This document shows, one piece after another, positions 1 through 64,000 of a stretch of DNA of 64,000 nt. The translations under genes were made by a program, and so were the position numbers. This DNA is from Syntrophales bacterium (lineage in GTDB: Bacteria > Desulfobacterota > Syntrophia > Syntrophales > PHBD01). Under the pieces are notes generated by a model. It worked only from the letters and a program-made list of their open reading frames with translations. It searched no databases and was not told where the DNA came from. Every line of letters begins with the position of its first letter. The first letter of the stretch is position 1. The stretch spans positions 2,304,001 to 2,368,000 of the forward strand of contig OY764159.1 of assembly GCA_963668175.1 (NCBI GenBank), read 5' to 3'.

Positions 1-228
1 ATTCCTCACGTTGAAGACGATCCTGTACTGATTCTCGCCGCCGGCGAATTCGTGCCTTTTGAACGGTACAGCGGAATCCTTCTCCGAAACCGGCTCTCCG
101 TTGAGGTAGACGGATTCTTTTTTCTCGGACGGCGAAAGCCCCGCGACGATGGTATCGTCGCCCTGCGTAAAGACGAACCAGAAGCCTTTCGCCCGGGACG
201 CCGTGTTTTCTGTCGGCAATTTCTCCAA
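1..228 (-). CDS. hypothetical protein, partial (runs off window start)
   Basis: Own translation from TTG at 228: MEKLPTENTASRAKGFWFVFTQGDDTIV...ESVYLNGEPVSEK..., open to position 1; not in the ORF track. Confidence 0.6.
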   Translation of the reverse strand, partial: MEKLPTENTASRAKGFWFVFTQGDDTIVAGLSPSEKKESVYLNGEPVSEKDSAVPFKRHEFAGGENQYRIVFNVRN

Positions 229-375
229 TTCGGTTCACCTCAAATATTCAATTCATTAATGGGCGGCGATGTCTCAGGCAGGGAACGGCTTATGAACGAT
301 AAGAGCCGTTCGTTACGTATCCTTGCGCAATTCCCGCAATCCAACGCAATAGTGAAGGGAGACGGCGGGGGCGGC

Positions 376-1275
376 TCAGTGCGGTTTGCGGCCTTCCCGT
401 TTCAGCGTCCGCATCTCGTCCAGAAGCTTGTCGTAGTCGCCGCCGGAGCCGCGGAGGGCCTCTTTCCCGAAAGCGCCGTCGTGGAGTTCTTCCATTTTCT
501 TGAGTTGCTCCAGGGCCGTCGGGTTCTTGGCGAAAGCCTGGTCCACCATCTCCAGCTGTCTTTCCCCGGCATGCTTGAGATCGGAAAGGTCGACCTGGAA
601 GCCCGTCATTTTCAGGACCTTGCTCAGCAGCCGATAGCAGCCCGTGTGATTGAGGTCGTTGATATAAAGGGGGAGCCTTGCCGAGGCGCCCACGACTTCG
701 ATGTTCTGCTCGTTGCCCTGGAAGGCGAGCATGGTGATGAAGCTGCACGGACCGGTGTAGTCCGTGAAGTTGACGAAGGGCGCCAGTTCGCGTTTTATCT
801 CTTCATGGCTGACGACGGTGTTGATTCTCGTTTCCCTGGTGTGGGGCACCTGGTCGAAATAGCCGCCCAGGCAATAGATTCTCCGCACCCGGAATTCGCG
901 AGCCAGATCGAATATCGCGCGGCCGTATTCCGGCCAGTTCAAATTCGGTTCCGCGCCCTGCAAAAGGATGAGATCGTGGCCGGTCCCGCTCTTCCAGTAG
1001 AAGAGGTCGTTTTCGGGGCTGTCGAGGACCCTCACCACGCCCTCGATGATCTGGGCATGGGGACGCATGGTCAACTCCGGGCTCGCGCTGGGGACCTGAT
1101 AGACATAGAAGCCGCGCGAATCGATGCGGCCGAGTTTCCGGGCGCCGACCTTGCGCCGCAGGTAGTCGATGCCGCCCGTGGCGACCTCGCCGGCGTTGAG
1201 CCAGCCCTTCAAGCCGATAATGATGTAGGGGTCCGTCAATTCCGGGTACTCGGAAAAGATAAGCCGGTCGTTCAT
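376..1275 (-). CDS. PAC2 (proteasome assembly chaperone) family protein
   Basis: GLKGWLNAGEVATGGIDYL, LLQGAEPNLNW, LGGYFDQVPHTR, YTGPCSF motifs typical of PAC2; start re-called at MNDRLIF. Confidence 0.85.
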   Translation of the reverse strand: MNDRLIFSEYPELTDPYIIIGLKGWLNAGEVATGGIDYLRRKVGARKLGRIDSRGFYVYQVPSASPELTMRPHAQIIEGVVRVLDSPENDLFYWKSGTGHDLILLQGAEPNLNWPEYGRAIFDLAREFRVRRIYCLGGYFDQVPHTRETRINTVVSHEEIKRELAPFVNFTDYTGPCSFITMLAFQGNEQNIEVVGASARLPLYINDLNHTGCYRLLSKVLKMTGFQVDLSDLKHAGERQLEMVDQAFAKNPTALEQLKKMEELHDGAFGKEALRGSGGDYDKLLDEMRTLKREGRKPH

Positions 1276-1618
1276 AGGGTCCCGTCCCTTCTTCATGCTG
1301 CGGCGCTTCCTCCGATACCCCGGGCGGGAGGCCCCATGCCCTTCGCTTCGTGTCCCTTCATCGTTCGAAGCATGCCGGCGCCGCGGTTCCTGCCCCGTTC
1401 TTATCGCCACTCTCCGGCGCGACGCCGGAGGGTTCTGAAACACCTTGTATTCCAATATAAAGCAGGAGAACGGCCATGTCAATGCCGGCATGACGGCGGG
1501 ATCGAATATCCGCCTGGAAAGCGGCGGCTGAAAGGACGGCGTATTGCAGCGATATCGCTTCGATTTTCGCCGCTGCGGCATCCTGTTGCCGGATATTGGC
1601 AAGCGATTCCGTTTGCGA

Positions 1619-3505
1619 TCAGAAGTCCCTGAAATCGCCTTCGTCGGTTAATGCGGTCTTTTTGATTTTCGTTCTCGGATTTTGGGCGCCGCGCCCGGCA
1701 GCGGGCGCCGGCAGGGCCGCTTTCGCCGTTCCCCGCAACTTGGCGGCGGGCCGGTCCGGGATGGCGGGCTCCGCCTCCTTTGCCTTGTCCGCCCGGATAT
1801 AGACGTTGCCGCCGACGACCGCCTGCAACCCTTTCACATGGTCCTGCATCTGAGCGGCCTGGGCCTTCAATTCTTCGGCGGTGCCGGCCGACTCCTCGGC
1901 GCCGGCGGCCGTGCGCTGCGTCACCTTATCCATCTCCGAGACGGCCCTGTTGATCTGTTCGATCCCCTGGGCCTGTTCCTTCATGGACGAATCGATGGCC
2001 TTGATCAGCTCGTTGGTCTTCTTGCCTTCTTCGCCCATCAGGTAGAAATCCTGCAACGTCCTGGCCACCAGGCTGTTGCCGTTGTCGATTTCCTGCAGCA
2101 TTTCGCCGAGTATCTTCTCGGTGTTCTTGGCCGCCTCGGCCGAGCGCATGGCGAGGCTGCGCACTTCTTCGGCGACGACGGCGAACCCCGCCCCCGTCTC
2201 GCCGGCGCGGGCGGCCTCCACGGCGGCGTTCAAAGCCAACAGATTGATCTGGAAGGCGATTTCGTCGCTGGCCTTGATGATCTTAGCCGCCTGGGCCCCC
2301 GATACGCCGATGCGCTTCATGCAATCGCTCGTTTCGCGAAGCGACTTGTGGGAACTTCGCATGGCCTGGTATGACCTGTCCCCCGTCTCCGCCATCAGGT
2401 TGGAATTCTCCAGGGTCGTCTTGGACATGGAGGACATTTCCTCGAGGGACGAAGATGTTTCTTCCAGGGATGCGGCCTGCGTCGATGTCGAGTCCGCCAG
2501 TTCCTGGCTGGATGCGGTAATATGGTTCGCCGCGGCGGACACTTGACCGTGCGAAGCGGACAGGCCGCGTATTGCGCGGTTCAGGGTCCGGACCGCGGAC
2601 CGGACGGAGAGATAGTTTACGGCGACGATGATGAAGCCGATGACGATCGCGGCGGCAAAAGCGGGGATAATGGTGCCCATCAGCGCCCGTTCCGTCTGCG
2701 CCCGGTCCTTGCCGATAAAGAACATGCCGACGATTTTACCGTCGACGTCCTTTATGGGCCAGTAGGCCGTATCGTAATTCCTGCCCAGGATTTTGTTGAC
2801 ATTGAGGAATATCTCCCCTTTGGCGAGGACCGTATCCAGCACCCTCTGGTTGTCCATCTTCGTCCCGACGGCCCGTTTGCCGCCCGTCATGATGGTAGTC
2901 GCCACCCTTGTGTCGCCCTGGAAGATCGTGCATTCCACGCCATAGTATTTCTTCATTTCGTCCACGAAGGCGTCAGACGCAAGATCGAATCCCGCAGTCA
3001 CGGACCCGACCACGGTGTTTCCGCTGCGGACCGGGTTGCCTGCCCGGAGGGAGAATTTGACCACGGTTCCTTCCTCGACGCCCGTCGTCGCCTGGCCGGC
3101 AAGGGCCTTCTTAACATTGGCCTGTCCCAGGACACTGTCCCCCGTTTTATCGGAATGTCCGCGTCCGATTACTTTGCCGTTCCTGTCGGCAATCGTCAGA
3201 ACGGAGACCTGGCGGGACTTCACGTACCCCCTGGCGATATTCCGCACGGCGGCCGAATCCCCTTTCTCCACCGCCGCGATCAGGTCCGCTCTTTCCGACA
3301 GGACGGCGGCAACGGTGGTCGCCCTGTCCCTCATATCGTCCACGTGGATGCGAACCTGTTCGGCCATCTTTCGGACGTCCGCCTGGCTCTGTTTAAAGAC
3401 GGCGCTGCTGAGCATGAAATAGCTCGTCCAGTAAACAATTCCTCCGACCAAAACGGCCGTAATCACGATCAAAGTAATGGTTTTGCCGAACAGCGACATC
3501 TTCAT
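1619..3505 (-). CDS. methyl-accepting chemotaxis protein with Cache sensor domain
   Basis: Two TM segments, periplasmic Cache-like region, signalling hairpin [34 protein letters not shown]. Confidence 0.95.
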
Positions 3506-3632
3506 GTCCTCACCCCTGTTGTCTGCTTGGAACGATTATTTTTCCGAAGACCGCCTTCCTGATTTATCGGGCGCAACGCAACAACCGCCTGCCGGACGCC
3601 GCGATCCCCGCTGACTCCGTTTTTGATAATAC

Positions 3633-3648
3633 AGCAAATAGTGTACCA
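3633..3648 (-). promoter_or_regulatory. sigma54 (-24/-12) promoter of the MCP gene
   Basis: Minus strand TGGTACACTATTTGCT = GG-N10-GC, about 130 bp upstream of the MCP start. Confidence 0.7.
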
Positions 3649-3836
3649 CATCGGAAATCGGGGCTGAAGATGTTATGTTTAATGATAACAGATATATACG
3701 TGTTGTCGGGCTGGACGGGCGGCCTGTGTTTCCGGAATGGGGCTCCGGGGCGATCGTCGATTTTCCGGCCGCCGTCCGGTGCGGGAATGAAGGTATGCGG
3801 TTTTGTCCAGATGGATTGTTGCGATTCTCAATTCGA

Positions 3837-4454
3837 TCAGGCGCAGGAATCGGGCCGGGGGTCGCGCAGCATAAGCCAGATTGTCGGCCCGTCTTTGCCG
3901 AGCGGAAATGCCCTGGTCACCGTGAAACCGTGCCTCAGGTACAGGTCCCTGTTTCTTGCGGTCGATGCTTCCAGATAGGCGGGCAGGCGCAGTTCGTCGC
4001 ATTTGACGAGGACCTGACGCAAAAGTGCGCTTCCGGCGCCGCGCCCCTGTAACCGGGGCGTTACGGCAAGGGCAAAGAGATAATAGTGCGGGAACGACGG
4101 ATGCAGGTTCTGCATTGCCTGAACGCGGGGGAACACGATGGGCATCCGGGTGCATTTGCAGACTTTCAGGTAAGCGGGGAGCAGCGCGAGCTGTTTTGTC
4201 AGGCTCAGCTTCCACGTCCCCGGCGGACACCACAGGGCGGCCCCGGCGCCGTCGTCCGTGACGTAAACCTCGCCGAACGGGAAGGTGAGCTTATCGAAGG
4301 CCGTTTGGAAAAGAAGACGGATTGCCTCCCCGCGCTTTCCGTCCTGGCGCACCGTCCAGTTGACGAGAGGGTCGGCGTCGAAAGCCCCTGTCAATAGATC
4401 GATGCAGGCGGCGCGGTCCGATGCCGCCGCCTTGCGGATGCCGTCCGCCGCCAT
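3837..4454 (-). CDS. GNAT family N-acetyltransferase
   Basis: YYLFALAVTPRLQGRGAGSALL acetyl-CoA motif; AYLEAS..RN..LY.RHGF. Confidence 0.9.
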   Translation of the reverse strand: MAADGIRKAAASDRAACIDLLTGAFDADPLVNWTVRQDGKRGEAIRLLFQTAFDKLTFPFGEVYVTDDGAGAALWCPPGTWKLSLTKQLALLPAYLKVCKCTRMPIVFPRVQAMQNLHPSFPHYYLFALAVTPRLQGRGAGSALLRQVLVKCDELRLPAYLEASTARNRDLYLRHGFTVTRAFPLGKDGPTIWLMLRDPRPDSCA

Positions 4455-4458
4455 CGTT

Positions 4459-5448
4459 CTAATTCTCCCGGATCAACGGGTGGTGCCAGCAGCGGAAGGC
4501 GCCGCCCCACATGAAGACTGCGGAAAACGGCGTCGCGATGACGTCCTGGCCGGCCTTCGCCAGGGCCTCGCCCAGCTCCGGCAGCTCCGCAGCGACGAGG
4601 TCGGTCTTTTCGTCGAGGACTAGCATGTTCGTGGCGAGCTTCTCCTCGGCGTCCTTCGCGGGCACTTCGATGAGGTCCCAACCCTTGAGGAAGGAAGGAA
4701 GCCCGTCGGCGAACCCCTCCCTGCAAACCACCGCCAGGCCCCGCCGGGGCGTGGAGAGGACGCAGTCGAGGTGGAGGAAGTTCTTCGTCAATCGCACTTC
4801 GTGGATGCGGTAGGCCTCCCCGAGAATCGTCCGGAGGCACTGCATCCCCGCGCGGTTGGAGGCGTTGCCGCTGTTGCCCACGTAGATGTCATGGCCCAGG
4901 ACGAAGACGTCGCCGCCTTCGAGGAACGGGCCCGGCCCGAACGATCCGCTCTCGTCCTCCGCCAGCGGAGCCGGTTCGGGAATGGAGGCCAGGCGGCAGC
5001 CGCGAAGTCTTTCTGCGAGGGTCCGGCGGATGGGGAAGCGCTCGTTGCGCCGCATGGGGGCGTACATGGCCGTCTCGATAAGCGTGTCGCCGATGACGAC
5101 GATGGGGTCCCGGGGAAAGTACTGCTGGATGTTGCCGTATCCGAGGTCGGCGAGGTAGGCCTCCTCATACGGCTCGAACGGCGCAATCTGATGCACGGCG
5201 ATACCGCGGTCCCGGAGGATGGCGACGGCCCGGTCGATCTGCGCGACAGCCGCTTCGTGCAGCTCCGGCACGGCCTCCGCGAGCGTCATCCCCGCCTTCT
5301 CCTTGAGGACCTCCGCGGCCAGCGCCATGGCGGCCGGAGGCATGAAGTTCGCGACATAACGGGGAAGCCGGCTTCCCAGCCGGATGTGGGGATACCCCAC
5401 CACGGCCTCGCGCAGCCTGTCCCACTCGTATTCGACTTTCAGTGTCAT
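4459..5448 (-). CDS. amidinotransferase (glycine/inosamine-phosphate amidinotransferase-like)
   Basis: EWDRLREAVVG, FPRD, EGGD, HLD and C-terminal GGAFRCWH pentein motifs. Confidence 0.85.
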   Translation of the reverse strand: MTLKVEYEWDRLREAVVGYPHIRLGSRLPRYVANFMPPAAMALAAEVLKEKAGMTLAEAVPELHEAAVAQIDRAVAILRDRGIAVHQIAPFEPYEEAYLADLGYGNIQQYFPRDPIVVIGDTLIETAMYAPMRRNERFPIRRTLAERLRGCRLASIPEPAPLAEDESGSFGPGPFLEGGDVFVLGHDIYVGNSGNASNRAGMQCLRTILGEAYRIHEVRLTKNFLHLDCVLSTPRRGLAVVCREGFADGLPSFLKGWDLIEVPAKDAEEKLATNMLVLDEKTDLVAAELPELGEALAKAGQDVIATPFSAVFMWGGAFRCWHHPLIREN

Positions 5449-5672
5449 CCCGTTTACCTCCTGAGACGCCCATCATACCGCATCCGGAGGCATCCGGCAA
5501 GCACCGCCGAATGGCACGTTTAACTTTTAACGCGTCACATGTTTACTTAGGGAAGAAGGGAGTATGACTGCTTACACCTACCTATCAACATTAGATGTGT
5601 CTCCGGGATTTAATGATAACCGATCGTAAGGGAGTAAAACATCACATCAACTGCGCAAAAAGAAGTTATGGT

Positions 5673-5996
5673 CTAATGCCCAGTTTCTTGTGACGGGGTA
5701 AAACTTTTGCAGACGGGACACTCCGATTGACTGAGCAGATAGATTAACCACCGATCTGCACTTTGACCTTTGACGGCAAGCCATACCCAACGGGAACCGC
5801 ATGAAGGACAGCAAATGCCGATACAGGCGAATGATGAACCAAATGAGATCAAAACCATGCCAAAGAACACGGGCGACAGAAGCGTACCGTGCGAAACCCC
5901 ATAAACTAAGAGAAGTCCGCCACCAATGACAAGCACACAGCATAATACCGCTTTCCACCACTGCCCAGTTCTCTTGATAACAGAATGATCAAACAT
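5673..5996 (-). CDS. small membrane protein with two CxxC motifs
   Basis: Two hydrophobic helices followed by CPSCG and CPVC; lies in a low-GC islet. Confidence 0.6.
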   Translation of the reverse strand: MFDHSVIKRTGQWWKAVLCCVLVIGGGLLLVYGVSHGTLLSPVFFGMVLISFGSSFACIGICCPSCGSRWVWLAVKGQSADRWLIYLLSQSECPVCKSFTPSQETGH

Positions 5997-6317
5997 ATGA
6001 AAAACTCAGGATGCACAAAAGGGGGTTCAGTTCGCAATCTAGTCGTCGGTATAAAGTTTCGTGGTTCTTCGTTAAGCAGTATGGACTTTTTTTAATTTTC
6101 CACAGTATTTACATCACTAGAACTGATAACAGTATGTTATCTTGCCTAATTGATGAATGGTAGCAAGCAAATATTCGGGAAGTGTTGTCAGCATATCATG
6201 ACGTTTTGCTTGCTGCTTTCCCGATGTGTATTTCCACCGGTATTCCGTGTCCATGTTCAGTTTATATCTCGCTCAACCAGATAATCTCCGATTCAAGCAC
6301 CTTCTGACGGACTCCGT

Positions 6318-6620
6318 TCATACATGGGCAAGTTCATGAATTTGTGAAAGCCTTCTACGGCCGATGACCTTTTCCGCTGTCTTGAGGTCGTATGCTGCCT
6401 GAAGATTGATCCAAAATTGTGGTGTTTGTCCAAATGCCTTACCAAATAGCAAAGCCATTTCAGCAGTGACGGGTCTTTTACCTTTTACTACATGGGAAAT
6501 TCTCATAGCCGAAAGGCCGACAGCGCGGGCAAATACCGCTTGGGATATCCCCAATTCGTCAAGAATCTCCTTGAGAAATTCCCCCGGATGGACCGGAGGC
6601 AAAGCGTTTCTCGGATTCAT
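6318..6620 (-). CDS. higA: HigA family antitoxin
   Basis: PVHPGEFL, HTH, VTAEMAL, FWINLQAAYDL. Confidence 0.95.
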   Translation of the reverse strand: MNPRNALPPVHPGEFLKEILDELGISQAVFARAVGLSAMRISHVVKGKRPVTAEMALLFGKAFGQTPQFWINLQAAYDLKTAEKVIGRRRLSQIHELAHV

Positions 6621-6632
6621 GGTTTTCTCTCC

Positions 6633-6914
6633 TTAGTGATAATCAACAATTTCAACATTGAAAGCTTCCCCGTTTTCAAATTGAAAACAAATGCGCCATT
6701 GATCGTTTATGCGGATACTCCATTGCCCGGTGCGTTTTCCACTCAATGTTTCCAGGCGATTGGAGGGAGGCATGCGGAGATCGTCGATAACCATTGCCGC
6801 GTCAAGTTGTGTCAACCGCTTTATAGCCCGTTTCAGAATGTCCGGCGGAAACCGTTTGGATTTTCCAGTCGTATAAAGCCGTTCTGTGTCGATATCCGCA
6901 AACGATTTAATCAT
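6633..6914 (-). CDS. higB: HigB/RelE family toxin
   Basis: MIKSFAD, DLRMPPSNRLETLSG.R.GQWSIRINDQWRICF, EIVDYH; toxin-first gene order. Confidence 0.95.
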   Translation of the reverse strand: MIKSFADIDTERLYTTGKSKRFPPDILKRAIKRLTQLDAAMVIDDLRMPPSNRLETLSGKRTGQWSIRINDQWRICFQFENGEAFNVEIVDYH

Positions 6915-6921
6915 GATTTGG

Positions 6922-6950
6922 ACTATAAACAAATTGTTTACACAAGTCAA
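6922..6950 (-). promoter_or_regulatory. sigma70 promoter of higBA with palindromic operator
   Basis: TTGACT-17 nt-TATAGT; perfect palindrome TAAACAA-a-TTGTTTA at 6926-6940 in the spacer. Confidence 0.8.
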
Positions 6951-7096
6951 GGAGAATAAGATGTTAAATTTCCAGTCGATGAATACAATCGAAACAAAGC
7001 ATATGTGCCAAAATTGCTGTATGCTTGGTTACGGGAAGAACTCTTGTCTTCCGTTGGCCGTCATATCGCTTTAAAAACGATTTGGGAACCGTTTGC

Positions 7097-7282
7097 TCAG
7101 CAGTCCGCCATCGCTACGCCGAGGCCGCCGGTGCCCATCTTGCGGAACTGGGGCGGCAGGGCCTTTCCCGTGTCCGGCATGGCCTTGACGACGCGGTCCG
7201 GGTCTTCCCCGTGCCGGGATGTAATCTCGTTCGCGGCGATGAGGCAGGCGTTGCAGGCCTTGACGGCGCCGAAGGCGTTCCG
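7097..7282 (-). pseudogene. sdaA: 3' remnant of L-serine ammonia-lyase
   Basis: RNAFGAVKACNACLIAANEITSRH...DRVVKAM..TG...GGLGVAMADC* matches the SdaA C-terminus; no 5' part present. Confidence 0.7.
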
Positions 7283-7373
7283 TCCGGGGCCGTTCGCTTT
7301 GCCGCCCTCATCCGGACAGAATCGACCATGGCGCGAAAGCGGGTATAAGCTTGCCGCGCAAACCCGTCGCGGT

Positions 7374-10166
7374 CTATTTTCCGTCCAGCTCGTTCCTGAT
7401 GGCGAGGCCGATGCGCTCCTTGACGTAAGGCTTCCTGACAAAGGCGCCCACCCCTAAGGACTGGGCCATCTTCACGCGGTCCGTCTCGGCGAATCCGCTG
7501 ACAATGACGGCCTTCTGGCGGGGATGGATTTCCGTTATCCGCCGGTACGTTTCGAATCCGTCGATGCCCGGGTCCATGATCATATCCAGGACAACCAGGT
7601 CCGCCCTGCTGTTCCTGAGAAAGGCCACGGCCGCCTCGCCGCTCGCGGCCGTGTCGACGATGTAATTGAGGCTTTCCAGGATGCGGGCGGCCAGGTCCCT
7701 CTGGTCCTTGACGTCGTCCACGACGAGGATGCGTTCCCCGCGGCCGCGGTACAAATCCGACGGGACGATGTCGTCTTGTCCCGCCGCCTCCTCGCGCGTT
7801 ACGGGAAAATAGAGGCTGAATGTCGTCCCCCGGCCCCTTTTGCTCTGAACGTCGATATGTCCGCCGTGGTCTTTCACCGTGCCCCATACGACGGACAACC
7901 CGAGGCCCGTGCCGCTCCTTCCCATGACCTTCTTGGTATAGAACGGCTCGAATATCCGCTTCATGTCTTTATCGGATATCCCTTCCCCCTCGTCGGAGAC
8001 GGCCAGGACGACATAGTCTCCTTCCCCCATGTCGTCGTAGCCGGCCACGGGTCTGTCCAGATAGCGATTCTCCGTGCGGATGACAATGTCCCCTCCCGAC
8101 GACATGGCTTCCGCCGCATTGGACACAAGGTTCATGAGCGTCTTCGAGATATGGACCCGGGAACCCCTGATCATCAGCAGGTCGTCGTCGAGCCGGGTCT
8201 CCACCCTGATATGGGGATGGAGGGCCGCCAGCCTTAAATGCTCGGGAGATTTGAGATATTCCGTGACCGTCTTGTTGAGATTGACGACGGTCTTGGTCTG
8301 TACGCCTCGGCGCGCAAGCGTCAGGAGATCCTGGACGATCGCCGCGGCCCGCTCGCCGCCGGACATGATGTTCCGGGCGTCCCCTTTGCGCGGGTCCGAT
8401 TCGTCGAGGTTGTCGTGGAGGAGCTCGGCATAGCCGACCAGGATGCCGAGTTCGTTGTTGAGGTCGTGGGCGACGCCGCCGGCCAGGAGCCCCAGCGCTT
8501 CCATCTTTTCCGAGCGCTGCAGCCTCATTTCCATTTCGCGGCTCTCCTGCTCCATCCTCTTGCGGTCCGTGATGTCTTCTATCGTCGCCATGGTGCGCGT
8601 GGCTCGCCCCCGGTCGTCTCGGATGACCGCCATGTTGACATTGATCCAGACGGTCCTGCCGTCCTTGCGGATATAGCGTTTCTCCAGCCTGTAATCGGGC
8701 AATTCGCCCCGTACGACTTTCTGGAACAGGTCCCAATCCCGGTCGCGGTCCTCGGGGTGGGTAATCTCCTGGATACGCATGGTAAGAAGCTCGTCCGGCG
8801 AGTATCCCGTGATGTCGCACATCTTCTGGTTCACCCGCAGCCATTGTCCGGTCGCCACATCGGCCTGGGCCATGCCTATGGAGGCGACCTCGAACATGAC
8901 GCTGAACTGCGCTTCGCGGTCCCTGAGGGCGGCTTCCGTCCGCCTGCGGTCGGTGATGTCGCGCACGTGTTCGGCGACCATGACGACCTCTCCCCGGTCG
9001 TCGAAGATCGGATAGGAGCTCACTTCCACAAGGCGCTTCGTAACGGGATTGTAGTTTTCCGCAAGAAGGGGCTTGCCGCTGTTGAAAACGTTCATGGCAA
9101 AACACGGTTCGCAGATCTGCCCGCGTTTCAGAAAGGCCTCGTAGCAGTGCGAGCCCAGGGGATATTCCTTTTTCCCGGCATAAAGCGGGGATTTCCAGTT
9201 GGATATGAGAATCCTGAGGTCCCTGTCGACCACGACCATGAGGTCCTGGGACGAGTTGAAGACGCTTTCCAGCAATGCCTTGGATCTTCTCATCTCCTCC
9301 TCTGCGCGCTTGCGTTCGGTGGTTTCAAAGAGCGAGAGCACGAGGCCGCCGACCTTGCCGTCGGCGTCCTTTACCGGCGCGAGCATCCAGTCCCAATGAG
9401 CCGTTCGCCGTTCGGCCCGGCCGGAAAAGGTGAAGGGATAGTCGCGAATCTCGAAGGGTTCCCCCGTATCCCTGACCCTGGTGAAGATGGCTTCGCTCTC
9501 CGCGTGAGGATAAAGAACGAATTGGTTCCTGCCGATCAAATCGTCTGGCCTTAAGCCGCACGCGGCGGCGAAGGCCTCGTTGACCCGGATGTAGTTGAAG
9601 TCGCGGTCGAGATAGGCAAGGAGAGACCGTCTCGCCCCGTCCATGACGGCCTGCAATACGTCGCGCTCTTCTTGAAGCCTCTCTTCCAGACGCTTGCTTT
9701 CCGTAACATCGATGCCGCCCCCCGCGACATACTTTCTGCCCTGCGTGTCCTTGCACAGAAACTTGAATTTCCGCCAGTAGGTGGTATTGCCGTTCGCATC
9801 GGGCGCGGTTTCCGTCGTCTCGACGGTTCGTCCCGTCTCCAGCACGATGCGGTCGTTCTGCCGGTATCCTTCGGCAATCTCGCGCGGCCATATGTCGAAA
9901 TCGGTTTTGCCCAGCCAGCTGTCCGTTTTTACGCCGAACCGCCTTTCGTAGGATTTATTGATATAGACGTATCTCCCTTCATCGTCCTTCATCCAGGCGA
10001 CGTTGGGGGTGTTGTCCATGAATGCGTTGAACCGGTCTTCGATATCGTGCAAGGGCCTTTCCACGGGCTTGCTTTCCGATGCGGCTTTTTCGAGTTGAGC
10101 GATTTTCTGTTTCAACCGGTCGATCTCTTCGATGAGTTGCCGATTTGCTTTGGACGGGACGCGCAT
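7374..10166 (-). CDS. multi-PAS hybrid histidine kinase / receiver
   Basis: Four PAS/PAC repeats, H-box GGVAHDLNN, FEPFYTKK...GTGLGL, receiver LVVDD...LDMIM; RBS AAGGAGGAG before ATG 10166; TTGACA-17-TACCAT promoter at 10248-10276. Confidence 0.95.
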   Translation of the reverse strand: MRVPSKANRQLIEEIDRLKQKIAQLEKAASESKPVERPLHDIEDRFNAFMDNTPNVAWMKDDEGRYVYINKSYERRFGVKTDSWLGKTDFDIWPREIAEGYRQNDRIVLETGRTVETTETAPDANGNTTYWRKFKFLCKDTQGRKYVAGGGIDVTESKRLEERLQEERDVLQAVMDGARRSLLAYLDRDFNYIRVNEAFAAACGLRPDDLIGRNQFVLYPHAESEAIFTRVRDTGEPFEIRDYPFTFSGRAERRTAHWDWMLAPVKDADGKVGGLVLSLFETTERKRAEEEMRRSKALLESVFNSSQDLMVVVDRDLRILISNWKSPLYAGKKEYPLGSHCYEAFLKRGQICEPCFAMNVFNSGKPLLAENYNPVTKRLVEVSSYPIFDDRGEVVMVAEHVRDITDRRRTEAALRDREAQFSVMFEVASIGMAQADVATGQWLRVNQKMCDITGYSPDELLTMRIQEITHPEDRDRDWDLFQKVVRGELPDYRLEKRYIRKDGRTVWINVNMAVIRDDRGRATRTMATIEDITDRKRMEQESREMEMRLQRSEKMEALGLLAGGVAHDLNNELGILVGYAELLHDNLDESDPRKGDARNIMSGGERAAAIVQDLLTLARRGVQTKTVVNLNKTVTEYLKSPEHLRLAALHPHIRVETRLDDDLLMIRGSRVHISKTLMNLVSNAAEAMSSGGDIVIRTENRYLDRPVAGYDDMGEGDYVVLAVSDEGEGISDKDMKRIFEPFYTKKVMGRSGTGLGLSVVWGTVKDHGGHIDVQSKRGRGTTFSLYFPVTREEAAGQDDIVPSDLYRGRGERILVVDDVKDQRDLAARILESLNYIVDTAASGEAAVAFLRNSRADLVVLDMIMDPGIDGFETYRRITEIHPRQKAVIVSGFAETDRVKMAQSLGVGAFVRKPYVKERIGLAIRNELDGK

Positions 10167-10439
10167 CGGGTGCTCCTCCTTGTGCGGTGACACCGGTAAG
10201 CGGGAGACAACAACGGGCGAAAATTATTGACAGTTTGAGAAGGCCGTATGGTACAGGATGCCTCGCGGGTTGTCAAACCGAATCTCAAAACGGGCGGCCA
10301 TCCGGATGAGTCCCTGACTGTCTTTTCAGGAGCGATCATGTAAAAATGGCCTATACATCCGAAACGTGTTCATGATAATCCCTATAGTGAAAAAAAAGGG
10401 GGCGCTCTTATAAGAGGTCTTCATTGGAGAGCGGACGGC

Positions 10440-11300
10440 ATGGCGGAAAAAACGGAAAGGATGATTCGCTTCGAGGACGTCGCGGAGCTGCCGCAGGTGA
10501 GGCTCGTCCGGGGCAGGGGTATCTGCAATACCTTTCCCAGGCACGCCCATCGGTCTTTCAGCATCGGCATCATTGAAAGGGGCAGGAGGTCCGTCTCCGG
10601 TCGGGATGGAACCGTTCTCGGACGGGAAGGGGACGTCTTTGTCATCGGGCCGGGGGAGCCTCACCGGTGCATCGCGGACGATCACGACTACCGTATCGTG
10701 TGCATCGGGCCGGATTACCTCCGCCGTCTGCTTCACGGTGTCGATGGCGGTTCGGTGGCCGTTCCCCGCTTTGCGCCCCTCGCGGTTACCGATGCGACGC
10801 TGTATGCATGGGTGGAATCCTTCGCCGATATGGCCGGGCGGACCGGCTGCGCCCGAGGGAAGGAAGCGGCCCTGTCGGCAATCCTTGCGCGGCTGTTATC
10901 GGTCCACGCCCGCACCCTGCCGGAACCGGCGCCTTGCCGGGCAGGACGGGCGGCCGTCCGGCGCACCCGGGCTTATGTCGCCGAGCGATACCGGGACAGC
11001 ATCAAGCTCGGCGATCTGGCGGAAGTCGCCAGGCTCAGCCCTTTTCACTTCAGCCGGATATTCAGCCATGAAGTCGGCGTGCCGCCCCATGCCTTTCAAA
11101 TCCAGTTAAGGATCGACAAGGCCCGCCTGCAAATGCTCGAAGGGGTTCCGATCGCGAGGGCCGCCCTGGACGCGGGCTTTGCGGATCAAAGCCACTTTAC
11201 CCGCTTCTTCAGGAAAATCGTCGGGGTGACCCCCGGCGACTATCTGTGCGGCAACCGTCCCGCCGGGCCGACACGGAAAGGCCCGTCCCGCCGTTCATAA
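10440..11300 (+). CDS. AraC family transcriptional regulator
   Basis: FPRHAH cupin N-terminus; LSPFHFSRIF...GFADQSHFTRFF HTH. Confidence 0.95.
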   Translation: MAEKTERMIRFEDVAELPQVRLVRGRGICNTFPRHAHRSFSIGIIERGRRSVSGRDGTVLGREGDVFVIGPGEPHRCIADDHDYRIVCIGPDYLRRLLHGVDGGSVAVPRFAPLAVTDATLYAWVESFADMAGRTGCARGKEAALSAILARLLSVHARTLPEPAPCRAGRAAVRRTRAYVAERYRDSIKLGDLAEVARLSPFHFSRIFSHEVGVPPHAFQIQLRIDKARLQMLEGVPIARAALDAGFADQSHFTRFFRKIVGVTPGDYLCGNRPAGPTRKGPSRRS

Positions 11301-11690
11301 GAGGGCGGGAGAAAAGGCGGCGAAAAGGAGCAGGTCTTCCTCAACGGCCTGCACCAGGTGTTCCGTATCTCCGGGAATGACGGCAACCGCCCCCGGCTTG
11401 TATGCATATTCCCGTCCGGCGACGAGGCAGCGGCCCCGGCCGCCGAGGACCTCGTGAATCTCCTCCTTCCCTTCGTGGACGTGCTTCCCGATTTCATGCC
11501 CGGCCTTAACCCTGACGAGATGGCAGCTTATCCGCCCCTGCGTATCTTCTCCCTTGACGAGATGCTTCAGATACACCCCGGCGAAGGCGGGATGGGGATT
11601 CCAGGCGGCCTCCCCGATGGGGCTGATCCTTGCCCCGCATGCGACCGATCCTCCTTCGAAAATCTCTGCAATCGTCCGATGATTCATCAT
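11295..11690 (-). CDS. cupin domain protein
   Basis: HVHEGKEEIHEV...IPGDTEH cupin metal motifs. Confidence 0.85.
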   Translation of the reverse strand: MMNHRTIAEIFEGGSVACGARISPIGEAAWNPHPAFAGVYLKHLVKGEDTQGRISCHLVRVKAGHEIGKHVHEGKEEIHEVLGGRGRCLVAGREYAYKPGAVAVIPGDTEHLVQAVEEDLLLFAAFSPALL

Positions 11691-11798
11691 GCGCCTCCCA
11701 TGTTTCCGTAAGATGTTGACGGGATGTATAGCGCAGGAAACGGGCGGCGTATTGAACGATCTTGCTGCCGTGAAAGGGGGGGGGATGTTTCCTGAGGC

Positions 11799-12098
11799 TT
11801 ATGTCGCGGAACCCGGCTTCCGTTTCCCCGGTTTCCGGCGATGGTTCGCCAGGTTGATGCAGAAACCGTAAAAGGCCGTTACCCCGAAGAACGACAGCAC
11901 GTAGACCCACCACGGGACCGGCGCCGGCAGCCAGAACAGTCCCAGGAAGATCATCATCGCACCCCCCACCGCCGAGGGCAGGGTCGGCACGATGGCGATG
12001 GGGCCGCTTTCGCGGGACTGGCGGTACTCGGTGACCAGGCCGTGGAGAAAGACGGCGACGGATGCCATGAAGCACAGAACGGATATGACGATACGCAT
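11799..12098 (-). CDS. small membrane hypothetical protein
   Basis: Three hydrophobic segments, RBS-like GAGG before ATG 12098. Confidence 0.6.
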   Translation of the reverse strand: MRIVISVLCFMASVAVFLHGLVTEYRQSRESGPIAIVPTLPSAVGGAMMIFLGLFWLPAPVPWWVYVLSFFGVTAFYGFCINLANHRRKPGKRKPGSAT

Positions 12099-12187
12099 GG
12101 GAGGTGCCTCGTTGCGATGCTGCGGCAAGTCCGCAGCCGCGATTTAAGGGCAAACGCGGCTTCGCGCGTAAACGCAGGCGACCCGGG

Positions 12188-13018
12188 TTATTTCAGCGGC
12201 GTCAGCTGGTAGCTTTCGATGAGGTTGGCGCCTTCCCTGCATTCGACCTGCTCCAGATCGGGGACCAGGCTGCCCGCAAATGCCACCTTCAGCTTGACGT
12301 AGTAGACGTAGCCCGGCTTGACCCTGACCGTCGCTTCCGACTTGCGCGCATACCAGGATGTTTCCGGCGCCCCGGTCTGGACGTTGCGGTCGAAGAGTTC
12401 GCCGGTCGAGAAGGTGACTTCCCCCGCAGAGACCCTGTAAGGGAAGTACTTCGTCGGCATAATGGCGATGCGCTTGCCGTTCGCCATGATCTCCACGTCC
12501 GCCCGGCTCGATACGGCCCACGGCTCCCGGAAGATATAGACCAGTCCCACGTCCGGGGGCAGGTCCGCCTCCAGGGGGTTGCCGGGATCGATTTTGCGCT
12601 CCATGCGCGCATGGCGGTCGGCTAGCTGCTTTTCGTACTCCGCGGAGGAACCCACGGAAAAGGCAAAGCGCGCCGCCACTACGTACCCCTTGGCGGCATA
12701 GTTATAGTAGGCCCTTGCCTCGTATGCCCCCGGCGAGGCGGGGGCGTCGAAGGACAGGACGCCCTGGGTCTGCCCCTTGGGCATGTACTTGTAGTCACCG
12801 CCCTCCGTATCCGGGGAGCCCGCCGGGACGATGCATATCCAGTCGCTGTCGAAACCCGGCGCATCGGCGAAGCGGACGCTGACCGGTTCGCCGAAGTTGT
12901 AATTCTGCTTGTCCGTGTCGATTTGCGGCGCGGCGAACGCGGCCGGGCACAGGGCAACGGCAACGAGGCAAGCGGAGACGGACATAATGAACGCGATCTT
13001 CAGACTGCTCGGTTTCAT
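12188..13018 (-). CDS. exported protein, Ig-like N-domain plus DUF2846-like C-domain
   Basis: Signal peptide; DWICIVP...PGAYEARAY; GLVYIFR...VKPGYVYYVK. Confidence 0.7.
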   Translation of the reverse strand: MKPSSLKIAFIMSVSACLVAVALCPAAFAAPQIDTDKQNYNFGEPVSVRFADAPGFDSDWICIVPAGSPDTEGGDYKYMPKGQTQGVLSFDAPASPGAYEARAYYNYAAKGYVVAARFAFSVGSSAEYEKQLADRHARMERKIDPGNPLEADLPPDVGLVYIFREPWAVSSRADVEIMANGKRIAIMPTKYFPYRVSAGEVTFSTGELFDRNVQTGAPETSWYARKSEATVRVKPGYVYYVKLKVAFAGSLVPDLEQVECREGANLIESYQLTPLK

Positions 13019-13080
13019 GGCTCTCCTCCTTCCTTCGAAAGACGGTTAGGGATACGGGTGTCCTTTCTTTCGGCACAGGG

Positions 13081-14256
13081 TCATTCCGACGGCGACTTCT
13101 TCTGCTTGAAAACGCCGATCTGCTGGCCCTGCGGAATCGTGACGGACGAGACGCCCTGCTCGATCAGCGTGATGACCAGCGACCCGCCGTAGGCGAAGTG
13201 GCCGAGCTTCTCGCCCTTCGCGACGGGCACGGGGTTCGCCGCAGTCGCCTTCTTCCATTTCTCCTCGAAGACCACGGAGCCGATGGTGTCCAGGCCCACC
13301 GGGACCATCGCCACGTAGCCGTAGCCGTTCGTCCTGATCACGAAATAGCCGCGGCGGAAATGCTCGAAGACGCTGTAGCTCTGGCCGTAGCCGATGTTGC
13401 CGCGCCGGAGGAATGCGGGAAAATCCGCGATGCCCCAGTAGGAGCCGGCCACGTCCTCGCGGGACTCGACGACGGCGCCCGTGACGACGGCGTGGTAGTG
13501 GTGGTACGTATCGGGCAGAAGGATGCAGGAGACGGCCGTCCCGTTCTCGAAGTATTTGGCATAGGCCGAGCCCGCCAGCAGTTCCCTGACGTTCAGCTTC
13601 TGGTGGAGTTTCGTCGGGATCTTCGTTTCGGCCGTCAGCGGGTCGATCATGTTGAGGACGCAGTCCGTCGGAGCGACCAGCACGGAATCGTCCGCCGGGC
13701 TCGCAACCGTCCTTGCGCCGGGCTTGAGGTCGCGGATGAAGAATTCGTTGAACGACTTGAACCCCTGCGGCGGGACGACGTACTGTTCCGTCGCCATGGA
13801 GGGGTCGTCGAGCCACTGCTTGATGGTTGCGGTCGACTCGGCGCTGTCCATGAATTTTCCCCGCGCCGCCACGAAGTCCCGGGTCCAGCCCAGGCCCGGC
13901 TCCTTGCCCACGATCCGCTGGCCGTAGGCGTTTTTGTAATAGAACCAGGAGAATTCCTTGATGTATGTAAATTCGTCGTACTTCGGGCTTCCGTTGATCG
14001 GGACGAGGTAAAACCAGTCGTTGAAGAACCGGCAGAGGTCGTTGAAATTCCTGCCGCGCCAGGGATTCTCCCTGCCCTTCATCGCAGCGAAAGCCTTGTC
14101 CATCGAGGAGTGAAACGCCTTGTCGGTGTCGTACAGCGCCCGCAATTGCTTGACGGGCGGTGCTTCCTCATTGCTTCCGCCCGCCGGGACGGCAGGGGCG
14201 GCCAGAAGAACGCACACGAAGACGCAGATAAAAAGATTTCGCAGCACGGATATCAT
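13081..14256 (-). CDS. phosphatidylserine decarboxylase-family protein with signal peptide
   Basis: FKSFNEFFIR, YHHYHAVV.G, KGEKLGHFAYGGS self-cleavage motif. Confidence 0.85.
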   Translation of the reverse strand: MISVLRNLFICVFVCVLLAAPAVPAGGSNEEAPPVKQLRALYDTDKAFHSSMDKAFAAMKGRENPWRGRNFNDLCRFFNDWFYLVPINGSPKYDEFTYIKEFSWFYYKNAYGQRIVGKEPGLGWTRDFVAARGKFMDSAESTATIKQWLDDPSMATEQYVVPPQGFKSFNEFFIRDLKPGARTVASPADDSVLVAPTDCVLNMIDPLTAETKIPTKLHQKLNVRELLAGSAYAKYFENGTAVSCILLPDTYHHYHAVVTGAVVESREDVAGSYWGIADFPAFLRRGNIGYGQSYSVFEHFRRGYFVIRTNGYGYVAMVPVGLDTIGSVVFEEKWKKATAANPVPVAKGEKLGHFAYGGSLVITLIEQGVSSVTIPQGQQIGVFKQKKSPSE

Positions 14257-14332
14257 GGGTCTTTCCTCCAAAATCGTGTTGTGTATCGGGCCGTCCGGGG
14301 GCTTGTTCCATGTACGAGCGAACGGGCGGCGT

Positions 14333-14959
14333 CTATTTCTGCTCCATGAAGGCGAGCCGCAGGCCCAAAAGGACGAGGATGCCTCCCGTGAACAGGCGGA
14401 TCTTGTCGGCGATGCGGCGCCTGCGGGAGAGCCACGAGCCGATGCCGCCCGAAAAATAGCCGAGGGCGACGAGAAAAACGGCGCCGAAAAAGGCGAAAGT
14501 GAGCCCCAGACCGACCATCTGGGCGGAGGCGTTTCCGTATCGCGGGTTCACGAATTGCGGCAGGAACGCAAGAAAGAAGAGGGCCACCTTGGGGTTGAGC
14601 ACGTTGGACAGAATACCCTGGATGAAAACGGTCCTTGTTCCGTCTGCCGGTTTATCGCTGTCGAGGGCGAACTCGGTTCTGTTCATAAAGGCCTTGACGC
14701 CGAGATAGACAAGGTAGGCGGCACCGGCGAATTTCACGGCGAGGAAGGCGAGCGCCGACGTTCGCAGGATGACGGCGAGGCCCAGGGAGGCAAAAACGGT
14801 GTGGACCAGGATTCCCACGGTCACTCCGACGGCCGACACCACGCCGGCCTTACGGCCCTGCGATATCCCCCGCGTGACCACGTAGACGATGTCGGGACCC
14901 GGCGTGACGATGAGCATCCACGAGGCCGCAAAGAAGAGGGCAATGTCCTGCCATTCCAT
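14333..14959 (-). CDS. LysE/RhtB family translocator
   Basis: TPGPD, GAAYLVYLG, NVLNPKVALFFLAFLPQF. Confidence 0.95.
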   Translation of the reverse strand: MEWQDIALFFAASWMLIVTPGPDIVYVVTRGISQGRKAGVVSAVGVTVGILVHTVFASLGLAVILRTSALAFLAVKFAGAAYLVYLGVKAFMNRTEFALDSDKPADGTRTVFIQGILSNVLNPKVALFFLAFLPQFVNPRYGNASAQMVGLGLTFAFFGAVFLVALGYFSGGIGSWLSRRRRIADKIRLFTGGILVLLGLRLAFMEQK

Positions 14960-15014
14960 GTTGACGCCTCCTTAAGCCGGATAATTCTTAATCCGGGAGC
15001 AAGTCCGCGGTTTC

Positions 15015-15419
15015 TTACCGGGGGCTTTCCGTGTCCTGCGCTGTCTGTTTCTTGCCGACGCCGATCCAGCGGCCGTCGACGTCTTCAAAGACGAATTCGC
15101 TGTTCGCGTAATCCGTCGTCGTCAGTTCCCTGACGACCTTTACGCCTTTCCGTTTTAGTTCGTCCAGAATGCCCTTCTGATCGTCCGTGATGAAATAGGC
15201 GTCGTAGCCGTAGCCGTGGACCGACCGGTTGGGCTCGATCCTGCCGTTCTGCGACCGGGTGACGACGATCTCGATGCCGTCCCGGTACAGGCAGACGTGA
15301 GGCTCTTCCGAGCGGAGGTACCTGACCGACCTGAAGCCGATGGACTCGTAGAAGGCCGTCGTTCTGGCGATGTCGCCCGACGGGAATATCTGAAGGCAGG
15401 CTGTGAATCCTCCGGCCAT
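15015..15419 (-). CDS. VOC/glyoxalase family protein
   Basis: DIARTTAFYESIGF...EFVFEDVDGRWIGVG. Confidence 0.85.
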   Translation of the reverse strand: MAGGFTACLQIFPSGDIARTTAFYESIGFRSVRYLRSEEPHVCLYRDGIEIVVTRSQNGRIEPNRSVHGYGYDAYFITDDQKGILDELKRKGVKVVRELTTTDYANSEFVFEDVDGRWIGVGKKQTAQDTESPR

Positions 15420-15491
15420 TTCGCTTCCCCCTGCGATCTGCATATGTTTTGCGATCTGTATCTAACACATCCACCGGACGCGGCGCAAGGG

Positions 15492-16109
15492 TCACGCCTT
15501 TCTGCCTACGACGACCGCGGCGAGCGGATTTAAGACATATGTCCGGAACGAAAGCCCCGCCCCGGCGAACATGGCTTCGATCTCCGGCAGCCTTGACGGC
15601 GTATCGCAGCCCGGCCCGTAGCCGACGATGTCGAACAGCGCCTTATGGTTGTCCGGATCGTCGCTGAACATCAGGTCGCCGAGGACAAAGATGCCGCCCG
15701 CGGGCAGGATCGACGCGAGGTTTCCGATGCAGCGGCGTTTCGCTTCGCCGGGCAGGTGGTGCAGGGCGTAGTTGGAGAAGATCTTGTTGACGCCGTCATG
15801 GGCGATCTCCTGCGGAAGGGCCTCGGCGGCGCCGACGTAAAACCTCAGGTTGGGACAGCCGGTGGTCGCCTGCACGGCCTGGGCGATCATCCGCTCCGCC
15901 GGGTCAAGGCCGATCCCCGATTTGATCAGCGGCGAAAGACGGATGAGCTGGGCGCCTGGGCCGCAGCCGATGTCCAGGACCGTGTCCCCGACCTGCGGCT
16001 CCAGAAGCTCGATGACCTTCTCCATGCACCGGGCCCGGCCGGGGTAGCGGTCCGTCGCGTATTGCCCGGCCGCCGTGTTGAATCGCGCGATATGTTCGTT
16101 CATGACCAT
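15492..16109 (-). CDS. class I SAM-dependent methyltransferase
   Basis: VLDIGCGPG, YALHHL, LPAGGIFVLGD. Confidence 0.9.
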   Translation of the reverse strand: MVMNEHIARFNTAAGQYATDRYPGRARCMEKVIELLEPQVGDTVLDIGCGPGAQLIRLSPLIKSGIGLDPAERMIAQAVQATTGCPNLRFYVGAAEALPQEIAHDGVNKIFSNYALHHLPGEAKRRCIGNLASILPAGGIFVLGDLMFSDDPDNHKALFDIVGYGPGCDTPSRLPEIEAMFAGAGLSFRTYVLNPLAAVVVGRKA

Positions 16110-16222
16110 GCCGTATTTCCCTTTGCGGATAAGGGGCCGCGATGACGATCGGCTGCGACAGGCAGCAGAACGAAAGGTATGATGCCGCGTGCCGGTTGCC
16201 GACCTCTTTCCCGTCGGCCGGG

Positions 16223-17179
16223 TCAATTCGCCCGGTTATTTCCCTTTCCCGATTTTTCCAATAGCATACGAATCGCCTTGTCCAGTGCGGGATTGAAATC
16301 TTCCGGCCGATCCATCATGAGGAAGTGGTCCGCGTTCGTAAGGACAATGGCATCGAGAGAAAACATGTGGCGCCGGTTCGCTTCATAGTCGATGGGCCTC
16401 ATATCCCCGTTCACGAGGACGACGGGGATGCGGACCTGCTCGAAAATCTTTGCCGCATCGCCTGTAACATACTGCGTCATCATTTCATGAAACGCACTCA
16501 CGGCGACGGCGGGCGGCGCGGCCGACATATCCGAGAGAATCCAGTCGCGGAGCTGCCGGTCCGTCTTGGGAGATATGATCTTTTCGACAAACTGCCGGCT
16601 CCCGGCTGCAAAGTCCTTTTCCAGGGGGGCGATCAGTCTTTTAAGCTCTCCCGGAGTCAGCCGGTACTCTATGTTACGAAGCGTGTCCACGCCGATCAGG
16701 CCGATGACGCGGTCGGGCATGAGCCGCGCCGCTTCCGCGATCACCGATCCTCCCATGGAATGTCCGATGAGAATGACGTTGCGGCTGCCCGTCGCTTCCG
16801 CAACCGACCGCACGTCCTCGCCGAAAGCGGCCATGGTGTATTTTGTTCGGTTCATGCCGGAATGGCCGTGGCCCGCAAGATCGATAACCACGACGCGATG
16901 CTGCTTCGAAAATACGGGGACCTGCTCGCGCCAGTAGCGGGCGTCGCAACTCCAGCCGTGCACAAAGACAAGAGTCGGTTCTCCTCTGCCGTAAGTTTCG
17001 TACGAGATCGGCGTTCCATCCTTGGAGAGCACGATATGGGGCCATTCCGCCCGGGCCTCTGTTCCCCCGAAGACAAGAATCAGTACGGCGAAACAAACGG
17101 CCAGGCTCAGAAAAGATTGCTTGAACGATCCGCAACGGCGCATGCCGTTTCTCATAAGGCTTTCTGCATGATGATTCAT
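16223..17179 (-). CDS. exported alpha/beta hydrolase
   Basis: FVHGWS, DLAGHGHS, GHSMGG, C-terminal HFLMMD.P. Confidence 0.9.
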   Translation of the reverse strand: MNHHAESLMRNGMRRCGSFKQSFLSLAVCFAVLILVFGGTEARAEWPHIVLSKDGTPISYETYGRGEPTLVFVHGWSCDARYWREQVPVFSKQHRVVVIDLAGHGHSGMNRTKYTMAAFGEDVRSVAEATGSRNVILIGHSMGGSVIAEAARLMPDRVIGLIGVDTLRNIEYRLTPGELKRLIAPLEKDFAAGSRQFVEKIISPKTDRQLRDWILSDMSAAPPAVAVSAFHEMMTQYVTGDAAKIFEQVRIPVVLVNGDMRPIDYEANRRHMFSLDAIVLTNADHFLMMDRPEDFNPALDKAIRMLLEKSGKGNNRAN

Positions 17180-17285
17180 AAACCTATCCCTCTTTCGGAC
17201 GAACGAAGATTGTTGTAATGCGTCTTAGCAGATCATTGTGTATCCGGATACGGTAAACAGCTGTTACAGGAGCCCCCGTCCATGC

Positions 17286-20200
17286 TCATTTGGCTGTCGC
17301 CAGGGGGAAGTCCATGCCGCGCGAATCCACGACGGGGAATTGCGCCTCCTTCCGGTATTTCATCGTGATGTCGGGCAGGCGGTTCTCCACGTGCGTCATG
17401 AGCCTGCGGACCGTTACGGTCCTGTCGTCCGCGGACGCCCCGCCTTTCAGGCCTTCCAGGAGCGTATACGTGAAGACGCCGTGCCCCAGCTCCTTCACTT
17501 CCGCCGCGAACTGGTCCTTGGTGGAGGCGGCGATGACGTGGACGCCCGTGGAGCGCGACAGCTGCGAGAGCGCCTTGCGGTCCTCAAAGCCGCGCATGGC
17601 GATAAGCATGGCGCCCGCCTTGCAGGAGTCGATCATCACGAGGACCTTCTGGGCCCTGATGTTCCGGATCAGTCCGGCGATGTCGTCCGAGGAGATGCCT
17701 TTCGCTCTCACCTCGTCCTCCCTCTCCGGGTAGGCAATCTCATGGGGGATGAAGTACCACTTGTCCGCGATGTTCTCGCCGTGGCCCGCGAGGTAGATGA
17801 GCACGACGTCCTGGGGATTCGTCCCTTCCAGGTTTTTCAGCTGCGCCGTGATGTTCGCTTTCGTGGCCTGTTCGTCGTAGACGTCGTTGATGCTGATCTT
17901 TTTGAAAAGACCCGGCCCTTTCTCCCGGAAGAAGGCCGCGATGCCCTTCGCGTCCGGAACGGCGTAGTTCAGGTTCAGCGCGGGGTTCCTGTATGTGTTG
18001 ATGCCCACGGCCAGGACGCTCATGGCGATCTCCTTCTGCGGGGCGGTGAGGACGACCGTCAGTTCGTACGGGTTCGATTCCGTCCTGTCCCTGCTGAATC
18101 CCGCGGCCCGGAAGGTGTTTGTCCCGTCGACGAGGGCGACGCTGTAAGTCTTGGTCGTTTCCTTTTCCTTCGCCGCGATCCTGACGGCCCGCATATCTTC
18201 GCCTACGGCCTTGCCGTTGTGGTAGAGGCGTATTTCGTCGATGCCGCCGCCCGTGTCTCTGGCCGCGACCGTCACGGAGACGGTGTCGCTGCCGATCGTC
18301 TCGTTCGGGGCGGGGGAGACGATCCGCACCTCCGGCGGCGTCATGACGCCTTTGCGGATGTCCGCGGCGGCTTCGATTTTTTTGCCCTGCAACACGGACG
18401 CCACGTAGGCGGGGTTGAAGAATTTTTCGTAGAAGTTGTCGATCGCGTAAACCTTGTTGCCGATTCTTACGTTTATATGGCCGGCTCCGTTAGGCGATGC
18501 ATTGAAGTATCCGTCGGGCGTGACGGCAACCCATTCGCCGTTGGAAAAAGCCGTCCATGTGCAGATTTCGCTGCCCCCGGCGACATCCCATATTTTGATG
18601 ACCCCGCCTGCATCGCCGGAAAGGATTCGACGCCCGTCGGCCTGAACGGCTATGGACTGGACGTGGTCGGCATGTCCCCGAAGCGTTTTGACGACGCTTC
18701 CCGTCGCTGTATCGAACAACTTGATGTCGGGACCGCTGCCTGCGACGACCTGCCGCCCGTCCGGACTGAATGCGACGGTAACGATAGATTCGTCCTTGTC
18801 CGTCTTGAATTCCCGCATCAGCCTGCCTGCGGCGATATCCCAGAGATCGATGTAACTGTGAGGATTGCCCAGCGTCACCGCCATCCCCCCCAGGAGCACA
18901 TATTTACCATCGGGGCTGAAGGCGATTTTTCTCAGGCTATGCGAATCGGCCGTGTACCGCTGGCTTTGCTGTCCCGCCCACAGCGTGACGGGCTTATCGA
19001 AGGATCTGATCCTCCTGCCCGTCGCCGCGTCGAAAAGATGCCTTCCCAGGACGGCATAACGGCCGTCGGGGCTCAATGCCGCAGCGTAGGAACTGAACGC
19101 ATCTCCCTCATCGCCCGCGAATGTCCGGACAAGCTGCCCGGTATGATAGTCCCACATCCCGGCTTCCTTGCCGCCCTGTTTTACGGAAATACCGTAAAGA
19201 CGGCCGTTACGGCTTACGATGTCCGTATTATGGGGACCTTTAAGAGTCCTGATCGTTTTGCCCGATGACGGGTCCCAAAAGGTTACGGTGCTGTCCGTTA
19301 ATGAGGAGGAAACGATGGATCGGCCGTCAGGCGTAACAACTACGCCCGTAATGTCCTTGTGCCCCTTGAGCGTCTTCATCAGGCGTCCGCTCGATAAATC
19401 CCATAGCTGGACGCCTCCGTGGTAACTTCCCGCAATGGCGTGCGGCGTGTCCGGACTGAACGCAACAGAGTATACGGCGCTGGCGGAGGTCCGGTCTCTG
19501 AATGTTCCCAGTTCCCTGCCCGTCGTCATCTCCCAGATTTTGACGCCGGAGCCCCCGGAAAACAGCCGGCGGCCGTCCGCGCTGAAGGACATCGCCCTGA
19601 CGTACGGGTGATCGAAAGTCGCAATCTCCCGGCCTGTCGATAATTCCCATATCTTGATTTTTCCCCCGTTTTCGTTTCCCGCTGCGGCATATTTCCCGTC
19701 CGGGCTGAACTGCACGGTGCTTATGCTCGCGGCATCCATCGGCAGCGGTCTGACCAGGCGGCCCGTCGATGCGTCCCATAGCTTGACGGCGATATTCTCT
19801 TTCTCGACGAGATTGGAATGCCCGGAAAGGATGTATTGCCCGTCGGGGCTGAAAGCGACGGCCTTGATTCCCGATGTGCTGCGGTCCCAGTGGCGGAATG
19901 TCCTGACGATTTCACCCGTGTTGGCATTCCAGAGGACGACGTCGTTCCAGTCCTTCATATCGAGACGCGCAGACGGGTTACCGCCGGCCAGGACATAACG
20001 GCCGTCCGGGCTCACCGCGACGCTGTGCACGAAAGTGAAGGGGCCTTGAAAGGTCCGGACGTTTCTGCCCGTCGCAATATCCCAGAGCCTGGCCGTGCCG
20101 TCGTTGCTTCCCGATACGGCATAACGGCCGTCGGCGCTCACGGCCACGGAATTGACCTGACCAGCATGCCCCTGAAATGCCCTGATCTCCGAACCCGTGA

Positions 20201-20519
20201 CCACATCCCAGAGCCTGCGTGTGTTGTCTTCGCTTCCGGACAGCGCAAACGCCCCGTCGCGGCTGAAGGCGACGGAGAGCACGTTTCGGGCATGGCCCTT
20301 GAATGCCCTGATCTCCCTGCCTGAGGAAACGTCCCAGAGTCTTATGGCCGGATCGTAGCCGCTTGTCAGAAGATAGCGGCCGTCCCTGCTCAAATCCATG
20401 GCGACGGCATGCGACAGCGGCTGCTGAACGAACAGTTCCGGTTGCTCCGCGGCGACAGACGGCAGCGGCACGGCAAACACGGCTAACAAAAGGACGATTC
20501 TCGCAACAAGCGTTGGCAT
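17286..20519 (-). CDS. secreted WD40-repeat protein with C-terminal caspase-like (C14) domain
   Basis: Signal peptide, over ten GH...WD repeats, Ig-like linker, YLAGHG and IDSCKAG His/Cys dyad, HGVFTYTLLEGL. Confidence 0.9.
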   Translation of the reverse strand: MPTLVARIVLLLAVFAVPLPSVAAEQPELFVQQPLSHAVAMDLSRDGRYLLTSGYDPAIRLWDVSSGREIRAFKGHARNVLSVAFSRDGAFALSGSEDNTRRLWDVVTGSEIRAFQGHAGQVNSVAVSADGRYAVSGSNDGTARLWDIATGRNVRTFQGPFTFVHSVAVSPDGRYVLAGGNPSARLDMKDWNDVVLWNANTGEIVRTFRHWDRSTSGIKAVAFSPDGQYILSGHSNLVEKENIAVKLWDASTGRLVRPLPMDAASISTVQFSPDGKYAAAGNENGGKIKIWELSTGREIATFDHPYVRAMSFSADGRRLFSGGSGVKIWEMTTGRELGTFRDRTSASAVYSVAFSPDTPHAIAGSYHGGVQLWDLSSGRLMKTLKGHKDITGVVVTPDGRSIVSSSLTDSTVTFWDPSSGKTIRTLKGPHNTDIVSRNGRLYGISVKQGGKEAGMWDYHTGQLVRTFAGDEGDAFSSYAAALSPDGRYAVLGRHLFDAATGRRIRSFDKPVTLWAGQQSQRYTADSHSLRKIAFSPDGKYVLLGGMAVTLGNPHSYIDLWDIAAGRLMREFKTDKDESIVTVAFSPDGRQVVAGSGPDIKLFDTATGSVVKTLRGHADHVQSIAVQADGRRILSGDAGGVIKIWDVAGGSEICTWTAFSNGEWVAVTPDGYFNASPNGAGHINVRIGNKVYAIDNFYEKFFNPAYVASVLQGKKIEAAADIRKGVMTPPEVRIVSPAPNETIGSDTVSVTVAARDTGGGIDEIRLYHNGKAVGEDMRAVRIAAKEKETTKTYSVALVDGTNTFRAAGFSRDRTESNPYELTVVLTAPQKEIAMSVLAVGINTYRNPALNLNYAVPDAKGIAAFFREKGPGLFKKISINDVYDEQATKANITAQLKNLEGTNPQDVVLIYLAGHGENIADKWYFIPHEIAYPEREDEVRAKGISSDDIAGLIRNIRAQKVLVMIDSCKAGAMLIAMRGFEDRKALSQLSRSTGVHVIAASTKDQFAAEVKELGHGVFTYTLLEGLKGGASADDRTVTVRRLMTHVENRLPDITMKYRKEAQFPVVDSRGMDFPLATAK

Positions 20520-20731
20520 GGGCGGGCACTCCTTTTATTAAGGGGTATGACGGTATATTATCGCAGTTTGCAGGGGGCGGCAAGCCTGCAGATGAAAATA
20601 ACGTCAGGGGGACGGAATTGTTGATGCCGGCTGGAAATCCTAAGCGAAGCCATGAATTGCCGGGTCGCAATACCTGAAACCCCGTCGGTTTTCGGATGAG
20701 GCGCGGTCTAAGGGGAATAATCCTGTAAAAT

Positions 20732-20927
20732 CGTATGTATACTTTACATGTTGGGCCATGTCCGTAACGTTCTCTATGCTCTTCCAAATTTACCCAAAAC
20801 GGCGATTTTTGCCTCCCGCGCTGTCGATATTCTTTACATAAATTTACATCATTTTCGGGGCAATGGAACGAAAAAAGGAGAATGCTTCGCATGCATAATG
20901 AGTTAGGCGTTTGGCATTATCGATGCA
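20732..20927 (+). promoter_or_regulatory. sigma54 promoter with upstream enhancer boxes (PEP-CTERM gene 1)
   Basis: TGGCATTATCGATGCA at 20912-20927; (T/C)GT-N11-ACA boxes at 20732-20748 and 20822-20838. Confidence 0.75.
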
Positions 20928-21055
20928 TTCCTAGGACTCCTGTCAAAGAAGGGCGGCAACCCGGCCGTCTGCCATGGTTTTAAGGCGGTTGCCGCGGCAA
21001 GGAAACAAGTGAACAGGAACATAACCAGATGATCTATCCAATGAAAGGGAGCATC

Positions 21056-21802
21056 ATGAAAAAAATGAGGGAAACAAAATTCGGAATTGCCTTGGGCATA
21101 GCCGTCCTGCTGTTCGTATGGACGTCACCGGTGCAGGCGACGACTTTCAATCTTTCGACGCTTAACGTCAATCCCACCGGCAATCACGGTTACTACACAG
21201 GGACGGGTGGTACCGGCACCTACGTTTTCAGCAGTGCCGGTGTACAGCAAAATCCGTGGACGCAGAGTCTCGGCAACCCGGATCAGGCATCGATAAACTT
21301 TTCGGTACCCACCATGGGAAACAACGGCGGCAAAATCTACATGACTGCCGGTGCGCTGTTTCCGATCCCGACCGGCCAAACGCTGGGCGCGGGCCAGACC
21401 GGCTACAGCGGAGATTACAATCTGGGCAGCTTCCCGCTCTACTTCGCGTTCTCCAACCCGACCTACGATAACAACTGCGGTTTCAACTGCAACACCATCA
21501 CCCAGAGACCCGTCACGCTCAACTCTTTATGGGTAACGGGCGGTACTGGCGCGACCATCACCGGTTATTCCGATCTCGGGCATACCGTGCTCTACACCAT
21601 GGTGATCACCGGCAGCGGCCTTCAGCAGATCATCCTCAACTGGACCGGCGTCGAGGAAGTCTCGATTTCCGGCAGCGGTTTCTACGTTAACGATATTGAG
21701 GTGAACGACCCCATTGCCGCCGTTCCTGAACCGGCCAGCATGCTGCTTCTCGGCTTCGGGCTCGCCGGCGCCGCGTTCGCGCGGAAAAAATTCCGGAAAT
21801 AG
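21056..21802 (+). CDS. PEP-CTERM sorting domain protein
   Basis: Signal peptide; C-terminal VPEPASMLLLGFGLAGAAFARKKFRK. Confidence 0.95.
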   Translation: MKKMRETKFGIALGIAVLLFVWTSPVQATTFNLSTLNVNPTGNHGYYTGTGGTGTYVFSSAGVQQNPWTQSLGNPDQASINFSVPTMGNNGGKIYMTAGALFPIPTGQTLGAGQTGYSGDYNLGSFPLYFAFSNPTYDNNCGFNCNTITQRPVTLNSLWVTGGTGATITGYSDLGHTVLYTMVITGSGLQQIILNWTGVEEVSISGSGFYVNDIEVNDPIAAVPEPASMLLLGFGLAGAAFARKKFRK

Positions 21803-21825
21803 CATCCGTCAGGAAGGGAAAGACG

Positions 21826-21860
21826 AAGGCAGGGTCGAAAACGGCCCTGCCTTTGTTGTT
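21826..21860 (+). terminator. intrinsic terminator
   Basis: AAGGCAGGG...CCCTGCCTTT followed by T-rich tail. Confidence 0.8.
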
Positions 21861-21952
21861 TATGGATCGACATCTGCCGTCTTCCCGATCCTGTTCCAGC
21901 GGTTTCGCCGCGATCGCCCCAAACGATGGTTTTCCGCCGCTTCGTTTCCGGT

Positions 21953-22573
21953 TCAGATTCTTCGCGCGTTGCTGTCGGGATAAGGGTATTCCATGTGTTT
22001 GGCCGTCGCCCGGGCGATGGATTCGCCGCAATAACGGGCGACGACTTTCAGGGCCAGGTCGATGCCGGCGGAGATGCCCGCCGAGGTGACGACGTTTCCG
22101 TCGTCGACGACGTGCTCGTCGTATGAGACGGATACGGACGGAAAGGACTCGCGCATCCAGTCGAGGGAGCGCCAGTGGGTCGTGGCGCGGCGGCCGTCGA
22201 GCAGGCCGGCGAAGCCTAAGAGCATGGAGCCCGTGCAGACCGAAGTGAGAAGTTCCGCTTCGGCGGTGCGGCGGCGCAGCCATTCCAGGAAGGCCGGATT
22301 GTTCATCTCCCTGCGGGTGCCCCAGCCGCCGGGGACGCAGAGGATATCGAGCTTCGGGCAGTTTTCGAAGCCGCAGTCGGAGACGACGCGCATCCCGCCG
22401 GAGGCGGTAACCGTCCCGCCCCGTTCTGACACCAGCCTGACGTCGAACGGCGACGGGTCCTCCCGCCGCGTCTCCTCGTCGAGGCGCGTCGTGGAAAAGA
22501 CCTCGAACGGTCCGCAGAAGTCGAGCACCTCGACGTCGTCGAAAATAACGATCCCTATGGTCTTTCTTTCCAT
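21953..22573 (-). CDS. DJ-1/PfpI family protein
   Basis: DVEVLDFCGPFEVF, VPGGWG, SVCTGS, ATTHW, TSAGISAGID. Confidence 0.9.
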   Translation of the reverse strand: MERKTIGIVIFDDVEVLDFCGPFEVFSTTRLDEETRREDPSPFDVRLVSERGGTVTASGGMRVVSDCGFENCPKLDILCVPGGWGTRREMNNPAFLEWLRRRTAEAELLTSVCTGSMLLGFAGLLDGRRATTHWRSLDWMRESFPSVSVSYDEHVVDDGNVVTSAGISAGIDLALKVVARYCGESIARATAKHMEYPYPDSNARRI

Positions 22574-22662
22574 GAAAGTATCATTCCCTCTTTCGTTTTC
22601 GTGCGTTTCCGGATTTAACGCCGTGTTGCATCTGCGCGCCGTGAAGGCCGTTCGAATTGCCG

Positions 22663-23205
22663 TCAGGCCTTCATCTGTTTCGATTTGCCCTTGCGGTAGA
22701 CCAGGGGGATGATGATGCGGCAGAGGAATTTCCTCCAGCCCGTAAGTTCGAACGCGACATCCGTGAGGCTGCGGCCGCAGTTGCCGCACCTGGCCGCGTA
22801 CCAGGAAAACGGCTCGCCGCAGTCCGGGCAGGCCCAGCGCTTCTTCTGCGCCGCCATCCAGGCGTCCGTGCCGTCGCGTTTGATCGCATCCAGGCTCGCC
22901 GCCGCTTCGCCCACGTGCGGGAGAATGCTTGCCGCCCCCTGCCATCGCTTGTACAGGGCGCAGGGATAGTCGGCGCATTCGACGCAGTGCGCAACACCCA
23001 TTTTCGCCACGCAGTCGCGGAACGTGCACATTCGGCAGCCTGCATAGACCTTGTCCGATTTGCAGCCGTTGCAGGCGAGTTCCTCCCTGGGCACGCTGCC
23101 GAGGCATGCGGTGAATCCGTCGGTTCGTCCCGTCCTGCCGTACGTTGCAATCGAGCATGCGCCGCAGTAGATTCCGCAATAGGTGTCGGGGTTGAAGTCT
23201 TCCAT
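22663..23205 (-). CDS. DUF3795 family Cys-rich protein
   Basis: YCGIYCGAC, C.GC, C.FRDC, HCVECADYPC, C-terminal CPDCG...CGNCG. Confidence 0.85.
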   Translation of the reverse strand: MEDFNPDTYCGIYCGACSIATYGRTGRTDGFTACLGSVPREELACNGCKSDKVYAGCRMCTFRDCVAKMGVAHCVECADYPCALYKRWQGAASILPHVGEAAASLDAIKRDGTDAWMAAQKKRWACPDCGEPFSWYAARCGNCGRSLTDVAFELTGWRKFLCRIIIPLVYRKGKSKQMKA

Positions 23206-23220
23206 CAGGTTATCTCCGTC

Positions 23221-23652
23221 TCAGCGGCTGTTCCTCGCCTTCACTGCCGCCTCGTAGATCTGTGCGTTATCGCGGATGTAGGTTTCCGTCAGCGTGAGTC
23301 CGTGTGCATAAGGTTTGCCTTTTTTGTCGACGGTGACAAACGTCGCCATGCCCGTGACAAAAGGGGTCCCGCTGGAGTTCACAAAGGCCTTGCCGTGGGC
23401 CGTGATGCTCTTGGTGCCCAGAAAAGCGATCCGGGCCTCCAAATCCAGCACGTCCCCTTTCGTGGCCGGTCTTACGAAATCCATGCCGTGAATCCGGACG
23501 CAGACGATGTCCTCCGGCCTGCCGAGGAGCTTGATGGCCGCGATCAGGCATCCCTCCACCAGCCATTCGGACATTCTGCCCGCGAAGAGGGTCCCGTGAT
23601 GGTTGAGATCCTCCGATTTGATGATATGCGATATCCTCGTCTCTTCAAACAT
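23221..23652 (-). CDS. acyl-CoA thioesterase (hotdog fold)
   Basis: DLNHHGTLFAGRM..W, MDFVRP, TFVTVD..GKP. Confidence 0.9.
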   Translation of the reverse strand: MFEETRISHIIKSEDLNHHGTLFAGRMSEWLVEGCLIAAIKLLGRPEDIVCVRIHGMDFVRPATKGDVLDLEARIAFLGTKSITAHGKAFVNSSGTPFVTGMATFVTVDKKGKPYAHGLTLTETYIRDNAQIYEAAVKARNSR

Positions 23653-23679
23653 GCCCGCACCTCCGGCTCGCTTCTTTTG

Positions 23680-24081
23680 TTATTTGTCCCTTTCGAGATG
23701 AATCCAGTCCAGAATATGCCTCTTGCGGAAGAAGGCCCGCTCCAGGATATCGAGTTCTTCCTGTGTGCAGGCCGCGGCGGCCTTTGTATGAAACGCGTCC
23801 GACCTATCGAAGGCGGCCGCGACGAGGCCGCAGGGATACAAATCGCAGAGGCCGCAGTTCCTGACCCCGCGCCTATGCGCGCAGTCGCGGATTTCCGGAT
23901 AGGCGCACGCGTTTTCCGGGCGGCAGCCTTTGCAGGCCATGGATTCGGCCGGAAAGTCCTCCGCCCTCAGTCCGAGGCGGACCCACCACGCCTTCACGTC
24001 TTCGAGGTCTTTGGCCTTGCCGCTTTCGGTTGCAATGTATCTGGGACAGTCCACGCAACTGTCTCCGCAGATTCCGATCAT
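23680..24081 (-). CDS. DUF3795 family protein
   Basis: GICGDSCVDCPRYIAT, CKGC, IRDCA, NCGLCDLYPC. Confidence 0.85.
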   Translation of the reverse strand: MIGICGDSCVDCPRYIATESGKAKDLEDVKAWWVRLGLRAEDFPAESMACKGCRPENACAYPEIRDCAHRRGVRNCGLCDLYPCGLVAAAFDRSDAFHTKAAAACTQEELDILERAFFRKRHILDWIHLERDK

Positions 24082-24386
24082 GGTTGTCCTTTCGAATTCG
24101 GAAATCAACGTCCCTGCGCAGTGTTTTGCGCATCCGCTTCGGGCCTGTTTGAGATATCGGAATGATACTTGTGCCCATGACGCGGAATATGCGCCAAACC
24201 TGCCCGCATTTGCGTTTATTGTCAAGACGAAATATGAGCGAATATCTCTATTTAAAGCATCGGGGATGGAAGCATAACGGGAACGAGCGCCGCACGGATG
24301 GAAAACATAACGGATGTTCCTGTTCCTTTAAGGGTTACGCAACGGGAATACGTCGCGCGGCGGCTGTGTCCCCCCGCCCGTGCAAG

Positions 24387-24416
24387 AAAGGGGTTCCCCG
24401 ATGGGAACCCCTTTTT
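24387..24416. terminator. intrinsic terminator (bidirectional hairpin)
   Basis: AAAGGGGTTCCC-cgat-GGGAACCCCTTTTT, downstream of the Cys-rich repeat gene. Confidence 0.75.
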
Positions 24417-24460
24417 GTTGTCGAAGCGAATGCCGGGTTTACGATGAACGAAACGGTGCG

Positions 24461-25618
24461 TCAGCGCTGGTTGCCGTAGATCTTGGCGAAGCCGTTCCCC
24501 CGCGAGCCTTGATTCTGGCAGACGGAGTTCCGGTCCAGGTCGAGGTTGTACCACCCGGCGGACAGGTCGAGGGACACGTCGAATATCCGCTCGCACCACT
24601 GGCGCTGATGCGTATCGCAGTTGCCCTGCCTGGAGGCGATGCCCGCCGCGCCATGGGGGCCGTTCAGGATGGCCGAGAGGTTCCCGCCGTCCCTTCGCGC
24701 GTCGCTCCAGACGACGATGCGCGAGACAAATGAATCGCGCCGGAGTTCGAACCTGACGCGGTTCGTCGTGCTGCACACGTAGCCGTTCCAGTTGTCGAAG
24801 AGGACCATGTCCGGCGACGGCCCGGGGCCCTTTGTACGGGCGGGCGCGGCGCAGGTGTACATGCGGCCGGGGCTGGCCCCGCCGCGGCAGGATTCGGTGG
24901 CGACGTTCTTGTAGGTGCAATTACGGTCCCAGCAGACGGCGGTCTGGCCGCGGAAAGCGTCGGTGCATTTCGACGGGTCGGGATTCGGCCCGGAGGAACC
25001 GGCGACGTCGCGGCCGGGGCAGTCGCCGATGCCTGCGGACTGCCAGTTTCCGATATTCGCGCGCTGCGCGGGGCGTGCGTCGCAGACATACATGCGGCCG
25101 GGGCTGGCTCCGCCGCGGCAGGAATCGACGGCGACGTTCTTGTAGGTGCAATTACGGTCCCAGCATACGGCGGTCTGTCCCTGGAAGGCGTCGGTGCATT
25201 TCGCCGGGTCGGGGTTCGGCCCGGAGGAACCGGCGACGTCGCGTCCCGGGCAGTCGCCGATGCCGACGGACCGCCAGTTTCCGATATGGACCGGCTGCGC
25301 GGGCGGCCCCTCGCAGACGTACATGCGGCCGGGGCTGGCTCCGCCGCGGCACGAATCGACGGCGACGTTCTTGTAGGTGCAGCCCTGGTTCCAGCAGACG
25401 GCGGTCTGTCCGCGGAAGGCGTCGGTGCATTTCGACGGATCGGGATTCGGCCCGGAGGAGCCGGCGACGTCGCGGCCGGGGCAGTCGCCGATGCCGACGG
25501 ACCGCCAGTGGTTGGGGCCCGCAGCCTGGACCGATGCCGCGCAGAAAACAACAATGAAAAGGACGATCAAGGCCGCTTCCCACGGACGGCGATCTCCCGA
25601 TAATCTGTAACGGTTCAT
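24461..25618 (-). CDS. secreted cysteine-rich tandem-repeat protein
   Basis: Signal peptide ending VQA; three 77-aa repeats with 6 Cys each; beta-rich C-domain; RBS AAGGAGG; TTGACA-17-TATAGT promoter at 25660-25688. Confidence 0.85.
   Translation of the reverse strand: MNRYRLSGDRRPWEAALIVLFIVVFCAASVQAAGPNHWRSVGIGDCPGRDVAGSSGPNPDPSKCTDAFRGQTAVCWNQGCTYKNVAVDSCRGGASPGRMYVCEGPPAQPVHIGNWRSVGIGDCPGRDVAGSSGPNPDPAKCTDAFQGQTAVCWDRNCTYKNVAVDSCRGGASPGRMYVCDARPAQRANIGNWQSAGIGDCPGRDVAGSSGPNPDPSKCTDAFRGQTAVCWDRNCTYKNVATESCRGGASPGRMYTCAAPARTKGPGPSPDMVLFDNWNGYVCSTTNRVRFELRRDSFVSRIVVWSDARRDGGNLSAILNGPHGAAGIASRQGNCDTHQRQWCERIFDVSLDLSAGWYNLDLDRNSVCQNQGSRGNGFAKIYGNQR
24851..25510. repeat. three tandem 231-bp coding repeats
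   Basis: Equivalent Trp codons at 25505, 25274 and 25043; long near-identical DNA stretches. Confidence 0.95.
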
Positions 25619-25774
25619 GGAACCTCCTTGAAAATGAAATCCGTTTGACGGTTTAAAAGACTATAGAGGCGGGGCGTCCGCCTGTCAAATGGATATTGGC
25701 AAATGATGATTGCGGAACGATTCCGCCCATATCCTCACGGCGGCGGGACGCCGAAGACCTGCCTTTTCGGGGAA

Positions 25775-26950
25775 TCAGTACGGCGAAGCCGGTCCGGACG
25801 GCGAGGGGCCGCCGCCTGGCTTGAGGCTGAGGGCAAGGAGCCCGGCGATCAGCGGCGTCCAGATGAGCAGGTGGATGGCATAAACGATGCCGTGGTACTC
25901 GGCGATGAGGCCGACGAGACCTACGCCCAGGCCGCCGATGCCGATGCTGAAGCCGAGCATGAGTCCCGACGCCATGGCGGCGTTGGCGCTGACGAGCTCC
26001 TGCGCGGCGACGGTTGTGACGGAGAAGGATGCGAGCAGGCTTGCGCCCGCGAGGGCCATGGTGACGTATCCCCAGAGGCCGTCCGTTTCGAGAAAGAGAT
26101 AAAAGAGCGGGCTTGCGGCGAGGAGGGAAAGGACGATGACCCGCTTGCGGCCGAAGATGTCCGAAAGGTAGCCGCCGGCGAGGCCCCCCATGGCGCCGGC
26201 AAAGAGCATGATGAAGAGAAAGCGGCTGCCGGCGAGCAGCGAGATGTTGCGCTCGTGGAGATAGAGCGGCAGGAAGGCCACGAGCCCGAAGTAGGCGAGG
26301 GAGCGGCACGACACGACCGTCATGATCTTGGCGAGCTCGGGGCCGGCCTTTTTCAGGAGCGGGAGAAGCGGCACAGGGGCCGATTTTTTCCGGATGCCGT
26401 CGCGGGGGGCCGACAGCCACAAAAGCACGGCGACGACCGTACCCGGCAGGACAAACGAGGGCGTCGCAGCGAGACCGTAGGCGTTGACGAAGGGGACGGC
26501 GGCCAGGGGCGTCAGCGCCCAGCCGACGTTTCCCGACGCGATGAAGAGGGCCTGCATGAACCCTTTCCTGTCGCCGCTGACGGCGGACACCATCGCCGAG
26601 GCCTGGGGGTGGAAGGCGGCGGTGCCAAGACCCGCGAACGTCACGACGGCGATCAGGACCCAGTAATTCCCGATGACGCCGATGAGGGACAGAAGCGCGG
26701 CCATCCAGAACGTTCCGACATAGACCATCCAGCGCTGGTTCTTCTGGTCCACGAGATACCCGAAGACCGGCTGCAGGAGGGACGACGTGATCGTGAAGGC
26801 GGAGATCAGAAACGCCCCCTTGCTGACACTTAAGCCCGCCGCCACGAGGAAAGGCAGGAGCGTCTGGATGTAGTTCATGTACCAGTCGTTGAAGAGATGG
26901 GCGAGCGACAGGGAGAAGACTCTTCCGACACCGGGCAGGCCTTTGTTCAT
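25775..26950 (-). CDS. MFS transporter (Fsr-like)
   Basis: AHLFND, QPVFGYLVD, AAFHPQAS, LSDIFGRK; about 12 TM. Confidence 0.9.
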   Translation of the reverse strand: MNKGLPGVGRVFSLSLAHLFNDWYMNYIQTLLPFLVAAGLSVSKGAFLISAFTITSSLLQPVFGYLVDQKNQRWMVYVGTFWMAALLSLIGVIGNYWVLIAVVTFAGLGTAAFHPQASAMVSAVSGDRKGFMQALFIASGNVGWALTPLAAVPFVNAYGLAATPSFVLPGTVVAVLLWLSAPRDGIRKKSAPVPLLPLLKKAGPELAKIMTVVSCRSLAYFGLVAFLPLYLHERNISLLAGSRFLFIMLFAGAMGGLAGGYLSDIFGRKRVIVLSLLAASPLFYLFLETDGLWGYVTMALAGASLLASFSVTTVAAQELVSANAAMASGLMLGFSIGIGGLGVGLVGLIAEYHGIVYAIHLLIWTPLIAGLLALSLKPGGGPSPSGPASPY

Positions 26951-27085
26951 CGGGACCGATCGTTCCTCCGTGGAGACGTTTTATCGCCTACAGGATATCA
27001 CGGCGGTATCCGGGAAGTACAGCGGAAGATACGAAGACCCGCGATGGGCGAAACAGGGGGAGCCGGCCTGACGTCGATGCGGCGA

Positions 27086-28246
27086 TCAGCCGGGCGCGAC
27101 CGTACCCTTCGATTCGAGATAGCTCTGCGCGTCGCTGTAGGCCTTGAAGTCGGGCAGTTCCATGTCCTCCACCTTGCGCATGCCGGCGAGGAAGGTGATC
27201 TTCACCCCTTTGAGGGGCACGCCGCACTTGTTGAGGACGGCGAGGGCGTTTAAGAGATGATCCTTCCCGGGCCGGTAATGGCCGCTTGCGTTGTCGATGC
27301 CGGTGAGCTTGCCCGCGGCGACGTCGATGGCGCCGGCGAAGGTCACCGCCACACCGTTCATAATGGACGAGTGGTGGAAAAGGAGGCCGTCGGGCTGTTC
27401 CCCCATGCTGCAATAGAGGTTGGCCTTGTCGTCGATGATGAAGATGTAGCCCGTGCCGCCCGTGTCGAGGAGGACCAGGTCCGTTGTCGCCGTCGAGACG
27501 GCGCTCGTGCGGCGGTACATCAGGCCGCCCTGGACGACGATCTGGTAGCGCCAGCGGTTCTCCGGCTTGACGTACTTGACCTTCGAGTCGAGTTCCGGGT
27601 GGTTGCGGGCGAAATTGAAGGCGAACTTCTCGCCGCTTCTGCCGAAGGCATTGCCGAAATCCGCGCCCTGGATGTGCTCCGGGTTCGACCCGCCGATGTT
27701 CGTTTCGAGCCAGTAGTGCGAGTCGAGCGCTTTCTTGTCCTTGCCGACGCCCAGGTGCTTCATGGCGTCGCGCGCCATCTGCCAGCGCAGCTTCGCCGCC
27801 GTCGAGCCGATGATTTCGCTTTGCTTGGGCGGCTTTCCGCCCCTGGCGGGCGGGCCGGTGAACTTGAGGTCGAGCCCGAGCGAGTCGGCGTTCTGCTGGG
27901 CGTTCATTGCCAGGTTCGCCACGTACTTGCGCCGGTTGCTCGAATCGGTCTGGGCCTTGTGCTCCATCCAGACCATGGCCGCCTTGGCGATGCCCAGAAG
28001 GAGCAGCGCGGTGATCCGCGCCCGCGTCTTCTTGGCTTCCGTCGATTCCTTCGAGTCGTCGAAGGGTGTGGCCTCCGACTTGTCGAACTCTTCGAGGGCA
28101 CGGTCGATGGAAAGAAGATCGGGGTTCTTGCGGGAGTGGGTGAAGATGCCGAGCGTCTTGATGGTGGTCAGGCTCTGCCACTCCCTGACGGTGGGAATGC
28201 CTTCGAAATGATCGCGAAGCTGTCGATAGGGGAAATGGCGCGGCAT
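27086..28246 (-). CDS. hypothetical effector-like protein with IQM-like C-terminal domain
   Basis: YWLE, VKYV.PE.R..Y.I.V..G, YIFII, FHHSS..G..V.FAG, IDNASGHYRP; TTGACA-17-TATGTT promoter at 28300-28328. Confidence 0.75.
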   Translation of the reverse strand: MPRHFPYRQLRDHFEGIPTVREWQSLTTIKTLGIFTHSRKNPDLLSIDRALEEFDKSEATPFDDSKESTEAKKTRARITALLLLGIAKAAMVWMEHKAQTDSSNRRKYVANLAMNAQQNADSLGLDLKFTGPPARGGKPPKQSEIIGSTAAKLRWQMARDAMKHLGVGKDKKALDSHYWLETNIGGSNPEHIQGADFGNAFGRSGEKFAFNFARNHPELDSKVKYVKPENRWRYQIVVQGGLMYRRTSAVSTATTDLVLLDTGGTGYIFIIDDKANLYCSMGEQPDGLLFHHSSIMNGVAVTFAGAIDVAAGKLTGIDNASGHYRPGKDHLLNALAVLNKCGVPLKGVKITFLAGMRKVEDMELPDFKAYSDAQSYLESKGTVAPG

Positions 28247-28447
28247 ATGTAATTCCTTCTAAAAGTAGATGATCTGAACGACAATATAAGACTTTGCATA
28301 ACATAATCGAAAGGACTCGGCCTGTCAACGAGAAAAGGCGAAGAGGAGCCTCAAGTGCAAAAGACAGCATATGCGGAATATGAGCGTGACGTCCAAAGGT
28401 TGCAGCTCGATATTTCCCCTACGCCAAGCCGGCGGCAGCTTGAAAAG

Positions 28448-28656
28448 CGTAAGAATATTTTACATATCTTCTACTCCAACGGCTAGGCGCCAAGGATATC
28501 AGATTTTTACATAAATTGTCTAACAATGACCTGCAACTGTGCCCAAAGCAGTGATTTGGTGTCGGATATCTTTACAATATATTGCCTTCGGAAAGATCGC
28601 TCCAGCTATAATATCATAATAAATCAATGGCTTATGCTGGTGGCATGCGTCTTGCT
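28448..28656 (+). promoter_or_regulatory. sigma54 promoter with enhancer boxes and IHF site (PEP-CTERM gene 2)
   Basis: TGGCATGCGTCTTGCT at 28641-28656; (T/C)GT-N11-ACA at 28448-28464 and 28560-28576; AATCAATGGCTTA (IHF consensus) at 28622-28634. Confidence 0.8.
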
Positions 28657-28722
28657 CATTATACGGCGAAAATCGGGTCCCGATCCGGAGCGGACATGCG
28701 GACGGGAGAAGGGAGATATACC

Positions 28723-29361
28723 TTGAAGAAATTGCAATATCTGTTGATCGTATTCGTGTTCGTGTTCGGTCTCTCCGGCGTGGCATCGGCCGCTACTATT
28801 AATTACTCTTTCGGCGTCGACGGCAACAATTACACATCGGCCTATAGCGGCGTGACCGTCGAGACCTTCGAAGGCAGTCTTCTGTGGGGCTGGTCGGGCA
28901 ACGGGGCCGTCGTGACCGGCAGTACGTCGACCTACTCCGCCCCGTTCGGCGTCAGCGCGAAGGATGCGACGCATTATCTGACCGTTCCGTATACGAGCGG
29001 TTCGGGAAGCTACACGGCATCGCTCGGCGCGACTTACAATTACCTCGGCATCTGGTGGGGTTCCGTCGATACGTACAATACGATCAGTTTCTATAAGAAC
29101 GGTCTTCAGGTTGCGTCCTACACGGGTTCGGACATCGCGGCAAGCGCCGACGGCGACCAGACGTCCCACCTGACGAACCTTTACGTCAACTTCCTCGGTC
29201 TGCCCGATTTCGACAGTTTCAAACTGACGAGCACGAGCTACGCTTTCGAGGTCGACAACATCGCCGTCGGGAACGTCGCCGTTCCCGAACCGTCAACGAT
29301 GATGCTTCTGGGCCTGGGTCTGGCGGGGGCGGCTGCGGCACGAAGAAGATTCAGAAAATAA
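28723..29361 (+). CDS. PEP-CTERM sorting domain protein (WGSxD-type passenger domain)
   Basis: TTG start after GGGAGA; signal peptide; YLGIWWGSVDTYN; VPEPSTMMLLGLGLAGAAAARRRFRK. Confidence 0.9.
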   Translation: MKKLQYLLIVFVFVFGLSGVASAATINYSFGVDGNNYTSAYSGVTVETFEGSLLWGWSGNGAVVTGSTSTYSAPFGVSAKDATHYLTVPYTSGSGSYTASLGATYNYLGIWWGSVDTYNTISFYKNGLQVASYTGSDIAASADGDQTSHLTNLYVNFLGLPDFDSFKLTSTSYAFEVDNIAVGNVAVPEPSTMMLLGLGLAGAAAARRRFRK

Positions 29362-29390
29362 TTTCTCCTTTATTTCTTTCATATACAGAG

Positions 29391-29429
29391 AAGGCAGGGT
29401 TATGAAACGCCCCTGCCTTTTTTGTTTTT
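29391..29429 (+). terminator. intrinsic terminator
   Basis: AAGGCAGGG...CCCTGCCTTTTTT. Confidence 0.85.
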
Positions 29430-29689
29430 GATGCCGTTCCCGGAAGGCCTGTTCAGGATGAGATGGGGAAGAGGCGTGCCATCCGGATACGCCGCAGGTC
29501 TTTGGGACACAGCGGGAATACCCGCGGGCGGAACGGCGCATCGGGACGTCGCCGTGAATCCCTCGCGGAAGACGACACCGCCGCGACGGCTTCCCTGTCC
29601 GCGGGCGTTTCGTATCGTACGATCATATCGAACTTGCTTTCGCGACTGCATGCGGTATGCGCCGCTCGCGGCCTTCTATGCGATGTTGC

Positions 29690-32122
29690 TCACTTCCTGT
29701 CCAGTTCCTGCCGGACGGCCAGGCCCAGCCTTTCCAGGATGTAGGGCTTCTTGACGTAGGCGCCGGCGCCCATGGCCTGGGCGGCGTGCACGCGTTCCGT
29801 CTCCGAAAAGCCGCTCACGATGACGGCCTTCTGCCCGGGGCGGAATTGCACGATGCTGCGATAGGTGTCCAGGCCGTCCATCCCCGGCTCCATGATCATA
29901 TCGAGCACCAGGATATCGACAGGATGTTCCCGGACGTAAGCCACCGCCTCTTCCCCGCTGGCGGCGCTCGCCACGACGTAATTCAGTTTCCCGAGCATCT
30001 TCGTCGCCATGGCGCGCTGGCCTTCGATGTCGTCCACCACGAGCACGGTTTCGCCCCGCCCCATGTAGTCGTCCGCGGCGACTGAGCCCCGTTCGGATGC
30101 CGGGGCTTCCCGGGTCACGGGGAAAAAGAGGGTGAAGGTGCTGCCCGCATTCACACGGCTTTCGACGTTGACATAGCCGTCGTGATCCTGCATCGTCCCC
30201 CAGACCACGGCGAGCCCCAGGCCCGTTCCGCTTCTCCCCATGACCTTTTTCGTATAGAAGGGCTCGAAGATGCGGGGGAGGTCGGCGTCGGAGATGCCCT
30301 GTCCCGTATCGGACACGGAAAGGACGACGTAGTCCCCTTCACGGATTTCGTCGTACCCCTTGACCGGCTTGTCCAGATACCGGTTCCGCGTCCGGATGAT
30401 CACCGTGCCGTTACCCGGCATGCTCTCGCAGGCATTGGCGACGAGGTTGTACAGGGACATGCTCACATGCGCCGCGGAGCCGGAGATATTCAGCAGGCGA
30501 GGCTCCAGCTCGGTCACGATCCGGATGCCGGAGCGGCCGGCGCTCAATTTTGCCGGGGCCGGCGATTTTTCAAATTCGGCGATCATGTCGTTCAGGTTCA
30601 GGACCTCCCGGGTGGAGACGCCTCTCCGGGCCAGGGTCAGCAGGTCCTGAACGATGGCCGCCGCCCGCTTGCCGTGATCCAGGATGTCGGTGAGGCCCGC
30701 TCTCATGGGGTCGGAACCGCTCACTTCGCAAAGGAGCAGCTCCGCAAAGCCGACAACGATGCCCAGCACGTTGTTGAGATCGTGGGCGACGCCGCCCGCC
30801 ATCGTCCCCAGGGCCTCCATTTTCTCCGCCCGCTGCAGGCGCTCCGTCAGGGCCTGCTTCTCTGCCTCGGCGCGCTTCCGTTCCGTGATGTTGTGGGCAA
30901 TGACGGTGGAAACGAAGTGTCCGTCCTGTCTCATGGAAAATCTGTTGTTAAGGTAAGCCCAGGTCAGGCCGCCGTCCTTGCGCCGGATCAGCACTTCCAC
31001 GTCGTTATCCACCGGTTCGCCCGCCAGGATGCGCAGAGCTCTTTCCACCATGGTGTCCCGGCTCTCTTCCGCGACGATATGGATGGGTTCCATCTCCAGG
31101 AGTTCTTCCCGGCTGTAGCCCGTGTAAAGACACATGGCGTCGTTGACGCTGAGGAACCGGCCCGCGGTGAAATCCACCTCGTAGATGCCCGCGGGGGCAT
31201 GCTTGACCAGGTACCGGTATTGTTCTTCGCTTCTCTTAAGCGCCTCCTCGGCGCGCTTCCGGGCCGTGATGTCGTGGATGATGACCGTGGAAACGACGTG
31301 CCCCTCCGGCGAGCGCGAGTAGCTGTTGTTGAGGAGGCACCAGATCAGCGTGCCGTCCTTGCGTTTCAGCTCGAATTCCACGCTCTCCGGCACCGCCTCG
31401 CCGGCCAGGATTTTCACGTGCCGCGCAAGGAAGCGTTGCAGGCTTTCCTCCGTGAGAATCTGCGTGGGATTCATCGTGAGGACTTCTTCCCGGCTGTACC
31501 CGCTGTAATCGCAGATGGCGTCGTTGCAATTCACGATCTTTCCCGTCGTGAAGTCGATCTCGTAGATGCCCGCCGGCGCATATTTGAAAAGGTCCCGGTA
31601 CTTTTCCTCGCTGGTCTTGAGCGCCTCCTCGGTCTGCTTCCGGTCGGAGATGTCGTGGGCGACGACGGTGACGACGGCATGCCCGTCTACCGTGCGGGTA
31701 TAGCTGCTGTTGATGTTGATGAGAACCCAGATGAGGCTGCCGTCCTTGCGGCGGATCTGCAACTCGCTGTTGGGCGAGATGGCCTCCCCGGCCATGAGGC
31801 GCATGCGCCTTTCGAGGAAGACTTTGAGCGTATCTTCCGTTATGATCTCCATGGCGTCGATCGCCAGCAATTCTTCACGCGTATAGCCGAGGTACAGGCA
31901 CATGACGTCGTTGACGGAGAGGAACCTGCGCGTGGTGAAGTCGATTTCATAGATGGCGGCGGGGGCTTCCATGACGAGCTGCCGGTATCGCTCCTCGCTG
32001 GCCTTGAGTGCCTCCTCCGCCCGGCGGCGTTCGGCGTCCGCCCGTTCCAGTTCCTGGATCTTCTGCTTCAAAACGGCGTTTTCGTCGACCAGTTCCTGAT
32101 AGGTCTTGGATCTACTGCTCAC
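29690..32122 (-). CDS. PAS hybrid histidine kinase / receiver
   Basis: Three mutually similar PAS repeats (APAxIYExDF), GGVAHDLNN, HATPase, receiver; start uncertain (GTG 32122). Confidence 0.93.
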   Translation of the reverse strand: MSSRSKTYQELVDENAVLKQKIQELERADAERRRAEEALKASEERYRQLVMEAPAAIYEIDFTTRRFLSVNDVMCLYLGYTREELLAIDAMEIITEDTLKVFLERRMRLMAGEAISPNSELQIRRKDGSLIWVLININSSYTRTVDGHAVVTVVAHDISDRKQTEEALKTSEEKYRDLFKYAPAGIYEIDFTTGKIVNCNDAICDYSGYSREEVLTMNPTQILTEESLQRFLARHVKILAGEAVPESVEFELKRKDGTLIWCLLNNSYSRSPEGHVVSTVIIHDITARKRAEEALKRSEEQYRYLVKHAPAGIYEVDFTAGRFLSVNDAMCLYTGYSREELLEMEPIHIVAEESRDTMVERALRILAGEPVDNDVEVLIRRKDGGLTWAYLNNRFSMRQDGHFVSTVIAHNITERKRAEAEKQALTERLQRAEKMEALGTMAGGVAHDLNNVLGIVVGFAELLLCEVSGSDPMRAGLTDILDHGKRAAAIVQDLLTLARRGVSTREVLNLNDMIAEFEKSPAPAKLSAGRSGIRIVTELEPRLLNISGSAAHVSMSLYNLVANACESMPGNGTVIIRTRNRYLDKPVKGYDEIREGDYVVLSVSDTGQGISDADLPRIFEPFYTKKVMGRSGTGLGLAVVWGTMQDHDGYVNVESRVNAGSTFTLFFPVTREAPASERGSVAADDYMGRGETVLVVDDIEGQRAMATKMLGKLNYVVASAASGEEAVAYVREHPVDILVLDMIMEPGMDGLDTYRSIVQFRPGQKAVIVSGFSETERVHAAQAMGAGAYVKKPYILERLGLAVRQELDRK

Positions 32123-32341
32123 CGAAGGCCTCCCCGTAACGGTGCATGGTGTCCGCCCGGGCATGCGAGTCGGGCGGAACGGTATGCGGGCAATTGCACC
32201 AGAAAGCTATAGGATAGCCGGCGAGATGTCAAAGGGAAAGTGGGGCCCGGACCCGGGCGCGGCGCGGACGTTTCTTGACACCGGCCGCCGCCTGTATTAG
32301 ATATAGGGCATCATTCGCGGGCGACGGAAGGAGAAACGGCT

Positions 32342-33883
32342 ATGGCCTACACCGACAAGGACGGCATACTCAACCCGGGGCACAACCCCGTCGTCGAGAT
32401 TAAGGATGCCAGGATTCCGGCGGGCAAGGGGTCCTGGTCCAAGATCAGCGGCTTCTGGGTCGGCAAGCACGACCTCTTCGAATGCCAGCCTTATCCGGCC
32501 CAGATCGGCAGAAACGGCGGCTTTTTTACCGCCCTCTCCGCCGCCGAGACGCTGCTGCCCCTCTTTTCGGTGAGTGCGACGAAGGACCTCCGGGGCGGCT
32601 CGGTGATCGTCCGGCTCTTCGTTCCCGGCACGGACCAGGTCGTCTTCTACAAGGTCGAGAAGAACCTCTTCGCGAGCAAGGAAATCCCGGACCACAGGCA
32701 TTCGGCCTATTGGGTCTACATGATGGAGAAGGCCTTCGCCTGGCACCGGATGCAGTACAACCTTCCCGCTCCCGACGGCGGCAAGCCCAAGGACTACCTG
32801 GCGGCGCTTAAGGGAACGACCTTTGGCAGCGCCTTGCAGATGCTCGTGGGCAAAACCAGGGCGGGCGAACTGACCCGCGACCGCCAGGTGCGCGTCCGGG
32901 CGGTGGAGCGCCTCCACGACCTCCACCATTTCGACGACTATGCGGCGCGGGCGGTCCAGCTCATCATGGACCCCAACGCCGTGGACCAGGACTGCTTCGG
33001 CGTCTGCGGCATGGCCTCGACCATCCACGTCGTCCTCAAATTCCGGCCGGGACGCTTCGCCGACATCCTCCATTCGGTCTTCAACGGCGAGGACTTCAAG
33101 GGCGGCGTCGGCAAGCTGAAAATTCCCATCAAGATCAGCGCCCATGCGGCCAACTACCAGGAGGTGATGAAGGATATCCAGACGGGTCCCGTCGCCGCGG
33201 GCGAACCGCCCACCGACGTCAGCGCCCTTTTGACGAAGCGGATCGACCAGTACAAGCACAAGATGGCCGTCAAGCCGTCCCAGAAGCCCTGGGCGAAACT
33301 CGATTTCATCGTGAGCCGGTCCCTCGCCAGGATGCTCAAGATCACCGATTCCGCCCTCTACAACGACCAGAAGGAATTCACCAAAAAGTTCGCCGACCCG
33401 GCCAAGCCGAACGTCGACCTTGTCAAGATGGGGGATATGGCGTTCACCGAGGCGGGCATCGTCTACGTCCTTACGGACATCGTCGGCGTTCCCGAGTTGA
33501 GCTTCGTCGCGAACCCGAGCGGGCCGGAGAACATCGTCAAGGCCGTCAACGCCTGGTTCGACAGGTACGGCGACCATGGGGCCTTCGGCATCGCCGCCAT
33601 CAACCCCTTCTACGAAACGAAGGACGACAAGCGCTGGTGGTTCTTTCCCGACGGCCGGAACGTCTACCCGGGCCTGAAGTCGCCCGTCCGGGACTGGGTC
33701 CAGCCCGCCTGGCAGCCCTACGAGTTCGCCCACTGGATCGTCATAGAAGGCAAGATCGAGGACCGGAACTTCTGGTGGCTCCCGATCTGGACCTGGGCCC
33801 GGCAGTGGGAGGGACGGCTCCACAAGATCCACACGGCGGGCTACCTCCATTCGGTGATCCTCGCGCGGCTGGAGCCGGAATAA
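32342..33883 (+). CDS. hypothetical protein with two papain-fold-like segments
   Basis: Calpain-like VRLF...WVYMMEKAFA...ALQMLVG; second segment DQDCFGVCGMAS...HWIVI...IWTW; RBS AAGGAG. Confidence 0.75.
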   Translation: MAYTDKDGILNPGHNPVVEIKDARIPAGKGSWSKISGFWVGKHDLFECQPYPAQIGRNGGFFTALSAAETLLPLFSVSATKDLRGGSVIVRLFVPGTDQVVFYKVEKNLFASKEIPDHRHSAYWVYMMEKAFAWHRMQYNLPAPDGGKPKDYLAALKGTTFGSALQMLVGKTRAGELTRDRQVRVRAVERLHDLHHFDDYAARAVQLIMDPNAVDQDCFGVCGMASTIHVVLKFRPGRFADILHSVFNGEDFKGGVGKLKIPIKISAHAANYQEVMKDIQTGPVAAGEPPTDVSALLTKRIDQYKHKMAVKPSQKPWAKLDFIVSRSLARMLKITDSALYNDQKEFTKKFADPAKPNVDLVKMGDMAFTEAGIVYVLTDIVGVPELSFVANPSGPENIVKAVNAWFDRYGDHGAFGIAAINPFYETKDDKRWWFFPDGRNVYPGLKSPVRDWVQPAWQPYEFAHWIVIEGKIEDRNFWWLPIWTWARQWEGRLHKIHTAGYLHSVILARLEPE

Positions 33884-33908
33884 GCCGCCCCGGAATCACG
33901 CAGGCCTT

Positions 33909-34559
33909 TCACTTCCTCAAGATCGCGGCGATGGGGCCGTAGCCTATGACCTCGAGCCCCAGGCGTTCGGCGATCCATTTCAGCGTCCAGTAGCAGAAGA
34001 ACGAGATGTGGGTCGCGTCGTCCTTGAACCACCAGGACCGGAACTGTTCCACGGCGTCCCGGGAGTGGATGAAGGCGTCCGTGAAGGAACTGGTCAGGAA
34101 GATCATGCCCCCCTCTTCGAGGACGCCGCAGAGCATCGCGATGTCGGCGCACGGTTCGGACAGGTGCTCCAGGACCTGGTTGGCGACGACCACGCCGAAA
34201 CGGCCCGTGTCCTCCCTTGCGCCGAACGCCCCGTGAATCCTGGGTTCGAACGACTCGACCTCGTAGCCCATGTCCCTTAATGCTTCCGAAAGCCGTCCTT
34301 CGCCCGAACCGAAATCCAGTATCCTGCCGGGCGCGGCGAACTGCGAGGCAAGCTCGACGTATGTTTCCGCCACGCGCCGCCAGAAGGCCGGGTCGTCCTT
34401 GTCCTGGGCCCGGTAATGGCGGTCCTGTTCTTCCCGGCCTGCCGTTTCTCCCGTGAAGACGAGATAGCACACCGGGCACTTGTAGTAGGCGCGCCAATCC
34501 TCGAAGAATAAATCGGCGGGCGCTGCGCAGACCCTGCAAGGGGGTCGGTCGTTTCGCAT
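33909..34559 (-). CDS. class I SAM methyltransferase with N-terminal zinc ribbon
   Basis: CRVC/CPVC, ILDFGSGEG, QVLEHL..P, WW..DDATHISFF. Confidence 0.9.
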   Translation of the reverse strand: MRNDRPPCRVCAAPADLFFEDWRAYYKCPVCYLVFTGETAGREEQDRHYRAQDKDDPAFWRRVAETYVELASQFAAPGRILDFGSGEGRLSEALRDMGYEVESFEPRIHGAFGAREDTGRFGVVVANQVLEHLSEPCADIAMLCGVLEEGGMIFLTSSFTDAFIHSRDAVEQFRSWWFKDDATHISFFCYWTLKWIAERLGLEVIGYGPIAAILRK

Positions 34560-34753
34560 CGGGTCACCTCGCCGGTCCTTGTACCACGTCCCGCGTCCGG
34601 ACGCCACCGGCAAAGAAGAGGGGGCCGCCCGGAGGCGGGGCGCGGCAGACCGCGGCGCAAGCAGTCATGCCGGGAAAAAACCGTTGTATGGGACCTATGG
34701 GGTGGAGATGCCGTCAGGCCAAACCTGTGTCCGATGCTTATGCAAGCTATCGC

Positions 34754-37186
34754 CTACTTCTTGTCCAACTCCCGCCGGACGGCCATGCCGATCCTCTCTT
34801 TGATGTAGGGTTTCCGGACGAAGGAGCCTGCGCCCAGGGACTGGGCCGCTTTTACGCGCTCCGTTTCGGCGTAGCCGCTGACGATGACGGCCTTCTGCTT
34901 CGGCCGTATCTCCGAAATCCTGCGGTATGTTTCAAAACCGTCGATGCCCGGCTCCATGATCATATCCAGGATAACGAGATCGACTTCGTTCTCCCTGAGA
35001 TAAGCCGCCGCCTCCTCGCCGCTCGTCACGCCGTGAACGACGTAGTTGAGCTTCTGCATGATGCTGCTCGCCAGGTCGCATTGGGCCCGGATATCGTCGA
35101 CCACGAGAATCCTTTCGCCTTTGCCCATGTACCGGTCCACGGAGATCTCGCCTTCATACTCGACCTCGCTGCGAGTGGCCGGGAAATATAACGTGAATGT
35201 CGTTCCCTTGCCCGGTTCGCTTCGAACGTCGATATATCCGTCGTGATCCTTCATGGTTCCCCAGACGACGGCCAACCCAAGCCCCGTGCCGCTCCTTCCC
35301 ATGACCTTTTTCGTATAGAAAGGCTCGAAGATGCGTTTCCTGTCATTCTCTTCGATGCCTTCGCCTTCGTCGGAAACCGTGAGAACGGCGTAGTCGCCTT
35401 CCTCGACCTCGTCGTAGCCTGCAACCGGCCGGTCCTGGTAGCGGTTCTCCGTCCGGACGACGACTTCTCCGCCCGACGTCATCGCCTCCGCGGCGTTGGA
35501 AACAAGGTTCATGATCGTCTTCGCTACATGAGCCTGGGAGCCGAATATCCTGAGCAGCGCCTCGTCCAATTCCACCCTGACGCGGACATGGGGAAAGAGC
35601 GTTTTCAGTTTCGCGAGCTCCGGAGATTTGAGATACTCGGTGACAATCTTGTTCAGATTGACGACCTTCTTGGTTTGGACGCCCCGGCGGGCGAGGGTCA
35701 GGAGGTCCTGGACGATCGCCGCCGCCTGCTCGCCGCCGGAGATAATATTCCTGGCCTTCAGGCGCGAGGGGCTATTCTCCGCAAGCTCGTCGTGGAGGAT
35801 CTCCGCATATCCGACCAGAATACCCAAGGCGTTGTTGAGATCGTGGGCGACGCCTCCGGCCAGGAGCCCCAGCGCTTCCATTTTCTCGGCCCGCTGCAGT
35901 CTTTCCTCCAATTCCCGGCGATTGTCTTCGATCTTTTTCTGTTCGGTAATGTCGCGGGCGATGCCGACCGTGCCGACGCATTTGCCCGTTTCGTCGAACA
36001 GCGCCGTCTTTCTGGTTTGCATCCAGCGAACGTCGTTTTTTGTCCGCCATGCTTCCTCCGTTTCCAGGGACCGGCCCGTGGCGATGACCGTCCTGTCGTC
36101 CGCCAGGTATCTGGCGGCGAGGTCTGGCGGATAAAAGTCGGCATCGCAATGTCCCGCTATGGCTTCGGGGGCGATACCGATGGCCTCTGCATAGCGTCCG
36201 TTGCAGGACACATAAACGCCGTTCATATCCTTGTGCCATAAAAAATCGGGCATATGTTCGGCGAGGGCGCGGTACTTCCGTTCGCTTGCCCTGAGCGCCT
36301 CCTCCGCCTTCTCCCGGTCGGTGATGTCGATGTGCTGGATGACGGCGTTCGTAATCCTGCCCGCGGCGTCCCTCACGGGAAAAATGGTCACGTCGAGGAA
36401 GAGGGACACATGCTTCGAAAGGTCGAGATCGCTCAGAAGCGATGTGTCGTAGATGAGCTTGAATCTCGCTATTCTGCCCTCCTCGAAGACGCTTTTCACC
36501 AGGGGAAGATGACCCTGGGCTGCGACGATGTTGTCGTTAAAGACGTTATATTTTCCCACGACCTCCTCGTCCGAAATATGAAAGAGGGCCTTGCAGGCGG
36601 GGCTGATCCTGAGCAGGGTTCCCTGGGCATCGGAAATCCACATGGGGTAGGGGCCCTGTTCGATCATGCTGTTCAGGAAGGATTCCGTCGACCGCAGGGA
36701 ATCCTCCGTGCGCTTACGATCGGTGATGTCGCGCACCAGCGCGACAAAACGGGCGTCGTGGGTCTTGTGGTCGCCCTTGGCCGCGATGGACATCTCGTAC
36801 CACCTTGTCTCTTTGCCGCCGGGCAGGCTGTAGACCGTCCCGAAATGCGAACCGTGCCGCGACGCTTCTCCGATGGCGCGGAGAATGTGCTTCGCGGCGG
36901 CGGGCGGCAGCACTTCCTTCACCGTCTTGCCCATAAAGGCTTCGGGTTCCGCATACAAGTTCGCTTGCAGGGATGTGCCGTAATTGAAGATGCGTCCGTG
37001 TCGGTCGACCTCGAAGCGCAGGTCGGGGATGGCCTTGACCGTTGCGTCCAACTCGTCGAACATCTGCCGGAGGTGTTCTGCGGTCCTCCGGTGCTCCGCC
37101 TCCGATCTTTCCAGTTCGCGGATCCGTTCTGTCAGAGCGGAAATCTCCCGGAGCAACTTTTTCTCCGTCGGGGAAGGATCTGCCAT
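34754..37186 (-). CDS. PAS hybrid histidine kinase / receiver
   Basis: Three PAS domains, GGVAHDLNN, FEPFYTKKVMGRSGTGLGL, receiver. Confidence 0.95.
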   Translation of the reverse strand: MADPSPTEKKLLREISALTERIRELERSEAEHRRTAEHLRQMFDELDATVKAIPDLRFEVDRHGRIFNYGTSLQANLYAEPEAFMGKTVKEVLPPAAAKHILRAIGEASRHGSHFGTVYSLPGGKETRWYEMSIAAKGDHKTHDARFVALVRDITDRKRTEDSLRSTESFLNSMIEQGPYPMWISDAQGTLLRISPACKALFHISDEEVVGKYNVFNDNIVAAQGHLPLVKSVFEEGRIARFKLIYDTSLLSDLDLSKHVSLFLDVTIFPVRDAAGRITNAVIQHIDITDREKAEEALRASERKYRALAEHMPDFLWHKDMNGVYVSCNGRYAEAIGIAPEAIAGHCDADFYPPDLAARYLADDRTVIATGRSLETEEAWRTKNDVRWMQTRKTALFDETGKCVGTVGIARDITEQKKIEDNRRELEERLQRAEKMEALGLLAGGVAHDLNNALGILVGYAEILHDELAENSPSRLKARNIISGGEQAAAIVQDLLTLARRGVQTKKVVNLNKIVTEYLKSPELAKLKTLFPHVRVRVELDEALLRIFGSQAHVAKTIMNLVSNAAEAMTSGGEVVVRTENRYQDRPVAGYDEVEEGDYAVLTVSDEGEGIEENDRKRIFEPFYTKKVMGRSGTGLGLAVVWGTMKDHDGYIDVRSEPGKGTTFTLYFPATRSEVEYEGEISVDRYMGKGERILVVDDIRAQCDLASSIMQKLNYVVHGVTSGEEAAAYLRENEVDLVILDMIMEPGIDGFETYRRISEIRPKQKAVIVSGYAETERVKAAQSLGAGSFVRKPYIKERIGMAVRRELDKK

Positions 37187-37327
37187 CGTATCTCTCCTGC
37201 CGTGCCGAGTAAGTGGGGAGATTGCAAATGAACCAGCGACAATTGTTTCATCTCAGCGGATTGCCATCTGAAATCTAGCGGATAGACGCCAAGATGTCAA
37301 ATGTGTCTTTCTTCCGGCGAAATCCCT

Positions 37328-37380
37328 TTGACAAGAGCGTGATGTTTTGGTATATGAAACAACGTTCCGCAATACGGAAC
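37328..37380 (+). promoter_or_regulatory. promoter and IclR-type operator
   Basis: TTGACA at 37328; inverted repeat GTTCCG-caata-CGGAAC at 37364-37380. Confidence 0.65.
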
Positions 37381-37512
37381 GGAGGGCGTCATCGCCCGTC
37401 GACCCGATTCAAGACAGTTAAGCATCGCTGAAATGCATATCCAATGCGGACCGGCAGCGCTTCAAGCCGCCGCTTGAGTCCTCTGCGCGGAAAGGATTGC
37501 CGGAAAGGATCT

Positions 37513-38307
37513 ATGGACCAGAACCGCCTCCAGGCCAAACCCGCCAACCTCATCCAGACGATCGAAAGGATGGACGCCATTCTCGAAGCCGTCGGGCGGG
37601 ATCCCCACGGGGCGAGCATCAAGGACCTTTCCGCCGCCCTCGCCCTTCCCAAGGGCACCGTCCACCGCATCCTCTCTTCCCTTTCCTATTTCGGCTACGT
37701 CCGCCAGCATCCGGAGACGAAGAACTACGGATTGGGCCTCAAAGTGATGGAACTGGGGTCCCGCCTCGGCAGCCAGCTCGATCTCCGGCGGATCGCGGCG
37801 CCCTTCATCCGGACGCTCGTCGACAAGACCGGCGAGGCGGCACACCTTGTCGTCCTGGACGGCGGCGACGTGGTCTATATCGATAAAATCGAAGCACGGG
37901 AAAACTCGGTCGGCCTCGTCATGGCCTCCCGCGTGGGCTCCCGGAACCCGGCGCACTGCTGCGCCGTCGGCAAGGTGCTGCTCGCGGGCCTGCCGGAGGG
38001 GGATCTGGACGCCATTCTCGGAGCGATGGAGCTGGCCCGGCGGACGGCGAACACGATCACGGACCCCGTGCGTCTGAAGGAGCACCTGCGGACCGTCCGG
38101 GAGCAGGGGTACGCCGTCGACGACGAGGAGAACGAACGGGGCATCCGCTGCCTTGCGGCCCCCATCTTCGACGGGAAGGGCAGGGCCGTGGCGGCGGTCA
38201 GCATTTCGGGGCCGTCGTTTCGCGTGACGAAAAAGGTCGTTCTGGAGTCCGTCAGGAAGGAAGTCACCAAGGCCGCCGCGGAGATATCGCGGCAGCTAGG
38301 GTTTTAG
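37513..38307 (+). CDS. IclR family regulator (KdgR-like by context)
   Basis: LPKGTVHRIL HTH; HCCAVGKVLLA; GYAVDDEE...GIRCLAAPI. Confidence 0.92.
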   Translation: MDQNRLQAKPANLIQTIERMDAILEAVGRDPHGASIKDLSAALALPKGTVHRILSSLSYFGYVRQHPETKNYGLGLKVMELGSRLGSQLDLRRIAAPFIRTLVDKTGEAAHLVVLDGGDVVYIDKIEARENSVGLVMASRVGSRNPAHCCAVGKVLLAGLPEGDLDAILGAMELARRTANTITDPVRLKEHLRTVREQGYAVDDEENERGIRCLAAPIFDGKGRAVAAVSISGPSFRVTKKVVLESVRKEVTKAAAEISRQLGF

Positions 38308-38396
38308 AGAATTTCCGGCGGCTATGTTTCGGGGGAAAGCTGCCGGGCCGGGAAAACAACGATCGTCAAAATTCATGGACAAGGAGGAGGAGAAAG

Positions 38397-39383
38397 ATGA
38401 AGAAACTGCTGATCCTGTTTTTGGTCTTGTTTATTTCCGTGCCGCTTGCGTACGGGCAGGCCGCGAAGCCCATCGAGATGAAGATCGGCCATTTCGCCGC
38501 CGATTCGCATCCGGGCAATCTTGCCGCCAAGATGTTCGCCGATGCGGTGGAAAAGCGGACGAACGGGCAGATCAAGATTAAGATCTACCCGAACAACGCC
38601 CTCGGTTCGCCGCCGGAAGTCCTGGAGCAGAACATCCTGGGCGCCGTGGACATGAGCCTTCCCACCCAGGGGCAGCTCGGCAAGTATTCCAAGAAATTCA
38701 ACTGCGTCATGCTTCCCTTCGTCTTCAAGAATTACGCCCAGGCCGACAAGGTCCTGGACGGTCCCTTCATCAAGTGGGCCGTTGCTGACCTGGACAAGGC
38801 GGGCCTCGTCTTCCTCTCCAACTGGGAATGGGGTTTCCGCAACCTGACGAACAGCAAGCATCCCGTGAACGTCCCCGCCGACGTGAAGGGCCTGAAGATC
38901 CGCACCCCGCCTGAACTGCCGACGCAGGCGGCCATGGAGGCCCTCGGGGGCGTCGTGGCGACGATCAACTTCAACGAGCTCCAGATGGCCCTGAAGCAGG
39001 GCGTCGTCGACGGCCAGGAGAACCCCATTGCGGTGATCTACTCGAACAAGATTTACGAAACCCAGAAATATCTCGCCATGACGGGGCATAATTACAACAC
39101 GATGGTCCACGTCATAAGCAAGAAGACGTGGGACAAGCTGACGCCCGCGCAGCAGAAGATCGTCCGCGAGGAAAGCCACAAGGCCGGCGTGTGGATGAAG
39201 AAGTCCATCCGCGATGCCGAGGCGAACCAGATCAAGGAGCTGCAGAAGCTCGGCATGCAGGTCACGTATCCCGACAAGGCCAAGTTCAAGGCCCTGATGA
39301 AGCCCGCCTACGACAGGATGAACGCCATCGCCGGCGAGGACAACATCAAGGCGTTTGTGAAGATGGTCGATCAGGTGAAATAA
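38397..39383 (+). CDS. dctP: TRAP transporter substrate-binding protein
   Basis: Signal peptide, GFRNLT, DVKGLKIRTP, ALKQGVVDGQENP. Confidence 0.95.
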   Translation: MKKLLILFLVLFISVPLAYGQAAKPIEMKIGHFAADSHPGNLAAKMFADAVEKRTNGQIKIKIYPNNALGSPPEVLEQNILGAVDMSLPTQGQLGKYSKKFNCVMLPFVFKNYAQADKVLDGPFIKWAVADLDKAGLVFLSNWEWGFRNLTNSKHPVNVPADVKGLKIRTPPELPTQAAMEALGGVVATINFNELQMALKQGVVDGQENPIAVIYSNKIYETQKYLAMTGHNYNTMVHVISKKTWDKLTPAQQKIVREESHKAGVWMKKSIRDAEANQIKELQKLGMQVTYPDKAKFKALMKPAYDRMNAIAGEDNIKAFVKMVDQVK

Positions 39384-39501
39384 CGAGTATGTGTTGGAGG
39401 GGAGACCGGGAACGGCTCATGCTTTGCCGGACCCGGTATCCCGCCCGACTCCGTGTGAAGGGCTCCGGACGCCGCCGGGGTCCGTGAAGGAATCTTGCAG
39501 A

Positions 39502-40785
39502 ATGCTTACGCTGTCGATCTTCGCCGTTCTTCTGATCCTCATCATGATGAACCTCCCCATCGCCGTGGCCATGGGACTCACCGCGGTCGGGTTTTTCGTC
39601 TACCTGGGCGACGCCGACCTGCTCACAATGCTGCCGCAGCGGATGTACGCCTCGACGACGGGATTCACGCTCCTTGCCATCCCGTTCTTCATCCTGGCGG
39701 GGAACCTCATGAACACCGGAGGCGTCACGACGCGGATCTTCCGCTTCGCCAAGGCCGTCGTCGGCCACATTCCGGGCGGGATGGGGCAGGTCTGCGTGAT
39801 CGCGAACGTCATCTTCTCCGGCATGTCCGGCTCGGCCATCGCCGACGCGGCGGGCCTGGGACAGGTCCTCCACAAGGCGATGGTGGACAACGGCTTCAAG
39901 CCGAAGTTTTCGGCGGCCATCGTGGCCTCGGCTGCGACGATCGGCCCGGTCATCCCGCCCAGCATCCCGTTCGTCCTCTACGGGGCCTTGACGGGCGTAT
40001 CCGTCGGCAAGCTTTTCCTCGCCGGCTTCGTCCCGGGAGTGCTCATGGCAGCCGCCATGATGATCGCCATCGCCTTCCTGGCGAAACGCTACAACCTGCC
40101 GAAGGAAAAACGTGCCGATCTCCGGGAAATCGTCGCCAGCGTCAGGGGAGCGTTCCTTGCCCTCATGACGCCGGTCATCATCATCGGCGGCATCCTCACG
40201 GGCGTCTTCACCCCGACGGAGGCCTCGGTTGTTGCGTCGCTGTATGCGCTCTTTCTGGGGTTCCTGTATCGGGACCTGAAGCTCAAGGATCTGCCCGGCA
40301 TCTTCTGGGCGTCCATCCGGCAGACGGTGAGCCTCATGTTCATCATTGCCGCCGCGGGCTTCTTCGGCTGGCTCACGATCCACCAGCAGATCCCCGACCA
40401 GGTGATCTCGTCGCTCACCGTCATGAGCGCGACGTCCGCGGGCGTCATCGCCATGGTCATTATTATCGTTCTCATTTTAGGCTGCTTCCTGGAAGGCAAC
40501 GCGATCTTCATCATCACCATTCCGATCTTCGTACCGACGGCCGCGCAGTTCGGGATCGACCTCGTCAACTTCGGCGTCGTGATGACGCTTCTCATCATGA
40601 TCGGGAACCTGACGCCCCCCGTCGGCATGTGCCTCTTCGCCGTGTCGGCTTTCAGCAAGGTCAGGATCACGACGCTGGCCGTCGAGGTGTGGCCCTATCT
40701 CTTAGGCATCCTGATCGTGACGATCGTCATCGCCTACGTTCCCGGGATAGCGCTTTTCGTTCCGAATCTCTTCATGTCCGGTTAG
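39502..40785 (+). CDS. dctM: TRAP transporter large permease
   Basis: LLAIPFFILAGNLMN, SGSAIAD, IPPSI, TPTEA, TPPVG. Confidence 0.95.
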   Translation: MLTLSIFAVLLILIMMNLPIAVAMGLTAVGFFVYLGDADLLTMLPQRMYASTTGFTLLAIPFFILAGNLMNTGGVTTRIFRFAKAVVGHIPGGMGQVCVIANVIFSGMSGSAIADAAGLGQVLHKAMVDNGFKPKFSAAIVASAATIGPVIPPSIPFVLYGALTGVSVGKLFLAGFVPGVLMAAAMMIAIAFLAKRYNLPKEKRADLREIVASVRGAFLALMTPVIIIGGILTGVFTPTEASVVASLYALFLGFLYRDLKLKDLPGIFWASIRQTVSLMFIIAAAGFFGWLTIHQQIPDQVISSLTVMSATSAGVIAMVIIIVLILGCFLEGNAIFIITIPIFVPTAAQFGIDLVNFGVVMTLLIMIGNLTPPVGMCLFAVSAFSKVRITTLAVEVWPYLLGILIVTIVIAYVPGIALFVPNLFMSG

Positions 40786-40796
40786 GAGGCGAGACC

Positions 40797-41309
40797 ATGC
40801 CGACGATCACAGCTATACTGAAACGGCTCGACAAGATGCTGCTTGCCGCCCTCAAGACGGTCTGCATTGCCTGCTTTGTGCTGCTGACGGCCCTCATCAC
40901 GGCCAACGTCTTCGTCCGCTTCTTTCCCGTCGCGTCCCTGCACTGGTTCGACGAGATCATCGAACTGCTCTACGCCTACCTCGTCTTCTACGGGGCGGCG
41001 GCGCTGTGGATCACGCGGGAGCACATCAGCGTGGGCGACTGGATCGGCGGCGCGGTCGTGAAGAATATGAGGCTCCGGCATGCCTTCGGGGCCGTCGTGG
41101 AGATCATGGTCCTGATCTTCGTTCTCGTATTTTTCTATTATTCCCAGCAATTGACCGAGCGGGCCATCGACGTGACCAACGTCTTCGCCATGCCGAAGAA
41201 GATCCTCTATTCGTGCATGCCGGCCGCCGGCGCCGTGATGATCGTCTATACGCTGAGAAACATCGCTGTCGAGGTGGCGAACGCCGTTAAACCCGACACG
41301 AAAGGTTAA
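40797..41309 (+). CDS. dctQ: TRAP transporter small permease
   Basis: NVFVRF, WFDEI, EHISV; four TM. Confidence 0.9.
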   Translation: MPTITAILKRLDKMLLAALKTVCIACFVLLTALITANVFVRFFPVASLHWFDEIIELLYAYLVFYGAAALWITREHISVGDWIGGAVVKNMRLRHAFGAVVEIMVLIFVLVFFYYSQQLTERAIDVTNVFAMPKKILYSCMPAAGAVMIVYTLRNIAVEVANAVKPDTKG

Positions 41310-41321
41310 AAGGAGTCACAC

Positions 41322-42152
41322 ATGGACATACGTTATTCGATCCATCCGGATCATATGAAACAGTTCGATACGGAAACGGTCCGCAAGCATCTTTTGATCG
41401 AGAGGCTGTTCGAAAAGGGCAAGATCGACATGGTCTACAGCCACGTGGACCGGATCATCGCCGGGGGCGCCTGCCCCATCGGCTCGCCGCTGGCGCTCAC
41501 GGTGACGAAGGAGCTGGGCGTGGAACATTTCCTCGAACGGCGGGAGATGGGGATCGTCAACATCGGGGCGGCGGGGACCGTCGCCGTCGACAAGAAGGAG
41601 TACAAGCTCGCGAACAAAGAGGTCCTCTACATCGGTATGGGCGCGAAGACCGTCGCCTTCAAGAGCGCAGACCGGGCGAACCCTGCCAGGTTCTATTTTC
41701 TATCCACACCGGCCCATGCGACGTATCCCACGGTCAGGCTCTCCATGAAGGACGCCCAGCAGGTCGAGATGGGAAGCGCGGACCAGGCCAACGCCCGGAC
41801 GATCTACCAGTTCATCCACCCGGCGGTCATGAAGAGCTGCCAGCTTGTCATGGGCTTCACCGTGCTGAAGACGGGGAGCGTCTGGAACACGATGCCGCCC
41901 CACACCCACGACCGGCGGATGGAGGTCTATCTCTATTTCGACCTGCCCGCCGACGGCCTGGTCTTCCATCTGTGCGGCGAGCCGCAGGAGACGCGCCACA
42001 TCGTCGTCCGGAACGAGGAAGCGGTCATATCCCCCAGCTGGTCCATCCACGCCGGGGTCGGCACGGTCAGCTACACGTTTATCTGGGGCATGGCGGGCGA
42101 GAACCAGACGTTCACCGACATGGACCATTGCGAACCAGCGCAGTTAAAATAA
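41322..42152 (+). CDS. kduI: 5-dehydro-4-deoxy-D-glucuronate isomerase
   Basis: YSHVDRII, WNTMPPHTHDRRMEVYLYF, SPSWSIH, GENQ.F.DMD. Confidence 0.97.
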   Translation: MDIRYSIHPDHMKQFDTETVRKHLLIERLFEKGKIDMVYSHVDRIIAGGACPIGSPLALTVTKELGVEHFLERREMGIVNIGAAGTVAVDKKEYKLANKEVLYIGMGAKTVAFKSADRANPARFYFLSTPAHATYPTVRLSMKDAQQVEMGSADQANARTIYQFIHPAVMKSCQLVMGFTVLKTGSVWNTMPPHTHDRRMEVYLYFDLPADGLVFHLCGEPQETRHIVVRNEEAVISPSWSIHAGVGTVSYTFIWGMAGENQTFTDMDHCEPAQLK

Positions 42153-42173
42153 TCATCGGAAGGAGGTTGGACG

Positions 42174-42935
42174 ATGATCCTTCAGGCATTTAATTTGGCG
42201 GGAAAGGCGGCGATCGTGACGGGCGCCCGGACGGGGCTGGGGCAGGGGATGGCCCTGGGGCTGGCCGAAGCCGGGGCCGACATCGTCGGCGTCGACCGGG
42301 AGCCTTTGGCGGAGACGGAAAAACGGGTGAGGGAAACGGGCGGCCGTTTCCTGGGGATCGAGGCGGATTTGTCCGACATCGGCGCGATCGACGGGATCGT
42401 CAAGCGGACGGTCGAAGCCTTCGGCCGGCTCGATATCCTGATCAACAACGCCGGGATCATCCGCCGCGCCGACGCCATCGACTTCGGCGAGAAGGACTGG
42501 GACGACGTAATGGCCGTGAACTTGAAGACGGTCTTCTTCTTCGCCCAGGCCGCGGCCCGGCAGTTCCTCAAGCAGAAGACGGGCGGCAAGATCGTCAATG
42601 TCGCGTCGATGCTCTCCTTCCAGGGGGGCATCCGGGTGCCGTCCTACACGGCAAGCAAGAGCGGCGTCATGGGCATTACGAGGCTCCTGGCCAACGAATG
42701 GGCGCAGCACAACATTAACGTCAACGCCATTGCTCCGGGCTACATGGCGACGGACAATACGGCTGCCATCCGGGCGGACGCGGCGCGGAGCGAGGCCATC
42801 CTGGAGAGGATACCGGCGGGGCGGTGGGGCGTGCCCGACGACCTGAAGGGCGTCGCCGTCTTCCTGGCCTCGGAGGCCTCCGCCTATGTGAACGGCTACA
42901 CGGTGGCCGTGGACGGCGGATGGCTCGCGCGTTAG
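42174..42935 (+). CDS. kduD: 2-dehydro-3-deoxy-D-gluconate 5-dehydrogenase
   Basis: SDR; NNAGIIRR, ASMLSFQGGIRVPSYTASKS, LANEWA. Confidence 0.97.
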   Translation: MILQAFNLAGKAAIVTGARTGLGQGMALGLAEAGADIVGVDREPLAETEKRVRETGGRFLGIEADLSDIGAIDGIVKRTVEAFGRLDILINNAGIIRRADAIDFGEKDWDDVMAVNLKTVFFFAQAAARQFLKQKTGGKIVNVASMLSFQGGIRVPSYTASKSGVMGITRLLANEWAQHNINVNAIAPGYMATDNTAAIRADAARSEAILERIPAGRWGVPDDLKGVAVFLASEASAYVNGYTVAVDGGWLAR

Positions 42936-42966
42936 GCGCGCCGGAAGGCCGAAAGAATGAACCGAT

Positions 42967-43065
42967 TATCAGCTTGTTGAAAAACTCGATTTTGAGCCCC
43001 CTATGCAGGGGGCAAGTCCCCTGAAGGGGATAAACAACAGATGGACGTTTTTCAGCAGCCTGTTA
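42967..43065. mobile_element. MITE/REP-like element, short copy
   Basis: Terminal inverted repeats CAGCTTGTTGAAAAAC...GTTTTTCAGCAGCCTG; both ends match the element at 46339-46502 in reverse orientation. Confidence 0.75.
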
Positions 43066-43079
43066 TGGAGAAAGCGACC

Positions 43080-44123
43080 ATGAAGAAAGCGGCCGTGAAA
43101 AAGGTAGTGACTTTCGGAGAGATCATGCTGCGGTTGAGCCCGCCGGGCTTCCAGCGCTTCGGCCAGGCCCGGTCGTTCGAAGCCGTCTTCGGCGGCGGCG
43201 AGGCGAACGTTTCTGTGTCCCTCGCCAATTACGGCGTCGCGACGGATTTCGTGACGAGGCTTCCGGACCACGACCTGGGCGACGCCTGCATCGCACACCT
43301 GCGCGGCTTCGACGTGGGCACCGGAAAAATCGTGCGGGGCGGCAGCCGCATCGGCATCTATTTCCTCGAATACGGCGCCGTGCAGCGCGGAAGCAAGGTG
43401 ATCTACGACCGGGCCGGTTCGGCGGCCTCGCAGATTGCGCCCGGCATGATCGATTGGGACGCGGTCTTTGCCGATGCCGACTGGTTCCACTGGTGCGGCA
43501 TCACCCCCGCCGTCAGCGCCAGCCTCTACGAGGCGTGCCTGGAAGGCCTTGCCGCCGCGAAACGCAGGGGCCTTACGGTTTCCTGCGATCTCAACTACCG
43601 GGCCAAGCTCTGGAAGTGGGGAAAATCGGCCGGGGACGCGATGTCCGGCATGGTCGGACTTTGCGACGTCGTCGTGGCGAACGAGGAGGACGCGGAGCTG
43701 ATCTTCGGCATCGAGGCGCCGAAGGGGGAAAGCGGCACGGATACAGGTAAAAAGTTCGGACCGGTCGCGGCGGAATTGAAAGCGCGGTTTCCGAATCTGA
43801 ACCTCGTCGGCATCACCGTGCGCGGAAGCGTGAGCGCGACCCACAATACGTGGACGGGGATTCTCTATGACGGGAAGGATCTGTATGTCGGGCCGCGGTA
43901 CGAGATCACCGACATCGTGGACCGCATCGGCACGGGCGACGCCTTCACCGGCGGCCTGATCTACGGCCTGCGCACCTATGGCCGCGACTTGCAGAAGGCC
44001 CTCGACTTCGCCGTGGCGGCCTCTTGCCTCAAGCATTCGATCGTCGGCGATTTCAACCGCGTTACGGTCGATGAGGTGGAGAAGGTCATGGCCGGCGAAG
44101 GGTCCGGACGGGTGGCGCGATAA
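43080..44123 (+). CDS. kdgK: 2-dehydro-3-deoxygluconokinase (PfkB family)
   Basis: TFGEIMLRL, GGGEANV, DLNYRAKLW, DRIGTGDAF. Confidence 0.92.
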   Translation: MKKAAVKKVVTFGEIMLRLSPPGFQRFGQARSFEAVFGGGEANVSVSLANYGVATDFVTRLPDHDLGDACIAHLRGFDVGTGKIVRGGSRIGIYFLEYGAVQRGSKVIYDRAGSAASQIAPGMIDWDAVFADADWFHWCGITPAVSASLYEACLEGLAAAKRRGLTVSCDLNYRAKLWKWGKSAGDAMSGMVGLCDVVVANEEDAELIFGIEAPKGESGTDTGKKFGPVAAELKARFPNLNLVGITVRGSVSATHNTWTGILYDGKDLYVGPRYEITDIVDRIGTGDAFTGGLIYGLRTYGRDLQKALDFAVAASCLKHSIVGDFNRVTVDEVEKVMAGEGSGRVAR

Positions 44124-44145
44124 AGGGAAAACGGAGGTTTACGGT

Positions 44146-44829
44146 ATGGCAAGATTCAGGAGGATGGACGTCCTGCAGGCGATGATCGGGGACGGCCTCG
44201 TTCCCGTCTTCTACCACGATTCGCCGGAGACGGCGAAGAAGATAGCCGCGGCGGTCGCCGCCGGCGGCGCGCGGGTCCTCGAATTCACGAACCGGGGCGA
44301 CGGGGCCTTCCGGGTCTTCTCGGAACTTGCCGCCTGGTGCGCAAAAGAAATCCCGCAGCTCATCCTGGGCGTCGGCTCCGTCGTGGAGCCCGAGACCGCC
44401 GCGCTCTACGTCAACGGCGGCGCGAACTTCGTCGTGGGGCCGGTGCTCTCCGCCGACATCGCAAAACTCTGCAACCGGAGGAAGATCGCCTACTGCCCCG
44501 GCTGCGGCTCGACGAGCGAGATATCGCAGGCGGAGGAGTACGGCGTCGAAATCTGCAAAATCTTCCCGGGCAGGGAAGTGGGCGGTCCCGGATTCATCAA
44601 GTCCGTCCTCGCCCCGATGCCGTGGAGCCTCCTCATGCCCACCGGCGGCGTGGAGGCCACGCGCGAGTCGGTGACGGCGTGGATTGCGGCGGGGGCGGCC
44701 TGCGTCGGCGTAGGTTCCAACCTGATTTCGGGCGACCTTGTCGCAGCGGGCGAATTCGCGGCCATCTCCCGGAAGACCGCCGACATACTGCAATGGATTA
44801 ATGAGGCCCGGGCGGGGAAGAAAATCTAA
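44146..44829 (+). CDS. eda: KDPG/KHG aldolase
   Basis: LEFTNRG, KIFPG, MPTGGV. Confidence 0.92.
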   Translation: MARFRRMDVLQAMIGDGLVPVFYHDSPETAKKIAAAVAAGGARVLEFTNRGDGAFRVFSELAAWCAKEIPQLILGVGSVVEPETAALYVNGGANFVVGPVLSADIAKLCNRRKIAYCPGCGSTSEISQAEEYGVEICKIFPGREVGGPGFIKSVLAPMPWSLLMPTGGVEATRESVTAWIAAGAACVGVGSNLISGDLVAAGEFAAISRKTADILQWINEARAGKKI

Positions 44830-45031
44830 ACGGGCGTTCGCCGCGCTGACCTTTCGGTGCGAAAAAAGACTGGCCTTTGCGAAGGTTTCGCTACCACCGA
44901 TGCGTTCAGGCCATGTCCCGGGGCGGCACGTCCCGGTGTCATATCGTTTTTCATTTCCGGCGTGAGGGGGAGAGAGACAGATTTCATCGGACGGGCGCAA
45001 TCGCCCGCATTTGCTCATGGGGGAGACGCTT

Positions 45032-45964
45032 ATGAAAAAGAGAATCTTTGTTGCGTTGATCGGCATCGTGTTTTGCGGAACGGTGATGGCGGCGGACGTC
45101 GCTGCCGCAGGCAAGGAGAAGATCGTCCTTAAAAAGTATCCGGATTTCAAAATCGGCATCCTGGCGAACAATTTCATCAAGCCCCTGCCGCTCACCAAGG
45201 ACAACATGAAGAAGATCATGGACTGGACGAGCGCCAACGGTTTCGCCTGGATGGAGATCCGCGACCCGCGGGCGGACCTGACCTACGCGGAATGCAAGGA
45301 GCTCGCGGCCTACGCGGCGAAGAAGAAGATCGAGATCGTCTACGCCCTGAACATCGGCTTCCTCGACCCGCAGTTCGACGAGGTCTTTTACCGGGGCTGC
45401 GCAAACGCCCTTTTGTTCCCGGGACCGAAGGTGATCAGGACGTCGGCCCCCGGCCCGGAATTCAACGCCGACCCGAAAAAGGCGACATGGACCAGAGAGG
45501 AATTCGGCAGGATTCTCACGGTGGCGAACAACGCCGCGAACATGGCAAAGCTGACGGGCCTTGATCTGGTCATCGAGCATGCCTTCGAGGCGATGCAGGG
45601 CGATGGCGCGACGGCCTTCGGGATGGTGGAGCTTCAGACGAAAGGGAACTCGAACATCGGCTCGCAGTACGACACGGCGAACTTCTTCGCCGTAAGCCGT
45701 GCGCCGGTGTCGGCCGATGCCGCGAAGGGGTACTTCGAGAAATTCGCACCGAAGACCCGCTACGTCCATATCAAGACCTGCGGTGCGAACAACGTGGTGA
45801 CGGACAGTATCACGGACAACGTGCTCGACCTGGGCGCGATCTTCGACATTGTGGCAAAGGCGAAGATCCGTTATCTCGCGATCGAAATCCCCCAGCAGGC
45901 GAAGTTCGAGGACGTGGAGACGAATCTCAAAAAGAGCGTGGCCTATCTGAAAAGTAAATTCTGA
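45032..45964 (+). CDS. exported sugar-phosphate isomerase/epimerase-like TIM barrel
   Basis: Signal peptide; MEIRD, VIEH, YDTANF, HIKT, IEIP metal-site pattern. Confidence 0.75.
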   Translation: MKKRIFVALIGIVFCGTVMAADVAAAGKEKIVLKKYPDFKIGILANNFIKPLPLTKDNMKKIMDWTSANGFAWMEIRDPRADLTYAECKELAAYAAKKKIEIVYALNIGFLDPQFDEVFYRGCANALLFPGPKVIRTSAPGPEFNADPKKATWTREEFGRILTVANNAANMAKLTGLDLVIEHAFEAMQGDGATAFGMVELQTKGNSNIGSQYDTANFFAVSRAPVSADAAKGYFEKFAPKTRYVHIKTCGANNVVTDSITDNVLDLGAIFDIVAKAKIRYLAIEIPQQAKFEDVETNLKKSVAYLKSKF

Positions 45965-46070
45965 ATTTGGTTCATCCGGGCCTTGGAACGGAGTCGGGGG
46001 AGGGATGTCGAGGGGGCCCCCGCCTTCGCCGAGGCCCGAATCAAACCGATGCCGGGACACGGCCTGGGCG

Positions 46071-46097
46071 AAAAAAGGGACGAATGTCCCTTTTTTT
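46071..46097. terminator. intrinsic terminator
   Basis: AAAAAAGGGAC-gaat-GTCCCTTTTTTT. Confidence 0.8.
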
Positions 46098-46338
46098 ATA
46101 CCGGGGATCGGGCGTGGGAGCGGGCAGCGAAAAAAACAGGGCGCTATCTGTTTTCCTCTTGGCAGTATCTCATCACAGCACGCAGCCGTAGAAAATTCTG
46201 AACAGCGGAATTGTTGGGTTCACCTACAACTCAACGGGAGCAAAGGCTATGAGAAACCATGATAACCATTCGTACTATTGCATCCGATGTAAGCGGCAGA
46301 AAAGCGGCGGGCGATCATGTTCACATGTTCATTTCATT

Positions 46339-46502
46339 TAACCGGCTGTTGAAAAACGCCCATCTGTTGCGCGTGCCCCCTGCATAGGGGGTTGCGCTTC
46401 GGCTCTCGGATGCTCACGTACATTTAAAGTACGCTCCGCTCCTCAGCCCTTGCGCGCCCCCGGCATAGGGGGTTCAAAATCGAATTTTTCAACAAGCTGT
46501 TA
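46339..46502. mobile_element. MITE/REP-like element, long copy
   Basis: TAACCGGCTGTTGAAAAA...TTTTTCAACAAGCTGTTA terminal inverted repeats; internal duplicated GCATAGGGGGTT; central CGTAC-atttaaa-GTACG hairpin. Confidence 0.8.
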
Positions 46503-46570
46503 GACCCAGCCGGGATATCGGCCAAATCATGACAGCGAACCGTATAAAATCTGCTGCATTGCGAATTGAA

Positions 46571-47836
46571 TTATCTTAGTGCCCGTTTAGCGTCATACTG
46601 CCTCTCGCCTTCGTCTATGGCTTTGAACATAACCGTGGCAGCCTTTCTTTCCTCCTGCGTTCCTTTCCCTCTGCCAAGACAGTAATCGCTGTAGAGTCTT
46701 CGTATGACCTGTTTTGAGGCATCAAACGCATTCTTGTCACCGATGAATTCGGCCACGACCATCTTTTGATAATAGTAAAGGAGATTTTCCCGGAGTCGTT
46801 CAAAATACTTGTCTTGCAACATGCCGCTTTCCGCCTGGATGAATGCGTCCATCGCCTCGCGCAGGCATGCAAGCCGCATCTCCCTATGCTGTTCAACGTC
46901 TTTGCCGAGGTCTTCGATCTTGCGATGGTATTGCGATTGCGTAATATGTAAAAGGCCTTTGAAATAATGGTAACTCGCCTTCTCGTCAGCCGGGGCCACT
47001 GTCAAAAATGTCGTGACAAAGTCTATTCCCAATGAGGCAGCAATAACGGCATCCTCATAGGTACGCTGCTTGGAGAAAAGGCGATGCCCCTCCAGTCCGG
47101 CTTGGGCCGCTATGCGGAATCTTCTGTCAACCGTCTCTTGCATCGCTGCGACGTATTTTTCTTTGACATCCAATCCCCTTGAGTCCCGCCACGATTCATT
47201 ATCCCTGTTATAAGTGCGGAATCCTTTCTCCTGGTTTGCATAAAGACAGGCCGGGCATATCTTTATGGAAAAGAGGGAATAGTCGATATAGGTCCGGTTG
47301 CCTGCGGCCTCCGTGTACTCAGTCATGTAAAAATCGTCCAGTTGAGACTGCGCCCCTCCATATTTCAGCCCCGGCGAGAAAAACACCGTCTTGTCAAATG
47401 GACATGAGAGTTGGTAATTAAAAAGGACCTCTGTAGAAGATTTTTCAATACCTCTGAATTCTGCAGGAAAAAGGGTGGGGGCAGGTTTCTGATCGGCGTC
47501 TGCGCTTAGCTTCGGCAGGGCTTTGTCAAGAATCGGGATAATGACATCCTCTATCGTGATCTGCCTGGTCTCTTGATAAGCGATAAACCTTGCCAAAAGC
47601 GAAGAGGGGATTTTGACGAGACGGGAAACAAAGTTTCCTGTCGGTTCCGCTGTCTTTGCAAAGAATCCGTCAGGGAACGACGTTTCCGTGATATTACCGG
47701 TTTGCGGTGTCAATCTCTCAAGCAGCGGAATGATAATTCCTTCAATGCTTAAGTGTTTCGATTGTTGAAACGCATCAAGCCGCGCAAACAGCTTCGAAGG
47801 AAATTTTATCGGTTGTTCAAAATAATCGACGCCCAT
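46571..47836 (-). CDS. DUF2225-like protein with duplicated N-terminal module
   Basis: LSCPFDKTVF...IKICPACLYA then helical region; lower GC than flanks. Confidence 0.65.
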   Translation of the reverse strand: MGVDYFEQPIKFPSKLFARLDAFQQSKHLSIEGIIIPLLERLTPQTGNITETSFPDGFFAKTAEPTGNFVSRLVKIPSSLLARFIAYQETRQITIEDVIIPILDKALPKLSADADQKPAPTLFPAEFRGIEKSSTEVLFNYQLSCPFDKTVFFSPGLKYGGAQSQLDDFYMTEYTEAAGNRTYIDYSLFSIKICPACLYANQEKGFRTYNRDNESWRDSRGLDVKEKYVAAMQETVDRRFRIAAQAGLEGHRLFSKQRTYEDAVIAASLGIDFVTTFLTVAPADEKASYHYFKGLLHITQSQYHRKIEDLGKDVEQHREMRLACLREAMDAFIQAESGMLQDKYFERLRENLLYYYQKMVVAEFIGDKNAFDASKQVIRRLYSDYCLGRGKGTQEERKAATVMFKAIDEGERQYDAKRALR

Positions 47837-48244
47837 GTTATCTTAAGTGAAGTACCGCGAAAGCTCTATGATTTTCAAGTCAAGTAAACGGGTTTCTCCC
47901 GATCTACGGGTTAAGGGTTTTTCATTTCGTACCAGGTTTATGCTGCAAGTCCGCCTTTCAAACCCATGGAACTCAAGAACCTGATTTGAAACACATGATC
48001 GAGAAAGTTTTTGCCTGTAAAGAATCGTTAGCAGGATGAATGATTACGCCTTGTACTCTAGCATGAATGGCGGAAAATGGACATGCTTTGTTTCAGGAAG
48101 TAATCAACGGATGTTCCGAAAGCGGAAATGAACAGATCGGTAACGGCTTATTCCCTGCGGGAAAAATGCCGTGCGGCGGCCTCTTGGGGGCAGGTCGGGG
48201 GCGGATGCGTCCGGATTGCCGTCGCGCCGGAAGCGCCTGCCCGT

Positions 48245-48433
48245 TCAGGATTCGTCTATCCAAGCGTGCTGTGCTTCTTCCTTCCGGTTGCGCATCTGCT
48301 CTTCCATGACCATCTGCGCCAGTCTCTTCTGGCTTGAGATGAACTCGCCCGATACGATGTCGCGGGGACGCGGCAGGTCGATTGGCACGACCTCCTTGAT
48401 CGTGCCGGGGCGGAACGTCATGACCGTGATCCG
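48245..48433 (-). pseudogene. diverged duplicate of the 3' end of the ABC ATPase at 52063-52875
   Basis: Encodes RITVMTFRPGTIKEVVPIDLPRPRDIVSGEF...MEEQMR; aligns by eye to 52063-52251. Confidence 0.85.
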
Positions 48434-48628
48434 GCTGCGGAACTCGCGTCGGAAAGGAGAATATCCTCATGCCGTTTTCGCCGGTCAGTCCCGTGCCGCA
48501 GCATGCGGCCGCGCAAAAGACAGTCGCAAAGGCGAAACGGCCGGCGTCACCGACTGCCCTGCAAGCCGATCGTATTCCGCAATAACCGGCGTCCCCGCAT
48601 GCGGAGTATTTACATTGTCCCGACCGGT

Positions 48629-50296
48629 TCAGCGCACCTTCGTGAATTCATAGCGGCCGGCGGGGATTTCGATGCTCTGCCACACCATCTTGCTGCCGCT
48701 GATGGTGATTTTATAGGGCGAACGCTCTCCGTAATCCGTTCCCGCGAGTCCGCTTATCGAGAGGGTGTTCCCGGAAATCTTGTACTTGAAATTGAGTTTC
48801 ATGCTGTCCCTTTCCGCGAACCCGCCCGTCGTCCATACACCCGCGCCCCCGCTGAACGTCCATTGGTTCATCAGCGTCGCCGTGCCCATCTTCCAGACGC
48901 CGTCCACGCCGGTTACCGTGGCAGGCGCCGCTTCAACCGGTTTGGGGGTTGCGGGTTTCTTTTCCGCCTGGGCGATCTTCCTGTTGGGTACGGTTGCTTC
49001 CGTCTCCGCGTACAGCAGATCCGGCATTGCGGAGGAAGCTGTTACCTGAAGCTTCAGTTTGCAGGACGCATCCTTCGGCTCTATTTTCCACTCCCCGCCT
49101 TTCAGATTTCCCTTGGCGGGAAGGTTCCCCGCGGGTTGAACGGCGCTGTCGGCGCCGGCCAGGCTGCACCCGGAGACGGTAAGCTTCATTTTCACATTCT
49201 CGAACGCGGCGTTCGCACGGTTGGAAATATTCCCCGCCACATGGATGCCGTCCTCCTTCTCCTGCGTCACGATTTTCGGTTTCATGGCGGAGAAGGAGGC
49301 CCGCCACATCGTGTAAACGGCGCGGATGGCGTGATTCATGATGGGTTGCGGGTTATCGAAAAAATAGAGCAGCCTGGAGCGCGTCAGTGTGGCCGCCGCG
49401 ACGGCCAGGTGCGATGTCTCCTCCGCCTGGACGTCGACGGGTTTGTCGAAATCGCTGCGCCCGTTCTTCCAGGACGTTTCGTATCCGCTTAAGGTGTAGG
49501 GTCCGGGGTTGACGACGGTTTCCCAGGCGATGTGGCTTGACGTCTGGGTGACGAGCGGGGTCGTGCCGTTATAGTACCAGGGATCGAACCAGTCCTCCCC
49601 CCGCTCCAGGTAGCGGTCGATGTCGCTTCGGAAATTATGGCTGAGGGATTTGACGGGCGAGAGATAACTCATCTTGTCCGATCCCTTGATATCGTCGGTG
49701 ATGTAAACGGCGCCCTCGGACGTCGTTCCCTTATGTTTGGCGAGCTGGTCCTTGAGCAGCTTCTGGGCCGATGTCTTGTACATGCCCACGACGTGCATCG
49801 GGCAGTGCATATCGGCGAGAAAGTGGGCGCTCCAGGCGGCCGCCTGCGGAACAGGGGCCCTCTTGCCTTTGAGCATCCCTTCCGACAGGTAGCGGAAGTA
49901 CTTGCCGACGGCCATGGGGCCGTTGCCCTCCGTGGTGACGGGGTTGTAATAGTGCCAGGAAAACGGCGAATTTCCCTTGCTGTCCGGCCCAGGGCCTTCA
50001 AGGAGCGTGACGTCCGGCATCACGCCGTAGCCCGAGCCCGTATAATCGGCGCCGGCCCAGTTGACGCCCTCGTGGGCGAGGATTTCCTCCAGCTTGGGAA
50101 ACAAGTTCGGATCGAACGCCGCATCCGCCGTCAGAAGGCGGTATGCCTCCTTCAGGATATGCTGGTGTGTCTGTGCGGGAGAAAGAACGCCCCAGGATAA
50201 AGCACTGGGGGGTGCGCCGATGAAGGCCGATAACAGAATGACGACAATTGCGGAAACCAGATAGGGTTTTGTTCGTGTTCCCCGGCGGCTGCTCAT
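48629..50296 (-). CDS. secreted zinc-dependent phospholipase C / P1 nuclease-fold protein with extra C-terminal domains
   Basis: Mature N-terminal W, TH..I, HYYNP, HFLADMHCPMH, HIAWE. Confidence 0.75.
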   Translation of the reverse strand: MSSRRGTRTKPYLVSAIVVILLSAFIGAPPSALSWGVLSPAQTHQHILKEAYRLLTADAAFDPNLFPKLEEILAHEGVNWAGADYTGSGYGVMPDVTLLEGPGPDSKGNSPFSWHYYNPVTTEGNGPMAVGKYFRYLSEGMLKGKRAPVPQAAAWSAHFLADMHCPMHVVGMYKTSAQKLLKDQLAKHKGTTSEGAVYITDDIKGSDKMSYLSPVKSLSHNFRSDIDRYLERGEDWFDPWYYNGTTPLVTQTSSHIAWETVVNPGPYTLSGYETSWKNGRSDFDKPVDVQAEETSHLAVAAATLTRSRLLYFFDNPQPIMNHAIRAVYTMWRASFSAMKPKIVTQEKEDGIHVAGNISNRANAAFENVKMKLTVSGCSLAGADSAVQPAGNLPAKGNLKGGEWKIEPKDASCKLKLQVTASSAMPDLLYAETEATVPNRKIAQAEKKPATPKPVEAAPATVTGVDGVWKMGTATLMNQWTFSGGAGVWTTGGFAERDSMKLNFKYKISGNTLSISGLAGTDYGERSPYKITISGSKMVWQSIEIPAGRYEFTKVR

Positions 50297-50554
50297 ATCA
50301 TACCTCCTGTTGTGGATGTGATTGGTAACAGATAAAATCGTTTTCGGCAACATGAATCGGCGGCATCCGGACGATTGTCACGATTCTCCCCTGCTGTGAG
50401 GGGACGGAATGTCGTGACGGCGATCCCCTGTTATTTTGAGACATCTCGGGATGATCGGCGTCATCGTCCCTATTTCCGGAGAGCATGTATTGACAAAATC
50501 GGTCAAATCTGATTAAGAGCGTTTCACCGTAAAGGTTCCATACCTTTTAGAGTG

Positions 50555-50600
50555 GGCGATGGAGTTCGCCGTAACCGCCTTCGATGCTGATAACTCCTAC
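50555..50600 (+). ncRNA. fluoride (crcB) riboswitch
   Basis: GGCGATGGAGTTCGCC-gtAACCGC-cttcgat-GCTGATAACTCCTAC matches the consensus, including the GGAGTT/AACTCC pseudoknot; 25 nt upstream of the start codon. Confidence 0.92.
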
Positions 50601-50625
50601 CAAATTCACGATAAGGAGTTATCGC

Positions 50626-51828
50626 ATGGAAGCCATCTATCTCGTGGCGGCGTTCTGGTTTCTCGCCGCCGTCCTTTCGACCGTCCTGGCCAACCGCCTG
50701 AAAATCTCGATCGCCCTGATGGAAATCATGGTCGGCTCCGTCATCGGCTGCGCTGCCTTCCGGCTCGGCTTTCTCGACAAACTCGCCCTGAACGCCGACT
50801 GGATGAAGTTCTGCACGGGTCTCGGCGCCATGCTGCTCACCTTTCTTGCGGGCGCGGAGCTGAACCCCGACGTCATGAAAGCCAAGATCAGGGAGGTGTC
50901 CGCAATCGGGCTGATCGGATTCTTCGCGCCGTTCATCGGCTGCTTTCTCGTTTCGTTCTACCTCGTCGGCTGGGGGATGGAGGCGAGTCTCCTGTGCGGC
51001 ATTGCGCTCTCCACCACGTCCATGGCCGTCGTCTACGCGGTCATGCTCGAATACGGATTCAACAAGACCGATTTCGGCAAAGGGATTCTGGGCGCCTGTT
51101 TTGTGAACGACCTGGGAACCGTCATCGCCCTGGGCCTCATCTTCGCCCCGTTCACGTATAGGTCCGTCGTCTTCATTGCCGCGACGGTCCTGATGATTTT
51201 TCTCCTGCAGCCAATGACGGCCTTCGTCATCCGCCGCTTCGCCCACAAGACCGCCGCCATCCGCGCGAAGTGGGTCATCTTCGTCCTGATGTCGGCGGGC
51301 GTGCTGGCCCTGTGGTCCGGCAGCGAACCGGTGCTGCCGGCCTACGTATTCGGAATGGTCCTGGCAAGAACGATGGAAGAAGACGGCCATTTCGTCCGGA
51401 GGCTCCGGACCTTGACCGTGGGCTTTCTGACCCCGCTCTATTTTCTCAGGGCGGGCGCGCTGGTGTCCATTCCCGCTTTGGCCGCTTCGCCCGTCGTCTT
51501 TCTTCTGCTCTTCGGCGGGAAAGTCGCATCGAAGATATGCGGACTCTATCCGGCCATCCGTAATTTCCGGGACGACAAGAAGGAGAAATGGTATTACACG
51601 CTGCTCATGTCCACCGGGCTCACGTTCGGAACCATATCCGCGCTGTACGGTTTGACGAACCGCATCATCACGCAGGAGCAGTATTCCTTTGTCGTCGGGG
51701 CGGTCATCGCCAGCGCCGTGATTCCGACCCTCATCGCCAACAGATTTTTCCTTCCCGGCCATCTGCTGCAACAGCCGGTTCTGGACGATCAGGCGCCCGA
51801 CGAAAAGGATATCGTGAACAGATTGTAA
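50626..51828 (+). CDS. cation:proton antiporter (CPA/Na_H exchanger family)
   Basis: LTFLAGAEL, ALSTTSMAVV, CFVNDL, MSTGLTFG; about 12 TM; RBS AAGGAG. Confidence 0.9.
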   Translation: MEAIYLVAAFWFLAAVLSTVLANRLKISIALMEIMVGSVIGCAAFRLGFLDKLALNADWMKFCTGLGAMLLTFLAGAELNPDVMKAKIREVSAIGLIGFFAPFIGCFLVSFYLVGWGMEASLLCGIALSTTSMAVVYAVMLEYGFNKTDFGKGILGACFVNDLGTVIALGLIFAPFTYRSVVFIAATVLMIFLLQPMTAFVIRRFAHKTAAIRAKWVIFVLMSAGVLALWSGSEPVLPAYVFGMVLARTMEEDGHFVRRLRTLTVGFLTPLYFLRAGALVSIPALAASPVVFLLLFGGKVASKICGLYPAIRNFRDDKKEKWYYTLLMSTGLTFGTISALYGLTNRIITQEQYSFVVGAVIASAVIPTLIANRFFLPGHLLQQPVLDDQAPDEKDIVNRL

Positions 51829-52062
51829 TATGGCATTTGATCGACGCGGTTCATGACGTTCGCGCCCCATCGGCCTTTCAGGTCAAAACGGCGCATGCTC
51901 ATGAAACTTATCCTGCGCCCGAACTTATGAAGCAATCGGCGGATGTGTCGAAACGTAATGAAAGGTGTCTGAAACAGTCTTTTCTCTACGGGAATGACGC
52001 CGTGCGGCGGCCTTTCGGGGGCGGGTGCGCGAAATACCGTCGCACCGGAAGCGCTTGGTGCG

Positions 52063-52875
52063 CTATGCTTCGTCGATCCGCGCGTGCGCCGCTTCGTCCT
52101 TCTGGTAGCGCATCTGCTCCTCCATGACCATCTGCGCGAGCTTCTTCTGTATCTCGATGAACTCTCCCGATACGATGTCGCGGGGGCGGGGCAGGTCGAT
52201 CGTCACGACCTCCTTGATCGTGCCGGGGCGGAACGTCATGACGGCGATCCGGTCGGCAAGGTAGATCGACTCCTCGATGCTGTGGGTGACGAAGACGATG
52301 GTCTTCCTGAATTCCATCCAGATGCGGAGCAGCTCTTCCTGGAGGGCGCGGCGGGTGAGGGCGTCGAGGGCGCCGAACGGCTCGTCCATGAGGAGGATCG
52401 GCGAGTCGAGGGCCAGGGCCCTGGCGATGGCGACGCGCTGACGCATGCCGCCGGAGAGGTCTTTCGGGAAGCGGTCGCCGAATTCCGTGAGCTGCAGCTT
52501 GGCGAGGAGGGCCGCTACTTTGTCGCGGATCTCGTTCTTCGGGACTTTCTTGATTTCCAGGCCGAAGGAGATGTTGGCAGCCACCGTCATCCACGGGAAG
52601 AGGGCGTACTCCTGGAAGACCATGGCCCGGTCGGGGCCCGGCACGGCAACCTCCGCGCCGTTGGCGATCACCCGGCCGCTCGTCGGCAGTGAAAAACCGG
52701 CGATGGCGTTGAGGAGCGTCGATTTGCCGCAGCCCGAGGGGCCGAGGAGGCAGACAAACTCGCCTTCCGAAATCGTGAGGTTGATGTCCCTGAGGGCGAC
52801 GACTTCATTCTCGCCTGCGCCGAAAATCTTGTTGACGCCTTCAATGCAAAGCTGGGTGCGGCAGGTTTCGTTCAT
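52063..52875 (-). CDS. ABC transporter ATP-binding protein (TauB/NrtD-like)
   Basis: GPSGCGKST, LSGGMRQR, MDEPFGALD, VTH. Confidence 0.95.
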   Translation of the reverse strand: MNETCRTQLCIEGVNKIFGAGENEVVALRDINLTISEGEFVCLLGPSGCGKSTLLNAIAGFSLPTSGRVIANGAEVAVPGPDRAMVFQEYALFPWMTVAANISFGLEIKKVPKNEIRDKVAALLAKLQLTEFGDRFPKDLSGGMRQRVAIARALALDSPILLMDEPFGALDALTRRALQEELLRIWMEFRKTIVFVTHSIEESIYLADRIAVMTFRPGTIKEVVTIDLPRPRDIVSGEFIEIQKKLAQMVMEEQMRYQKDEAAHARIDEA

Positions 52876-52881
52876 GGCGCC

Positions 52882-53730
52882 TCAATGCTCCAGGCCGCGG
52901 TGCCAGCGCAGGAGATAGCGGTTGATGCGGTCCATGCCGGTGTCGATGGCGAGACCCAGAAGGCCGATGGTGATCATGCCGGCGATGATCTTGTCGGACC
53001 ACATGAATTCTCGGGCCTCCAGGATGCGGAAGCCGAGGCCGTTGTTGACGGCGATCATCTCCGCCACGATGACGACGATGAAGGCGACGCCGAAGCCCAC
53101 GCGCAGGCCCGTTAAAATATGGGGCGTGGCGGCGGGCAGGATGACCCGGAGAAAGAGCGTTGCCCCGCTTGCCCCGAGGTTGCGGGCTGCGCGGATGTAG
53201 ATCATGTCCACGTTGCGGACGCCGGAAATCGTGTTCATCAGGACCGGGAAAAAAGCCCCGAGGCTGATCAGGAAGAAGGCCGGCGGGTTGCCGAGGCCGA
53301 ACCAGAGGATGGCGAGTGGGATGTAGGCGATGGGGGGGATGGGCCTCAAGAGCTGGATCAGGGGATTCATGAGCCCGTAGATCCGCTGGCTTCCGCCCAT
53401 CAGAAGCCCCAAAGGCAGGGCCAGGCCCGCGCCGATGGCGAAGCCGCCGAGCACCCTGAAGACGCTGGCCAGCGCGTCGGTGGGGAGTTCGCCCGAGAAG
53501 AACCAGGCGATGTAGCTCGTGCCTGCGGGGTCGTACGGCTCAAGGGGCTGCAGGTATTCGATCCACTTCCAAAGGACCTGCGACGGCGCCGGCAGGACCT
53601 GGGGGTTGATGACGCCGCCCCTTGTCAGGGCCTCCCAGATAATAAGGACCACGATCGGTACGATGCTTCCGTGCAGGGTCCGTTTGAGAACCGACTTCCA
53701 TCTGTTCGAGAGGCTGTCTTTGTCCGTCAC
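52882..53730 (-). CDS. ABC transporter permease (TauC/SsuC-like)
   Basis: RPIPPIAYIP, AARNLGA, IVAEM. Confidence 0.93.
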   Translation of the reverse strand: MTDKDSLSNRWKSVLKRTLHGSIVPIVVLIIWEALTRGGVINPQVLPAPSQVLWKWIEYLQPLEPYDPAGTSYIAWFFSGELPTDALASVFRVLGGFAIGAGLALPLGLLMGGSQRIYGLMNPLIQLLRPIPPIAYIPLAILWFGLGNPPAFFLISLGAFFPVLMNTISGVRNVDMIYIRAARNLGASGATLFLRVILPAATPHILTGLRVGFGVAFIVVIVAEMIAVNNGLGFRILEAREFMWSDKIIAGMITIGLLGLAIDTGMDRINRYLLRWHRGLEH

Positions 53731-54695
53731 TTTATCTTTAACGACTTCTTCGCGTTGTTCAGCAGATCCAGTTTGACGTAATCTTTCGCCGCCGGCGGTT
53801 TCGCAAGCTTGCCGATGCCGTATTTGACCATCATGTCGGTGGAAACCTGGACCTCCTTCACCGTAACGTTATAGGTGAAGGGCGAGTTTTCCATGGCGAA
53901 TTTGTAGTCCTGGGAGCTGAGCTGATTCTTGAACATCTTTTCCCGTACGTACTTCTCGGCGAGGGCCGGGTTGTCGATGAACAGCTTGGTCGCCTCGACG
54001 AAGCATTGCAGGAAGCGCTGGGCGACGTCCCGTTTCTTGTTGTACATTTCCTCGGTTATGATCAGGGTCCGCACCGGCTCGCCGATGGGCGTGTCGTAGG
54101 GCTTGTTGATCTCCACGCCGAATCCCTTGCTGATCGCCTGCGAAGACTGGGGTTCCGACTGGCACATGGCGTCGATGTCCTTGGCGAGCAGCGCCTGGTT
54201 CAGGTCGGCATAGGCCATGTAGACGAGCTGGACGTCCTTGCCCGGCTTGTCGGCGTAGGTCAGATTGTGTTTGCCCAGCTCCGCGAGGAGCACGAGTTCC
54301 TGGGCGCCGCCGCGGGCCACGCCGACCTTCTTGCCTTTCAGGTCGGCTACCGATTTCCATTTCATGTCGGGCCGTCCGACGATCCGGGCGCCGCCTTTCG
54401 CGAAACCGGCCACGATATAGACCGGCACGCCGCTGGCCCGGGCCGCTATGGCGCCGTCCACGGCGCTAGCCGCCGCGTCGATCTCGCCGGCCACGATGGC
54501 GGGGATGATGTCGATGCCTTTGGGAAAGATCTTTTCCTCGATTTTTAAATTATATTTCGGGGCGATCTCCTTCATGTACCAGATCGCGCCGTAATGGGCG
54601 AACTTCAGGTTTCCCAGACGGACGACGTCGGCGGCCATGGCGGACGAACAACCGAAAGCGAACAGCAGGAAAATCGTGAATACGGTCTTTTTCAT
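53727..54695 (-). CDS. ABC transporter substrate-binding protein (NMT1/SsuA-like)
   Basis: Signal peptide; DLKGKKVGV, DAM..SEP; start re-called at MKKTVFT after AGGAG. Confidence 0.9.
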   Translation of the reverse strand: MKKTVFTIFLLFAFGCSSAMAADVVRLGNLKFAHYGAIWYMKEIAPKYNLKIEEKIFPKGIDIIPAIVAGEIDAAASAVDGAIAARASGVPVYIVAGFAKGGARIVGRPDMKWKSVADLKGKKVGVARGGAQELVLLAELGKHNLTYADKPGKDVQLVYMAYADLNQALLAKDIDAMCQSEPQSSQAISKGFGVEINKPYDTPIGEPVRTLIITEEMYNKKRDVAQRFLQCFVEATKLFIDNPALAEKYVREKMFKNQLSSQDYKFAMENSPFTYNVTVKEVQVSTDMMVKYGIGKLAKPPAAKDYVKLDLLNNAKKSLKIK

Positions 54696-55080
54696 AGGTA
54701 TCGCTCCTGACGATTGGCGGAATCCTTGTTTACGGGCGGCGGGGTTTCGAATATCCGGCGGCCGCATCCGGGGCGGCAAACGTCCCGGCCGGTACGGTCC
54801 CCGGCTTCCGCTTCCGGCCGCACGCGGCGTTCCCCGGGCGCATGGGCGCACCGGGACTTCCCTGTGCTGATGATGATCAGAATATTGCTTTTGTACAGGG
54901 CCAGTAACACAGACCGGGCTGTAAGTCAATGGGAAACCGGGAAAAATGGGCGGAGAAAAACAAAAGGGAAACCGATCCGTTATCGGAGCGAAGGGGTCTG
55001 TCTGCGGTGACGTGCTTTGTGCAAGGCGTCCCGCCGTCCCGATCCGGCAGCAGCGGCGTGTCCGACGGAAGATGCACGCG

Positions 55081-55608
55081 TCACAACGCCATCATCGCCT
55101 CCATCCTTTTGGCGAGATACGGGCTGGATTCCGCCAGCGCGCTGTGGATCGCGGCGGCCTCCTGCCGGTACGATTCGATCCTCTGCCGGTTCCAGTGGGA
55201 CGGGAAGGGCAGGTGCAGGTTGGTGATCCGGTCGGCCATCTTGACCATCCAGACTTCCCGGGGCTGGGTCCGGATGCGCCGAAGGCTGTCCGCCATCCGG
55301 TCCTCCTTCGCCAGCTTCTCGTCCTTGCTCAGGGCCGACACGCCGTCGGCGACCTGCTGCCCGAACGTTTCGCGAACCTCGCCGTAAGTCGTGGCCGTAT
55401 CCTCGATGACGTCATGAAGCAGGGCGCACTGGAGGGCCAGTTCCGCGTCGTGGTCGTTTTCGTATTGAAGGGCCGCAATGACCTCCATCGTCACAAGCGT
55501 TACGTGCACGATATACGGCAGTTCCGTGCCGGGCAGAAACTGCCCGTTATGCACGGCGGCGGCGAACCGGTAGGCCTTCGTATACGTGTCCTGACGCCAG
55601 ATGGTCAT
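55081..55608 (-). CDS. HD domain protein (Mesh1/small alarmone hydrolase-like)
   Basis: AA.VH.GQ, PYIVH, LLHDVIEDT, VKMADRITNL. Confidence 0.85.
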   Translation of the reverse strand: MTIWRQDTYTKAYRFAAAVHNGQFLPGTELPYIVHVTLVTMEVIAALQYENDHDAELALQCALLHDVIEDTATTYGEVRETFGQQVADGVSALSKDEKLAKEDRMADSLRRIRTQPREVWMVKMADRITNLHLPFPSHWNRQRIESYRQEAAAIHSALAESSPYLAKRMEAMMAL

Positions 55609-55712
55609 TGCGTTTTCCTTTCATGAATCGCGGCTGCGGTATCGCGTAAAGAGGCGGGGAAACTTTCTCGCGCACCGTTATCCCGTCCCGGACCGGGTCC
55701 CGGTGCGGTTCT

Positions 55713-57080
55713 TTACCGGGGCGGCGGCGCGGCCGATCCGGTAAGCTTTCGGGCGAGATCCGGCATGCTTGAGAGGAATTCCTCTTCATGCCCGGCGGCG
55801 CACCTGAGGGAACCGAGGCCCAGGGTGCCCATCGTCCGGATGTCCGTGCGCTTCGCCTGGAGGATGTAGGAATTGCCCAGCACGGCGAGCCTTCCCGTGA
55901 CGGACTCGTTCGCCGCGAGCCATTTGCCGAGCTGCACGGCCTGCTTTTCGTCGGTAAGCCCAGATTGCTGGAGCTTCATTTCCCCGAGCACCTTCACCAT
56001 GTCCTCGCGGTTGACCAGGCTGAACCGGCCGAGGATGAAAAGCTCTTCCCGGAGGGCCTCGGCGAGAATGAGGGAGACGACCTGGAGCCGCTCGGCGGCA
56101 TCGAAATCGTGGACGACCAGCCTGGCCTTGCCTTTCGCGGATTCCGCCTGCGGGTCCTCTTCGAGCATCTTCTCGAAATCCCGGCGTTTGACCTCGTCCG
56201 TCCGTTCGGGCGGCGGGGATGTCTTTACAGCGTCTTTAGGCAGCTCCGGCGCGCTCTTCTGCGGAGGCGGTTCTTTAGGTATGGAAGCGACTTCTTTCTC
56301 CATCGCCCGCTGTTTCTTCACATCCGCAGCCGTTGGGGGAGGCGGAGGCATGGGTGTCTTTGCCGTCTCTTGAGGCCGATCCGCCGGAGTCTTCTGCGGG
56401 GGCGGCTCTTTGGGTACGGAGGCGCTCTCTTTTGCCTTCGCCTTCGGTTTTGTTACGTCCGCATCCGAGATGAGCCCGGCCTTGCGCACCGCCGTAGCCA
56501 GGATATCTCCCTTTGCGTCGTAGAAGATCTTGCGGTAGCAGGTTTGAGCGATGGCCATGGAGGTATCCCTTGCGGTCTGGGCGTCGGCGAGGAGCGGCTT
56601 CGACATGAAGCCCGAAGCCTCGTATTGCACTCCCGTCCCGATATTGACGAACACCATCCTGGGGACATAATTGTTCGCTACGAACCTTCTTTCGTAAATC
56701 ATGGCGTAGTCGGCGTGCAGGAGCCCTCCGACCTGCTTGAGGAGGGCCATGTCGCCGCCGAACCACCGCCATCCGGGAATGTCCTCTCGGCCGACGACGG
56801 CCTCCACATCGGCCTCCGGCACGATCTCGTAAACGCCGATGTCCTCCATGAATTTACGGACGCCGCGAACCGCATTGGCCTTGAATTGATCGTGGGGCAC
56901 TGCCCAGGCCCGGCCGTGCGCGGTATTCCCCGTCACGGGCATGACAAAGACGCGCACCTTGGCGGAAGCGGGCGGCGGCGGAATCGTGCCAAAATGCGCC
57001 GCGCAGGCGTTCAGGCAGAGAGCAATGAAAATGAAAAAAGGGACAATGGCCGTCGGAGACGCAATGCGATATGTTTTCAT
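55713..57080 (-). CDS. lipoprotein with Pro-rich linker and CsgG/FlgO-like C-terminal domain
   Basis: LNAC lipobox; duplicated ASxPKEPPPQK; FSLVNRE...EMKLQQSG...AVQLGK. Confidence 0.7.
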   Translation of the reverse strand: MKTYRIASPTAIVPFFIFIALCLNACAAHFGTIPPPPASAKVRVFVMPVTGNTAHGRAWAVPHDQFKANAVRGVRKFMEDIGVYEIVPEADVEAVVGREDIPGWRWFGGDMALLKQVGGLLHADYAMIYERRFVANNYVPRMVFVNIGTGVQYEASGFMSKPLLADAQTARDTSMAIAQTCYRKIFYDAKGDILATAVRKAGLISDADVTKPKAKAKESASVPKEPPPQKTPADRPQETAKTPMPPPPPTAADVKKQRAMEKEVASIPKEPPPQKSAPELPKDAVKTSPPPERTDEVKRRDFEKMLEEDPQAESAKGKARLVVHDFDAAERLQVVSLILAEALREELFILGRFSLVNREDMVKVLGEMKLQQSGLTDEKQAVQLGKWLAANESVTGRLAVLGNSYILQAKRTDIRTMGTLGLGSLRCAAGHEEEFLSSMPDLARKLTGSAAPPPR

Positions 57081-57422
57081 ACATGACCCTTTAAGAAGAG
57101 ATATGGATGCAAACAAAACAGCCGAGACCGCGAATGGTTGATTTCAGGTTATCCATATCACGTCCGCGTTATCTTTTCATCAACAGAATTCAAGAACACG
57201 AAGCACGATAAATATTTAACTTTACGTTCATTGCATTACCGGCGATGAACGTCCCTTCGGGCACGTCATCGGCGATTGCGCCGGAACGTTACACTTGCCG
57301 GATACGGAAAGAAGATCGTTGCGAATGACTCGGATGTGCCGCATTGATTCGTCCCAGGCCGCTTTCTCTTTCGAAGGAACCCTTGCGAACCGGCGGCGGG
57401 AGGGAGCGGCCGCCTTTCTTCG

Positions 57423-57884
57423 TCATACCCCGTCGTCTGCTTCGGATTTGCCTCCCGCCGTTTCGTCGCTCGGGCTGTAGCGGACGGCGAGGCTCCGGAT
57501 GATGCCGAGGCAGAGCAGGAGGAATCCGAAAGCGGCGATCGTTTCCCAGGGCATGTTTTCATGACCGTAAAGCTTCACGATCAGTTCGCGGATGACGAAG
57601 ACGATGGCCGGGTCGATCATCGTGTTGAGGCGGAACCGGTGCGTCTCGAAGTAGACGACGAATCCGCGGAACAGTTCGATGATGACGAGGAACGACAGGA
57701 TATTGATCACAATGACGTTGAGGGACTGGCCGATCGATTTGGCGACGAAGTAATCCTTGATCTCCCAGATGGTCTGAAACAGCCCGGCCATCAGGACGAC
57801 GATGATGAAGAGCGTAAGGACGACGACGATGATTTTGATGGAGAAATTGAACACCTCGAACATGGTTGGAATCTTCATTTTCAT
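57423..57884 (-). CDS. PsiE family membrane protein
   Basis: IIELFRGFVVYF, IVFVIRELI; four TM. Confidence 0.8.
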   Translation of the reverse strand: MKMKIPTMFEVFNFSIKIIVVVLTLFIIVVLMAGLFQTIWEIKDYFVAKSIGQSLNVIVINILSFLVIIELFRGFVVYFETHRFRLNTMIDPAIVFVIRELIVKLYGHENMPWETIAAFGFLLLCLGIIRSLAVRYSPSDETAGGKSEADDGV

Positions 57885-58277
57885 AAATCCACCCTTCCTT
57901 CAATCAAGATTCCCCTCATTGAACCCGGCGGCAACGCCTCTCGACGGGAGAGGCCGGATTTGGCCGGTCCGAATATTTCGCGGGACCGGGTTATGCGCTG
58001 CGCCGAAAGAGCATGTGCGCCGTACCGATCGTCGGCGCCGCCGGCGGACAGGAAACCGCTCTCAAACACCATGAGTATAGGGGGACGCCGTTCGGCCTGT
58101 CAAGGGGAATGTACGGCCGGCCGCTGTTGCGGCGCGGGTTATTGCGCCGGCTTTAGAGGAGGGGCTGGCGGAGGGTCGGCGGGCGGCCTTGTCTTCCGCA
58201 CCGGGCGTATGTCGGCGGATTGCCCACGGCTGCTTGCGGGAGCGTCATGAGCGCTTTGCCTACCAGTTCCCTCCCGT

Positions 58278-58997
58278 TTATCTGAAACGGAACATGAAAT
58301 AGTCGGAATCGAAGGACCCGGCATCGTGAATATGCTTCAGGAAAAAGAAAAAAGACCCTGTCGCTTTGGAGGAATGAATCTCGCGGGCTTCGGGATATGC
58401 ATCCAACGCATTCATGAATCTCCCCTCAGCATAACCGGGCCAGGTTGTCTCGCTCGGGAATAACCTTGTCTGGAGCGTTGAGGCGGTCTCATAGAAATCC
58501 CTGTCCGCCTTGGCGATCAGCATACATTTTTTTAAATCGAACAGCATGATCTCACAGCGGACCTTCGTCGTCGTCGAAGATTCGTAAGTCTTGTCTTTCA
58601 AAGAATCGGGTCGCCCCGCGAGCGTCCTTTCCTCCCAGTTCTGCACTTTACGGGAACCTTTGGAAATGATTGGACCGTGTTCATAGGTTGCCATGACGTA
58701 TTCGATGTTCGGGTATTTATTTTTCAGGGCGTCGCAATTCAGGATATCCTGCCTGTCGAACGTCAATATCGTATCGGCAGACAGGTCATGGAAGCGAAGC
58801 GGCGTCCCTGCGAATGTCAGCAAATCCTCCGTCATCACCGCCTTGAGACCTTTTATCTGGGGGTTGTGCATGGAAATGCCGATATCGGGCGCCTGCACAA
58901 GATTTGTCCTGTCGAAGGAAACACTGGCCTTGTACGAATAGGAAGTGGTGCAGCCGGCGAGGAACAGCAAAAATATGAGCAGGGTCGTTTTCTTCAT
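58278..58997 (-). CDS. hypothetical lipoprotein
   Basis: MKKTTLLIFLLFLAGC lipobox; RBS GGAGG. Confidence 0.75.
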   Translation of the reverse strand: MKKTTLLIFLLFLAGCTTSYSYKASVSFDRTNLVQAPDIGISMHNPQIKGLKAVMTEDLLTFAGTPLRFHDLSADTILTFDRQDILNCDALKNKYPNIEYVMATYEHGPIISKGSRKVQNWEERTLAGRPDSLKDKTYESSTTTKVRCEIMLFDLKKCMLIAKADRDFYETASTLQTRLFPSETTWPGYAEGRFMNALDAYPEAREIHSSKATGSFFFFLKHIHDAGSFDSDYFMFRFR

Positions 58998-59028
58998 GTT
59001 GTATCCTCCAGGGATGCGGCCGCCCATG

Positions 59029-59898
59029 TCATTGCCTTTCCTTCTCTTTCGATACGTTTTTCGGCGGTAAAAGGTACAAGTTCTTGAAGAGCCATATTCG
59101 GTCATAGAATTCCTTCTCGGTAAAGACGTCGTTTTGCCGTTGCGAATAATTCGACCAGAGAATCTCGCCCGTAGAGGAGTCGACAAGCGCGATATAAGAG
59201 TCTAGCACGGACACGCGGTAATCGGAAGATGATACCATGCCGAGCGACAACGACAAGACGAATTTTACAAGCTCGGTTGCCGCTTCCTGAGCTATGGGCG
59301 AGCCGAGAGGCATGTTGATGCCATGTCCCACGAGCAGAAGGATCGCATCGGCTCCGGATGCTTTCGCGACCGCGACCACGGCTTCTTTCAAATCCGAATT
59401 GCCGCAGCATATGTCGGATGGAGGTTTGTCTCTCTGGGCCACGGCGGCCGCCGCCCACGGCATGATCTTCAATAGGGATGCACGACAAGCCGGATCGGAC
59501 GCCAGTCCCTCTGCGACAAATAAGGGCGGGGGCATTTCTTTCACCGCGCCCCCTTCTTCGGGCATATACTTCAGCGGGCGGGCCGGATTCTTGAAACTCC
59601 CGACAAGCGGAGCTTCGGCAAGGACGACCTCATAGCCCTTATCCTTGAGAACGGTTTTTGCCCTTTCCGCCATGTGTTGCGCGGCGGCCCTGGAATCCTT
59701 CACGGACCAATAATTGTCGCCCGCGACGACGTTCCGCAACAGGCAGACATCGGCGATAACGGCTATTTTCTTGATGTGCGGCAGCAATACGTCGTGATTC
59801 GGTCCGGTGCGAACGAACCGTTTATCGGGGACGGCGGCGCAGGCGGCAACCAGGACGATCGACAGCAGCGCAGAGACATTGAAAATACCCTTTCGCAT
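59029..59898 (-). CDS. hypothetical lipoprotein
   Basis: VAAC lipobox; GADAIL...LVDSSTGEILW. Confidence 0.75.
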   Translation of the reverse strand: MRKGIFNVSALLSIVLVAACAAVPDKRFVRTGPNHDVLLPHIKKIAVIADVCLLRNVVAGDNYWSVKDSRAAAQHMAERAKTVLKDKGYEVVLAEAPLVGSFKNPARPLKYMPEEGGAVKEMPPPLFVAEGLASDPACRASLLKIMPWAAAAVAQRDKPPSDICCGNSDLKEAVVAVAKASGADAILLLVGHGINMPLGSPIAQEAATELVKFVLSLSLGMVSSSDYRVSVLDSYIALVDSSTGEILWSNYSQRQNDVFTEKEFYDRIWLFKNLYLLPPKNVSKEKERQ

Positions 59899-59985
59899 GT
59901 TTTCCTCGCGACTATGTACAGGTCGTTCTTCCCGTAAAGCTCTTACCGCAAACAACCGCGACTTCACGATCCCTGCCGCATCGAT

Positions 59986-60486
59986 TCAAGGATCTTTGGT
60001 TTCGCAGCACCTTTCGCAGTGAAGAACAAAACGCGACATGACATCCACGACGGGAAGGTTCTTTTCCCACTCGCCGGCCGGCGTCCCGAATGTCGAAATC
60101 AAGAAGGCGTTCTTTTCGTTCGACCGGAAGAGCGAATAGAGGATGCGATAGTCGATCGTGCCCGACGTGCTCTCGATGCGTTCCGAGGTTTCCAGGCAAG
60201 TGCGCGTGAACGGACCGACAGAGACCGGCGAACATTCGCGGATAATCTTCTGCGCGCCGCGTTTCTTGTCGGACATGACCTGCCGGGCAAAACTCTCGGG
60301 CGAGTAATCCTTCGTGTATGCCGATAAGTTATGAATGTAATAGATGCGCATGCCGGTTTCGTAGCGGCCCACCTTCACATTCTCCCTGGCTATGATCCAC
60401 TCGACCCTGTTCGCGTCGCCGGACCAGGAATAGAACCAGCCCCGCGGTTTGGCTATGCACCCCTTGACCGCATCCAGCTTCTGCAA
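59986..60486 (-). CDS. hypothetical protein, start uncertain
   Basis: Long open frame that continues upstream without ATG/GTG to the TGA of the preceding gene. Confidence 0.55.
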   Translation of the reverse strand: MQKLDAVKGCIAKPRGWFYSWSGDANRVEWIIARENVKVGRYETGMRIYYIHNLSAYTKDYSPESFARQVMSDKKRGAQKIIRECSPVSVGPFTRTCLETSERIESTSGTIDYRILYSLFRSNEKNAFLISTFGTPAGEWEKNLPVVDVMSRFVLHCERCCETKDP

Positions 60487-60594
60487 TTCGTAGCCGTCCG
60501 GTATTTCGATCGTCTCCGTGTGTATCTCAAGAGGCCCGAACCGAAACTTAAGGTGATGGCCGGTTCTCCTGGAGACGGCTGTCGTTGTCTGTGT

Positions 60595-61338
60595 TCACCT
60601 TACATACCGGGCCACCACGCCCTCGATGGCGGCCTGATAGGCCATGGTCTTGAGAAGGGCGACCTGCTGCTGGTCGGAACGGGCACGGATGAGGGAAGCG
60701 CTGTAGGCCTTGTCTTCAAAGGTTTTCGGCGCAAAAATTTCCCACTGTCCGGTCCTGACATCGACCAGGGCGACCTTCAGGCGAATGCGCAGCTCCTGCG
60801 CTTCGTCGGGAATGACCATGCCGACGATGGGCACCCAGGAGACGGTCTTCGTCCCGAGGTTCGTCGTCCCCGATTCGAGGACGCCCCAATAGACAACGAT
60901 TTTATCGATGCCCGCCCTGGCGGCGGCGAGGCGAAGAGCCTTCGCATAGCTCTCGTTGGTTTTTTTGTCCTGTTCGGGCACGCCGGTGAAGATACTGACG
61001 GAAAAATATTTCTCCGCGCTTGCGGTCATGTCCTGATCGGGGATCATGGCGCCCGATTGGATGAGGAGGATGGCGTCGCCTTTCCGCAGGGTGAGCCGGC
61101 TTCTGCCGGTATTGGGGGCAGCGGCGGCAGCGGCGATCTCCTGCTCCGTAATGTCCTTTTTGGCATCGATGCCGAGGATGTCGAATTCGCTCAACTCGCC
61201 TTTATAGAGCGGGTTGTCGCTTCCCCGGCCGTAATAGCCGCCGGGCGACCTGTAGCCCGAGTCGGAGATGGACCGCGTGGAGCATCCGGCGAGGAGGATC
61301 AGGAACAGAAGCAGCATCAACAAAACCGTTTTTTTCAT
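60595..61338 (-). CDS. hypothetical lipoprotein
   Basis: LAGC lipobox; LLIQSGA, WVPIVG..IPDE, VDVRTGQW. Confidence 0.8.
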   Translation of the reverse strand: MKKTVLLMLLLFLILLAGCSTRSISDSGYRSPGGYYGRGSDNPLYKGELSEFDILGIDAKKDITEQEIAAAAAAPNTGRSRLTLRKGDAILLIQSGAMIPDQDMTASAEKYFSVSIFTGVPEQDKKTNESYAKALRLAAARAGIDKIVVYWGVLESGTTNLGTKTVSWVPIVGMVIPDEAQELRIRLKVALVDVRTGQWEIFAPKTFEDKAYSASLIRARSDQQQVALLKTMAYQAAIEGVVARYVR

Positions 61339-61448
61339 GGGTATCTCCTTTCTGCGATAACGATGCATTTATGAAGCTGATCGGAAATCGCAACATCCTG
61401 TCCGGCGAAGGGGTTTCTGCATCGGTCCATTACAAATGACGGGTAGGT

Positions 61449-61988
61449 TTAGGCTTCCCTTTCCGGTTTACTTTCCGCGTTTTTCTTTCTCTTTTCCATC
61501 TCTGCCTTGAGTTCCTTGGCGAATTCCTCGATGACTTTCATGAGTTTCGGTTGTATCTCCGGCATGTGTTTTTGCGCGATGGACATGCCTTGCTGCGTTA
61601 ACGCCGGCATTTTGTCGATAACCGACTGGCCGACCGGGCTCTTATAGAACGCCAGCATGCCCTTCAGTTCATCTTCGGTGAACGTCTGTGCGTAGAGATT
61701 GATCATATCGTCTTTCAGGGTTTGCCAGCTCAGATATTGCTCCATGATGTCCACGATCTTGTCGGTGTATTTCTTCAGCAGAGGCCGCAGATCCTCCGGA
61801 GCGCCCATCTCCGTGAACTGCTTCTCCACCATGGATCGCATCGCGGTGTAAAAGGGCTTTAACATCTGGTCGACTTTCATGGTTTGCAGCAAATCTTCCG
61901 TGATCGCCCTCTGGGAAGCGGTGTCGGCATGGGCAACGGGAATAGAGACGGATAGAGCGATAGCAAACGCCAAGAACAGTTTCTTCAT
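61449..61988 (-). CDS. DUF2059 family exported protein
   Basis: YAQTFTEDELKGMLAFYKSPVGQ. Confidence 0.9.
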   Translation of the reverse strand: MKKLFLAFAIALSVSIPVAHADTASQRAITEDLLQTMKVDQMLKPFYTAMRSMVEKQFTEMGAPEDLRPLLKKYTDKIVDIMEQYLSWQTLKDDMINLYAQTFTEDELKGMLAFYKSPVGQSVIDKMPALTQQGMSIAQKHMPEIQPKLMKVIEEFAKELKAEMEKRKKNAESKPEREA

Positions 61989-62459
61989 CTACACCTCCGG
62001 TATCCTTCGGAATTCAGCGAGACACATGACCGTTTGGAGCTCGATGCAATGTTCGCGGATTTTACAACATAGTATGTTAAAAAGAAAATATATTTATTGG
62101 CATAATCTCTATAAAGATATGCGTGGCATAACGCATGTCGTATCCGTCGGGATCGGAATCGAAATCGGCAGATACGGGCAAAGCGGCGGGACCGGGCGAT
62201 GCACGCGATTGGAAATGCCGGATGTTTTCTTCATGACCGGCGCACCGGCTTCGCGAAAAACCGGGGGCGGCGGATGGCCCGTGTATCCGCATGATACGCC
62301 CGAAATGGCAAATGATTTGACTTTCCCCTGCAACTGGGGCACATTGACCCGTAATACTTGTTGTCCCCCCACCTGTAAGACATATTGAAAACCGTAGTAT
62401 TTTGTTTTTCGTAAAGCGGTTACAGCACAAGAAAACCGAATAGCGTAAGGAGCAGGATC

Positions 62460-63056
62460 ATGAGAAGCATCGAAAAGGCGCTTTGGGGATTTCCGGCGGC
62501 ACTGTTTTGCGTTTTCCTGGCCGTGTCCGGTGTCTTTGCCCAGGAAGAGACAATCCGCGCGAAGATAGGCATCGTGGCGTCGTCGGGAAGCAAGTCATGG
62601 CTCGCCAAGTCGCGCGACCAGGTGGCAGCGGGTGTGAAGCTTCGCGTTTACGTCCGACCCGAGGTTAAGGCCCACGTCTATGTCGTCCATACGGACGGGA
62701 AGGCCGTAACGCTCCTCGCCTATAAAGTCGTTCAGGATTCCACGCTGGTCCTGCCGTCCGAGAAGGGCGCGTATGAGATCGACGGCGAGAGCGCTTCGGA
62801 GGCCTTTACCGTCGTGTGCGGCCTGAAAGAGATCGAAGAACTTTCCGCGTTGAAAGACACGGCGATGCCGTACAAGCAATGGGCGGCGCTCGAGGAAAAG
62901 CTGATCCGTCAAAGCAGGATCGAGATGGGTAAGGCGGCGGATAAACCTGTCGCGATTGCGGGCAGCGTCCGCGGCGTTCAGCCGGACCGTTCCATGCCGA
63001 CATTCTCCGCCAGGGCCGCGATCGTGAAGAAATATGCATTCAGCGTTAAAAAATAG
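62460..63056 (+). CDS. exported protein, DUF4384-like
   Basis: Signal peptide; G.KLRVYV.P....VYVV..DG.AVTLL. Confidence 0.6.
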   Translation: MRSIEKALWGFPAALFCVFLAVSGVFAQEETIRAKIGIVASSGSKSWLAKSRDQVAAGVKLRVYVRPEVKAHVYVVHTDGKAVTLLAYKVVQDSTLVLPSEKGAYEIDGESASEAFTVVCGLKEIEELSALKDTAMPYKQWAALEEKLIRQSRIEMGKAADKPVAIAGSVRGVQPDRSMPTFSARAAIVKKYAFSVKK

Positions 63057-64000
63057 GAAGCACCTGAAGGTCATCCTTGCGGTCTGGTCTGTGCTCCTCT
63101 TGGCTGTCACGGCCTGTCTGTTCTTCCAGGGAAGCGGCTGGACGACGTACGATTTTCAGGTCGTCGACTATTTTTATCGCTCGGCCATACAGCACGGCCA
63201 CGGTCCCCGGAAGTCCGACAGGATCGTTCTGGTGCCGATCACGGATCGTTCCTACCGCTATTTCGGCAAAAACTATCTCGACCGCGGCGACCTGGCCCGG
63301 GTGAACGATGCGCTTGCGGAGCTGGACGTCCAGGCCGTCGCCTACGACATCATCTTTCCGTTGCCGAGCAGCAAAATCTCCGACGACGCCTTCGCTGCGT
63401 CCATAGGCAGGCTGGGACGCGTCTACCTGCCTGCGGGTCTGCAATACGGCGACTCGAACGAGCCTTTCAGAATCCCGTCCGGGGAAAAGGAGAACAACGG
63501 ATTTTCGGACCGCCTGCGCAAACCGCGCGAGGGGGGTAAAGGATCTCCGTTTTACGGAACGAAGGCGGTTCTCCAGTACCGGCCGTTTACGAAGGCCGCC
63601 TTCAATGCGGGTCATATCAGCGATTACGGCGATCCGGACGGGACGCACCGCCATGCGATCCTGCTGATCAAGGTCGGCGACGGCTATTTCCCCGCCCTCA
63701 GCCTGGCCATGTTTCTCGATTCCATCGGGGTGCCCTTCGAACAGGTCACGGTGGACTGGGGCCGCGGGATCGTCATCCCGGCGCTTCCGGGCGGCGCGCT
63801 GGAGAAGGAGGTGGTCATCCCCATCGACAACCGGGGCCGCGCCTTCATCCCCTTCCCGGACGTCTGGGAGAAGGGGTTTCCGATGATAGAGGCCGAGCGG
63901 CTTCTCGAACTGGCTGGCGACGAGTCCGTGAGGGGAAACCTCATGGAGTTCTTCGAGGGGAAGTTCGTCCTGATCGGCGATATTTCGACGGGCATCGGCG
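63034..64000 (+). CDS. CHASE2 domain protein, partial (runs off window end)
   Basis: Own translation from ATG 63034: TM helix, RIVLVPITDRS, AVAYDIIF..P, DPDGTHR, FPALSLAM, GKFVLIG; not in the ORF track. Confidence 0.85.
   Translation, partial: MHSALKNRKHLKVILAVWSVLLLAVTACLFFQGSGWTTYDFQVVDYFYRSAIQHGHGPRKSDRIVLVPITDRSYRYFGKNYLDRGDLARVNDALAELDVQAVAYDIIFPLPSSKISDDAFAASIGRLGRVYLPAGLQYGDSNEPFRIPSGEKENNGFSDRLRKPREGGKGSPFYGTKAVLQYRPFTKAAFNAGHISDYGDPDGTHRHAILLIKVGDGYFPALSLAMFLDSIGVPFEQVTVDWGRGIVIPALPGGALEKEVVIPIDNRGRAFIPFPDVWEKGFPMIEAERLLELAGDESVRGNLMEFFEGKFVLIGDISTGIG

Follow-up and report, generated by a model that had tools for sequence, protein, structure and literature searches.

A 386-residue Syntrophales protein joining a Tox-EDA39C/IQM domain to a predicted 4HBM-like bundle: a candidate stand-alone toxin- or effector-type architecture

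Closest described systems

Tox-EDA39C was named by Zhang, de Souza, Anantharaman, Iyer and Aravind (2012, Biol Direct 7:18; PMC3482391), whose text, in the portions available, describes an alpha+beta domain related by homology to the C-terminal part of plant EDA39/IQM1, gives its signature as 'H, Sx[HS]Y', and predicts it to be a metal-independent, RNase A-like RNase. According to the same portions, the domain occurs on T5SS, T7SS and HINT-processed polymorphic toxins as well as in short stand-alone genes. Ntox43/RhsT and other predicted two-histidine toxins are also described there; they resemble the protein reported here in having two conserved histidines and are a different family by description, and the lack of immunity genes adjacent to Ntox43 toxins is read as a sign of eukaryotic targets (PMC3482391, available portions). 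In the literature searched, the name EDA39C occurs in one paper only, Zhang et al. (2012) is the only work found on EDA39 together with a toxin, and no paper joining IQM with a polymorphic toxin and no crystal structure for IQM1 were found.

Two further systems are relevant for comparison. The plant IQM proteins (IQM1-IQM6) bind calmodulin and carry an IQ motif N-terminal to their core and a long C-terminal tail, with no N-terminal bundle. The 4HBM membrane-localisation domain (MLD; PF11647) is found in MARTX RID and RRSP, in the C1 domain of Pasteurella multocida toxin (PMT) and in the large clostridial glucosylating toxins (LCTs). Three 4HBM toxin classes are named by a review, the available part of which states that membrane binding requires the basic and hydrophobic loops L1-L3 (PMC3417404).

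The gene and its C-terminal Tox-EDA39C domain

The gene (27086..28246, minus strand) lies in a window of 64,000 nucleotides of a Syntrophales bacterium, this window being the whole stretch of DNA analysed, and encodes 386 amino acids followed by a stop codon. It is present as a single copy in the 4.57-Mb genome and has the GC content of its neighbours. A Shine-Dalgarno-like GAAGGA (28254..28259, minus strand), read from the sequence as a consensus match only, is located 7 nt 5' of the ATG, while the sigma-70 promoter proposed by the initial annotation is present as TTGACA-17-TATGTT (28328..28300, minus strand), likewise a consensus match only (10/12 positions), in a promoter-search region containing three sigma-70-like sites against 0.6 expected in shuffles. 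Residues 1-30 are hydrophilic (mean Kyte-Doolittle -0.93) and therefore do not form a signal-peptide-like start, in agreement with the earlier claim that a signal peptide is lacking. Searches against Pfam and NCBIfam gave no hits for the 386-aa protein, and thereby recognised in it no trafficking module (PAAR, VgrG, MIX, eCIS_core, WXG or TPS) and no repeat or HINT module.

The motifs attributed earlier to plant and fungal IQM proteins were all found in the ORF in the order quoted, on the minus strand, no strand having been given before: HYWLE (residues 177-181), VKYVKPENRWRYQIVVQGG (223-241), YIFII (267-271) followed by LY (277-278), FHHSS..G..V.FAG (290-305) and G.L..I...SGHYRP (312-326). 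The first of them belongs to a middle helical region (residues 146-215; 27602..27811, minus strand) with the motif HYWLE...NPxH, common to plant IQM proteins (HWLEAIDPRH), in which all 24 members have E181, N188 and P189; an HMM of this region matches 57 of the 201 proteins collected. The Tox-EDA39C core follows (residues 220-351; 27194..27589, minus strand), an alpha+beta domain delimited by homology and by the definition in the available text of PMC3482391. Its invariant first histidine, His292 (codon 27371..27373, minus strand), is conserved in 226/226 domain copies, while Ser321-Gly322-His323-Tyr324 (codons 27275..27286, minus strand) match the published signature 'Sx[HS]Y' (PMC3482391, available text) and are found in 221, 220, 222 and 222 of these copies, respectively, which bears out the two conserved histidines pointed out earlier. 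The columns of His292, Ser321, His323 and Tyr324 do not vary in two other alignments either. The C-terminal extension (residues 352-386; 27089..27193, minus strand), modelled as a beta-hairpin and a short helix, is specific to the close family according to the alignment.

The IQM-type character proposed for this part of the protein is, as judged by sequence comparison, true homology. A search of 1.84 billion proteins matched an IQM-type protein at E 5.3e-11; used as query in its turn, that protein retrieved plant IQM1-IQM6 with E values from 2.3e-50 to 7.7e-32. In BLASTP against Prunus persica IQM1, residues 166-349 aligned at 30 % identity (E 1e-17). Alignment of profiles from 24 bacterial and 13 plant sequences by hhalign reached a probability of 99.6 % (E 8.7e-24) over 191 columns, so that residues ~149-350 are assigned as homologous to the plant IQM core with a likeness far beyond chance. 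The resemblance to IQM1-IQM6 extends over ~190 residues at ~30 % identity and includes HWLE..P.H, V.YL, FHHSS/FQHSS and SGHYRP. The IQ region of the plant proteins precedes the start of the hhalign alignment, and a loose IQ pattern is present in 13/13 plant IQMs and 2/23 other bacterial members, but not in the 386-aa protein. That IQM1 is EDA39 is indicated by one plant match bearing the source name 'IQ-motif protein 1, embryo sac development arrest 39'.

The ORF thus shares with Tox-EDA39C the EDA39/IQM1 homology and both signature elements, a histidine in the first half of the domain and Sx[HS]Y in the second, and its model contains beta-hairpins (235-245 and 303-318), strands (267-279) and helices (292-295 and 328-340) as predicted elements of an alpha+beta fold. 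By these sequence features the C-terminal domain is identified as Tox-EDA39C. The link between the bacterial domain and plant EDA39/IQM1 is not new, because it was already named and drawn in 2012 (PMC3482391, available text), and the protein is a new architecture of a known, functionally uncharacterised toxin domain. The Pfam copy used (without PF26362) holds no model of the domain, and in the protein atlas only unnamed clusters score at least 0.9 for it, with one row at 0.89 containing PF26362 (DUF8093) in 21 % of its members.

At E ≤ 1e-3 the domain is matched by 2416 representative proteins, and the relatives scanned include architectures of toxin type. Among 27 long relatives scanned, Pfam families were recognised in 11 (none in the other 16), namely TPS and/or haemagglutinin repeats (2), eCIS_core (4), PT-HINT (2), WXG100_2 (1), Gln_amidase (1) and an ADP-ribosyltransferase toxin domain (1); all six giant relatives have WXG100_2, TPS plus haemagglutinin or a T9SS sorting domain, and T7SS_signal is present on 2/8 relatives in a separate set. 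The last domain copy ends at most 40 aa from the C-terminus in 76 of the 150 representatives listed, and 26 of these are short stand-alone forms (≤260 aa). The description of the protein as effector-like is therefore borne out for the domain, which stands at the toxin position beside such modules; trafficking or processing domains accompany it in these relatives, not in the 386-aa protein. Multiple copies also occur, with two to four (at least 90 aa each) in 23 of the 150 representatives listed and six shorter matches in the protein P0055, and repeated copies in one protein are unusual for a catalytic toxin head. In plants the homologues are endogenous regulators, so toxicity is not a necessary property of the domain.

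The domain has no solved structure, and its predicted fold gives no lead on chemistry. No chain among 48,161 matched the C-domain model at Z ≥ 5 (best Z 4.1, the phosphohistidine phosphatase 2nmm_A), and Foldseek returned no match at E ≤ 1e-3, so that the fold lends no support to the RNase prediction or to any other chemistry. Sequence searches of the PDB yielded one match with the single protein (E 1.1, taken as chance), two engineered TRAP/MtrB chains with the family profile (E 0.005 over 36 residues, treated as chance) and one match at E 3.7 with another alignment profile. A trichosanthin-like ribosome-inactivating N-glycosidase, a statement that recurs in the available text of IQM papers (PMC8469326, PMC6008652), is very improbable. 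Ribosome-inactivating proteins are absent from the rows listed for the C-domain model, comprising the best 50 of at least 500 Foldseek matches and the 20 of 48,161 chains that reach Z ≥ 2, and profile searches of the PDB sequences yielded none at E ≤ 10. It is also conceivable, at long odds, that the EDA39C/IQM domain is a membrane-acting two-histidine phosphodiesterase or phosphotransferase rather than an RNase, with a fold new to the PDB and PI-PLC-like acid/base chemistry on lipid head groups or membrane-anchored proteins, its site of action being told by the fusion to a docking bundle and the plant IQM proteins being calmodulin-gated versions; if true, this would explain the roles of IQM proteins in stomatal movement and hypersensitive cell death.

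The N-terminal helical bundle

The N-terminal bundle (residues 1-135; 27842..28246, minus strand), delimited by a predicted model and by structural matches as 4HBM/MLD-like, comprises in the model a short helix (20-27) and three main helices (42-58, 69-97 and 106-121), and the N-terminal ~140 residues are modelled as a bundle with a pLDDT of 95.5 and a pTM of 0.91. It contains the motifs TVREW (19-23), RKNPDLLSIDRALEEF (39-54) and SNRRKYVANL (103-112), on which the initial annotation had based a resemblance to the MLD; this resemblance stands in the modelled structure, where toxin bundles are the top matches, but not in sequence, where the Pfam MLD model (PF11647) matches 0/24 family members at E ≤ 10.

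In the Foldseek-seeded structural alignment the top 25 rows are all LCT glucosyltransferase domains, RID or PMT (Z 9.0-11.3, rmsd 2.2-4.2 Å, 87-115 residues), the best being TpeL (Z 11.3, rmsd 2.6 Å over 92 residues), and TcsL is also among the toxin bundles matched. In the unseeded search RID, TcdA, TcdB, PMT, Tcn-alpha and again TcdA are the top six of 48,161 chains (Z 9.7-10.3), with generic bundles next at Z 8.9, a margin of ~1 Z unit. The matched regions of RID, TcdA/TcdB/TcsL/TpeL/Tcn-alpha and PMT are presumably the membrane-localisation domains of those toxins.

A helical bundle of generic kind, for example a secretion-apparatus adaptor or an auto-inhibitory lid, with no kinship to 4HBM and no analogous function, is a doubtful but serious alternative. 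It would agree with the silence of the Pfam MLD model, which has no match at E ≤ 10 in the genome either, with the protein atlas, which offers no usable match for the N-domain among named clusters, and with the scores themselves, as Z 9.7-11.3 is within the tool's common range for helical bundles, below the level (~13) under which such bundles may share arrangement only, and generic and de novo designed bundles reach 7-8.9. However, the toxin bundles occupy all the top places in both rankings, with a Foldseek 'prob' of up to 1.00 (no match at E ≤ 1e-3) and an identity of 13-18 % compared with 2-13 % for generic rows, and the bundle is positioned N-terminal to a catalytic domain, as it is in LCT chains (matched residues 2-89). 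The bundles of RID and PMT likewise precede their catalytic domains.

The tip loops also argue against a generic bundle, as they are conserved as basic-hydrophobic. Loop L1 (residues 28-41, TIKTLGIFTHSRKN; 28124..28165, minus strand) has R39 in 22/24 members, while loop L3 (residues 98-107, AQTDSSNRRK; 27926..27955, minus strand) has S103 in 20/24, R/K105 in 22/24 and R/K106 in 20/24. In the 23/24 members with L1 aligned, L1 contains 1-5 K/R and 1-5 hydrophobic residues and L3 contains 2-9 K/R. The S-x-R noted in the earlier reading was located as S103-x-R105 in the loop preceding helix 4, and comparison by eye relates it to SGR, and IDxALEEF at the start of helix 2 to ILDALEEY, of the 4HBM consensus printed in the available part of PMC3417404. 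The model and the composition of the loops thus support a 4HBM-like fold for the bundle, which resembles the MLD in predicted fold and topology, in position beside a catalytic domain, in its L1/L3 composition and in SxR before the last helix. It differs from the MLD in its short first helix, preceded by ~19 extra residues, and in having no detectable sequence-profile similarity; moreover, the ORF encodes a 386-aa protein of an environmental anaerobe with predicted membrane binding, and not a large exotoxin. A word search with residues 1-140 retrieved four members only, all of the same family.

Genomic setting and proposed function

The gene is accessory, stand-alone and sporadic, and has no conserved immunity gene. 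None of 40 relatives' genomes and none of 400 other genomes of a phylum sample carries it, while a 10-sequence query recovered one genome locus and three metagenome loci. Neighbours differ among the window, locus L004 and loci L006/L007, and those in the window are regulators and transporters. No tRNA gene was found in the window, nor any sign of a mobile element from tRNA genes or repeats. The genome contains a T6SS cluster (TssB, C, E, F, G, K, DotU and ClpV-like) and a PAAR gene, and Hcp (PF05638) was not detected in it; the cluster is ~2.1 Mb from the gene, and therefore no evidence ties the gene to the T6SS. A search of the genome for eCIS_core gave no match, but its control matched nowhere either, so that this result is uninformative.

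The protein is provisionally identified as a stand-alone two-module toxin- or effector-type protein, in which a putative membrane-docking bundle is joined to the Tox-EDA39C domain, and the probability that it acts as proposed is roughly even (about 0.5). In the scheme that we infer for its delivery, eukaryotic aim, target, substrate and chemistry, the protein would be exported without a Sec signal, possibly via the T6SS of the genome, and its N-terminal bundle, of the kind that docks the effector domains of MARTX, PMT and large clostridial toxins on the inner face of the target membrane, would bring it to an anionic membrane once inside the recipient. The C-terminal domain (~146-351), a predicted enzyme centred on His292 and the Ser321-Gly-His323-Tyr324 loop, would then cleave a phosphoester without the need for a metal, using two histidines for acid/base catalysis, the substrate being RNA as predicted in the available text of Zhang et al. 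2012 (PMC3482391). In comparison with the Tox-EDA39C polymorphic toxins, the ORF lacks both an immunity gene and a trafficking or repeat region, having a 4HBM-like N-terminal bundle instead, a combination not mentioned in the available text of that paper (PMC3482391).

The lack of a signal peptide, trafficking domain and immunity gene would also suit a protein that is not exported, namely a cytoplasmic enzyme or conditional self-toxin in stress, defence or regulation, with the bundle regulating it or tethering it to the cell's own membrane. Such a role, which is rather unlikely, is consistent with the regulators and transporters next to the gene, with the absence of secretion genes within ~10 kb either side, with a Ser/Thr kinase gene directly upstream on the same strand at locus L007, and with the endogenous action of the plant homologues (PMC8469326, PMC6008652 and PMC7694674, available parts). 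It is opposed by the absence of any match for the 386-aa protein in PADLOC and PHROGs at E ≤ 1, by the relatives, whose recognised partner domains are all secretion, trafficking or toxin modules, by the very sporadic distribution, as expected of conflict genes, and by the N-domain, whose best structural matches are toxin modules. Those modules (the RID, LCT and PMT bundles) act inside eukaryotic cells.

An antibacterial toxin, with an immunity protein encoded elsewhere or unrecognised, is a further and improbable candidate. In the available text of PMC3482391, Imm-SuFu is among the immunity partners given for Tox-EDA39C, and a footnote is attached to the delta-proteobacteria entry. The SUFU-type immunity family, however, has no match in the complete genome, no downstream ORF is conserved across the four contexts, and the gap to the next gene, an MFS transporter, is only 135 bp, all of which agrees with the initial annotation in that no immunity gene is adjacent. 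The T6SS encoded in the genome also fits an antibacterial toxin, as such systems are often antibacterial.

The EDA39C/IQM domain is widespread: proteins exported by at least four secretion routes carry it, as do all the plant IQM proteins examined. If the bundle is a true 4HBM, this module is not confined to large exotoxins made by pathogens and occurs in small proteins of environmental anaerobes as well. The compact, confidently modelled 386-aa protein would be a convenient handle for the fold and chemistry of the domain, and a result on either would bear on the biochemical function of the plant IQM proteins.

The C-terminal domain and its toxin-type relatives

P0001 is encoded by an ORF of 386 residues (27086..28246, minus strand), whose translation contains all the motifs quoted in the initial annotation, in the order given there. 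The protein has no match in Pfam, NCBIfam or PDB sequences; an exhaustive HMMER search identified 2416 representative proteins matching it at E ≤ 1e-3 (of which 133 reach ≤ 1e-10 and 22 reach ≤ 1e-30). Residues 166–349 align with residues 171–359 of Prunus persica IQM1 (30% identity, E 1e-17, direct BLASTP), while an hhalign comparison of 24 full-length relatives from bacteria with 13 plant IQMs gave a probability of 99.6% (E 8.7e-24, 191 columns, query residues ~149–350). The likeness is thus homology rather than chance, which confirms the proposal that the C-terminal two-thirds are IQM-type. P0014, an IQM-type relative (E 5.3e-11 to P0001), itself finds plant IQM1–IQM6 (E 2.3e-50 to 7.7e-32), and EDA39 is identified here with IQM1, as one plant match to P0014 is named at source 'IQ-motif protein 1, embryo sac development arrest 39'.

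This domain was already named Tox-EDA39C, a toxin domain, by Zhang et al. 2012 (PMC3482391). That paper describes an alpha+beta domain with the conserved residues 'H, Sx[HS]Y', predicted to be an RNase A-like, metal-independent RNase, and lists Imm-SuFu as an immunity partner. Its carriers there are polymorphic toxins of T2SS, T5SS, T6SS and T7SS(LXG), with HINT and RHS, and candidate effectors of Wolbachia, Ehrlichia, Odyssella, Rickettsia, Legionella and Amoebophilus; in eukaryotes it occurs at the C-terminus of plant EDA39 and in fungi, oomycetes and Dictyostelium (PMC3482391). P0001 fits this signature, which is intact: among 226 copies of the domain that span 90 residues or more, from 201 proteins, H292 is present in all 226, S321 in 221, G322 in 220, and H323 and Y324 in 222 each, while G305 and G312 (224 each) and P326 (213) are further conserved columns. 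In the non-subscription literature searched, 'EDA39C', and likewise 'EDA39' together with 'toxin', led only to Zhang et al. 2012, and no experimental follow-up of Tox-EDA39C was found. In a protein atlas, a neighbouring cluster (score 0.89) carries PF26362 (DUF8093, Pfam 38.1) in 21% of its members, and a newer Pfam release may already include part of this domain family. In maize, hypersensitive cell death triggered by NLRs is suppressed when IQM3 is silenced (PMC7694674), which is compatible with a toxin-derived domain and proves nothing on its chemistry.

The architectures of the relatives follow a toxin/effector-head pattern, EDA39C forming the head of secreted toxins. The 150 representatives listed from the matches comprise 78 longer single-copy proteins, 26 short single-domain proteins (≤260 aa), 23 proteins with 2–4 copies of at least 90 aa each (e.g. 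P0032, P0034 and P0042), 22 sharing the P0001-type N-terminal domain and one N-terminal fragment; in 76 of these 150, no more than 40 residues separate the end of the last copy from the C-terminus. Pfam families were found in 11 of 27 long relatives and none in the other 16, the 11 containing eCIS_core (four), haemagglutinin repeats with or without a TPS domain (two), PT-HINT (two), WXG100_2 (one), a Gln_amidase toxin (one) and an ADP-ribosyltransferase exotoxin domain (one). Two of eight scanned relatives have a T7SS_signal/WXG100 N-terminus, with EDA39C at residues 360–490 of 494–495. All six giant relatives (3315–4667 aa) carry such modules, namely WXG100_2 (two), TPS plus haemagglutinin repeats (three) and a T9SS sorting domain (one). 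Repeated EDA39C copies occur in giants of all three types, which is unusual for a catalytic toxin head; P0055 has six shorter matches.

The full-length model of P0001 is of very high confidence (pLDDT 95.5, pTM 0.91, 62-sequence alignment), and the C-terminal region modelled alone has a good core (blocks 85–98) and a poor stretch at residues 183–213. Foldseek found no match to this C-terminal model in the PDB at E ≤ 1e-3, nor did profile searches of PDB sequences find anything. Alignment against 48,161 representative chains gave Z ≥ 2 for only 20 and Z ≥ 5 for none, the best being human phosphohistidine phosphatase (2nmm_A; Z 4.1, under the noise level quoted by the aligner; rmsd 4.4 Å over 85 residues). 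RNase A, barnase-type, ART and ribosome-inactivating folds were absent from the matches listed. The published RNase prediction is therefore based solely on the two histidines, and the EDA39C fold, as modelled, appears, within the reach of these searches, to have no counterpart in solved structures. The plant IQM literature likens the region to trichosanthin (PMC8469326, PMC6008652), a likeness supported neither by the fold matches listed nor by the PDB profile searches.

The N-terminal bundle

Residues 1–135 are predicted to form a helical bundle (short helix 20–27; helices 42–58, 69–97 and 106–121). Foldseek returned weak rows with high 'prob' for the glucosyltransferase domains of TcdB, TcdA and TpeL and for MARTX RID, and model residues ~4–147 superpose on TcdA/TcdB 2–89, RID 2373–2484 and PMT 586–706, which we take to be the four-helix membrane-localisation domains (4HBM) of these toxins. 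The best 25 rows of the Foldseek-seeded alignment are all such toxins (Z 9.0–11.3, rmsd 2.2–4.2 Å, 87–115 residues, 12–17% identity). As that list was seeded, an unseeded search of the 48,161 representatives was made, in which the first six places went to RID (Z 10.3), TcdA (10.3), TcdB (10.2), PMT (9.8), Tcn-alpha (9.7) and TcdA (9.7), with unrelated bundles starting at Z 8.9 and RRSP at 7.4; this margin is about one Z unit, and the aligner warns that helical bundles below Z ~13 may only share an arrangement.

Second-tier matches (Z 8.2–8.9) include anthrax edema factor (EF) in its calmodulin complexes, through the helical domain that contacts calmodulin, P0001 residues 1–158 pairing with EF 648–798. 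In plant IQM homologues the IQ motif that binds calmodulin also lies N-terminal to the core, as the bundle does in P0001; the parallel is a curiosity, possibly coincidental, and not evidence.

Loops L1 (28–41) and L3 (98–107), which by topology would lie at one tip of the bundle, keep a basic and hydrophobic character in the family alignment, R39 being retained in 22 of 24 members, S103 in 20 and R/K at position 105 in 22. According to the 4HBM review (PMC3417404), plasma-membrane binding requires such residues in L1–L3. By eye, two stretches of P0001 agree with the consensus printed there: IDRALEEF, where helix 2 begins, with ILDALEEY, and S-N-R, ahead of helix 4, with S-G-R. The initial annotation had called the N-terminus MLD-like; the best structural matches, the S-x-R motif and the loops favour this, whereas a search with the Pfam MLD model hit not one of the 24 members at E ≤ 10 and nothing in the own genome. 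A 4HBM-like, membrane-docking bundle is thus probable, at roughly two chances in three.

Gene, neighbourhood and export

The gene is single-copy in the complete 4.57-Mb genome. As the initial annotation stated, P0001 has no signal peptide (first 30 residues hydrophilic, mean Kyte-Doolittle −0.93); its most hydrophobic 19-residue stretch (76–94, score 1.62) is part of one of the bundle helices in the model. The claimed sigma70 promoter is a putative one, a sigma-70-like consensus match (TTGACA-17-TATGTT, 28328..28300, coding strand); GAAGGA, 7 nt upstream of the ATG, is likewise a consensus match only. Long ORFs overlapping the gene on the opposite strand and in other frames are expected from a GC-rich gene and were supported by no search.

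An MFS transporter gene lies 135 bp downstream, and no small ORF follows that could be an adjacent immunity gene, in agreement with the initial annotation. Two PAS histidine-kinase/response-regulator hybrids and DUF3795 and DJ-1 genes are neighbours, and PEP-CTERM sorting-signal proteins are encoded divergently (28627–29361, plus) and on the other flank (21029–21802, plus). A 1077-aa protein (17286–20519, minus), with PEP-CTERM proteins two genes away, consists nearly entirely of WD40 beta-propeller repeats and matches dozens of eukaryote-type WD40 Pfam models. Two ORFs belong to no Pfam family: a secreted 385-aa Cys-rich protein (24461–25618, minus) that has three 77-aa repeats in tandem (24839–25531, 3 × 231 nt, 83–88% identity) and a hydrophobic segment at its N-terminus, and a 517-aa ORF (32297–33850, minus) flanked by genes for a PAS histidine kinase and a methyltransferase. 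No secretion gene, tRNA, flanking repeats or GC anomaly were found around the gene.

Relatives on other contigs (51–74% identity) have different neighbours. On the metagenome contig L007, the orthologue (5145–6335, 51% identity) is directly preceded on the same strand by a gene for a Ser/Thr protein kinase (3431–4936, plus), and a CHASE2 sensor and a SpoIIE phosphatase are encoded close by. The gene is a sporadic accessory gene, being found in none of 40 relatives' genomes (8 of the same family, 32 of the same order) and none of 400 others sampled from the phylum (E ≤ 1e-8).

A search for secretion systems found a T6SS cluster at ~160–183 kb (ClpV-like ATPase, IglE-like protein with an IglE_N domain, TssB, TssC, TssK, TssE, TssF, DotU and TssG) and a PAAR gene at 156.5 kb, so a contractile export route exists; nothing ties it to the P0001 gene. 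Hcp was not detected in the genome with PF05638, and the 190-aa ORF immediately behind tssC (19320–19892 of T6SS locus L009), which has no Pfam family, may encode a divergent Hcp. A search of the genome for SUFU-type immunity families found none. The main rival explanation is that P0001 is a non-exported cytoplasmic enzyme or a conditional self-toxin.

A possible effector and its family

We infer that P0001 would be exported without a Sec signal and would dock in the recipient cell on a membrane that is anionic, where His292 and His323 may carry out metal-independent phosphoester cleavage. As a membrane-docking module adjoins the two-histidine centre, the substrate could conceivably be a membrane lipid or membrane-anchored protein rather than RNA, which we consider improbable. 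The lack of an immunity gene and a bundle best matched by toxin modules suggest that the target is eukaryotic, for instance a grazing protist, those toxins acting within eukaryotic cells; this evidence is weak, as bacterial membranes are also anionic.

Overall, the initial observation and its interpretation are upheld. The EDA39C domain and its plant link are not new, having been published in 2012 (PMC3482391). What is new is that the predicted EDA39C model has no structural neighbour among solved structures, and that a small family of stand-alone proteins joins a predicted 4HBM-like bundle to Tox-EDA39C.
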